Of a DNA stretch of 64,000 nucleotides, positions 1 to 64,000 are shown in pieces. The first letter of the stretch is position 1; every line of letters begins with the position of its first letter. The stretch is from Octopus vulgaris (taxonomy: Eukaryota): positions 90,644,001-90,708,000 of the forward strand of contig OX597815.1 of NCBI GenBank assembly GCA_951406725.2, in the 5' to 3' direction. A model generated the notes under the pieces. That model saw only the letters and a list, made by a program, of their open reading frames with translations. It did not search any database and had not been told where the DNA came from. Position numbers and translations under genes: made by a program.

Positions 1-640
1 CGTTCCATTGTCTTGTCAACATGTGAGGTCAGAGAGATGGGCCTGTAGTTTTTAGCATCTGCTGTGCTCCCGCCTTTATGGACAGGACATATTATTCCCT
101 CTTATAGCATGTTTGGAAGTTTACTACATGCAAGAAAACTCTGAAATAGTATCTGCAGTGGCTTTGCAAGAGCCTTTTTACATGTATTTAAGGGAACAGC
201 CAGACGTTCATCTGGGCCTGTTGCTGAGTTTGAGTTCATCTCATCAATGGCCGATATTACATCCTCTTCTGCTGTGTTGATGTAATTGATGGTTGTATAT
301 TTTCGGAATAGATTCGTTACATTGAAAAACACCTTCGGCTTGTTTATTTGCATATTTCCGGTGGAGAAGTGAAAACACTTCCGAATTGTTTATTTAGTGC
401 TTCACTTATCTTCCCCGGGTCAGCAGTTAGTGAGCTGTTTTTACCAAATAGTGACCATATATTATAGCGTACTGAGGGAGACCCATCTGCCAACGTGTAG
501 AAGGCTTTAGGATTTCCTTTTATATTTCTATCTTCTCTTTCTTTTTCATGCGAGATTTTTGAGTTTATTTTCTGTCTCGAAGATTTCCTCTGTCAGGTGA
601 GATTTCACACTGTCATTAAGGTGTTTGTTTAAACCGTTTG
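1..640 (-). mobile_element. CR1/L2-like LINE fragment (pre-RT/RT N-terminal region), degraded
   Basis: Minus strand translates to ...SATGPDE...KALAKPLQILFQSFL... and GIICPVHKGGSTADAKNYRPISLTSHVDKTMER, typical LINE RT-proximal motifs; a stop interrupts the frame. Similar to 48120-48420. Confidence 0.85.
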
Positions 641-650
641 AGATCTTTTT

Positions 651-685
<35 letters not shown>

Positions 686-1438
686 CGTTGTCATAAATAT
701 TTGATGGTAGTTCGTTGGTTTGCAAAATTTTGTTTTAGTTTTCCCAGTAGGAAAATCTATCTCCAAATTTCTCTTTATTTAATTCTGTATAGATCAGTTA
801 AACCTATAGATAGAGAGACTCATATGATCGACTGGTTCTCTACTTTTCAATTCTACTACGTGTGTATATGAATTTTTTTTTAATGTTACATAAAGAGCAA
901 TGGGTTAAACAGAGATTGCAAAGTAAGATATACAATGTTTTACAGCATTTAGTTTCGTATTTTTCAGTTATAAACATCAAATCCTTCTGTAGATGAATTT
1001 CTCTTTCATCCACATTTCGTATAAAAAATCCATCAGCACTGATATACTAATGTTGATTTAATCGACTATACCCTTCCGATAGAGATATTACCTTTTAACT
1101 AGACAAACACAGATCAATATTTACACAGTAAAAAATCCAGTACTTATAGAGAATGAAATAGAAAGGAAACTGAAAAAAATATATATAAACCTTGACAGTG
1201 TCTGAATAAAATAGCAAAAAAAAAATTAAGCGAAGATAGAAAAAAACAATTGATCTTTGGATAGGGAAAGCGTGAAGTCAAATATTACGTACACTTAAAC
1301 TTAAAAATTTAAATAGCACACACTCAAACACACACATACGTGTAGACATACACTAGCCCACTCACACACACACATATATAAATATATACATACATGCAGA
1401 CATACATATATACATACATGCACACATACATAGAGACA

Positions 1439-1715
<277 letters not shown>

Positions 1716-2623
1716 GCGTATGTGTGACTATATGTTGTCATACCTAGGTCAACTTTTGTGTCGGATGTCGATACGATAAAAAGGGTCAAACTGAATATTT
1801 CTTTTCTGTCACATTCCGCAGTTTAATTGTTCTTCACATGAAGCGGTAATGAGTTCCTTCAATCGCATAACCAATCTTTATATCAATACAAATGAAAAAT
1901 AAATTGCACTAATTTATACAATCGACCTGAAGGCAGTTATTTTCCTTCACATTGACATTTATAGCTACTAAAACTATCAAAGAACAAAATCAATATTGTT
2001 CATAAGTTTAGTAGACACTAAATTGGACATACTTCACTGGTGCATTATGTTTTTATAAAGACAAAGCTTTCCTTCCTCTAAACATTAAAACATGAATTGA
2101 AAAATTTCACACAATTTCACGCGACACTTGTTTGTTTAGAAATATAAATTTGCTTTGATGTCAAAGAACTTTAGCAATCATTATTTGATATACAGGTTTA
2201 ACAGTAAGTATATTATCTCACTGGTTTCTTGATCGGTATTACATTCAAACTAAAATAGATATTACTATAGTCTTTGCACTAGATTAACAGCAATTTATTT
2301 ACCAGTCACGCCACTCATCTGCTAAATTTAGTGTAAACTGTTTAAACAAGTAGCCTTTTTCTTTATGAATGAAATCTTTGTAAATTTCCTGAAGAATTTG
2401 TAATGAATTCTTTGGTCTAGTTTGATTTATGTACTCCGAGGAAAAACGGTCACTATTATATTTCCGGATATATACGGGTAAAATTCTATTGTCTATTAAT
2501 AGCAGTCCCTTAAATCTTTGTACTAATATGAGTAATCAATAATGTATAAAATCGTTGTTGTAAATATTTAGTTTCATGTTATCGTTTAGATCTCGCGTAT
2601 GATAATTCACACAACACATTTAC

Positions 2624-3138
2624 ATGAACTCATCCATAAATCCATCCCTAACGCACACAGCATACGTGACGACGATCGCGAAATATACTCGTCGCCCATT
2701 TTGAAACAGTTTATTGCCTCGTAGGAATCGAATCAATTTCATACTGAAGCAAACCATAATGGTGGTTTCTTTTTCCTTTCTTTCCTGTATGTTTCGGTGA
2801 CTCCACAAAAAATGTCACAGTAGTTGCCATTACAGAGGACAGAGATAAATTGCATGCATCATAAGTTCTTGACTCAAAAATAAAATTCTGTAAATGTTGC
2901 TGTTGTTGTTGTTCATCTCCGAGTCTGCCCTGGTCGGCCAGAACCATGGCCAAAATTATTCTAGACTAGACCAGCGTTTTTCTTTTTCTTTTTCTTTTTT
3001 CTTTTTTTTTGTAATTATGTTTCGAAAATAGAATATCCCAGATTTCTCTATGCCAGATAACAGAGACTAATTTGAGAGAACAATGTAACTATCTGGGTTG
3101 AGTGAGACCAGATAGTGTTTATTTCTTTCGCTCGCCAC
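2624..3138 (-). other. Candidate host-gene exon (5' UTR plus coding start), unverified
   Basis: Repeat-free stretch bounded on the minus strand by an acceptor-like ttttacag|G (exon start 3138) and a donor-like AT|gtaaat (exon end 2624). Contains a strong Kozak GCCATGG (ATG at 2947) and two overlapping ORFs (2711-2953, 2620-2808). Confidence 0.3.
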
Positions 3139-3690
3139 CTGTAAAAGTATGTTAAAAATGTCAGATGGGTTTATTGTATAAACAAGTAGCGTCAGTTCTT
3201 TGAAGGGAACCGTTCTTGAACGGAAAAAAGTGGTAAGTAAAGATATTTGGCAGTGATGTTAACTCATTTCCCCAAACACCCGTAGCAGATTGATTCTTTC
3301 TTTTTCAATAAACACAGTATATAAACATTTAATACCGTCGGGTTTTTTTTCTTACCGACGACGAAGCAATCTAAACTAATGACTTAGAATATAATAAACA
3401 GATGTGAGTTATTACGATATATGTTTTCGAATTTTTGATGGATTGATATTAAGCGATGCCATCAATCCATGAAATTCACTGTAAATATATTTTATCAACT
3501 CCGGAGGGAGGGAAGACAAGTTGATCCTAGGAGATTTTTTAACTAAAAACATAGTGAGTCGGAAGAAATACGCAAAACTATTTGACCAAAGCTATAGCAA
3601 TTCTGTGCAGCTTGCTATCCTCCGTGAGATATATGACAAAGTTTATAAAAATATGATATAAGAGATGAAGTTGTACTGCCTTCCTAGAGT

Positions 3691-3773
<83 letters not shown>

Positions 3774-3837
3774 TGTGTAGGTATGTATATATATATATAT
3801 ATATATATGTTGTCCATGTTGTATTTTTCTACATACC

Positions 3838-3906
<69 letters not shown>

Positions 3907-4587
3907 TGGCTAAACTGGCAAAATGACCATTCCTAAATACAACAATATACATACATACATACATATAAACGTATACCCATGTATAAATGAATTATTGCTT
4001 CGGAATAGGACTGTAAAATTTTGTGAATGTTGTATATAATAGACAAATGTAAACAACTACGCTTAGCATACGATAACATTGTAAAGAGTAAAAGAGGGAT
4101 TAGCCAGAATAGTTCTAATATGGCTACCATCAATGAGTAATTACCGTCTTTAATTATGCAGGCATACACAGCTTATGAACCTAATATTACAAAGATTTAA
4201 GTAAATCGGATATCGATGAGATCGAACTGCATACTTAACAGAGTGGTGGTTGCTATTTCAATGAATAAATTACTAAGGTATACATCGTGTTTTACTTTAA
4301 TGCTATACTGAACTGCAGGATTTGTTGATTTAGTAAAAACTGTATGTAACTGAGTGACGCAAATGTCACGTCTGTGTTTACAAAACCTGTGTGGCTAAGA
4401 AAAGCAGGATTAAACAGATTAAATCCAATCCCATGCTCAGATTTTAACCGTGAGTGCTATTTGGGCTAAAATCTATTGATGCATTTGAAGCAGGTAATTA
4501 GCATTGAAACGAAACATTGTCAACGAACACGTAATTTATTTATTAAGCCAAGAATTTGTGATATGCAAATTTAACTCTCTCTGTCCG

Positions 4588-4622
<35 letters not shown>

Positions 4623-5062
4623 CTTTCCCTCTCTCTAATCACGCAGCTATTTGCATTACATACCACTTTTCTCACCCAATTTGGTCTGCCTTGTCCTCAA
4701 TTGATTTATCTCGCAAAATAAAAGATCCACTATACTTGGTTCAACGTACTCTGTACCTATAGAGAATTTCTCGTCAAACTGATTAATTTCTAACTGCGAT
4801 ACTCAAAGTCACTCCCATTTATTATATTTATAAGGGTACTCATCCAAGGTAAGTATATTGCATCTTTTACGAGATCGTGATGAGATGATAGAATCTGGTT
4901 CCATTTAATATAGTATGAAATTACATAATCATCATTTAGAGTCATTCCAGCATGTTAAATGACTTAACTAACCCATCAGTTATTGAAAAGATTATAATAA
5001 ATGCGAAACCAATATCTTCATTCTTGCATTCATCATATACGCCTCTGTGTGTACGCTCGCCC

Positions 5063-5092
<30 letters not shown>

Positions 5093-5098
<6 letters not shown>

Positions 5099-5501
5099 TA
5101 TATAGAAGGAGCTTCTACAGGACTAGTACTGTTTCATTCAAGAGAAATCTTCAGGAAGCTATTTAACAAGAATTGTATTAGCATTTATACATTTAGGCAG
5201 GTTTAAAGGAGTGGTGGTGGGGGACTTTTTTGGGGGTAGGCATAGCGCAAAATATCATACTTGGGGGAGTGGTCAAGGAGTCAGTGGTAAGTTAGATGAA
5301 AGAATAGATAAATAAAAAAATAAAAAAATAAAAAAATAAAAAAATAAAAAAATAATAAAATAAAAAAATAAAAAATATATATAAAAAATATATATATAAA
5401 AAATATATATATAAAAAAAGGGGGGATAGAGTTATAGGTAAATAAGGAGATTCTCACTTATACCTATACACATATGTATACGTATCTACACACATATATA
5501 T

Positions 5502-5550
<49 letters not shown>

Positions 5551-5972
5551 CACATATACATACATATCTACATACACACATACATACACCCGCCCACATA
5601 TACAAATTTATACACATGCACATGCATATACCTGTCTACACATACACACACGTATATATGCATACACTCACTCCCATGCATGCACGCATACCCACATGTG
5701 TATATATATACCCACGACCACACATACATATATACACAGAAAAATATATATTCATACGCACATACACTCATGTACACACAACACACCTAGTTCCCTATAT
5801 ACACATATTTACACCTATATATACATACACCCACATACACATATGTACATATATATATATATATATACATATACACGCATACATATATATACATGTGTGC
5901 ACATACATACACACACACATATACATACACATACACATACACATGTGTACCTATACATACCTACACTTACAC

Positions 5973-6021
<49 letters not shown>

Positions 6022-6169
6022 CCAATACAGGCCCATTCCCTAATTTTAATTTTAATATCTTCATTTATTACTTTTGTTATCTTTGATCGCTAGAGCTAAG
6101 GATCCTGGCTATGGCAGCATGTCCATTTGTCTGTCTACTAGAAGGCAAGTACTCATTCCCGCACGCACA
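5093..6169 (-). repeat. PLE terminal repeat (pLTR), sense copy; inverted partner at 9280-10362
   Basis: Reverse-complement identity checked at both ends (tttattatatagaaggagcttc... and ...actcattcccgcacgcaca). Most differences are microsatellite run lengths. Confidence 0.92.
5110..5160 (-). ncRNA. Minimal type I hammerhead ribozyme in pLTR (sense to the PLE ORF)
   Basis: Minus strand: AGCTTC-CTGAAGA-tTTCtcttGAAt-GAAA-CAG tactagtc CTG-TA-GAAGCT; stem I 6 bp; GUA cleavage triplet; palindromic ACTAGT in loop III. Confidence 0.85.
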
Positions 6170-6412
6170 CTCATTAGCACGTACATTCACCCATTCGTAC
6201 ACTCATACACATACACGTACGCACGCGTTATATTCATACATACAAACATCTACATACGTTCACGTATATACACATACGTACTCGTACCTACAGATTCGTG
6301 TCTACACTTTAGGAGGCTAGTCTATACATATACACCAATAAATATACATATATATATATATATACACATATACATACACACACACACATATACTCCTACA
6401 TACAGATACATA

Positions 6413-6476
<64 letters not shown>

Positions 6477-7201
6477 CATACACATACACACATATATATA
6501 TACACACACATACATACACATATATATACATACACAAACATATATACACACATATATATATATATACACACATACACACACATACATACATATACACACA
6601 AACACATACATACGTATACATACATACATACATCCATACATCCATACTTACATGCATTTATACGCATACACACACCCATCTATATATATATATATATATA
6701 TATACACACTCACACATACATATACAAATATACGCACACACATACATACATACACGTATACACATACACGCACATACACATATACATGCGTACCCATACA
6801 CGTGCACACACGCACGCGCATCCATATATATACACACACACACATATATACACGTGTGCAAGCATACATACATACTCATACACGCACACATACTTACATA
6901 TACATATATGCACACACTTACACACATATATACATACACATATACATGCATACATACATATATGCATACATACACATACACGCACATACACATATACATG
7001 CGTACCCATACACGTGCACACACGCACGCGCATCCATATATATACACACACACACATATATATACACGTGTGCAAGCATACATACATACTCATACATGCA
7101 CACATACTTACATATACATATATGCACACACTTACACACATATATACATACACATATACATGCATACATACATATATGCATACATACACACACGCGCACT
7201 C

Positions 7202-7234
<33 letters not shown>

Positions 7235-7393
7235 TACACATACATATACATACACATATACATATCCATACACATACACATACATACATATATATACACA
7301 TATATACACATATACACATACATATATACACATATACATACATATACACACACACATACATATATACATATACACTGATACACATACCCATAC

Positions 7394-7428
<35 letters not shown>

Positions 7429-7511
7429 TATACACATGCATATACTTATATCTCTACATACTCACATATAAACATATATATATATACACACATATATATA
7501 TACATGTACAT

Positions 7512-7578
<67 letters not shown>

Positions 7579-7878
7579 TACATATACACATATACATGTA
7601 TACATACGCAATAATGATACACATATATACACATACACACACACAGACAGATGCATATACATACATATATATATAAATTACATATCTATATAAATACATA
7701 CATAATACACATATACACACACATATATATACATGCATATACATATACAAATATACATACACATACATACACACACACGCGCACACATACATATACACAC
7801 ACACATATACAAATACATACATACACACATACACACACACACATATATACATACATGTACACATATACATATATATAT
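6170..7878. repeat. Compound (TA)/(CA) microsatellite-like region inside the PLE 3' region, with a ~212-bp tandem duplication (about 6763-7190)
   Basis: tatacatgcgtacccatacacgtgcac occurs at 6781 and again at 6993. Confidence 0.85.
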
Positions 7879-8214
7879 ATCAACAAGGGAGGGTAAAGTT
7901 AATTAGTTATTAATCAATTTCACCAAGTATTCAGTATGTAAAGGGACCATTATTATTTTGAGTAAACAATGTTAGAGGGAAAAAAATTATCTAAGTAGTG
8001 GGAGAGGCTAAAAAACTTTATTGGCTGCTATTTCTAGAAAGTTTAGTATGTGGCAAAGTAATTTATTTTATTTTACTAAGCCCTAATTATATAATATTTT
8101 ATACATACATACACATACATAAACACATACATTTACACATACATATGCATATACGTATATACACATATACATACAAACACATATACATATATACACACAC
8201 ACACACATACAAGC

Positions 8215-8253
<39 letters not shown>

Positions 8254-8483
8254 AATATATATACATATATATATTTTTACATGCATACATACACACACAC
8301 ACACATAATACATGCGTATATTCCTACTGTACCCATGCATTTCTATACATATATACATACATACGATACACATATACAAGCGTGCACATACAATATGTGA
8401 AAGGCCTTAGGAGAAAAGGTAATCGGGGGTGCTAGGGGAACAGTGGGGTGGGGTGGGGGGTTGTTGGGGGGGGGGGGGTGTCA

Positions 8484-9338
8484 TCAATCAGGTTGCCAGG
8501 TAGGTCTATAGTTCTTGTAGTTCGCATACTTCTTATGCATGCAATTTGGGGAGTGTTCTGAAAATTTGTTAAGGAGAGGGCCTTTGGCGAACAAGATCTC
8601 TAGGCTCTCTGATATGCATAGGTCACAGCAGGTATGTCCTCCTGTGTACGAGCGCGCCTTCTGTAGTAGTTTCCACTTGGTCTTGAAGGGGATTGAGTTC
8701 CTTTTAAGGTACCAGATGTGGGCGGCGAGGGTAGTTTGGTTGGATTTATCCTGTCGCCGGAACGAGTGTGTGTGTGCGTACCAGCGGGTCTTAAAGCTGT
8801 TTGACGTCATTCCAATGTAGGATTTACTTTTATCGTCAAGGCCTGATCTTACCTCGCATTTGTATACTAGGTCCCTCTGTAGGCAGTTGTTGTTGAGGGG
8901 GCAGGTGGTTTTATCATGGCAGTTGCAACTGCTATCGGACGTTGGATGGGCCCCGGAGAAAGTAGATATGTTAAGTTTTTTCACATTGTTGTTGGCTAGG
9001 TTCCTGGCTAGATTGGGCGTGGTAGAGTAGGAGAGTCTAATAGTGTTCTTATTTAGGATAGTATAGTACTTATGTTGGGTGGGGAAGTGTTTCTGTAGGA
9101 GAGTGAAAAAGATCTTAGCTACAGGTGTAGCGACCTCACGGTTGAAGGGGAGGGGGTTGTACCAGCTAATGTGTCTTCGTCTATTTTTCCTGGGTTGGCG
9201 TGGGGCTATACTAGTGTAGGTAATCTTATCTTTAAAACCACTGCGGGCCAGGGCCTCGTTGTAATAGGGGGCTGCGGCCTGTGCGTGCGGGAATGAGTAC
9301 TTGCCTTCTAGTAGACAGACAAATGGACATGCTGCCAT
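8484..9338 (-). CDS. PLE C-terminal ORF: RT thumb end, linker, Cys-rich CNC..CPL..C motif and GIY-YIG endonuclease (RT core missing)
   Basis: YNEAL..SGF, RRRHISWYNP.PF, SYSTTPNL, CNCHDKTTCPLNNNC, LVYKC...YIGMT..FKTRW..H, CDLC..E, LLNK..E...CMH. The first ~19 aa derive from the inverted pLTR. Confidence 0.88.
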   Translation of the reverse strand: MAACPFVCLLEGKYSFPHAQAAAPYYNEALARSGFKDKITYTSIAPRQPRKNRRRHISWYNPLPFNREVATPVAKIFFTLLQKHFPTQHKYYTILNKNTIRLSYSTTPNLARNLANNNVKKLNISTFSGAHPTSDSSCNCHDKTTCPLNNNCLQRDLVYKCEVRSGLDDKSKSYIGMTSNSFKTRWYAHTHSFRRQDKSNQTTLAAHIWYLKRNSIPFKTKWKLLQKARSYTGGHTCCDLCISESLEILFAKGPLLNKFSEHSPNCMHKKYANYKNYRPTWQPD

Positions 9339-9427
9339 AGCCAGGATCCTTAGCTCTAGCGATCAAAGATAACAAAAGTAATAAATGAAGATAATAAAAT
9401 TAAAATTAGGGAATGGGCCTGTATTGG

Positions 9428-9468
<41 letters not shown>

Positions 9469-9892
9469 GTGTATGTGTAGGTATGTATAGGTACACATGT
9501 GTATGTGTATGTATATGTATATGTGTGTGTGTATGTATGTGCACACATGTATATATATGTATGCGTGTATATGTATATATATATATATATATATGTACAT
9601 ATGTGTATGTGGGTGTATGTATATATAGGTGTAAATATGTGTATATAGGGAACTAGGTGTGTTGTGTGTGCATGAGTGTGTGTGCGTATGAATATATATT
9701 TTTCTGTGTATATATGTATGTGTGGTCGTGGGTATATATATACACATGTGGGTATGCGTGCATGCATGGGAGTGAGTGTATGCATATATACGTGTGTGTA
9801 TGTGTAGACAGGTATATGCATGTGCATGTGTATAAATTTGTATATGTGGGCGGGTGTATGTATGTGTGTATGTAGATATGTATGTATATGTG

Positions 9893-9939
<47 letters not shown>

Positions 9940-10294
9940 ATATATATGTGTGTAGATACGTATACATATGTGTATAGGTATAAGTGAGAATCTCCTTATT
10001 TACCTATAACTCTATCCCCCCTTTTTTTTATATATATATTTTTTATATATATATTTTTTATATATATTTTTTATTTTTTTATTTTTTTATTTTTTTATTT
10101 TTTTATTTTTTTATTTTATTTTTTTATTTTTTTATTTTTTTATTTATCTATTCTTTCATTTAACTTACCACTGACTCCTTGACCACTCCCCCAAGTATGA
10201 TATTTTGCGCTATGCCTACCCCCAAAAAAGTCCCCCACCACCACTCCTTTAAACCTGCCTAAATGTATAAATGCTAATACAATTCTTGTTAAAT

Positions 10295-10345
10295 AGCTTC
10301 CTGAAGATTTCTCTTGAATGAAACAGTACTAGTCCTGTAGAAGCT
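10295..10345 (+). ncRNA. Minimal type I hammerhead ribozyme, copy in the inverted pLTR
   Basis: AGCTTC (10295-10300), CTGAAGA (10301-10307), GAAA (10320-10323), CAG/CTG stem III, TA, GAAGCT (10340-10345). Confidence 0.85.
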
Positions 10346-10431
10346 CCTTCTATATAATAAATTAATTTTACTCTGCTATGTATTGAGTACCTTACTTACT
10401 GTGGTTAACCCCGAATCAACCCGGGACCTAC

Positions 10432-10494
<63 letters not shown>

Positions 10495-10511
10495 TACACA
10501 CACATTTACAT

Positions 10512-10674
10512 AGGCGTGGCTGTGTGGTAAGAAGTTTGCTTCCCAATTACATGGTTCAGGGTTCAGTCTGACTGCGTAGCATCTTACGCAAGTGTCTTCT
10601 AATACAGCTTCGAGCAAACAAACCAAAGCCTTGTGAGTCGATTTAGTAGACAGAAAGTGAAAGTAGCTCGTGTC
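10512..10674 (+). mobile_element. tRNA-derived SINE with CORE-like segment (family A), partial
   Basis: A-box-like GTGGCTGTGTGGTAAG, B-box-like GGGTTCAGTC, then gcaagtgtcttct. Same family at 24961, 25403, 37735 and 41590. Confidence 0.75.
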
Positions 10675-10705
<31 letters not shown>

Positions 10706-10707
10706 GA

Positions 10708-10925
10708 TGGCAGAGACGTTATCGCGCCGGGCAGAATGCTTAGCGGTATTTCGTATGTCGTTACGCTCAGAGTTCAAATTCCGCCGAGGTCAACTTTACC
10801 TTTCATCCTTTCGGGGTCGATAAATTAAGTACCAGCTATGCACTGGGATCGATGTAATCGACTTAATCTCTCTGTCTGTCCTTGTTTGTCCCCTCAACGC
10901 TTACCCCCTTGTGGGCAATAAAAGA
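10708..10925 (+). mobile_element. SINE family B
   Basis: gagttcaaattccgccgaggtc...tttcatcctttcggggtcgataaattaagtaccag. Homologous copies on the minus strand at 15517-15625, 16835-17035 and 49343-49561. Confidence 0.75.
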
Positions 10926-10926
10926 A

Positions 10927-10982
<56 letters not shown>

Positions 10983-11907
10983 CATATGATATAATTAATA
11001 GCAACGGAAGCAGTATTAATATCAATATGTAATCTTCATTTCCAACTTCACGTGGGGATCCTCTCAAAGAAAATAATGCCGTGTTGTTCAGTCTACAAAT
11101 ACACCAGCCACGTTCAGTTGGAGATCAATGCTGCATTTTGATATTAATACCACTTTTGTTGGTCTTAATTATTTTTTAATAAGGCCACTGGCTATGTACG
11201 ACACCAGTGTCTGACATGATACTGAGACTCTATATGTGGTTGACGGTAGATTCGGCAACTAACGCTCTGCTGTACATCTGTCACGGGGAAACGCATAGCA
11301 GGGTGAAATCACGTGACATGGTTCTTTCGGTGGCTGTAGCAGACAGTTCCTGTCAGCAAACGATTTAATTTGCAGTGCTCTTATGCAACACGACTCCTTA
11401 TGAGAGATAAAACACACTCAAGATAAAGTAACTCCAACACAACCTCCATGTTAAGGTGGATGTCAACATTACCTCATAATATATATATATATATATATAT
11501 ATATACACGAATGGAAGAATGAAAAGAAGTTGCTCTTTCAACAGGGATGCATTTCATCCAAGCGTTTAGCTCCATATCAATCAATTTTCCTCCAAATTGT
11601 TAATTTGTGTTATAGATATTTTAATCTATCCAATATAGGAGAACAGAATTTTAGTAATATAATATTTAAAAAACTGTAAGGAACTCGCCATCTTTTAGGA
11701 TGTAAATGAATTTATGTTTATACTACGCTGAAGAAAATTTTACCTTTTAAATTCATGAAGCAATGTTGTTGTAGAATATGAACGAATGTAGGTATTGAAA
11801 CATTCGTAGGCGACATAAATGTCACTACTATTATGTAAATAAATTGATTCTCTGTCTTCACACACTCCATTTCTTTATATTACACACACGCACACATACG
11901 CACACAC

Positions 11908-12051
<144 letters not shown>

Positions 12052-12131
12052 TTGGAAACATGCTTGCATGAATACACATATACCTACATACGAAATGTAC
12101 ACATAGATAGATAGATAGATAGATAGATAGT

Positions 12132-12234
<103 letters not shown>

Positions 12235-12301
12235 ATAGATCCTGGTTTACATATGAATGTCACTATATTCCAAGGGATTTACAATTTACTGTTTGGTGAT
12301 G

Positions 12302-12335
<34 letters not shown>

Positions 12336-12445
12336 AATATTCAAAATAAATGGTCCTTTTACATACTGAAACATACTTAAATGGTCCTTTTACATACTGA
12401 ACACTTGGTGAAATTGATTAATTAATTAATTTTACCCTCAATTGT

Positions 12446-12484
<39 letters not shown>

Positions 12485-12490
<6 letters not shown>

Positions 12491-13176
12491 GTGACCACTC
12501 TCTTATATTTATTTTGTAAAAATATTATAATATATTATAAAACATTATAATAATCCAGGTTTCTCGGAGCACTAGGCCACTTGGTGTTGAATAGATATAC
12601 TATTAAATTAGTATCTAATTCTCTCACCCTTATTAATTAATTATAATTATGCTACATTTATTTCTAAATGCAGTATTTGTTTTCCGTGAAAGTTTGGCGC
12701 GCTGTTAGTAGGGGCATTTGAATTATAACGTCGGATGTAATCAATTGAACCACACGTGTATTTATCGTTATGGTAAAATCTGGCGTGTGATTGAGTGGAT
12801 TTCATCCAGATAGTTTTGGCTGAGGAGCTACAAGTGGATTTTTTTGTAAGTAAAATTACATTTAATTCATTAATAGCGAAACAATTGTCCCAAAATAATC
12901 TGTATTTTTGTTATTTTTTATTTGCCCTGTCCGTGTGAGCTAACAATCGTACTGACTTTCATGGGAAACATGTATTTTTGTGGTCGAAACCTTTTGGATT
13001 AACTAGTGCTAGAGTGAGCCATATAGTGACCACTCTCTTATATTTATTTTGTAAAAATATTATAATATATTATAAAATATTATAATAATCCAGGTTTCTC
13101 GGAGCACTAGGCCACTTGGTGTTGAATAGATATACTATTAAATTAGTATCTAATTCTCTCACCCTTATTAATTAAT

Positions 13177-13180
<4 letters not shown>
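12485..13180 (+). mobile_element. Non-coding retrozyme-like or PLE-derived element: 535-bp unit with 161-bp direct terminal redundancy and one hammerhead ribozyme
   Basis: 12485-12645 = 13020-13180 (one mismatch seen); (TA)n on both flanks; no ORF of 60 aa or more; canonical HHR inside. Confidence 0.8.
12807..12902 (+). ncRNA. Type I hammerhead ribozyme with intact core
   Basis: CAGAT.. TTTTGG (12814-12819), CTGAGGA (12820-12826), stem II GCTA/TAGC, GAAA (12878-12881), CAATTG, TC, CCAAAA (12890-12895), ..ATCTG. GUC cleavage after 12889; palindromic ACAATTGT. Confidence 0.88.
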
Positions 13181-13209
<29 letters not shown>

Positions 13210-13399
13210 GCATATATATATGTGTGTGTGTGTGTGTGTGTATGTATCTATGTATGTAATGAAACTATGGCGGTTTAGTTCACAAGTGATCAGAACGACT
13301 AGGTACGCTAGGTAATTGCTGCAACGGATTACCAGGGCTCCAAGATTATTGCTGAGATGGTAGTTATTGAGCCATTGTAGATCTCCGATATAGCGGATA

Positions 13400-14005
13400 T
13401 GTAACTGTTAAAGAGGACAACAAACATTATTATTAGAAAAATTCAAAGTCTTACAGCTGTTTCTGGGATCTCCCAGAGCATGGGTTATTCCATCATTCGA
13501 GACAAATATTCTCATGCACTGTAGTCTATTATAGCTCATTTTATGCTAATGCTAATCCTTAATTTCCTCCCTCACACTCTACCTCTCTTTCTATTTATTT
13601 TTTTTCCTTTCGTTCTACCATTTAATAGCCACTTCCGCTACCATTCTATTATTGAACGTTAATACGTTCGCGTCTATTTCTGGATATTAACACTATTATG
13701 GCTTTAACCTATATGGATATACACAGGATTGCACCTCAGGACTTACGAACTTACTTCTACATAATCGAAAATTTGAACAGTCAACTTTTATACATCCTTT
13801 TTCTTCTCTTTCTTCATCTCTTTATTTCTTTTCTCCTGTCCTCTGTGTCGTCATTTCATTACTCTATGCCCTCTCATTTCTACTTGTCACTGATGGTGGT
13901 ATATTCCATATTCTAGGATATCCCAGAAACAACTGTAAGACTGAATTTTTCCAATAATAACAACGTATGTGACTTGAGATGTTTGTCTTGCCTTTAACAA
14001 TTAAA
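13400..14005. mobile_element. Old PLE-like remnant with diverged inverted repeats, each carrying a decayed hammerhead
   Basis: 13405-13505 is an inverted homolog of about 13885-14000; GAAACAGCTGTAAGAC (-) versus GAAACAACTGTAAGAC (+). Confidence 0.7.
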
Positions 14006-14677
14006 GTGTGACAACTTTGTTCGTTTCTACGTTCCTCCTTCATCTTCTTCTCACTCATGTCCTATATTCAAACACTTTTATTTATTTTATGTGTAAATTA
14101 GTAGAAATACATGCATGTACATGTGTGCGTGTGTATGTGTTTTTGTTCGTGTAGGTTTATGTGTGCATATGTATATATTTATGTATCTATTTATACGTGC
14201 CTCTATATATATAATATATATATATATATGGATGGATGTGTGTGTGTAAGTGTGCGCACATGTATGTGTGTGTGCGTACGTGTGTCAGTACTTCAGTGTT
14301 TGAGATAAAATTGTCAATAATATAATGCTTGAAGTTCCGTATGTGAAGAATATGCTACTTATTTTGCCTGTATGTGCTTTAAGTACCAGCTTTTAATGCT
14401 GCCCTCATGCACCTGAAGTACGATCTAGAGTAACTTGTTTGAGCAGTGGTACAGTAAACATGTCTTCACATTTGTGCAGTTACACACATTTAAACTAGTA
14501 CTCAGATTGATGCAATTCTTCAAAAGATAAATTGAGCAAGAGATAGAAAATAGATACATTCTTGCATACGTATATTATCTTCCGAACAATTTCACTCTGC
14601 ATCACATTCTGCGTGCATATATATATACATACATACATGCAAGCATGCATACATACATACATACATACATACATACA

Positions 14678-14713
<36 letters not shown>

Positions 14714-16834
14714 CATCCATACATACATACATGCATGCATAAATAAATACATACATGCATGAATGAATAAATGCATACTGTCTATATACATATACTAAAA
14801 CAATATAATTGACTACACAAAGTTTAGATCTTAGTATAGCTTTACATAATATAGTGGCAACATGTTGTCATTAGGAGAACAGACGTCCAGCGTATCTAAA
14901 GGTAAACTACTAACAATCAAAGCAGTTGTTTACATCATGATGTCGATTGCACTGTTTCATTAGAGATGGGAAGTTTAATCAGGCTTTCTGTCTTACTCTT
15001 CTAGGGATTCATTAGTGATAGGTATAATTTCATCAAAGCAGCCATTAGGAAATTACCAGGCAGACGTTCTTGACAGCGCTATTGGAAATATTTACAATTA
15101 TGTGGTCTTCAAATATCAGATTCTAGATTGTTCAAAGCTCTTTTCGATTTCATCACCAATATTCATTTTGCCACTGAGTTATATGCTGAACATGCGCAGA
15201 AGTTCGCCCTAATTGTTCTATTGATATCACTAAGCAAGAATTTAACATCAACTAAAAAATACACCATCTAGGAAAGAACGGGAGTGACATGTATGCTTTG
15301 TATTAATTAATTCATGCTGGTTAGCAAAAATGAATGTGATATATATTTATTTCCTTCTGATGTAGTATAATAATATCCACCCCTGAATATTTTATGATAC
15401 TTTTTATACGCAAGAAATAATAGACGCAATAATACAGTTTATGAATTGCTACATAATATATACGTAAATATATTTACAGAAATATAATGGGCTTATAATA
15501 AATAGCATTCAGGTATATTCTTTTCTACTCTAGGCACAAGGCCCAAACTTTTGGGGGAGGGGGCCAGTCGATTAGATCAACCCCAGTACGCAACTGGCAC
15601 TTAATTTATCGACCTCGAAAGGATGAATTTAACAACAGCCGTCCCAGTGCGTGATACATCTCACGATTGCACCTTTCATTCAAAAACGAAGATTGTTGAT
15701 TTACTAAAAATGATGATCAGTAAAATTTTAAGTTAAACTAAATACATGCTATCCTTCAATGAGAAGGACGGGGAAAGATGGAAGGAAAAATTAGCATTAT
15801 GATATCCATTACTAGTCATTAGGATAAATCACACATTTTGGTGACGAAACCTCCAGTTGTACATCGTCACTTGTGTTTTTCAGTTGGTTTGTTGTATAAC
15901 AATATTTTTTGGATCGTGATACTTGTAATTTACTGTTTTCTTTTTTCTATTTAGCGGCGGTAAGTTTTTTTATTTAAAAATCTTCTACTATATTTTGATA
16001 ATATTCTTTATAAACACGTTTACTCGATACCTTGAAGCTTCAGAATCAATCTTTAGATGTTTTGAAATGCAACCAAAATATATTCCCAAAGCTTTGGAAC
16101 AGCTTCAAAGAATGCATTAATTTACTGCCAATAACATATTAAAGTGTGAGTGTAAGAAATATCAACGTAAAGTTGGCAATAAAGTTGCTTGCCATATTAC
16201 GATGAAAGAATAATTTTTATTTTTTTCATTTGATCCCCAAAATATTAAGCAATACCGAGTATATTTTAATAGTACGTCTCAACCACTGCATAATGTCTTG
16301 AGGCGTTTTAACCTAGTACATACATACATAGATATATAAGTGTGAATATGTGTGGGAGAGAGGGGCAGAGAGTGTGCATGTGTATGCATTAATGTACATA
16401 TATATGTGTGTGTTTATGTGTGTGTATACTTCAACAGCACGCACACTGAAATACATACAGATGTACCTATGTATACAGATATGAATGCATGTATGCACGT
16501 ATATATGCATACATATGAAATACTGAAGCTGATTTAATTGAACTACAAGTAAAAGAGGAGATGTTACGAGGTTGCAAATAAATTAGTTTTTGTTAGTAAA
16601 GTAAAATTTCTCCAGTGTTGTGTACTTTATATTTCATATACATTTCATTATGACTGAAACTCTGTAGTTTACAGAGCTATATTGAACTGAGTGCTGACTA
16701 TGTTATTAAATGTTTTACATTTTGAATTTGGGAGTAGCTCTAAAAGTCTGATATCATTTAATTTCCTCCTCCTACTCACGTTGAATTCTTGATTGGAACT
16801 CATGAGTTCAACTCAGGCCGAAATCGATATTGGT

Positions 16835-17035
16835 TTCAAAGCCAGCAGGTTCGACGGGGTGGGATGAGTCGATTACAACGACCTCAGTGTTCGACTGGTA
16901 CTTGTTTCATCGACCTCGAATGGATGAAAGGCAAAGCCAACCTTGGCAGCATTTAAACTCAGAACTTGATGACGGACGAAATGCTGCTAAGCATTTTACC
17001 CGGTGTACCAACGATTCTGCCAGTTCTCTGCCTTC
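16835..17035 (-). mobile_element. SINE family B, diverged
   Basis: Reverse complement is similar to 10708-10925. Confidence 0.65.
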
Positions 17036-17333
17036 ACACCGAAGTCGATATTAATGTATCTTTCGCCTAGTAGCTGATTAAATACTCTCTGGAGAATATT
17101 TTCTACAAATATATTGCCTTGAACCAGTTTATGCCTTGCAGTGCTCTATAATTTAATGTGTATTTGTGTACGTGTGTGTGCGTGCGTGTGTGTCTTCTCG
17201 TGAGAGTGCATGCATTTACGAATGTATGTGCATATGTATAAATGCAAAATATTGTTTAAAACCGTTCAAAACCGTCTTTAATGCAAGGAACGTGACTCAC
17301 CATTGCAAGGGAAATAACTCTTTATACATATAT

Positions 17334-17422
<89 letters not shown>

Positions 17423-17443
17423 ATTATTAGTGAATTGAAGAAA

Positions 17444-17492
<49 letters not shown>

Positions 17493-17535
17493 TTATTAGT
17501 GAATTGAAGAAATGGAGTTGAACGAAGATTGAACA

Positions 17536-17646
17536 GAATTCCTTTTATTGCATTCTACACATGTTTCAAAAGCCACAATTTTCCAAATTCTGATTAAATA
17601 AGGATCCCATATTGTGGCTTTCTCTTCAGGAAAAAAATAGGAATTC
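17536..17646 (-). ncRNA. Type I hammerhead ribozyme with extended stems I and II
   Basis: Minus strand: GAATTCCT..TTC-CTGAAGA-GAAAGCCACAAT..loop..ATTGTGGCTTTT-GAAA-CATGTG-TA-GAA..AGGAATTC; palindromic ACATGT; GUA site. Confidence 0.82.
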
Positions 17647-18234
17647 CGTTGGCAGAACAAAACAGAACAGAGGCGCAGCAAAGCAATTTGAACGAGGCGG
17701 CTCTTTAAGAGCCCATGGCTGAACTGATTATCAATGTACGTTGAAATCGGGTGGTGGGTGCGTTGAAGATATTTACAGGTCAGGCGGCGGTCAAATCCAG
17801 TAGGTGAGAGCAAGGGGTGTGGAGATGTTCTGTGTGACCAAAACTAAAATTCTGAATATTTTAAAGAATACTGGGTGTGTTTTTTGGGGGCGAGCGAAAA
17901 AAATACCTAGAAGCATGTATGTGTGTACTGGCCTATGTGTGCGCCGCCGTATGTTGGTAAAAGGCGCTACTTAATGGTCACTGCTGAAAAATTCGTCAGG
18001 CGGCAGAAAATATTTTTTGTGTACGTGTGTTCGTCTAGGCCTGCTTGTCAAAAAATTAACGTCGTCAAAGAATCCTAAGGGTATATAAAATTCCAGCTTT
18101 TGCTTCCAAAACAAACCATCATTCGCCTAATGGGAGTAATTTCCCCTTGCTAGGGTTATTCATATATTTCTTAAAAAGCTTTTTCAAAAAATTATTTCCA
18201 AGGATTATTTTCATTTTAGTGGTGTAACAGGTTG

Positions 18235-19680
18235 CTAATTGTCTAAGGTATCATTTATAAGCAAGATAAGTATAACGCCGCCAATGGGGACATCGAAAGC
18301 CGACTGTAAAAGTCCGTTTACCAACCGGTCTCTGGCGAACAATATGTGGAAAAGCTCAGAGACACAAAGATTGCACTTCCTTCTGCCCCTATCGAATGGG
18401 AGGGCCACCGACAAAATCGACCATTCCAGCCTGAAACCTGAGTTCGCGTTCTTCAAACCCCATATAAGCTTGCGAAGTCCCGTGGCTTGGTATTTATTCA
18501 CGTCGCGAATAGTTGCGAAATGGTTGGAAATTCGCAAGGCCAATTTTGACGATGAGGCCCCCGACATACGAGTAGACATCTGAGTCCGTGTAAACCTTAC
18601 ATTGGTAAATGGCATTTCTGATCTTGGAGTTACACGACAAGAACCTTATTCTATTGGGATTAACTTCTGAAATTAGAACTGCGTTACTGTTACTATATTG
18701 ATTGCGAGAACTGCGGCCGCTTACTACTTTATATTCCTCCAAATCACTATTAATTAACGGACTAACCCCTGAGCCTTCACTATCACTGAGAGCGCTGTAA
18801 TTGCTAGTATCGGTGGGACTGCTATTGCCGGAAACGATGTAGGACTCTCTACATTAATGACCCGAGCTGCGCTCACCTCACTGTTGCCATTACTAACGTT
18901 AATGACATCACCATTTCTTCTATCGCTACTTCTAGTATTTAATCCCTGGTTGGTACTGAGATTATCAGTCACTGTACTGGCTCTCTTATCGTTATTACTA
19001 GTATTATTATTCCTACTGATCGTTAAACTGGGAGCGGACGGAGCTGCGCCTCCGGACAAAGGTGGTAGGGTCTTAATAAGCAGCCTATTATTATGGGAGG
19101 CGATTATCTGGGAAAGGTTTTTTGTGTTGGAGAAAGCTATCCTAACTTTATGCGAATTAACCGTGGAGTAATATTTGGAATTTCTGGGGAAGTTACTGGC
19201 CATGGCTTGTCGAAACAGGAGGGGAAGGTTAGTTCTAATCTGCTTACCAAAGGGAATAACAAACCATATATACTTATTCCTATTTATGTGATGGGTCGGG
19301 AAGCCAGCTCTAACATTATGGTGGGTGATTATAGGATGAATAACGGGTTTTGGTTTAGTGTGAACTCCCCCGGCCCGATAATTATCTTTGTTCCCTAAAT
19401 TAAATCTGGAAGTACCTGCTCTAACACTCCCCGCGCTCCCGTCACTACTTAAATTATTTATGTTATTATAGACGGCCCTATCCTGATGACTGAATGGTGG
19501 CATCGGAAGGGCTGGATCAATATATACTACCTTCTGCCTATAGCCGGCTTTGGATAGTGCGGCGTTATAAAATTCCGCTTTCTGCATAAAAATGTCGGCA
19601 CTAGCGGACAAGTTAGACAATCTTAGAGAGATGTTTTTAACCAAATTATCTGTTACGGTTTTGGCATGATTGGAGAAGAC
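18235..19680 (-). pseudogene. Frameshifted PLE ORF: RT thumb, long low-complexity linker, GIY-YIG endonuclease
   Basis: FSNHAK..LVKNISLRLSNLS, FYNAALSKAGY, YIWFVIPF, IAFSNTKNL..II.SHN, NAIYQCKV...YSYVG, then LRISNH...LIWGLK...WSIL...CNLCVSE in another frame. Frameshifts near 18790, 18558 and 18295. Confidence 0.85.
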
Positions 19681-19681
19681 A

Positions 19682-19776
19682 CTGAAGAGAAAGCCACAAT
19701 ATGGGATCCTTATTTAATCAGAATTTGGAACATTGTGGCTTTTGAAACATGTGTAGAATGCAATAAAAGGAATTCT
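19682..19776 (+). ncRNA. Hammerhead copy in the inverted pLTR, lacking the 5' strand of stem I
   Basis: Starts exactly at CTGAAGA (19682); stem II, GAAACATGTGTAGAA and the 3' strand of stem I are retained. Confidence 0.7.
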
Positions 19777-19972
19777 GTTCAATCTTCGTTCAACTCCATT
19801 TCTTCAATTCACTAATAATACTGAAATTCAATTATCCGCACCAACGCACGGTTGCAACACCAAAAGGTTTTATCTCCAACCGTGCTTTCTTCTGTCGTGA
19901 TTTTTGCTACCAAGGTATCGGTTAAACTTTTGATTAATCAGCAACAAGATTATTCATCTTTCTATTTTACCA

Positions 19973-20007
<35 letters not shown>

Positions 20008-20082
20008 ACACACGCACATATATATATATTATAGCCTCAGTTTTGTGAGTAGATTTGGTACTCGGAAACTGAAAGGAGTCTG

Positions 20083-20190
<108 letters not shown>

Positions 20191-20202
20191 AGAGAGAGAG
20201 AG

Positions 20203-20506
20203 AGGCGCAATGGCCCAGTGGTTAGGGCTGCGGACTCGCAGTCGTAGGATCGAGGTTTTGATTCCCAGACCAGGCGTTGTGAGTGTTTATTGAGCGAAAA
20301 CACCTAAAGCTCCACGTGGCTCCGGCGGGAGATGGTTGCGATCACTGCTGTACTCTTTCGCTACAACTTTCTCTCACTCTTTCTTCTGTTGGCCTGCTCG
20401 CTTAGCCAGCGGGGTGGCGTTATTTGAAGGCTAAAACAATGAGAAGCGCATTGTGACTAGCGACGTGTAGCAATATCTGATAGCCTGGTCGATCGCGGTG
20501 ATCACA

Positions 20507-20510
<4 letters not shown>
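20203..20510 (+). mobile_element. tRNA-derived SINE (family C)
   Basis: GGCGCAATGGCCCAGTGGTTAGGG...GGTTTTGATTCCC tRNA-like head with A and B boxes, followed by a non-tRNA body ending in (TA)n. Confidence 0.75.
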
Positions 20511-20583
<73 letters not shown>

Positions 20584-20604
20584 TAAAGCAGCAGAAAATT
20601 CATC

Positions 20605-20651
20605 AAAACCTGTTACTCTGAGTTTCCCGTTGCCGTTCATCGGACAGTTTT
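20605..20651 (-). ncRNA. Solo minimal hammerhead-like motif (U4C core variant)
   Basis: Minus strand: AAAACTGT-CCGATGA-aCGgcaaCGg-GAAA-CTCaGAG-TA-ACAGgTTTT, within an ~80-bp island between TA runs. Confidence 0.6.
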
Positions 20652-20659
20652 TGACATAG

Positions 20660-21433
20660 ATATATATATATTATAATCCTGAAATGCGAAAACTTTGTTT
20701 GTTTGTTTGTTTGTCTGGTTTTGGCATTGAGATCCCGTCGGATTGACTCCAAAATGTACAGGGACATGTAAAATGAGGCGACCATGCCAGTGGGCTAGGT
20801 TAGACACCCATCTTAAAAGGTGTCGTTGCTAGGGCCAAAAACGTACTTTGACAAGTCTACTCTCATTCTTTTATGTATCTGTCTTCCTCCATCACTCACT
20901 CTCTTTCCTCACTTCCCATCACTTTCTATTTATAACGTCGTTTCACAGCGTCTGCTTCCCCTTCACCTTCTCTTTATAACGTCGTTTCACGGCGTTCTAT
21001 ATCTCCCCCTCCCCGCCTTCGACAGCGCTTTCACACTCTCTCTCTCTCTACGTCTGTCTGCATTCATAGAGAGAATTATCATCGCCACAACGACCACACA
21101 ATCATGAGAACAAATATTATGAATCAGATATTTATTGGGTTAATTTATATGTGTGTGTGTGTGTTCTATATATAAATATGTATATATAATGTATATATAC
21201 AAAGTGTATATATCTGTATTTATGTATATTAAACTTTTTTATACTTTTTGATAGTTATATATATTTTTTTTAAAATATAAATATAAATTAATAATTTTAA
21301 TTTTAAATTTAAATAATTTAAATTTTTAAATTTTATATTTTATATATTTTGTATATATTTATTTTTATTTTTATGTTTTGGTTTATGTTTTTCACTGTTT
21401 GATTTGCCTAATAGTGGTTTTATCTCTAATTTA

Positions 21434-21488
<55 letters not shown>

Positions 21489-21513
21489 GTATACATTTGT
21501 ATATATAATGCGT

Positions 21514-21548
<35 letters not shown>

Positions 21549-22443
21549 ATGCGTATAATTATATATATATACAATGTGTGCATTATGTGTTCGGTTGTGC
21601 TGAAAATATGCACACTGGTGTTAAAAGTCCTGGCGAGTTTGCATGCCAACTATTTTTTTCCTCAAATGAAAGGCGTGACCTCTAGGACAAAATTACTCAT
21701 CTTATAATATGTGGCCCGAGTAGACCCGAATGAAATCGGGTTATATTAACCAAAATGTGAAAAGAGGTCTAAATGAGGCTTGAAGGGGATTAAAATTTAC
21801 AGGAGCGGGTGTTTAGGTATTCTCTGTTACATGAAGCTAAAAAATTTGCGCCGGCCTTTAAATCGTCAATGTGTTGCCGTTCATGATGAAGAAGTTTTGA
21901 ATGCTTGCCATGGTGAGTCTACTGTCGTGAGAAAGAATCACTTCAAAGCTTGGTGTTTAGGAATTTTCTTTTACATCAAGTTCAAAATGTTACGCCAGCC
22001 GTTAAACTGCCACTACGTTGCTGTCCGTCGTTAAGAAATGCCAGCCATGGTGACTCTACTATCCTCAGATTCTATCCCTTCAAACCTTGGTTTCCAATAT
22101 TTTTTTATTTCTTTTCAGCTCGCAAGTTCGTCTGTTCCTTTTGAATGTTACTGTTTTGCTGTCTGCCTTGAAGCAGACCTTTCCGTTGTCACTGTCTGAT
22201 ATTTATGATTGATCTTCAAAATTTCTTTCTCAACTTACTCAAGATCTTTTGTTGTTTATAAATGGGAGAGAGATAGATAGAGAGTAAGAGAAAGCGAGGG
22301 AGAGTCCGAGAGAAAGGAAGAGTAAGAGAATGGGAAAGTGGGAGAGAAAGGAGAGAGAAACAAAGAGGGAGAATGTGGTGATAAAAAACATAAAGTAAGA
22401 ACCACACTCTTACCCGCGCGTAGAGCGGGTCACCTTTAGCTAG
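20660..22443 (+). mobile_element. Non-autonomous Helitron (5' boundary approximate)
   Basis: 3' hairpin ACCCGC-gcgtaga-GCGGGT (22412-22430) followed by CTAG|T at 22440-22444; 5' region with a (GTTT)n tract; internal ~140-bp tandem dimer (21810-22095). A second Helitron-like 3' end lies at 22667-22698. Confidence 0.6.
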
Positions 22444-23647
22444 TATATATATATATGTATATTTGTGTTTGTGTGTTTATACCCCCACCATTGATTGGCA
22501 ACTGATGTTGCGGTGTTTACATTCCCATAGATTTGCAGTTCGGCAAAATAAACTGTTAGAATAAGTACCAGGCTTACAAAGAATATATCCTGTAGTTGAT
22601 ATTTTCCAGCATGGCCGCAGTCACATGACTGAAACAAGTAAAACAATAAAAAAATTATGCCATTTTAACCCGAGCAATGCCGGATATCTCTGCTAGTAAT
22701 GAATAAACTTGAAACGAGAATGTTTCCACATTCAAAGGTTCAGTGAAATACAAAACTCGACAGCTACATCAAAAATGCATACAGTAATGTAAATGGCCAA
22801 TGTGACAAATATATCATATATCCATAGACAGATCATTATATTTTGTGTTTCTTCGTTTGTTTTCATATCAATCAATCACTAACTTCCTTTATTTCGCGTC
22901 TACAAGAACAGAATCACTACCTAAACAACCAAATTTGAAAGGCTGACCCTTACAAATATAATTTATTAAATACTATGTATCCTATCAATATACGAAAGTG
23001 CCTTTGCCTATTACATATTTAATGCGCGACCAGGATAATTCAATGAGTAATATAGGCCTCTGAATCGATCAATTGTTTGGTATGCACTTATTATATACGT
23101 GGATACATACTGTAGCTTGAGATACATACAACATACTGAAGAGCGCATCTGTATATTTCGGATTGTCGCTTTTGGTGTATATTCTTTATAGAACATTTCT
23201 GGAAAGCTATTGCCACTACAAATATCTTCAATTGTTACAAAAATCAAATTTACTATACATGCTTTAAATCGGGAAATTGATCTTCAAGGATATATTAAAC
23301 AAAAGAAAGTGTAAATAAATAGGTAAAAGTTGACGAAGAAGGAAAGGCTCAACATCCTCGTGAATTCCCCGTGCAAATATATACTGGAACATTGTAAGGT
23401 ACTAAACAGCATTTCTAGAATCAGACGTCAGAATAAGCCATTTATATAAAGCATTACAAAGAGAACGCGGTATAAAAGAAATGGCTCTATGCCCTATCTT
23501 TTATTTCTGTTATTGTAAACACCTAACATAGCTGCTTGATATACACACACGCTCACACACGCACACACATATGCTCATGCATAGGCAGAGAAAATAAATA
23601 TAAATTCAAACACACACACGCACACACACACATACGTGTATATGTAA

Positions 23648-23703
<56 letters not shown>

Positions 23704-24892
23704 TATATATACATCAAACGGAGACAAGGAGACATCAAATATGTTCAATGCATTAGAAAAGCAGAGAAAAGAGAGAACAAGTTTCAATTGCACAGCAGGA
23801 TTACTTTTTTACACTAGACCAATAAGTATGGAGATAAAATTTTAATAAAGAAAGTAAGACTTCAGATAAAACATACGCATTTCGTATTCATAATAAATGA
23901 ACAAAAGAATGTTCATCTTATTAGCTCGTCTCGATAAGGGATTGAGATGAAGTATCAGCAGTTCGCATCTCGTGATTGGTTCTTAAAACAAATAGAAATA
24001 AAGATAACTCGCAGTCAATCAAAAAAGTGCTTCTTATATTAGAAGCACGGTTTGTAACCTCTGCTGATATAAAACACAGTATAATTGGCGGTTACCTTCT
24101 CTTAAATTCCCACAGATTTCTACTTGTGAAAAGTCTCCAGTTCAAAGTATTATATCACACTATATTGCAAAAAGAAACTAAATTAATGAGGGATTTTCGT
24201 TAGACTTATATTGACAGATATGATTCGAAGAGTCATATTTTTTGTCGACTTTCCTCGAAAATGCTTGTATCTATACAGATCCAAATTCGTTTTAAAGGAT
24301 ACGCACGTGCATATATTAGATATTACTTAGCGTTAGTTGTATGCACGTTCTCATCCACTTCTTCATGCGTATTTGATTTGTCACACGCTTTGGAACGATT
24401 GTAGACGACGGAACATATGTAATGCCATCTACTGTATTCTACACATCCTACACACACACTCTCTCTCTCTCACACACACACGAACATACGTTTACATAAA
24501 TATACTCCGAAATTTTTACTGAAGACCAAGTCCGTTAGGTAAGGAGCGGTTATAGGAGGAATCCAGCTGAGCAGATATGGTGATATTGATGCACATAAAT
24601 TAACAAACAAGCTTGCGATTCATACATCACATATACATGCAAATAGAGAGAAACAAAAACCGGAAACATTCAGAAAATGAACATCTATGTATATGACAAA
24701 GAGTGTAGGCTCGAAACGTCAAAGACTTATCCATTCTTCTTTTACATGTTTCAGTCATTTGTTTGAAGCCATGCTAGTGCACAGCCTTGAAGGATTTTAG
24801 TCGAAACAAATTGACCGCCACATGATTTATTCTTTAAGCTTAGTATTTATTCTAGCGGTCTCTTTTGCCGAGCCGCCCAGTTACTGGAACAT

Positions 24893-24960
<68 letters not shown>

Positions 24961-24963
<3 letters not shown>

Positions 24964-25350
24964 CTGTGTGGTAAGTAGCTTGCTAACCAACCACATGGTT
25001 CCGGGTTCATCCCACTGCGTGACATCTTGGGTAAGTGTCTTCTGCTATAGCCCCGGGCCGACCAATGCCTTGTGAGTGGATTTGGTAGACGGAAACTGAA
25101 AGAAGCCTGTCGTATATATGTATATATATATATGTATGTGTGTGTTTGTGTGTCTGTGTTTGCCCGCTAGCATTGCTTGACAACCGATGCTGGTGTGTTT
25201 ACGTCCCCGTCACTTAGCGGTTCGGCAAAAGAGACCGATAGAATAAGTACTGGGCTTCCAAAGAATAAGTCCCGGGGTCGATTTGCTCGACTAAAGGCGG
25301 TGCTCCAGCATGGCCGCAGTCAAATGACTGAAACAAGTAAAAGAATAAAA
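24961..25350 (+). mobile_element. SINE family A, near full length
   Basis: ggctgtgtggtaag...ccgggttc...ttgggtaagtgtcttct...gcatggccgcagtcaaatgactgaaacaagtaaaaga tail. An oppositely oriented partial copy follows at 25403-25560. Confidence 0.8.
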
Positions 25351-25356
25351 GAAAAA

Positions 25357-25393
<37 letters not shown>

Positions 25394-26719
25394 TGTGTGT
25401 CTGACAGGTTTCTTTTCAGTTTCCGTCTACTAAATCCACTCATAATTGCTTGGTCTGTCCGAGGCTATAGTAGTAGACACTTGCCCAAGATGCCACACTG
25501 TGGGACTGAACGCGAAAACATGTAGTTGGGAAGCAAGTTTCTTACCACACAGCTACGCCTGATATATATTTACACACACACATGTATGTATGTATGTATG
25601 TATGTATGTATGTATGTATGTATGTATGTATGTATGTATGTATGTATGTATGCATGTATAAAATCGAAACCGAAACTTCAGTTTCTTGGACTGCGGCACG
25701 TTAGGCTGTGGCGATTTGACTTCCTTATATAACAAAATATTTGGAAAGAATTGTGTTCCCGAATGGTCTCATTCGCAAAAATATGGGATTTGATTGATTT
25801 GAAATTGTTTCGTTTGGACAAGTTGGCATGATATTAGGGATGGGCTGGACTTCTGGGCTGGGCTGGGTTTTGGATATTAGTGGAACATGTACAAGATATT
25901 AATGGAGACTGGAGACGGTGAGAAGGAAGAGTGGGAATAATTATCATTACATGTTATATTAGCTCAATTGTTCAACTATTTCCAGGCAATGGCACGCAAC
26001 CATACATGCCTGGAACATCCACTTATCGAAAATATCAACCGAAAAGTCATAGTACTCGCACAAAAAAATTACCTAAAATTTCTAAGAGAAACTATGTATT
26101 TCGTTACATGAAATCTTTGGAACGTTTACTTTGTAGAATTGTCCAAAGAGAAAACAGTGAGATAACAGTGAAACTCCTCAAAGAAATAAGATTATTTTAC
26201 CAGTTGAATTATTCGAAACATGCCTATTTAAAGTCTTTAGAAGCACACAGTTCAAAACATTTTACAATATTCAATATTATTCAAAGTATAATTTAAAACA
26301 TTCAAACACTCAGATATTTTCGAATAGTCGAACAGAACTAAAAACTGAGGATTATTGAAACATTAGATCGACAATAGCTTTGTTATTTAAGATCAATAAG
26401 AGATGTTATATGAAAAAATATCTTGATTTTGAAATGTAGTAGGAAAGTTTTATTTAAATGTAAATTTAGAGTCACAAAGTTATACGAAGAATCACAAATG
26501 GTATATAATTTAATTTCAAAGGCAGATTGCTTTTAAGAAAATGTTTCTCAACTTATGAAAACTAATAATAAATGTTTGCTTAAATTCAAATATAAGTATT
26601 TCAAATCTAATCATCCACGCCTCTATTTCATAACCTCACAATATTATATGAAGATAACAATCAACTAATGATAATTGCACATTTATTTAGCGCCCTAAAT
26701 AAATATATATATATATATA

Positions 26720-27166
26720 CCGTAAATCCTCGAGTATAGTCCGCCCTTGAGTATAATACGCAGGAGATTTGGTGAGAGGGCTGTACCTCTGAAAAACTTA
26801 AACCTTGTGTATGATACGCGCCCCTTCTCTAACTTGAGTCAAGGAGGTCTAAATAACGTCCTTGATTTGTAAGAATGTACACGGTAAGGTCCCTTAGTAT
26901 TATTGTATATATAACATAATGCAAACGTGTAGCTTTTTATGCATTTTGTTTGCAGAAATAAAGAAATAACAGTAATAACGTTTAATAAGGTATGTTCACG
27001 CCCGACATCACAAAATGCGTCTGAATAAACATTGCCGGACAGCAAACAGAGACTTAGACATTGCTTAGATAATATTTTTCATTCTTAACCTCGTATATAG
27101 TACGCAGTAGGGATTATGACCTTTAAATTTTGGGGAAAAATGCAAATTATACTCGAGGATTTACGG
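26720..27166. mobile_element. pogo/Tigger-like MITE (Tc1/mariner superfamily)
   Basis: Perfect TIRs CCGTAAATCCTCGAGTATA / TATACTCGAGGATTTACGG flanked by TA; no transposase. Confidence 0.88.
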
Positions 27167-28226
27167 TATATATATATAATGCATAAATTCACTCAGACTG
27201 ATACCAGAGATTATTTTCACCTCATCTTCCAACTCGCTGCTCCAAGCAGGAAGTTAGTGAATGTATCAGGCTGCATCATAATTCGTTAATCCGTAATCAA
27301 AGTAGTATTGCGCTCTAGAAAATATATATCATCTTTTGACGGCTATTATTGAATAACGATGGAGATTTTTTTCCTTTCATGCTACATAACTCAGCATATG
27401 AATTCATGTGCCTTTTCACATTACTTTAAATTGTTACGCTCTTCAAATATTTTAGCTAAAAACGTTTTGGACAAAGAAACTTCAAAATGGTGAAATTTGT
27501 TGACATAACATTACTTTACATATTGGAAAATACCAGCAACAAAGGAAACCGAAATAAAGTTTACAGTATATCTATAAGAATTCAACTCCTTAAATGTTAA
27601 TCTCATGCTATCTAGCGTTTCGAACAAGGTAACTTCATGTTACAAAGTAGCAGACTATTCTAAAGAATGACTATTACGTTTTGGCTCTAAGCATATAAGA
27701 TACTTTATCAACAACATTGAAGTAAGTCTAACGGATTTTATAAAGCCAGAAAAACGACACTATTAAATAAACTTTCTCGTAACTTAGTTATAAGCGTATG
27801 CATAAATAGAAGATCCATAAATTTAGTAAACACACACTTGGTAAATAGTCTCAAATTTCACTGAATCTTTAACAAAAAATGATTAAACTCTTCTATATTA
27901 CCGTATAGTACAGTTAATAAAAATATATTTGACAAAGAATCGCTGGGGTTTATATAACATCGGTGATTCTTTGTCAAATATTTTTTTTAATACTCGATCC
28001 TTCCTGTATCCTATATTGTAAATTGAAATTGCATATATGTGGCGTTATGCCTATTTGATTATAGATGACCAATAAGTTTCTTTGTCTAATGCACTAATGA
28101 GATACAAATAACTAGATATCGCCTCGTCCCGCCGTTGCTAGCATACAATACATATTTATGTGAGTGTGTATATGTACACACACGTAAACGCACATACACG
28201 CATACACACACATATGTATATATGTG

Positions 28227-28280
<54 letters not shown>

Positions 28281-28348
28281 GAAAGAAAGAAGGGAAGAAA
28301 GAAAGAAACAAGCAAACAAACAAACAAACAAACAAACAAACAAACAAA

Positions 28349-28382
<34 letters not shown>

Positions 28383-31300
28383 AGGAAAGAAAGCAAGAAA
28401 GAGAGATTGAGCTGAGCAACAATTTAAAACAGTGTGCTTTATAAATTCTTTAATGTATAATTACCATTTGAATAATTGAAGACATAACGTTAAAGAAAAG
28501 CAAGAACGTGTAGTCTCTATACTTCATTTCTTCATGCGATGAATTGTGTCAGTTTAATGTAAACAAGACAAGATTGCTGCTGCTGCTGCTGCCGCAACTG
28601 TTGATGCTGCTGCTGCCGCAACTGTTGTTGCTGCTGCGTACCATCTTGCAGTAGTAGCTTCTATACCTTTTATCTGATTATTTTTCTCTCATCCGTTGCG
28701 TGCATTCTTTGTTACACTCACTTTACATGGCTATCATTTTCTTACAGCTAACATAATTTTCATTTCGTTGAAAACGCAGCTACAGGAATCATACGTAATA
28801 TGGAAAACTTAAATCAGTTTTTAAAGCAAACAAATTATTCTACAAATACTGTAATAGTAATTAAAGACAGTTATACTGATATTTTTTAGAACGTCTTTCT
28901 ATCTATCTATACAAATAATACATTGAAATCTTTATAGTTGTAAAAATTACAAATGGGATGACGGACTCATTTTTATTGCAATATTTTTAGTTCAGCGGAT
29001 AAATCAATGTAATTTCTTAGTTTTTAAGATCATCTCTGCACAACGATATTGTCATTTATTATTATAACGGTGAGTACTAATATAGTATTATCATTGTAAG
29101 GATGAAATCCTGCCACGATCAATATGTGTTATCTGATGTTTCGTCTCTATGCTAAATGTCTGTAGTATTTCCGTATTTTCATTGTCTAAGACAGAGAGAG
29201 ATTTATATACGTTACAAAGATTTTCATTTCAACAGTTGAAATTTTTTCTCAGATTTTCTGCATTATTACGTCTTCAAGTATAATCAGAATGAGCTAGTTT
29301 GATATGTGATGTTTTGTGTTCTTTCAGAAACAATACCAAACAAGCAACATTTGTCATCTTGCCTATATGAAGTATAGATATTTCTTGCAGTATGTCTTAA
29401 AGTTACTGCCTCTTTAAGAATGGCGAATGGTACTGCTTCGATGCCACACTCGTGTAGAATGTCTACGTCGAGACTAGGGTAGCATTAATTTGATATTACT
29501 TGTTAGAGAAGGAATAGTGCAAGGTATCAACAATTTCAACCAGTCGGCCTTATAGTGCACAGATTGTGATCTCCACTATCGACCTAAAGAGAACATACAA
29601 TCAATTTCCTCATACTCGAGGCTGAACGCTTCATTTCTGACGTAGCTAAAGTGACGGGATTGGTGAGTTAGTTTCATGACTGTTGACGGCGACGCTCTAA
29701 TTTGGGAAATTAGAGAAGAATTTAGTGAGGGAATTAGGAGTACGAATTAGAAAAGATATAGTGATATTTCTGCTACCTGTGATAATAGTAAATAACCATG
29801 TCATCATTGAGAAGCACGAAGATTCTCTTGGCATTGCTTAGTTGCGTGCGTTAATATATATAGAAATGAAGAAGCTGTAGGTCGATGAAGCACCACATAC
29901 AACAGCAAGATTAGAATTTGATTTTTGACGAGTACGTGCTTCTACGCATTTTCATATACTTCTTGGGGCCGATTTGCTGAGTCGGGTAGAGCGGTAAATC
30001 AGGGACAGCAATTGAGTTTAATTTCTATTAAGATGTCCTGCTGCAACACTCGATATCATATTTTCAAAGAACATATTTTCAAAGACCAGCGTATTCTTTG
30101 AAAATATGATAACAGCTGCTATACGATTGCGCTAATAGCTTATGTGGTGGGGTGGGGGAATTGCTTGATTCAGACGATCTACCTAACGAGATCTTAAGTG
30201 AGATCTACTGCAACAAATAACCAAAGGAAAGAGTCGGTAGTTTGATGAGACGGAGTGTGGTATCTTGGTTATTTTATTTTATTCTATTTTATTTAGAGTC
30301 AGTGTTACTTGTCGCAAGCAACAGGTGCTAAAAAATATAATACAATGAAATTGTTTCGACTATAATGATTCCGTTTTAACATATTACATCTGTAGTATTT
30401 TGAGTACATTATCGTTTATTAATAGAAATATTGCCTGAGCAATGTTTCGCGTTATTAGTTAACAAAGCGCAGTTAACTAATAACAGTATTATTCTAGTGT
30501 AAAGGTTCCAATAGTTCTATCAGCCAAGCAGGTTTCTGTCGCACTTCCTGACCTCTACGTATGCATAGCTCTTTTATTTTAATTGGTTTAGCTTTCTTTT
30601 GAAAGTAAACGGATTTTCAACTTCAATAACTATTTCATGACAGCGGAACTACAATTTTGGGTGCCGACAGTAAAACAGAAGCATATTATTAGATCTTCAA
30701 CTAAAGCATGTTCACTTTTAGACAAACGCCCATATAAATCTTTTAGTTTTATAATTTTTAAACTATTTCAGGAAATAGTTTATGTATGAAATTTTTAGTT
30801 GTTGATCTTTCGAAATCTGCGGGTGATGATCATGTTTAAACATTTTGGGTACACTAGTAATTGTTTCCTTTAATTGTATCTTGTACGTTATCTTCAGGAT
30901 ATGATATTATATTTGATCTCTTTAGTACACTTCAATTCTAAAGTTAATGTTTCTTTTCAATTAAACACAATGCTGTCTAAAGGTAGATTAATACTGAAAC
31001 TAAATTGCTTTATTGGAAACATAATGTACTGGAAATGAATTACAGATTAATTGTATGCCTTTAGACTGCAATGAATATATAATAGAATGTGTTAGTTATG
31101 ATATTGCGTGACTGGAAACGTGCGTAGGCGAGCAATTTGTTCGTTAAAATTGTTCATCACTGAGACTGGGAATAGTTTGAAATTTGCAGTAGATACGTCA
31201 GTAAAATAGTTATAGCATCTTTTGTAAGTGACATTTAGAAATTAGACTGTTGAGGTAGATTGAAAACAGGGACATATGTGGCCAATTAATTACAGGAGGA

Positions 31301-32993
31301 TACTTGATGTAGCAGATTAGTAAAGCTAGAAATATTTAGAGCCTTATTCCTCGATGAACTAAAAGTACATTTTGTTCATTTTAAGAAATAGATTGCGTGT
31401 AATATATTGTAGAAAGGTTTCTTTTCATGAGTAAGTATAACATCTATAACCTTTTGAGCACTCTTGAGACTCATATTGTTGGAAAGGAGAAGAAAACTAG
31501 GGCACATAGATTGTTAGGCGAGAAAGTAATACAGCAATACGTCAAGTTATTGTCAGAGCAGTCAACTCGTCCCTGAATGGTTGTGACAGAATGAACTCTG
31601 CTAAAGGCACTAGTCAGGAATAGGTGTAGATTCTTTAATAGGGTTTAGCAAGGAACTCAATAACATTTAAAGCTTGTCTAGATTCGAGTCTACGGCAAAC
31701 GTTGTTTTCTCGAGGTGACGTGGAGTATGAATCTAACGAAACAACGTGATTTTGAAGCGAATGTCTTTAACACAAAGTCATGATTTTGATATGAAGCAAG
31801 CATAGAATATTTTCGCTGAATGGAAGTGCAGAAAGTTTTATGAACGCCATAGAAATGTCAGCTTTTGAAAGATTCTTTTGTTTTGCTATTACAGAGAAGC
31901 GAATTTTACGAACCTGTGTTGCTGTCTTCTTTAATACCAAATCGATCATAATCAAGTGGATTTATGATGAAAAACACTTCAGCTATCGTTTGCTGCTTTT
32001 GTAGGTATAGATAACATCGTTGGGATACAAATTTAATTATAACATGTAATAGAGACAGCAGAAATACATTGGAGATATGGGACCAGATAGCTGTGTCAAA
32101 CAAGAAAATATGAGTAACTTACATGATTTCGATATTAGAAGATATTGTGAATGGTTTCAAATATGCTGACAAATATGCTGAATAGTAAATAGTTTATTTA
32201 AATTGTCTTTCATACTTTACTAATGCTTACAGTATTTTTATTTACATGTTTCTCAAAAGTTTCCGTCGTTACAGCACTAGTAATGACAGAAAATTAATAA
32301 TCAAGAACCAATCACGAGAACATATTCAAATTGCTGCAATTATCTCATTTATTATATATTATTTTAAAGTATTTCAATACATTCTCTTGTGCGTTCATAG
32401 ATGTATGAAATATGAAAAACAGAAACCCACTTTGCTTAGCGTACATAATAATATTTTCTGAAATTATAAAACATTTCCAACGAAGAGTGCTTTTGAACCA
32501 GAGTAACATACCTGCAATAATAGATCACTGCTATTGAAGTTTAGGTTCCAGTTTTTTATGTTATATCCTTTTGAATTATATTGCTAGTGTCATATAGGGA
32601 AGCCTAAATACATATCACGACTACACATTTATCTATCTCTTTCTGAAGTTACTCTGATAGTTGGCTTCAACTGAGAAACGAACAGCATGTGAAGCTTTAA
32701 ATTCCCTAGTTGAAAATAATTGGAATTGAATTAAGAGAAGAAAATAGCAAAATAGAAAAAGAATAATAATGACCAACAGAAAATAGATCACAACTTCAAC
32801 CATACCAGAAGACTCCTTTCAACAGTTGTGTTACAGGACAACTAAGCAACACTAAAAACAAAAAAAAAACAATGCTATTTCAACCATCTCAGAAAAGTTT
32901 TTCTTTCGTTTCTTTTTTTCCATTCTTCTCCAAGCCGCCAAAGATTCACTACACATGCATATTTGCACTCACATAGACACACAAACATGTATA

Positions 32994-33041
<48 letters not shown>

Positions 33042-33131
33042 AACACACACACACACACACTCACACATATATATATATATATACATGCATACATACATCT
33101 CTCTCTCTCTCACTCTCTCTCTCTCTTTCTT

Positions 33132-33164
<33 letters not shown>

Positions 33165-33169
33165 CTTTC

Positions 33170-33606
33170 CTGGTAAACTGACGGCAATCTTTCGTCTCTA
33201 GTAGACCTTTCCGTCGATTTCCGTAAAAAAATTTTTTTTTTTTACATATGGGCTTGAGGGAAATTTCTCCCCCTCTTCTCTCCCTCCCCCTCTTCTCCCC
33301 CTCCCCCTCTTCTCCTCACTACACCACATGACTTTACACATCACATCACATATGATGTGCCATACTAATACACACACCAACTAATACCTACTAATACGTA
33401 CTAATACATACTAGTACATACTAATACTTACACCAACCCTATACATACACACGTCCAGACCCCGCATACGCACTTATACTCTGACACACACACACACACA
33501 CACCTATACATACCAATACGTACTAATACATACTAATACATACTAATACATACACCAACCCCATACATACGCACGTCCAGACCAATCTTACGCACTAATA
33601 CTCTCT

Positions 33607-33641
<35 letters not shown>

Positions 33642-34010
33642 ATACATACTAATACATACACCAACCCTATACATACACACATCCAGACCCCTCCCACGCA
33701 CTTTTAGCTGGTCCCTCAACCCTTTTATCAACCCTATTATCTCCCCTTATTTCGCTCTCGCGTCTCATGTTTGATCTTTGACCTCTGGCCGAAATCAGAT
33801 CGCCATGTTGATTCGTTAGCTACTGCACGCATTTTTTTCTCTCCTTCTTTCTGTGTTTTTCTCTCTCTGTGTATCTTTCTGTTGAAGAGCGTAGGCTCGA
33901 AACGTTAAAGACTTGTTTTATTTATATTTCCTGAGCGCCATACTAATACAATTGTTCGTTTGTTTTCCACCTGCCTTCGTCTTTTGTTTATTTTCATAAA
34001 GCTTCCCGTT
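33170..34010 (+). mobile_element. Non-coding PLE-like element between TA runs, with internal minisatellite (33360-33700) and minimal HHR-like motif
   Basis: Three imperfect repeats of tactaatacatac..accaaccc.atacatac.cac.tccagacc; HHR-like motif at 33874-33911. Confidence 0.55.
33874..33911 (+). ncRNA. Atypical minimal hammerhead-like motif
   Basis: TCTTT-CTGTTGA-A-GAGC gtag GCTC-GAAA-CG-TT-AAAGA. Decayed homolog at 24694-24726. Confidence 0.5.
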
Positions 34011-35039
34011 ATATATATATATATATATATATATAAGTCAAATTTTCTGTAAAAATCATTCTTGATGAATCTCGGAAACGAAACGAAAGCGTTAAATAAA
34101 TAATTAGCCAAAATTCTGAATACCTCCTGTTTCTTAATCTATATAAAATCTGTACACGACTTCTAACAATCTTTATATATATACATTTGTGTGTGTGTGT
34201 GAGTGTGTGTGTGTGAGTGTGTGTGCATATGCATATGTGTATATGTGTACGCGTATGCGTGTATGTGTGAGTACCTGTGCGTGTATATATGCATACATAC
34301 ATTTGTTTGTGTGTAAACATGTATACATTTATATATACACATGCATGTGTGCGTGTGTGAGAGTGAGTCAGTGTGTGTGTATATTCTAATACAAGAAGAT
34401 GAAATGTACAGGCTTCATTACATATCACTGCAGTTGTTTCAACGCATCATTATCAGATAAAGGTTAGATAAATTATATACAGTTTTGTACATATTAATAT
34501 ACTTCAACAATAGCTGTATAGATGCGTATGTATACAGGTATTGTTGAATCATATTAATGCAATATTACATATGAATTATGTCACATTCAACACTTAACAG
34601 ATGATAATGGTGCGTTGAAATAATTGTAGGGATTTATAATAAAATGTTTAATCCATCTTCTAGTTTTAAAATTCGTTCATGATCTACAAATGTTTGCTGA
34701 TAATCACATGAATATCCAGTAACAGAAGTCCCCTATTATAACAGTTGGTAGCCGATAATCAGAGAGAAGCTTTGCAAACCGCACTAGAAGTTTATTACCC
34801 CGATTATATTAAAATATATATGTATGTATTTATGTTTACATACATATATACATGTTGAGTAAGATCATGATTAACTGACCCCCCTGTATTTTCTGTTACA
34901 CTAGGCCAGGGACTTCTCAGCAACCCCGCGTATGTATGGATGTATGTATGTATGTATGTATGTATGTATGTATGTATGTATGTATGTATGCATGTACGTC
35001 CTCATAAATACATTATACTTCAGAAATAGAGCAGCATCA

Positions 35040-35400
35040 GATTTGAGAAAAGATAATTCTGAACAGATGCGTTTGACTGGCCGTGTTACCTGAATGGAAG
35101 CCGGAGGGATCCTTTAAAGCACTATTTTATAGGGAACTGACCAGAGGGAAAAGGCCACAGCATAACCCAAGAAAGTGATTCCGAGATGTTAAAAAAGGCA
35201 GACGCAAAAATCTGGAGGCATGTGTGGAGACCAGTGAAGACTTGACTAAAACACGTGCAAATTGGAGAAATGCTGTCAAGAAGACATGTCTATGAGCATG
35301 CAGTTTTCAAGTGATCATTCAGTATGCAAAACTCGAGTCCAGTGTCTAGAGAAATCCAATGAGAACTGAACTGCAGTGTGCGTGGATTATTTCTTCTCTC
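35040..35400 (+). mobile_element. RTE-clade LINE 3' fragment, degraded
   Basis: Conceptual translation resembles the RTE C-terminus QLRW.GHV.RM...RIPK.LFYGEL..GKR....P.KRF.D (ctattttatagggaactgaccagagggaaaagg...ccaagaaagtgattccgagat). Confidence 0.6.
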
Positions 35401-36734
35401 AAAATCTGGATTAGGTAAGAACATAAAATCACACGAAGCAGGGAGAATGAAGCAAATTTCGAGCTGGTTCTACAACCTCGTCCTTCGTCATTCATTTGTG
35501 GCTAAATTGGTAAGTTGGTGACCTGGCCGGGCATCGTAAAATACATGAGGTCACAACTCTGCCGGTGATGCCAGAGGACTCACTGTTCTAACATTACATC
35601 TTTGAGTGTGCTCGCAGTGTGGAAGCTAGTCTTAAGAGCGAACGGCATGCACATGGCCATGCAAGCTTCAGTGAAGTGATTGCACAGTTCTGATTTGAAG
35701 GAACGATCAGCATATGTATAAGTGTGTGTGTCTGTGTGTGTGTACGTGTGTGTGTATGCGTTTGAATGGCTCCATTTAAACTAAGTTAATTCTCAATTTA
35801 ATTTCAGTTGTCGGTCTAAATACGAAAAGAACTTTATGCTCTACAATATATTCAATATATTAGTGTATAAAAGAAACAAATATTTTGTCAAATCTTCCTC
35901 GTTAACCTTTGTAGAAAAACCCTGGTAGAGGTTGATAAAATATATACATCATCATGTATTCTATAGACTATACCTCCTTTCTTCTAATTTACTTGTCTTG
36001 CAGAAGGAATACCTTAGAATTTCTTACGATATGATCGCTGTTTGTGAAAATACACTTCTTTAAGCGATAGCAAGGTAGAAATATTTACAACGCATCTTCT
36101 GTCATATCAGCCCATGCTATTGTACAATAATATAAAAGATATTCGCAGCAGTTTGAAAGAGTATTTCACAGACTATGAAGCTATCAATGAATATTGGTTG
36201 CAATACAGTAATACCTTCAATAAAAAAGAAAAAAAAATCTTGAATTGCATGAGATGGGAGGCAGAATCGATAAACAATATCTGAATTAAATGTTAAATTG
36301 TCAATAGTATTTTGCTTCGGAAAAATATCTACACGTAGATGTGTGTCAGCCAACATAAATTCTATATATAACTGCTTATGTTTGCGTGTGAGTAAGTGCA
36401 TATGTGCGCTATGTTGAAAAACCGACTGTGTTATAATCTCATCTTTCTTCTTATAGTTCTTTCTCATATACTTCTATAAGTTCCTCGCATTTTATCTGGA
36501 ACAGTAAAGTTTTTGAACACGTTATCGACAAACTTAGTATAACAACTTAAGGAGGGAAATTTGAATTTGAAGTTACTTCTTTATAGTAAACAAGGCTTAT
36601 GTGATTAATGTAGGCGTTACCGCTGCAATATTTATATGAAAATATAAAAAAGATGAAAGTTTAACTATAGTGATTTCAATACATACTTAAAGGGATAGCT
36701 CTACATATATATACATATACACAAACTGGTAGTT

Positions 36735-37047
36735 CGTTAGTTGCGACGACGAGTGTTCCAGTTGATCCGATCAACAGGAACGGCTACTTGTGATATTAAC
36801 GTGCAATTGGCTGACCACTCCAGAGATGCGCCTAGCTTTAATGTAATTCTCAGGGAGATCCAGCGTAACACAGAATGTAACTATATTGGTCCTTTGAAAC
36901 ACAGCTACTACTCATATTTAGTAGCAGAGTGGACTAGAGCAACGTTAAATAAAGTGTCTTGCTCGAAGGGACAACGAGCCGCCGGGTATCGATATCACCA
37001 CCTTGCGATAGTGAGCCGAATACCCTAACTACTGAGTCAATCGCCTT
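36735..37047 (-). mobile_element. tRNA-derived SINE (family D)
   Basis: Minus strand: gactcagtagttaggg...tcgatacccgg...gagcaagacacttt head and core. Related fragment at 52240-52410 (-). Confidence 0.6.
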
Positions 37048-37879
37048 CATACTTATTGATACATACATACATGCACACATACACACGCACATGTACAACA
37101 ATGTATATTTCGGCTTTTATTTGTTTCAGACATTAGACTCCGGCCATACTGGAGGACCGCCATGAAGAACATTTTAATCAAATGAATCTACCCCAGTTCT
37201 TATTTTTAAAAGCTTGGTACTTATTCTATCGGTTACATATGCTGGACCACTAAATTATGGGGTCATAAACACACCAGCACCGGTTGTCAATCAGTGACAG
37301 TAGACAAAAGCAGACAGAAGCACACGCAACCACATGCATACTCTCACCTACGCACGCACGTACACACACACACATAAAATTAATCAAAGGACATACCAAG
37401 TATGTCTACCTGCTGGAAATAACTGTCAAGACTTTTACTTAAATCGCCAAAATATACTGATAATAACTATAGAAATCGACCGTCCGAAGGTAATCGGGCT
37501 AAGACAATCTATTAGCATACATTCAAGTATTTGGACTCATGTGGACCGGTTTCTGGACTGGCATAATAGCCTCACCTTCCTCAGCACTCGTTACCATAAT
37601 AGAGAGCACCAACATGTCACGCAGAAGTTTTAAATTGTTACACTAGATAATAATAGAGTCAATGATACCATCGCAAATTATTTTCCTCGTGAATTATTTG
37701 CTCCGTATTGAAATCATATATTTATATATATTTGAGGGGCTTCTTTTTCTTTCAGTTTTGGTGTACAAAATCCACTCGTGGCTATAGTAGAACAAACATG
37801 CCCAAAGTTCCACACAGTGGAGCTGATCTCGGAACTATGTGGCTGGGAAGCAAACTTCTTACCACGCAGGACATGCCTG

Positions 37880-37938
<59 letters not shown>

Positions 37939-37997
37939 GTCTATATATATATATATTTATACACACACACACAAACAAACATACATACATACATACA

Positions 37998-38030
<33 letters not shown>

Positions 38031-38079
38031 GCATCCATGCATACATACATACAGACAGACACACAGACAGACAGACTCT

Positions 38080-39990
38080 CTATGATGTTGTTTCTACTTT
38101 CCGTAAACCCCTTGTCAGTCATGTCAAGGCTGAAGGATATCTCACTGGTTCACAAGGAAATAGAAATACCAAAATTACACACTGTTTCTTTGTGGATGAC
38201 TTAAAACTTTATGCAAAGAGTATGCATGAGATGAAAAGGAGCCTCGATCTAGTTACAACATTCTCAAAAGATGCCAGGCTGGAGTTTGGTCAAGATAACA
38301 AATTTTGTATGGTTGTGAAAAGGGGGAAAACTATAAACAAGACTAGAAACATCTCCATCAATGATTTCACTGCTTCCCCTATATCTGACGAGGCATGATA
38401 CAGGTATCTAGCAGTGGATGAAAATTTATCTTACAATGCACGTGTAACAAAACACGTGTCACTAAAGAATATTACAGCCGAATAAAGAAAGTTTGTACCT
38501 AAGAACTCTCTACATTCAATAAAACAGTGGCTCACAATGGATTTTCAGTGCCAGTACTCACACCAATACTTGGGCTGCTTGATTGGACACTTGATGAGAT
38601 CCGAGTCATTGATGTGAAAGCCCGCAAAATACTAAGAAGCACGCATAATTTCCACATAAACAGTGATGTAGACTTCAAACGAAAACAACGATGCAGAGGT
38701 TTAACATCGATCCAAAATGCCTTTGAATGTCGTATCATATCACTTTAGCAACATCTTTTAACCCCCAAGTGTCGAAGTGCATCCCTTGACCAAGTTCGCA
38801 TACATGAGGCTAATAACCTCATAAGACTTGGAAGGCAGCTCCTTGAGCAACAGTCTTTGTCTTATAAGCGAGAATACGTGCGCAAAGAAGTCGCACGACT
38901 CTACTGCAACATATCATCAGATGAAAGGATGAACCAAAATGAATAGAAGTCTATACATGGATATCTTAGTAGAAATCACCGGGATGATAGTAATATCCCT
39001 CATGAAAACAGTTTATCATGGACCATTAGCCGAATTACTACCTCCCCTATGGAAGTGCATGTGTTTGCAATCCAGGAACAGGAAATATCAACCAAGTACC
39101 TGATGCAGGAAAAGCCGTAAAATGTCACAACCGATGAAGACTTTGTGGAGTTCACACTGAAGATATTACGCATATCATAAGCAGTTGTCCGAAAATGTCA
39201 TCACGATATTATCTACCGATGAGACATGACATTGTATCTAGGACACACTATAATGAAATCTGTCGGAAGGATAAACCCGACGACAAAGAAATAAAAACCC
39301 ACAATATGGCAGAAGCCATAGCCACTCATATAAAAAGGAATACTGGTGGAATGTACTAGTGAAGACCTCAATAAAATGTAAGCACAACAGAACTGATATA
39401 ATGATTTGAGATCTAGAAGAGAAACTGTGCAGAGTTGTGAAACTGTGTACAGTTGCTAGCAGATGTTAACATAAAGCTGAAGATCAGTGAAAAAGGGAAC
39501 ACTTATGCTGAACTACTGAGAAATCTACAGTTACTCTATCCAGAATACAAGTTCAAGTTTATACCTGTAATTATTGGGGCCCTGAGATATGTAACACACT
39601 GCCTGAATACCATTCTTGAGAAATTAGGCTTCTCAAAACCAGAAAGGAGAAAGCTAATTCGAAAACTACAGATCCAATCCATCACTGGAACTGTGAAAAT
39701 GTGTAAAACTTTCCAGAAGTTTATCATTTAAACATTTATGTGCATGCTTAGATATACAACTATATGCATGAGAATTCAAACATAAAAGATACAAATCTCC
39801 ACATAGATGCATACATACATACATACATACATACATACATACATACATACATACATACATACATACATACATACATACATACATACCCTGTTGATGATGC
39901 TGAAATGCCAATGATGGACCCTTGGATCTCGGTTAGAAACCCGTTCTTTCTCTATTGGCAAGAAATCTAGAAATAAACTGAATAATGACA
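38080..39990 (+). mobile_element. R2-superfamily (R4/Dong-like) RLE non-LTR retrotransposon, 5'-truncated and degraded
   Basis: RT motif HCFFVDDLKLYAK..FGQD; AIQEQEI; Zn-knuckle remnant EDITHIISSCPKM..MRHD; C-terminal FIPVIIGAL..LQIQSITGTVK; many stops and frameshifts. Confidence 0.85.
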
Positions 39991-40082
39991 TAAATATATA
40001 CATCCATCCATCTATCCATCCATCCATCCATCGATCCATCCATCCATACATACATACATACATACATACATACATACATACA

Positions 40083-40114
<32 letters not shown>

Positions 40115-41315
40115 AAAGAATATTCCGTAATAGCAACAACTTGAGCTGGGAAAAACCCTCACACACGCATTGTGTTCGAGAAATAGGAGAAGGGATCAAA
40201 TGCATTTAATTGCACTTGCAGTATTGCTGGTTTCCTAATCACTTGAAACTGTTGCATTATGAAAAAAAACATCAAAGATAGTTAGTACGCGAACATACAT
40301 AAAGTAGATATCGAAAAGATTAATCAATGAAGCGTAGAAAGTTGTTGTTTATGTTGTCAGCATTTATGTTCTGTAATGCAGTGTTTCGAAGATGGAGATC
40401 GATAAAATAAGTGCTACATAGAAATGAATATTAGGATTGATACTGTGGTTTATACCTTTGAAGGTTGTGCTACAGTAAGGCCGCAGTCAATGTTTGAAAC
40501 CAGTAAAAGACTGTATAAGAGTAAATGAAATTATCCTACTATGCTATACAGAATCTTTTTTACATATAAAACTAGATATCGATCGTCTTCATCTAGACTA
40601 CTGAGATTGCAGTGAGCCGCAACCGTCCGCTGCAGCGATGGGAAGATTGATATTCACATGAACATCACAGTTTATAGGAATTGTCCAGCAACATGCTTCT
40701 GTCTGATACAGTTACTTAGAGCATGAGTATGTAGGTATACAGCGAAACATTTTAATATCTATCCTATAACAAATAACGTAATATAAAAGTTTTAAACTAA
40801 GCGTGAATATACCTGCATCTGTGACTTTATGATTGTAATGACTGCTATGATGCTATCATATACGCGCGCACAAGTGTGTGTGTATGAGTGAGTGTATCTG
40901 TGTGTGTGTGAGTTAGTGTGTGTGTGTGTGTGCGCGCGTGTCAGTGTATGTGCGAATGTTTGTTCATATACGTATATGCTTATGTTAATAAAGACATATA
41001 TTCGGGCGAAATGTTTCTATCTACAACTACTAAAACTACAGGAATATCTAATAAATGGATTTTATGGAAATATGGAAACATTATATGCTTTTCACTCATA
41101 GAAAAAAGACATATCAAGATAAGAGAAAACAAAAACCTAGAAGCGGTTCCCCCACCCAAGGAGAATATATTCACTCTCTCTGCCATGTCATAGTAACCTC
41201 TCTCTCACACTCTCCCTCACCTCTCTCTGCCTCGCCTCTCTCTCTCTCTCTCTAACCCCGTAAGCAGCAGCAGTTGTACTTCCGAGTAAAGTAACAACGT
41301 GTGTATATATATATG

Positions 41316-41370
<55 letters not shown>

Positions 41371-41444
41371 AGATATATATATATATAAACATATATATAT
41401 ATACACACACACAAATATGTATATATATATATATTTATATATAT

Positions 41445-41482
<38 letters not shown>

Positions 41483-41589
41483 ATATTTCGGAATGGTCAT
41501 TTTGCCAGTTTAGCCAATAAAAAATCTTGCACAACAAATATATAAACGTATATATATATATATATATATTGGCGCAAGCATATTTTTTT

Positions 41590-41882
41590 GTGGCCGTGTG
41601 GTAAGAACTTTGGTTCCCAACCACATGGTTTCGGGTTCAGTCCCACTGTATGGCATCTTGGGCAAGTGTCTTCTACTATAGCTTCGGGCCAACCAAAACC
41701 TTCTGAGTGGATTTGATTGATGGAAACTGAAAGAAACCATAACCATTATGTGTGTGTTTTTCCCCTGTCACCAGCTTCACAACCGTAACTTAGACAAATA
41801 GAATAAGTACTAGGCTTTAAAGAAAGAAAATGTACTGGGATCGATTCGTTCGACTAAAATTCGTGAAGGCACTGTCCCAGCA
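41590..41882 (+). mobile_element. SINE family A
   Basis: gtgtggtaagaac...tcgggttcagtcccactg...ttgggcaagtgtcttct. Confidence 0.75.
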
Positions 41883-42338
41883 GTGTATATATATTTAAAT
41901 AATAAGTGTGAAAAATTGAATATTAATTTGAATAATATCAATTTAAAATCAGTGGCCTAGCATATTGACAAAATCTGAAGATTCAGAAAAATTATATTAC
42001 ATACATATAAGTAGGATGACCACTAAGTGGACATCCATTATGCTAGATGTAGACCACTAAGAAAAGATTGTTCTCACGAAAATTCAGCAAACGCCCGAAC
42101 GTAAGAGAGCAATAGAAATGAAAAGATACACAATATACGTAAGTATTACATAAGTGGTAACGATGAAACCGGGTATGTGTCTAATCTTTATATGTTGTAT
42201 CTTTTCATTTGTCTTGCTCGCTTACGTTCTTACGTTTGCTGAATTTTCTTGCGAACAATCTTTTCTTAGTGGTCAGACCATATGAGATCTACATGTAGCA
42301 TAATGGATGTCCACTTAGTGGTCATACACCTTATATGC

Positions 42339-42430
<92 letters not shown>

Positions 42431-43185
42431 ATAAATAGATCAGTTTGTATGATTTTATACAGGAAAATATAATAGTCAATTTCAAAGTAGTCTGAGTTTC
42501 ACTTTTTCGGTGGTGGGGTTTTTTTTTGTTCTTTTGCATAACTTACTATTTTACAATATTACTTATTGTATTGGGACAGGTACTTTCATGCTTTCAGCAC
42601 TCTTCAAATTTACGTCGTAGTATTATTAACTGACAGTTTCGTTTCGCTATCGATAACTATAGTGAAGTGACCGAATATTATCCTTTAAATACTCCAGTAG
42701 GCTGAATCTTACCGAACTGTATAATAACGAATCAGTTTGCGGCTTAGATATCACGATTTGGGGAGCGCAACATCACAAATGACATTGAAACCTTTTAACC
42801 ACTCAGCATACGGCTTGATCATAGAAATCAAGGCGGGTGTTCTGTAAAGGACCCACCTATATTCGATGTTGAAAAACACCCTATACTATTAACAGTATTC
42901 CTCCCTTGAATGAATTTAATATTCTGAAGCAGCTTTTCTTTTTTTCTGTTCCTAATTGAAGAAATGTGGTTCCCCTATCTATTCTTAAAGCGACTCATGT
43001 TCGCACCTACATACTAATATACACTTTTGTGCGTCTCTACTGATCATTTATGTATTATGTTTCTTCGGAGACAGTTACCATCAAAAGGGAACGCATCTTT
43101 ATTACTAAGGTTGCATAAGTATTATTATCACTGTTTCCATTGCAAATACTATTGCTCCTACTATTATCATTTGCTGCTGCTGCTG

Positions 43186-43224
<39 letters not shown>

Positions 43225-43877
43225 ATACTACTAATACTACTATTATTATTACTTCCTTTGAAAGCAATTCTTTCCACGAAATTAAAAAAGAGAAAATATT
43301 TAGTTGCGTCTGCTTGTACTTGGTAGAAAACTTTTTATAAACATAAAATTATTTATGCGTTTACGGGCTCCTTAAATTTGTTCATTAATATAATCTTAAC
43401 TTCCTATTCCGTACACAGTTTGTACATATATCGTAGAAAATGTGGAACTCTCGTATGTTAGAAAATAAATCGTAACATTTACATAGTTACCTACTGCTGT
43501 TTTTTTTTTCCATTACGCAGTGCAATAACCTATAGAATTTACATCTAGAATATTAGGTAAGATTTCCCACATGGGAGAAATTTCTCTTTATTTGAGATTT
43601 AATATGCGTGTATACTTTTCTCTGTGTGTTAATAGGTATATGTATGTACGTGTGCATGCATATATATATATATATATATGTATATGGTTGTGTGTGCCTT
43701 TTTTTAAATAGCTGTGTGTTATTATATTGGGAGTTTATTTTTTTAATGCGCACATGTACCTGCATTTATTTATATTTATTTACCTGCAAGAATGTTTCAT
43801 TCCTATAATACTTTTGTACATATACTTATCAATACGCAAAGGTACCTCAGAGTATACCCTAATTTATGTATGTACCA

Positions 43878-43932
<55 letters not shown>

Positions 43933-45242
43933 CGTGGTGGTGCATCAATGTTTGAGCATGTGTCTATATTTGTATGCATGTAAACCCCAAAAGAGTATCC
44001 CTTTTCCTAATAAACTGACTCTATTCCTTCCCTTTGCCTTATAACTTACACTCTTTTTAACCCTGCGTTTAGTCACTTCACCCAAATCTAATAGTTTCGA
44101 AAGTTTTGTACACTCATATATTACCCTATTGTTAACGTAAATTCAGATATATTAAATTACACTCTGTTGTGGTCTCCTTAATTCCAGTATTGACAAGTTA
44201 ACCCCACACTCAATATGTGTGAATTATGTAAGTGGTTGCTTATATCTATGTACAATGTGTGTGAGTGTGTGTGTGTGTGTGAATGTGTGTGTGTGTGTGT
44301 GAGTGTCTGTACATACGTGCGGTTGTTTTTGTGCGTGTGTCAAAGCAATTGCAGGCATGTCTGCAATGAGATATTTGCTAATAAAAGTTGACGATCTCCA
44401 TTTACGTAAAAATGCTTTCATGTGTATTTATGCATGCATATATATACATACATACAAATACACATATGTGTGTGTGTGCGTGTGTGTTCATCTACACACG
44501 TGTTCATATCTGAAACATATATACATACAAGTATATATATATACACATATATACATATAATATACGTCTTATATATATATCACATATATATATGCATGCA
44601 TGTATGTATGTATGTATGTATGTATGTGTGTATGTATGTATGTATGTATGTTTGCATGTTTGTGTTGGTGCATATGTGCGGGCAAGAGAGGAAGAAAGAG
44701 AATGCGTGTGTGTGAATGGTTATCAATAACACTATTATTACTCTATAAAAGACTCAATACGTAAAAGTCGCCGAGAATAAATATTTATTTATAAATTTAA
44801 TGATTAGTGAAAAACTGCAGAATGTTTTGATCTTATCGATCCTGTCAAACAAATGTGGAACAGAATTAAATCAAAATATATATAGTAATGAAACACAGCT
44901 CAGAAATATTATGGTAAAAGTATCGAAACACACTTTTAATAATGAATCACTTCTCGTTATTTATATAATAGATTTCAACTTAATCTCGATGGTAACTTAA
45001 CTCAGGGAAACCTTTAAGAAGTACTTTTTAACGGGTATATGTTTTTTTTTAAAATCTACTGGCAATATGTAATACAAGGCTGAGCCGGCAGTCATGAGGT
45101 AGAAACGTATTGATAGTTAACGATTTTTGATTCCCACTCTCTTTTCCACATTTTTTCTTACATCCCACAATACATAGATCTTCCTCCTGAAAAATTCGCG
45201 CTTATTGAAACGCATATTTGTGTGTGTGTGTGTCTATATATA

Positions 45243-46509
45243 CTAGGATTGGACAAAATAATGGAAATACCTTAAAATTTCAAACAAACTTATTTTAATA
45301 TGGAGTAGGACCACCTTTGGCTGTAATTACAGCTTGAATTCTACGAAGTATGGACTTTTACAAAGTTTGGATTGTTTCCAAAGGAATTTTGTTTATTCTT
45401 GAACTAAAATAGTCTCCAGTTCTTGTATTGATGATTGTGGAGAATATCGAATCCTTATTTGTTTCTCTAAAATGCACCATAAATGTTCCATAATATTGAG
45501 ATCTGGGGATTGTGTTAGCCAGATAAGATGTTCAACTTCACTAGAATATTCCATGTGTCATTCAGTAACAACTTTAGCTGTGTGAATTCGTGAATTATCA
45601 TCCTGAAAGATTGCGTTTCCCTCCAGAAACAGTTCCGCAACCTTACGATGAATTTGATCAGATAAAATGCTTAGTCTTGATTATTAATTCTGCCACGAAG
45701 GGAAACCATTGGGCCGGTGGATTTCCAAAATATAGTCCCCACCCAGATCATCACAGATCCTCTTTCATGTTTAACAGTTGAAAGAAGGCAGTATGGGTCA
45801 AATGCTTATTTTGGTTGTCTCCACACGTATTCTCGGCCGGTGATCTGAAATAAGGTAAAGGATTACTCGTCCAGGAAAATAACATTCTTCCACTGCTCTA
45901 GGGACCAATTCTGTAGGTTTTTACTCTACTCTAAACGCTTTGCAACGTTTGTTTTTGAAAGTAGTGGTTTTATGATTGCAGCCCTCCCATGAAATCTGTC
46001 TTCGCACAGCTCCCGGCGAACAGTTTTTGTGGAAACTGGGTTCTCGAGGCGGTCATTAAGCCCTGCAGTAATTTTGGGAGCTGTACTTTTGTGATCCTTT
46101 CTAACAATTCGCGTGATAGTCCGACAGTCCTTATCCGAAAGTTTTGGTTTTCTTCCGGAGTTCTGCTTCGACGAGGAGGTTTTTCCCTCTTTCTCAAAGG
46201 CAGTCATTACTTTCGAGACAGTACTTCTTGATACATCAAAAGTTTCGGCTGTTTTCGTTATGCTAGCGCCTGCCATACGAACACCAATAATTTGAGCTCT
46301 TTGAAAGTCTGATAACTCTGTCATTTTAATGAATTTTAATTGCCTTTCTCTGATGATACCTGAAAAGAAACAGCAATTTTAGCAAAACATTTTAAGCAAC
46401 ACTAATAATGAATCAAGAAACATAAAAATAAACAAGCTCTTGACGGTTTTATAGATACTTCAAAATTATGATGCTATGATGATGTTTCCATTATTTTGTC
46501 CAACCCCTG
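45243..46509 (-). mobile_element. Tc1-family DNA transposon, full length, with degraded transposase
   Basis: TIRs ..TTGGACAAAATAATGGAAA at both ends, flanked by TA. ORF 45926-46324 is a Tc1 paired-HTH region (ELSDFQRAQIIG..GRKPKLS..STKTVRREL). The DDE region (IFLDE.., SPDLNI.EHLW) is disrupted. Confidence 0.92.
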
Positions 46510-46552
46510 TATATATTATTATTATTATTATTATTATTTTTAAATCTCTCTG

Positions 46553-46615
46553 GGTTCAGCTACTCCACATTGATTAGTGGCAAATACTCCGAAACCGGTC
46601 TGTGGTTGTTGAACC
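46553..46615 (+). ncRNA. Decayed type I hammerhead (core mutated)
   Basis: GGTTCAGC..CCACA-TTGATTA-gtggcaaatactcc-GAAA-CCGG-TC-TGTGG..GTTGAACC. Stem I and the palindromic ACCGGT are intact; the core differs from CTGATGA at 2 positions. Confidence 0.55.
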
Positions 46616-47269
46616 AGCAAGGGAAAGCTGATGAGTTCCCCTGTTCGAAGGTTGTAATGTCACAGAACTAGCTAGATGCGATGGCCTCTCGGAGATAATC
46701 AACAACAGCTTGGCGATAAATATTATATCATCGGCATGGCAGTGTTTAGATATAAGCGAACCTTAGGGAAGTTAAAATATGTTTGTGAGATATCACGGAA
46801 AATGAAACGCAATTTAAAAACAATAGTGAAGTTTTAAAACATTTTCTCATTAAAAATAAATCCAAAATCTTCGGCTCTTTTTCCTTTTTCTTTTATTTTT
46901 TTCATTAAAATTTAAAACATAGATATCCGAATCTAAAATTTGCTTTTGTTTATAATTTCAAAATAATTTCAGACGAAAGGTATTTTAAGGGAGATTTATC
47001 TGTTGTTTCTAGCGCATCGCACGACCACCTGGTACCCTCCTCTTTGCTTTATCACTCTGGCATGTGTTGATGTTTTTCAATATTTTTCTTCTCATAAACA
47101 CATCTTATGGATTGGTAATGCGCTGGTCAATTGTTCGGATTTAAGAACAAGGAAAAAAATTGTAGTTTAAATAGTTAACCCCACCACGCAACAGGCGAGT
47201 GTGTGTAAGAAAAAAGATATTTACTAACAGAAAAGTATGCTATTAAATAAATTATCTTGTACATGTCTT

Positions 47270-49620
47270 TTTTAAATCACGTGCATACAAAAACATTCTA
47301 TATTGACCATAACTGGGAGCAGTAATCCAGACGGCTGAGAACAAAGGTTCTCCACAAGGTCAACATATTTTCTCGGTCTCTTGTCTTGAAGGACCTGAGT
47401 AGCCATCCTGCTAGTTGGCTGCACATTGCTGCCATCTTGGTAATGCGCATATAAAATGATGCGTCGTTGCACATACAAGTTTCTCACTGCCTGTGACTAA
47501 GGGATTGTAGTGACTTCGGGTCCTGTATATGCAGGTTGTAGTACGTTACTGAGTTAAGAGAGCAGTGCTTGAAATTGTCCATCATTGAACTGCATGTTGT
47601 TTATTTCGGTCCACTTGTATATCGAATTCAGGTCCGGCTGTAAGCTTGCGACATGTTTTATTGCCTGCGATAATTTTGTACCATCGGCATAGCTAATGAT
47701 GGTGGCTGTCCGAGTGAGCGTGGGCATGTGTAAGAGGGCTATTATGAACAGTGATGGCCCCAGAATAGTTCCCTGAAAGACGCCACTTAGGATTTGGGTT
47801 TCCTCAGAAAGGGCACCATTGGCTGCAACTACCTGTCTTCTGTCTTTAAGAAAGCATGCAGCCACCCTCCCAGTTTACCAGCAATGCTAAAGTCTCGTAA
47901 CATATGACATATCATACCGTGATCTTAATTATCAAATACCTTTGCAAAGTCAAGGTATACCACGCTGATATCTTTATGGTCATGAAGCTGTTTCAAAACC
48001 CAGTCATAGTGCTGTATGAGTTCTGTGAGGTAGCTTCTTCCTGGACGGAATCCATGCTGTGTATTGTTAAGTAAGTCATTTTCTTCTAGGAACATTATCC
48101 ACTCTTTTCTGATGATTCGTTCCATGACTTTACTGATATGTGAAGTCAGAGAGATCGGCCTGTAGTTTTTGGCCTCTTCCCTGATTCCGCCTTTGTGGAA
48201 AGGGCATATAATGCCTTCTTTTAGCTTTTTAGGAAGTTTACCACTTGCAAAGAAACAGTGGAAAAGTATCTCAAATGCGGGGAAGCCATCAAGAACAGTT
48301 TTGGAGCGTGAGCTGATTTCATCTATGGCTGCTTTTACATCTGTCTCCTAAATGTTGATGTAATCGATGGCTGGCACCTCCTTTTTTAGAGCTACAATAT
48401 TAAAGAATTCAGCCGGATATTTATCTGCATGTGTCCGGAGGAGTGACGATACTTTTAAATTTTTCACCTATCCTTTCTGGGTCCGCTGTTAGTGAGTCAT
48501 TCCCTTGGAACAATGATGCTATTGTATATTGTATTGTGGATGTTTCCTTTGTGAATTTATAGAAAGCTTTGGGATTTGTTTTTATGCTTTCCACAACTCT
48601 CTTCTCTCTGCTCTTTCCCTTTTGTGAGAGAGCTTGATCTTGCTTTCGATTTCTAAGAGTGTCCGTATTAAGATAGACTTCTCCTCATCCTTCAGTTGCC
48701 TATTCAGCCACTTTGAGACGTTTGGCCTACGTCTCATAAAGATCTTTATGTCCCTGGAAAGCTTGTTTGTGGGTGTGCTGGTCTTTCTTTTTGGGGTATA
48801 TTTAGTGCATATAGCTCGAGCTGTTGGCATAAACACGCTGAGTTTAGAATGTTGGACCAGTTTTATTTGTAGATCTCTTTGCGGATTGATTCCCATTTTG
48901 CTTTATAGAAACTGAGATTGGATAAGTTTTGATCCCTCCTGATAGGTTAGATACCAGCAGTTTGCGCAGGCCCATTCATAGTTAGTTCAACAATGTTCCG
49001 ATCTGAGAGTGTTGTTGGTGTCACCTTCACATTATGGATAAGGTCCACATTATTTGTAAAACAAAGGTCCAATATGTTGTTTCTCCTGTTGGCCTGAGTA
49101 TGACGTGCTCCATAAAAACGATATTAGTACGTTCAAGTAATGATTCTATATGCTTTTGTTCGAACAGTGAATTCCCAGAGGTGATGTGGCCTTTTGGCAA
49201 TTTAACATGTGGGAGGTTGAAAATACCCATGAAGTGTATGTTGATGTTCTGATCTAGGTTTGCTAATAACTCTTCAATTTGTTTAAAGCTATCCTCAAAC
49301 TTGCCATCATATTTTGTGGTATTCGGCGCATGATATATATTTTTTTTATTGCCCATAGGGGGCTAAACATAGAGGGGACAGCAAGGGCAATGATTAAGTC
49401 CATTACATCAATCCCAGTGCGTAATTGGTACTTATTTAATCGACCCGAAATACATGAAAGGAAAAGTCGACCTGGACAGAATTTGAACTCAAAACGTAAC
49501 GGTAGACGAAATACCGCTAAGTTTTTCCCGGCATGCTAACGATTCTGCCAGCTCGCTGCCCTTTATATCATCGGCGGATTATATATTGAGCATACAACTA
49601 CATCAGCTTGCTTTATATAT
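47270..49620 (-). mobile_element. CR1/L2-like LINE (APE plus RT), degraded, interrupted by a SINE at 49343-49561
   Basis: G(I)FNLPHV, NYRPISLTSHISKVMER, QHGFRPGRS, VYLDFAKVFD, SGVFQGTILGPSLF, SYADGTKL motifs across broken frames. Confidence 0.9.
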
Positions 49621-49663
49621 ATTATTAAGGTATCGCAAACTAAGTTTATATATACACATGTAA

Positions 49664-49705
<42 letters not shown>

Positions 49706-50503
49706 GGAAAGATGGGTACACGATGTCACCAAAAGTGCAAATGACATGAAATACGTAAAGTGAAAAAATGGAAAGCAGGACCCTTCATCAGTTGTCGGCT
49801 GTCTATCTACAACTCATTTCGATCATTCAACGACAATATGAGTTTTCAAAGCCAGTTGCTCCCATAAATTCTAAAATAGAATTTAGGATTTATAGAAGGT
49901 CCAAGTTGAGAACAAAAAATGACAGTGGAGACATACAAGGAAACCGAATGGAAAAAACAAGGAGCGTCATTAGACCAGAACGAGAGGAAAAGAGTGAAAG
50001 CTGGCTGAAACATTTTTCAAAAGAAAGATGGTCATGTGAGGAAAAGAAAGATAGACGATTGTCACGTCCGAGCAACAAGAGAGAGAGAGGGAGAAAAAAA
50101 GAGAAAGAGAGGACAGAGAGACAGACAGAAAACGGTGAAGGAGGAAGGGGGATAAAAAGGGAATTAAAGAAGGATGGAGGAAAAAAGAATGCAGTAGAGA
50201 GTAGCATAAAAATGGTGAAGATAAACGTACTTGAAATGGTTGCGTCGCGTTCAATTAATAAATAATTTATATATATATATGATATTAGGGTAATAAGAAT
50301 TATAGAATTTTTTTATTACCAGTGGCCTAGCGCAAAAATTTAGTCAATAGACTATATATTATTCATATAAAATATCGTGCTTTTAATTTTCATTCCGTTC
50401 GAGAATTTATCCTTAATTAGTGGTTTGAGTTTTTTACTGCTCTTTCTGGCGCAAAGGTTTCCTATGTTGGAAGCTTCTTAATGTGTTTTACTGTACACGA
50501 TAT

Positions 50504-50546
<43 letters not shown>

Positions 50547-53500
50547 GCATATATGGGTACTGGACGCCACTATAGGTGCAAATAGCATGTTATATATGTG
50601 TATATGTATATAAGAATTATTTTTAAATTCAAACATATCTCTCTCCAACAGACCCAATATTAGCAAGAAAGAAATCTAGATATATATATAACTGCCTAAG
50701 TCTCTAACATGTGAGAAGAGTTAAACTGAATATTGACCTTTATGGAGTTCATATTATGATTTGAAATAGTCAATAGAGAATACATAAATACAAAATAAAA
50801 AAACTTTGAGGCCTGTCAGAATTGGTTCGACTTACCTCAGCATGCCTTTCTCGCTAGATAACTTGAAATCAGATAATTGCTTGTTTTAGCAAATTTTGTT
50901 CCATACATTTGAATACAAAGTACCATGATCGTAATATGTTTATCCGAGATTTGACATTTTAATTTCAAACACTGCTAAATCTGAATTTTTTTTTTTTTAT
51001 GGAAAAAGGAAAACGAAAATCTTTGCAAAGGCGTGTGGGAATTTGTTACGGTTTCTTTCTTTGGATGCATGAATATATTGGTAAAAACTTACTTCAAAGC
51101 AATTTTCGATTAATCCTATGTAATTTCCATGTAAAATGCTGTTACCTGTTTGGAATTTAGTTATTTTGTATTAAAGCTTTAGAACTTTCAAAAGAACACT
51201 TACAGTTAAGGGAGAAATTGCTTGGAATAATGAAGTCACAAGTAAGAAAAGAGATTATATTGCTGTAGAAGATATTAATATTTAGAAGAATAATGTATAT
51301 ATATATATATATACATGAGTTTGTGTGTGTGACCATACATGTGTTTGGTGTGTGTGAATGTTTACGTATGTACACATCCAGATGCGCATACATGCATCCT
51401 TGTTTACATACATATACAGATGTATACAGCATATTTCATATTGCTTTCTGACTTGTTCAAATGTTATGCCTGCGAATACGATTGTTGCAGCTACGGCGTA
51501 GATTTTCTCCATGGATGATTTTTTTTCATGTCACAAATAATTCAGCCACCTCATCTTTTTTCATTGTTGCTACATGTTCATGCATCAGCTTAATCACTTT
51601 TGATTACCACAGACTACCTTCCCTTACTTCAATTTTGTCATTATTATTATCAGTATTAATACGCATAGCGTGTAAATCCTAAATTTTCCTCCACGATAGC
51701 TAAATCCTTCAATCAACATAACGCTATCATCATTATTATTTTTTGTATTATTACACTCCTAACAAGAATTAACATCAAAAACTTTTCGATTGTCACAAAC
51801 ACTACCACTACATTCTTTTGCATATACACTTTTACCTAATTCCTGTTAAAAGCGAAATTTATTCACGCGAAATTCAAGGAGATAGATTGTGCTAACATAT
51901 TTATATACCGTTAGTCATAAGTAAAGTAGAATTCATTAAAACAGTAATCAACATATAACGAACTGATGGTGGTTACTACCAGTCTTGTTCAGCTCTACCA
52001 TATCTAAGATGAATCTCTCTTTTAGTTCGGTATGTATACTTATATAAATGTTGCAGAGCAAGATCAAGTAGCAGGTATGAGCAACGAAATCACTGCAAAA
52101 TTAATGTTTACAGCATCTATTCTACTCTGCAAGTTAATGCCTTCAATTTACATAGTTCATTACCTAAAGAGGAAACAATTACCCGCAAAAGAGTATGGCT
52201 TCATAACAGGTTCTAGGTTTTCGTTATTTTTTCAGGAGCTAATGTAATGGCGACCAGACATTGAAGACCTCATTCTGTACCGAGACACAACTGGTACTCA
52301 TTTTTAACCAAACCACGTAAGTTGAAGTGATTTGCCCAAGAACATCACGCGCTGTCCAGTACAGGAATCAAAATCCCTATACTATGATCATGAGCCAAAC
52401 ACCCTAACTTCAGTATATTATTCCTAGCGAACGTTGCTTGAACTCTTCATAAAGGCTCTTCTACGGATATTATTTTCTTTGGTAGCTGTTTCACTCTTCT
52501 TGATTATCATTTCTGCTATCTTTCACTGGAACTCGTAGCATTAATTTGATTTAGGATTCGGAAAGTCTTCAATATCAGCACTGATATCAAGAGGATAAAT
52601 TGTATGTTGGCAATACTATCATATCATATCATATCACCAATAGATTTGATGAATTTCAAAAGATTTTTCAAGTAATTTTGATTTGTCAACAGTGTTTGAT
52701 TCAAACACTTTATTTATTTCCTGAACATGTTTTAGAATTGAATACAAAAATAAAAGGAAAAGTTAATTCCTAGAATCAGAAAACATTTCGTGTGTGTGTT
52801 TGAGCTGTAAAAACGCTTTCTTTTGTACTTGTAGTCTGGAAGTGAGTTTGTAATTCAAACCATTGGCTTAAAAGTCTACTCATAGCTGGTTCTATTGGCA
52901 GCCCTCTAGATGCACAAGAATTCACATTCTTCAAAAGCTCCCTATCACTCATAGCAAAGTAAAGCTGGTTGCGGTCTCTTTGTCTAGTTGAAGAGTGACA
53001 TCACCATTTATAGGTTTCGAATACTAAAAGTACTAAGTTTCTTGGCAGGCATTCAGCACAAGTGTGCAATAGTGCCAGCTGTAAAGAATGACATACACAT
53101 CCAAATAGAAATAATTATGGAATACCCGGTTTCAATTTCTTGGCGACATCATTGTTGATTCTTATCATTTCAATGGCATTGTCGGTTCCCATAGCTGGCA
53201 AATATTTTTATGTGGGGAACACATGTGCGGACATGACTTATCGTCCACCCTTCTGCACACGGCCAGAAATGAAAAGGTAATAATAATAAAGTACTCGATA
53301 GCCTTTTATTTGGAGTATCATACAAGTGAAAGAAAGCATTCAATAATAACCAATAGCTCTAAAATCTGTTTGTAAAATACAAAGAAAAATAAGGAAGCAA
53401 AACAAGTAGAAAACGAGGAAAAAGAGAAAAGGTAACTATTGTAAAAATATCATGAGCAGAGAATAACGTTAGAAAAGAATTTTAAACGAATGTTTCAAAC

Positions 53501-53599
53501 TGCTATTATTCTTGATGAACACTAGATTCAAAATGCTAGACCTAGCATTAAAACTGCTAGCTTGACAACTCAATATATGGTTCGGTAGAGGACATTTCA

Positions 53600-54900
53600 C
53601 CTCAAATTCTGTCGACTCTGATATACCACAGAGGCTTCAAATGCTACCCACCAACACACGCACTCGTACAAATACTTATACAAACCTACATAGATTTTTC
53701 TAACATTCTTTTCTCTTAAACTAAGAGAAGCACGCACAATTCTATATCGCAGAGAACTTCATATCACGTTAGATTTTGAAGTTTCCATGAGCAGTAATCA
53801 CAAAGCATTTGCAAATGAAAATATGATAACCTATTCTCCTCAACCCGCCCAGAAGCTCTTGAATAATCCTATCGCAACACTCGTAAATTACATGTCGTAA
53901 ATGCTCAAAGCCGATGGAATTACTAAGCGATGTAATTTGGTGTTCCTTTATAATGGCATCACATAAAACAGTCTGACAAAAATACCTCCACAAACAAGCA
54001 TTTCACTTCCATTCTACTCCATTATTTGTCAGCTACAATTCCTCTACATGTGAGCCTACATTCAGTTATACATAGATTATCAGGCATTGTTGCTATAAAA
54101 GCAAATATTCTAACATCTTCCCAAAACGTGGTCATTCAGCGGATCAGCAAAAGTTTTCTTATACACTGCAAATAATTTGTTATAGGTCATCATTTTCTCT
54201 TCTGTTTTTCTAACGACACAACTCCAGTCTCATATCTTCAAAACTAGCAAACTACCTACCAGATGTACGCTTCCGAACTCTTATTGTTATCTCTTAATGT
54301 CAAATTCCACTAAAACCTTCTTCTGGATCATTCTTCTGAAGAATTACTGTTCACCCAGATATTTCTTCACATTTTTTTCTCTTGAATGCCATCTATAGGT
54401 ATATTTGACACCGATCACATTGAACAACTCGCATGCATCATATGCGCTCGTCCTCCTCCTGATATTAAATAAATTTAAAAAAGGGTTCTAGAATATTCTT
54501 CCTACCTACCTTTTCCCTGGAAAACATCTGGTGAAATTTAAGCCGATCAGCAATAATATCAAACCAATTTGTATCAGAGAGCATTCAAGACCTATCAGCA
54601 CCCTCCATATTACACGGACTAAATATTAAAATATCCTCACCCCTCTGTTAAAGGGAAATTTAATAGACTTTATTGTGTTATAAAGATTATTATACAAAAC
54701 GTATCACGCTTGGATAATTTTGTGTTGAACAACCTTCCTTTTTGACTTCAATTTCAAATGTAACTACATTGAAGACTGTATTGGCTATGAAATGCAGTTA
54801 GCTTTCTGCAGTGAACAAAATAAGGTTCATGCTCTTGAACACCTCCCAATAAGTGTTTCTTTAGAGTGGGGTGTGCGAGTATGACGTTTTGAAGTTTTAT
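53600..54900 (-). mobile_element. Possible ancient RTE-like LINE remnant
   Basis: Weak similarity only: FEHLRHVI...IIQELLGGLRRIG resembles the RTE C-terminus; FAD-like codons near 54145. Confidence 0.3.
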
Positions 54901-56535
54901 GTAATCATAGTCATAACGTGTTCACATTTAGTCTGTTAATTCTTTTAAAATACATAGTATGAGTTGTGATATGGTGACACTTATGATCACCCGCGATCGC
55001 TGTTAATTGTGTTGGAAGTTAATCATTATGTGTGCACACTACTGAGTGCGCAAGCACATTAAATGTTCGTAAATCAGGAGCTTCCAACTGAGCCATGTTC
55101 TCCATATTAAGCGAAAGTTATTGCGATTTTCCTATTTAGAAAGTAGACATTAGTGTATAAAATGCAAAGCTGTCTGTAGTGAATATGAATTTTCTCTTGT
55201 AATCTTTCATCTTCCAATAGATATTCATATATTCATGCAATTTTAACAAGTAGTAAAAATTAGAATATTGTATATTGCAAACCTAGAGTGTTAATTTCCC
55301 TTTTCCCGTTGTAAGTAGGAAAGAGAGAAAGAAAATGAATGTAAAATATAAATATCAAAATGTATGAATTTAAATAAGATGCCTTTGACGAGGTCAGATT
55401 CTCCATCACAAATATCAACTGGAATCGCTAATGGAAAACGAGTAGGATAGGCTGTGTTATAGATGACGTCTTCTGTACATTTCTTATGATATGATGTATC
55501 AAATTTCAGAATAAACATCCGAGAGATGGAATCAAATAATTAATAAATATGTACAAAGTTGGTGCTTGACATTAAAGAAGTATTTCAGGATTTACAAGAG
55601 AAGCATATTTGATTTTTTTCTTTGTTAATAGTTATCGTTGCAGTTCTTATTGCTTTTTCTATTTATGTATTAAAACATATAGCCTATTAAAACTATAGTC
55701 TAAGTAAAATTTTATTGCAGTAAATTCATGGTAATTATTAATTTCGTCTTCATCACTTTTAAGTTCAAATCCTGAGGCAATTTTATTTAGTGTTCCTCTC
55801 GTCTACAGCGTATAAAGACATTATCACTCACATGCAACATACTTCACTTTATACACTAGTGTTTGCACTGAAGAATTTTATCCCTCGGCTATATTAAGAA
55901 GTCGTTGTTTAAGGCTACTCTCCATTTGTGGTTCTTGTGCATTTGTGTAACACAAGTAGCAAGCCACTCTATATACAAAATACATGCACCTCTCAGAATT
56001 TACGTAGCAAATTTGCCTGAAGAAGAATATGTATACGATGTGCCGATGGTATTCAATCCTGCAGCTTATTGGTTTGATGCGGCAACACAGTAGAAATCAT
56101 TTTCATAATGTTATTGAAAGTAAAATATTCGTTTAAGTTCTGAAGAGGCTTACAAAGTAGATTGAATCAAACGCTTCATGTTATTGAAATTCTCATAAAC
56201 ATTACATCAATGAAGTAAAATATATATATGGCAATGCGGTAGTACTGTACTGTATCTAGGAAGAATGAAGAACCAAAGAGAGATCACCTATGTATTCGAT
56301 TAACATTCTACATAGCAGCCAATTTCCCTAAAACTGAACACAGTAGTCTTTAAAGAAATGAGACACATTATATAATTGCGACAGTAGAAAATGGTGATCC
56401 CTCCATATTTAGACTTGGTGACTATTATAGGAAACTTTTAAGTGAATGTGAAAGTTACATATAACAAATAAGTGAATGGTTATTACATGTGTGTTTTACA
56501 CATCTCGGCTGGTTATTCTTTTCCTGTCAGTGTTA

Positions 56536-57290
56536 CGAGGGTCGGCTGAAAAGTTCATAGGCTGACCAAGATACTCTCATGGAATGTGATAAATTAGGTT
56601 CATTTTTCAACATAGTCCCGTTTGAAGTCCAAAGATTTTTTTCCAATGGCGCTGCAGTGCCTGGATCCCATTGGTAAAGAGGTTTTCATCCTGTTAATCA
56701 AAAAAGCCATCAATAAGATATATTACCTCATCATCATTGCAATACTGACTCCCAACCAGGTGTTTTTTCATGTTGGGGAACAGATGATTGTCAGTTGGGG
56801 CCAAATAAGGAGAATAAAGACATCAATCAGCCAGTTCAGGAGAGGCGTTTCCACTGTAGGGATGGTCTCTTAGTTTCTGGCTCAAAGTGAAGCCAACACT
56901 CGTTCTGGGTTAGGAGATGTTCAAGAAACCAGGTGTATCTGCTTCAGACAATGTCAGATTTCCCCCTGATCAGCCTGGCAGTTTTTGATCAGGTGACAGC
57001 AGATGTGGCATCCACCGAGCAGAAACCTTCCTCATGCAAGGTTCATTGAGCACAATGCTATCAACTCTCTCAGGGGATATTCTAATAGCATTGGGTATTT
57101 GATTTATAATCAATCGCATGTCATCCACCAACATCTGATGAACATTATCAATGTTTTCATCGGTGTTGACAGATGAGAGACGACAATATTTTGGGTCGCC
57201 TTCAAGATTCTCCCTTCACCTCTTAAATTCAGTTGTCGACTTTTGTACTGTTAATAAAGCTGGGGCGTCATTTTCTAATATTGCAACCAT
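56536..57290 (-). mobile_element. mariner-like transposon fragment (one TIR plus degraded transposase 3' part)
   Basis: TA|CGAGGGTCGGCTGAAAAGTTC terminus; minus strand GIQALQRHWKK..DYVEK* matches the mariner transposase C-terminus. Confidence 0.75.
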
Positions 57291-57709
57291 GTCAGACTGA
57301 CTATAGTGTGGCACCGCCTTGAAGGAATACTGTAAATCGACTTCTATCCAATCGACGTCTTATTCTATCCACCACTTTTTGCCGATTCTCAAACATACTG
57401 GGATGCAAACAAAGTAACAGCAGTGAGAAACAAACAAGAGAAGAAACACTGATACTTGCACGCACACACAGACACACACACACGCGCATATACATAAATA
57501 CATGCATACATAAATACATACGTACATAAACATATACATATATCTATATATAGACTTCGCTGTAGTTTCTGGTCACCAAATATTCTCACGAGTAGAATGG
57601 GAGCTATAGTAGAAAACACTATTCAAATGTAACGCGCATCTAAACTACCCGAAACCATATTTCTGAACTAAACTGACACACAGGCACACAGACACACACA
57701 ACTATATAA

Positions 57710-57770
<61 letters not shown>

Positions 57771-59549
57771 TATATATATATACATACATATATAAATCGT
57801 AACTTGTTTACACACGATGATGCAGGGACAGGCCGACATATTAGATAAGCAGCGAGATAGATATGCGAGTATACATATTTTGCATTTTTTACAAGAAAGG
57901 GCTGTCTACAGAAACCGAACGTGTTTCCTTAGTTTGAAGCTAAAGTACGTTTAGGATTACTGATAGACTAATGTACTACGTATAAGTGTTCTCTTAAGTA
58001 AACGTTATTACTCTCGCAGCCTTCGATTGTCAGTGCGTTCTTTTAAAAGAGCGAATTGTATTTACATTTATGATAATCAAACCTGTAATTCCTAAAATGA
58101 CTTCTTGGTGACACATAATCATACCACTTATTGAGAAGGTCAGTTATAGTCCTATCAGCTTTTTAGACTTTTGAATTTCTCTCAATATATACATCATGTG
58201 AATTTCATTAATGCCAATTCTTATTGGCATGAAGAAAACAACATGAAAATTATAACTCTTCGTTCCTGTATATATATTTGCCAAAAACTATTGGATGATA
58301 GACCATATGTAAAATTCTTGTCTATTTGGCACCAAGAGAAGCAAAATTTTGTTCAATTATTCAGCCATTTTCTAAAGAATTCAGTCCTTCCTGCTGTGAA
58401 ATAAATTTGGCAGACAACTAAGTGCTGCAACTAAAATATTCAGACAGTTTTGTATATTATTGGTAAATATATCAGTACATTGTATTAGTTTTACATAAAA
58501 TCCAGAGACGAATACAATAGTGTAATTTATTTTTATTTTCTAAAACTCAAAATTTGCACTGAAGATAGGACAATTTTGCGGTAGAGATAATGCAAAAGCG
58601 TCAAGATTATTTCATTAGGACATACTGTTCTATTCTCAACTTGCTTTTTTTTCTTTTTCTCTTCGAAGAATGAACATAAAGACCGAAACATTTTGTTCAA
58701 AATAGAAAATAAATTAATGTTGATGATCAGACTTCATTTTTGTTATTCAAATGATGCAAAGTTCCACACCTCATAACTTTGATGAATATATGTATAAGAT
58801 CACATCGCTTCTTATCCGTATTCCGTAGTGTTTCTTCGAGCATATATTCTTGAAAGAACTAGCGAAGATCTCGTCTTATTTTGCTGCTTGCACGCCATAT
58901 TTGTGTAACCGAATTGCATACCATTTAAATATATATTCAAGGATTTAAAAAGAATTCAATAGAATAAAGTATGTGTGAAATGAACATCATTACCATTGTT
59001 TGGAGGAATGGACTGTACTATAGAGCAGAGTGAGGGGTGTATCATTTACAATTGACATGTCTTCTTTACAAACAAACACACGTTTGGGTAATTGTCATTT
59101 TGGTTTTCACTCTAATCGTCATTGGTTAATTTCCTTACAGAAGGCTTTAAATTTGTGTAATAGGCAGTGAATCATTCAGCGGAGAAGATCACATCATTCA
59201 AGCTATTACTGAGGAAAAAATATGTATACTGAACGGTACTAGATTTTGGATGTCAACTGATATATTCAGTACCGAAATATAATGATATTTCTTTAAACTT
59301 CCGTTCACTGTATACAATACTCATCTTTATGCATCGTGTAAGGAAACGAGTCACAACCAAATACTTTATTGGATGCTTACCTCGATTCTGACTGTAGGGA
59401 AAGCATTTAGAGATTGTCTGGAAAAAGAAGGTGTTATGAAATGGCTTCTTGTTGTACCCTAGTGATGCATTAGAGAACTTCAAGGAAAATTATCATGACA
59501 ACGTTTCTGTACTTAACTACGTTATCTCACTTTAAGTATAGATATGCAA

Positions 59550-59625
<76 letters not shown>

Positions 59626-59799
59626 ACAAACATAATTTTCGTATGTTTTTTTAGACATTCACTAGTACAACGCTAAATACAAAACCAAATATATGGCACA
59701 CTAGGCATAACAACAACATGAACTTCCAACCTGTTGTCTCTTGAGGTCCCTGTGTGAGACTCGGAGCCAACATGTACAAATATAAAGCAAAAGTCAAAC

Positions 59800-59864
<65 letters not shown>

Positions 59865-59865
<1 letters not shown>

Positions 59866-60713
59866 GCAAACAAGCTGATGTTGACCAGAAGCAAACCCAT
59901 CAGTGGCTACGGAGCTCAGGGCTAAAAGCAGAGAGCGAAGGTTTCATCCTGGCTGCTCAAGATCAAAGCCTATTAACCCGGAACTACCAGGCCAATGTGA
60001 TGAAAAATGGAGCAGACCCAAAATGCCGATACTGCAACGACATGATGGAAACAGTGGACCACCTAATCTCTGGATGTAAAGTCTTAGCTCCAGTGGAGTA
60101 TAAATTAAGACATGACAGAGTTGGCCAATATCTACACTGGCTAATAAGTCGGCATTACAATATCAAAACTGCCGACAAGTGGTATAATCACCACCCTGAG
60201 GCTGTAACTGAAGGAGAAAATGTAACCATTCTGTGGGACTTTCCAGTACATACAGACCGAACCATCAAGGCCAATAAACCAGATATTGTTGTGAAAGACC
60301 AAAACAATAAAGTTTGCTTATTGGTCGACATGAGCATCCCCTGTGATCATAATATCTCAGCAAAAGAGTTTGACAAGCTGAGAAAATATAAAGACCTACT
60401 CATTGAAATTGAGAAAATGTGGCATCTGAAGGCGGTTACAATACCAGTGATCGTAGGAGCACTAGGAATGATCAAGAAGGGAACCGAAAATTATATGAGA
60501 ATGATCCCTGGCTTACCATCCCTGCAAGAAGTGCAAAAGATTGTCTTAACTGGTACATCACACGTATTGAGAAGAGCATTGTCGATGTGAGAACTGTTGC
60601 TGCTCATGTATTTTAATTTAACTTAAAAAATGTATACTATGAGTTTCTTTGCCCTAGGAGTCGGGAAGACACTCGGCAAGAAATGGAAGCAAATTTGAAA
60701 GAAGAAAAAAAAA
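59865..60713 (+). mobile_element. R4/Dong-like RLE retrotransposon 3' fragment in (TAA)n; open frame to 60590
   Basis: WLRSSGLKAESEGFILAAQDQ, CCHC knuckle CRYC..ETVDHLISGC, RHD, RLE motif KPDIVV..LVDMSIP..K..KY, IPVIVGALG; (TAA)n on both sides. Confidence 0.92.
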
Positions 60714-60730
60714 GTAATAATAATAATAAC

Positions 60731-61557
<827 letters not shown>

Positions 61558-62000
61558 GAGTGAGAGAGCAGTTCATGCCATCAAAGTGACACTGGGGTAA
61601 AATATACGAAGCCCAATATAACCATCATGACTACCCGTCTGATAAGGGTACACCAGGCACATGCATCACAACCATATGTGCGCGACATGGTGATCTCATA
61701 TCAAGATAAACAGCACATGACCTTGCAGGTGGGGCCCAGTTAGAATTTTCTTCAGGTTGAGTAGCCCATCCCGCTCAAAAGGTCCCTGAATAAGGGTTAT
61801 TTAAGGATGTTGAAAGAACCACCCATGTTTCCATAGGTGAATTATTCAAACCCCAAAGAATCCCTCTTAACACATGGCTATGATGCTTCCCCACTACTTC
61901 TGCTCGTGATCAGAGATGCACATATCGTTAGCCACTAAGGGACATGCTCAACTGGTTAAGGTCAAACAACTGACAAGCAAATCTGTAGTATTGAGCAGAA
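61558..62000 (-). mobile_element. Unclassified non-coding ~440-bp element embedded in (TAA)n, possibly a non-autonomous Dong-dependent element
   Basis: Higher-complexity block with (ATT)n on both sides and no ORF; orientation inferred from the microsatellite strand. Confidence 0.45.
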
Positions 62001-62006
62001 TTATTA

Positions 62007-62085
<79 letters not shown>

Positions 62086-62099
62086 CATTATTACTGTCA

Positions 62100-64000
62100 T
62101 CATTAATTTATTGTTTTTGCACAACTTCTCACGCTGAAGATGTATTATGGTGTCAGCTGGTCACTATCAGTGAACTAAGGTACTATCCATTATTTTCCAA
62201 GCACCATCCGGAGTATTCGAGCGGTTCCAAGCAGTGCTCTTTTCTGCAAGTGCTCTAACCTTATTGCAGCCCCAATTTGTTCCATGTACTTCTCAAGATT
62301 TTTGCTCCCTCTTCCTAGGGCTTCGACAATTATTGATATTACTACCACCTTTACATCGACCACAACTGCTTAACCTCCCAAGTTAACTTGTCATATCTAT
62401 CGACTTTTTTTTCTTCCTTATCACCTACCTTGTTGAATTTTTGTTGGCGGCTTTTGAATATATATCCAGCCTTTGCTTTCCTCAGTATCATTGTTAGTGT
62501 CATCAGTCCATAATCAGTGGAGAAAGGCAGCTCCCTTGGAAGATGATTCTCCAGATTCCTACTGTCCCTAAACTTCTACCGTATGCTGTTAGGTCTTCCT
62601 CCAATACGACATATTTTTTCAAGCCATCGCTCAACATTCGATGCTATACCAAATAGGTTTATGCATTCCATGATCGAAGAATATGAGATCATATCGTACG
62701 CCTTATAATAATCGATCCATGACATGTTTCAGTTACTTTTCCTCCTTTTGCAATCTCCAAGTACAGTTTAGTCTACAGGGGTTGATCCTTGGTACCTCTA
62801 CACTTACGCTTGCAACCCTCCTGCTCATGTGACAGGACTCCATTTTTTTCAGATGTTCGTACGTTGATTCTGCGAGTATTCCAGATTCCAGTCAATAATA
62901 TCCACATAAGTGGCAGACAGGATATCGGACAGGATGTCTACCGTATTTCCGTTTTCGATGCTTTTGAAGCACAGCACTGCCCTACCTATTGTCAACCACT
63001 CTGGTATTACTTGGTCGGCATTTAACAAATTGTTGATTTGCGCAGCTATCTGTGCATGACATTCACCAAACCTTTCGATCCAGTAGTTTGAACTCCATCT
63101 GGTCCCGGGGCATTCCAGTTCCTCAACTTTTTGCTGATTTCCTTCCCTTACCTAACTGAAATGATTAGTTCTACCTGTTGCGGACAGACTAAAGTTTGCT
63201 TCAGCTCTTACAACCATTCGGCATCCTTCTTGTTGCAGATATCACTCCAAAACCTTTAACTTTCATTGTTATCGGAATCAACTTTTTATCTGTATACTCT
63301 CCATTTATTTCCTTATAGAATCTCTTCTGATCTACTCTGAATAACCTATTTTGCTGGTATTTTTGTTTGCTTTTAAAATCCCCTTTCTCCTGTCGGTGTA
63401 ACACAGAAATATCCTTCACGAGCATATCTAACCATGCCTGTATTCTTCTTTCCACCATGGGTCTTTTCTTTTGTCACTACTATTGTATTTATTTTTCTTT
63501 ACATCAACACCCACGTTCTATGCTACAACAATATTTGCTGCATTGATCAAGTTATTTGTTTCTGTGATGTTCTTTGTTCTGATGCATTTCAGGATATCAT
63601 TGACATTTTTCTTACTAATAATAAGTTCAGCTTCCACCGTTTTAATGTTGAAAATGTTGTCGCTATCGTTCTCCTATAGTCCTGCCTTTATTCTGTCGGA
63701 GATTGCCTTTTGTTCATCTGTCATGTTTCCATTAGTTTTATTGTCTTCTTTTAGATGATCTACATGTCTCTCATCAAGTAAACTACCACTGCTCCTTTCC
63801 TATGCTATGAGATTACTTTTATTAGTAAGAACTATATTTTCATCGGAATCTCTGCTGCCAATTTTCCAAGATCCGTCTTTTGGTAGCTTCGAGCTCTGCT
63901 TCTGTGAACCAACGATTTTTTCTTGTCGCTCTAACTTAATGACATAGTCTCTGTTCCGTGAGTTAAGACAATCACTTTTCCCTCCAATAATCATACATAC
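62100..64000 (-). mobile_element. Degraded R4/Dong-like retrotransposon with internal deletion
   Basis: Minus strand: QQNRLFRVDQKRFYKEI, WNAPGPDGV, PISCLPLMW, QEGCKR..RGTKDQ, WIDYYKAYD, and C-terminal LQKRALLGTARILR. Confidence 0.85.

Follow-up and report, generated by a model that had tools for sequence, protein, structure and literature searches.

In this stretch of the Octopus vulgaris genome (contig OX597815.1), the whole of whose 64,000 nucleotides is referred to here as the window, a short tandem repeat lies between two Penelope-like elements (PLEs) of the Hydra clade. The features on which the argument draws are the following.

5093..10435, no strand assigned: two-armed coding Hydra-clade PLE, with a short end at ~5093 and a tailed end at 10435, both in (TA)n
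8484-9362, minus strand: ORF remnant of this left Hydra-clade PLE
5154, minus strand, and 10301, plus strand: hammerhead ribozyme (HHR)-like motifs of the left PLE
12448..12484 (run 12448-12490), no strand assigned: left (TA)n target, with a ragged 5' junction at 12485 and TA-like microhomology
12485..12645, plus strand: incomplete second unit covering unit positions 375-535, at the truncated 5' end of a 1.3-unit arm
12646..13180, plus strand: one complete non-coding unit of 535 nt, with 32% GC and strong predicted self-pairing
12813..12896, plus strand: type I hammerhead motif, with the cut predicted after 12889 (unit position 244) at a GUC triplet
13047..13050, plus strand: fixed 3' end A (unit ~402-405), where roughly half of the arms terminate but the window copy does not
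13051..13180, plus strand: "tail" of 130 nt that separates fixed end A from fixed end B, the latter (13176-13180) being where the window copy ends
13181..13221 (run 13177-13221), no strand assigned: right (TA)n target
17490..19976, no strand assigned: second two-armed, decayed Hydra-clade PLE, with a short end at ~17490 and a ~155-nt tail ending at ~19976
17629-17556, minus strand, and from 19682, plus strand: HHR-like motifs of the right PLE

The unit is defined as window 12646-13180, such that unit position u is the window coordinate minus 12645. Part of it recurs directly with a period of 535 (12485-12645 equals 13020-13180), the sole mismatch falling at 12543, and the limits of identity are sharp, ending at 12484 and 12646. 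The doubled unit contains no ORF (the longest stop-free frame runs to 87 codons, or 52 from a Met), and its RNA is predicted to fold strongly: none of 100 shuffles is as stable as the unit (z -6.47), and as a circle it folds at -142 against -104 +/- 5 kcal/mol. The original prediction was accurate in its description of the site, namely the non-coding direct repeat with one mismatch, the (TA)n on both sides, the complete type I HHR in the unique part and HHR-bearing PLEs no more than 5 kb away on either side (the motifs at 10301 on the plus strand and 17629-17556 on the minus strand).

Adjoining the repeat on the left, window 12343-12447 is a short piece of the left Hydra family's 3' UTR with an internal 31-nt duplication; it ends in (TA)n and appears to be an older or alternative 3' end, and it is into the TA run of this fragment that the retrozyme is inserted. 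Elsewhere in the window, three ORF remnants (37736-38398, 59745-60590 and 60790-61344) adjoin (AAT)n runs, and we take them to resemble the RT and C-terminal domains of RTE/R2-type non-LTR retrotransposons.

A Young and Dispersed Family

The 535-nt repeat is a young, dispersed, non-coding family that bears a hammerhead, and the multi-copy unit with tandem multimers that had been predicted is readily found. A search with a 22-mer taken from the unit gave 1150 exact matches across the genome and none for its reversed control, and the copy density on contig C1 scales to 1285 genome-wide, so that a huge satellite block cannot be accommodated. The identity of copies to the window unit ranges over 94-100%, and arms reach 12.8 tandem units, with more than one unit in 76 of 144 arms. 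There is no LTR-type organization, the direct repeat being a partial unit of variable length and long arms running on into the unit itself. On sequence grounds, the family is likely to be a non-LTR retrozyme.

Out of several hundred insertions, 94 loci were examined, comprising a census of C1 (42 loci, two duplicates dropped), 36 loci drawn from the best blast matches, which are biased to window-like copies, and 18 others. The segmental duplicates L102 and L103 were excluded, and a further paralog, L101, remains in the arm, cut-site, haplotype and 51-insertion pairing counts given below.

At least two non-coding sister families, with periods of 480-506 and 493 and ~70-77% identity where alignable, share both ends and the hammerhead with the 535-nt family, and a degenerate end motif that the unit has in common with its sister families has 3113 matches in the genome. 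Sister hammerhead repeats were noted at L150 and L267-L270, at L158-L177, and at L258, L259 and L273 (periods 480-506, 493 and 567); one sister repeat has GUU at the cleavage triplet and copies mostly shorter than one unit. The unit sequence is also near-identical in public runs under six organism codes (A-F), none of the runs listed being recorded as RNA, and the family may be common to several related species or labels. A 565-nt self-closing contig of unit period in run X1 is not evidence of a circle, as a tandem DNA array gives the same and the kind of run is unrecorded.

Insertion Anatomy

The 3' ends of the insertions lie at one of two sites 130 nt apart, A (u ~402-405) or B (u ~529-535), with a single exception (L119), and a (TA)4+ run is found within 35 nt of 115 of the 119 3' ends. 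The circularly permuted copies that had been predicted are therefore seen in part: the 5' ends are ragged and scattered over the unit, but the two fixed 3' sites leave no free permutation.

About half of the insertions consist of two arms placed head to head, and every one of these that can be classified pairs an A end with a B end. This holds for 51 of 51 insertions (50 of 50 without the paralog L101), and within the C1 census alone for 21 of 21 (20 without L101), one additional two-armed insertion having an unclassifiable end. Single arms are divided between 20 A and 21 B, and against that split the A+B pairing has p ~9e-16. A complex locus outside the main count (L008) is likewise A+B; in a sister repeat, A+A occurs in one of six two-armed copies. 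Arm lengths within two-armed insertions are weakly correlated (rho 0.35, n=51), and the central junctions mostly show an overlap of 0-6 nt. Fold-back self-priming, considered as a general source of the inverted arms, is ruled out for the 20 of 50 two-armed insertions in which neither of the arms is contained in its partner. In the window, the copy consists of a single arm of 1.3 units that ends at B and carries one ribozyme.

End B itself is a perfect 14-nt palindrome (window 13167-13180; unit positions 523-535). The 5' end falls exactly at the end-B unit boundary in 7 of 144 arms, mostly A-ended ones.

The Hammerhead Motif

Stem I of the motif pairs 12813-12819 with 12890-12896 over 7 bp and can be lengthened to 12807-12902. 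The core is formed by CUGAGGA (12820-12826) and GAAA (12878-12881), stem II (12827-12830/12874-12877) closes a long structured loop, and helix III consists of 2 bp and a palindromic AAUU loop. A strict hammerhead descriptor has one match in the unit and none in 5000 dinucleotide shuffles. Rfam returned no hammerhead for the window copy, and likewise none among the 150 of 174 window rows listed; the miss of the window copy is probably due to its loop II, which is unusually long. The short-loop sister copy L150 scores 32 bits against RF00163 Hammerhead_1 (gathering 34), with an E value of 9.6e-7 for the 121-base search.

Across the sister families, the pairing of stem I is kept through compensatory changes. 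In the conventional numbering of hammerhead positions (U4, N7), N7, a position known to tolerate change, is the sole column of 519 in which all four bases each occur in at least two insertions. The core shows no excess conservation in the family (5 of 11 core columns are invariant against 278 of 437 in the background), and a U4-to-C core change is present in three insertions (L096, L108 and L114), L096 having U at core position 4 in 3 of its 12 units. This sublineage still gave multi-unit insertions. The predicted lowest-energy fold of the monomer lies 2.7 kcal/mol below the active hammerhead fold. Mussel retrozyme HHRs are described as being without most of the typical tertiary contacts between loops I and II (PMC7229834), and an invertebrate helix III of 2 bp and a tetraloop is reported to cleave as a monomer (PMC7229834; PMC7761336). 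The original prediction took the palindromic stem III to favor dimeric activity; dependence on a dimer is thus not established.

Probable Mobilization by Penelope-Like Elements

The family carries the insertion signature of EN+ PLEs, that is, 5' truncation, partial tandems, an inverted 5'-truncated copy and a tail at one end. Each of the two PLEs that flank the repeat has two arms, its short end and its tailed end both lying in (TA)n, and A/B-type anatomy is found in three coding Hydra-clade families; in the third of these, 11 of 11 clean two-armed copies are A+B, alongside one three-ended locus. Because the insertion anatomy matches the published PLE signature (PMC8557442; PMC3846280), no part of our reading is better supported than mobilization of the 535-nt family by a PLE enzyme, which seems to us very probable. 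The expectation of PLE-type machinery has in this respect held well, the A+B pairs in (TA)n recurring as in coding PLEs. It is likely, moreover, that the reverse transcriptase of a Hydra-clade PLE copies the unit in trans.

The left family (L153, L154) is young, with 99% protein identity among its top copies, open frames of ~720 codons, an HHR ~150 nt before the ATG and a ~4.76 kb tandem unit that includes long microsatellite-like stretches. Relatives in the right-hand family (L280, L282, L290, L293, L302) have open frames of 891-907 codons and ~43% identity to the left family, and the right PLE of the window has a 69-nt duplication of its short end at 17378-17514. The third Hydra family (L308-L328) is likewise young. 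Its open frames of ~840 aa include an Asn-rich insert, its 3' region is long and non-coding, its tail measures ~75 nt, and its HHR is compact, with a helix III palindrome matching that of the 535-nt unit. The family was found by searching for that palindrome pattern (1991 matches, control 16), and the shared palindrome is consequently not counted as evidence; the family is nevertheless the best candidate for the helper. The motifs RW[R/K], DKT and CxCx5C, by which PMC8557442 delimits the Hydra clade, are present in the left and third families. Rfam gave no match for the short HHR of the third family, and Pfam returned nothing informative for three PLE ORF pieces.

Local alignment of the unit's 3' region with two Hydra families was not significant (scores as good arose in 1285 and 349 of 2000 shuffles), and a likeness between end B and the left Hydra family's 3' region, for which 1285 of 2000 shuffles were as good, was rejected. 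For the sister L150 against a Hydra 3' region, one of six tests, 1 of 2000 shuffles was as good. A blast of the unit in 30 third-family loci gave no match in 28, the other two being rearranged paralogs. A junction between a PLE ORF and a sister retrozyme (L265, L274, L275), considered as a template-switch chimera, was rejected as a later rearrangement; the paralogs L304 and L305 have its 5' flank and its PLE insertion, but in them the ORF runs on, and the sister repeat of L305 lies ~5 kb downstream. A four-copy segmental duplication was observed on G000:C1 near 7.51, 205.71, 205.85 and 206.36 Mb (L101-L103, L109, L304-L307); its copies of a single insertion are unequal by whole units, and in it a sister repeat has come to be joined with a PLE ORF.

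Circular or Linear Template

The nature of the RNA that is copied can be approached through the ribozyme cut site, which arms pass in 214 of 218 encounters, the four stops comparing with 4.5 expected. The site is covered by 212 unit pieces, none of which has an indel at the junction. Such scarless crossing makes it unlikely that a linear monomer cut at the site was copied or that there was untidy jumping from end to end, and as a template the cut linear monomer was ruled out on this read-through. Median divergence is 0.26% within an insertion and 2.3% between insertions, and among the insertion-private alleles, 19 are fixed in every covering unit (10 across both arms), 101 are confined to a single unit and 9 are partial. 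Insertions that are mostly of a single haplotype point to repeated passage through one unit followed by re-multimerization, most simply by laps of a circle, and on these patterns we incline, by a modest degree, towards an RNA circle as the main template.

The same element and the same PLE helper might instead work from a linear tandem transcript that is made from a genomic array and left uncut, with both polymerases starting in one 3' unit and reading upstream, with uniform arrays regenerated by cDNA re-annealing or DNA recombination and the ribozyme serving to trim or riding as a passenger. We consider this less likely than the circle, but viable. A linear transcript likewise predicts seamless read-through of the cut site, and since it leaves a like trace, terminal redundancy alone is no proof of a circle. 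The step from terminal redundancy to a circle in the original prediction accordingly stands in part: the prevalence of one haplotype per insertion favors the circle, but an uncut tandem transcript gives the same trace and several arrays are mosaic. In L062, L063 and L096, a variant common to the outermost units of the two arms is missing from most inner units, which speaks for a linear transcript, and the ~11.5 units of L061 (G000:C28:10732700-10739000) form a period-4 pattern of two haplotypes, which would also suit it; L061 is possibly a source locus, the product of a multimeric template or a local duplication. In L221, one variant is present in 4 of 13 units. Insertions from the U4C sublineage and the finding that HHR mutants were without effect on insertion in vitro (PMC11167929) are on the same side, as are four segmental paralogs of one insertion that differ by whole units, from which it follows that units are gained or lost at the DNA level. 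Together, the mosaic arrays and whole-unit paralog differences call for a tandem transcript, multimeric circles or DNA-level change in some arrays; assembly error behind the mosaics is possible.

The linear transcript meets its difficulties in the uniform majority. Many haplotypes uniform within their insertions, with 19 private fixed alleles, would demand many separate uniform master arrays. Minority alleles stand at matching rank in both arms in 6 of 47 cases, compared with 6 of 164 at other ranks, which tells against a single monomeric circle, yet the other 41 of 47 are without such a match between arms. Furthermore, with 5' truncation alone, arrays would become shorter at each generation, whereas several haplotypes have arms of 6-13 units.

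Far less probable is an origin without any RNA step, in which minisatellites derived from an old PLE terminal repeat were amplified and dispersed at the DNA level through unequal exchange or extrachromosomal DNA circles. Whole-unit differences among paralogs and the period-4 block of L061 would fit such a process, and local tandem amplification of PLE termini has been proposed (bioRxiv 10.64898/2026.07.22.740005), but the fixed 3' ends of one polarity, ragged 5' ends, A+B pairs and (TA)n targets match those of coding PLEs and are unexpected from DNA recombination. Less probable still, and largely refuted, is that the copies are 5'-truncated pseudo-LTR (pLTR) fragments of an autonomous PLE with its ORF farther upstream, for although their ends, tail and HHR organization are as in coding PLEs and the ~94 insertions examined are drawn from several hundred, the long arms run into the unit itself for up to 12.8 laps, none of the 94 loci matches two Hydra-clade proteins by tblastn at E<1e-5 (so that, as predicted, the repeat is not the pLTR of an attached PLE ORF), single-arm 5' flanks are mostly (TA)n, a few sharing repeat-like matches of 72-83%, and the sole ORF-unit junction found is the later rearrangement.

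A Model for the Family

The reading that we put forward as a whole, a retrozyme copied in trans and mobilized by a PLE, with fixed ends in (TA)n and probably by way of a one-unit RNA circle, appears to us somewhat more credible than doubtful. On this model, arrays with at least two ribozymes would be transcribed and would self-cleave after unit position 244, and the monomer would be ligated into a circle. A dimer of the PLE protein would then bind the A-B region and cut both strands of a (TA)n target, one DNA strand priming at A and the other at B. Each polymerase would travel a variable distance round the template, after which the two cDNAs would be joined head to head through end-joining, or a single arm would be joined to the target. 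The window copy would represent a B-primed single arm, and with its single ribozyme it would be without monomer release of its own.

A more specific and tentative proposal, which we hold with greater doubt than conviction, is that the PLE dimer loads a single 535-nt circle in an asymmetric manner, with priming by one subunit invariably at A and by its partner at B against the two strands of a cleaved (TA)n target, and each making laps of its own. The tail and inverted arms would then be the print of obligate two-site double priming, and not of endonuclease resolution or self-priming. If this is true, rolling-circle reverse transcription has left a fossil record in the genome, and the 535-nt RNA with an intact Hydra ORF of the same genome would be a minimal demonstration system.

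The mechanism of PLE insertion, including the tail, the inverted arms and the role of the ribozyme, is still debated, and the family provides a countable genomic record. That record bears on both helper and mechanism through the strict A+B rule, the read-through of the cut site and arrays that are mostly of a single haplotype, and at the level of the family it ties the retrozyme to Hydra-type PLE insertion and suggests obligate two-site priming. As the family is short, young and resident in a genome with intact Hydra-clade ORFs, the competing models are directly testable in vitro.

Comparison With Known Systems

The element type is known, and the hypothesis that PLEs mobilize retrozymes by way of circular RNA has already been published. 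Earlier work describes non-LTR retrozymes together with their circRNAs, and a model of multi-lap cDNA synthesis by PLE RT (PMC7229834; PMC7761336), the former paper proposing a retrozyme cycle through circRNA and PLE RT. The literature searched held no description of the 535-nt family or of a strict A+B rule; Repbase/Dfam, subscription papers and supplements (e.g., the HHR/family lists of PMC8557442) were outside the scope of that search and may contain them. A main-text term search of the octopus repeat annotation (PMC13282606) found no "ribozyme," "retrozyme" or "hammerhead." The suggestion of an undescribed retrozyme family can be retained within these bounds for the family, but its kind, the rolling-circle model and the link to PLEs are published (PMC7229834; bioRxiv 10.64898/2026.07.22.740005).

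Metazoan non-LTR retrozymes of coral, mussel and axolotl (Cervera and de la Pena, 2020; PMC7229834) are, like the present family, non-coding, low-GC, self-paired tandem units with one type I HHR each, a helix III of 2 bp and a tetraloop, many dispersed copies and no LTR-type organization. The unit here is longer, at 535 nt compared with 150-450 in those retrozymes; Li et al. give 51-972 bp in their sampled animals. Loop II is long here, unlike in the retrozymes of PMC7229834, and the portion of that paper drawn on here has no description of double fixed 3' ends with inverted arms. Cleavage and circRNA were demonstrated there, whereas the 535-nt family is known from sequence alone. Animal retrozymes are presented, in the portion of the 2020 review consulted (PMC7761336), as having no motif that points to a helper.

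A recent preprint argues from 35 genomes, in the portion used here without a mollusc, that the retrozymes of Xenopus and other vertebrates derive from PLEs and are non-autonomous (bioRxiv 10.64898/2026.07.22.740005). PLE dependence and the presence of monomers, dimers and multimers are as in the octopus family, and one of nine dimers tested in that work cleaved. The basis of the PLE link differs: in the same portion of the preprint it is co-occurrence and pLTR homology, without insertion anatomy, whereas here it is the insertion signature, with no homologous pLTR found.

Among coding elements, the Hydra-clade PLEs (Craig et al., 2021; PMC8557442) share with the family (TA)n targets, an HHR, partial tandems, an inverted 5'-truncated copy and a tail at one end. 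The octopus unit differs in having no ORF and a tail of 130 nt, as opposed to 30-40 nt. A tail at one end is found "often" in PMC8557442 and is ascribed to endonuclease resolution, whereas here it is present in 50 of 50 independent insertions. For inverted arms with a one-end tail, endonuclease resolution is suggested in PMC8557442 and self-priming in PMC3846280. The non-autonomous Chlamys elements, such as MRC1 (PMC8557442), are likewise non-coding PLE passengers, which form head-to-tail multimers as well as pLTRs. They are algal, mostly without a canonical HHR in the portion of that paper considered, and resemble their autonomous families at the 3' end, whereas no such 3' likeness was significant for the unit against the two Hydra families aligned here.

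The closest biochemical parallel is with Poseidon-Ac, a PLE studied in vitro by Frangieh et al. (2024; PMC11167929), in which reverse transcription starts at two internal sites and both strands are extended. For Poseidon, HHR cleavage was not needed and mainly unprocessed RNA was used (PMC11167929). As seen in or proposed for the octopus family, two RT starts bound a tail, the target is AT-rich, both strands are cut and extended, and the protein is predicted to form a dimer. The two systems part over the assignment of start sites to strands: in the portion of the Poseidon-Ac paper used here, the strands show no difference in this respect, whereas the genomic copies described above imply A on one strand and B on the other.
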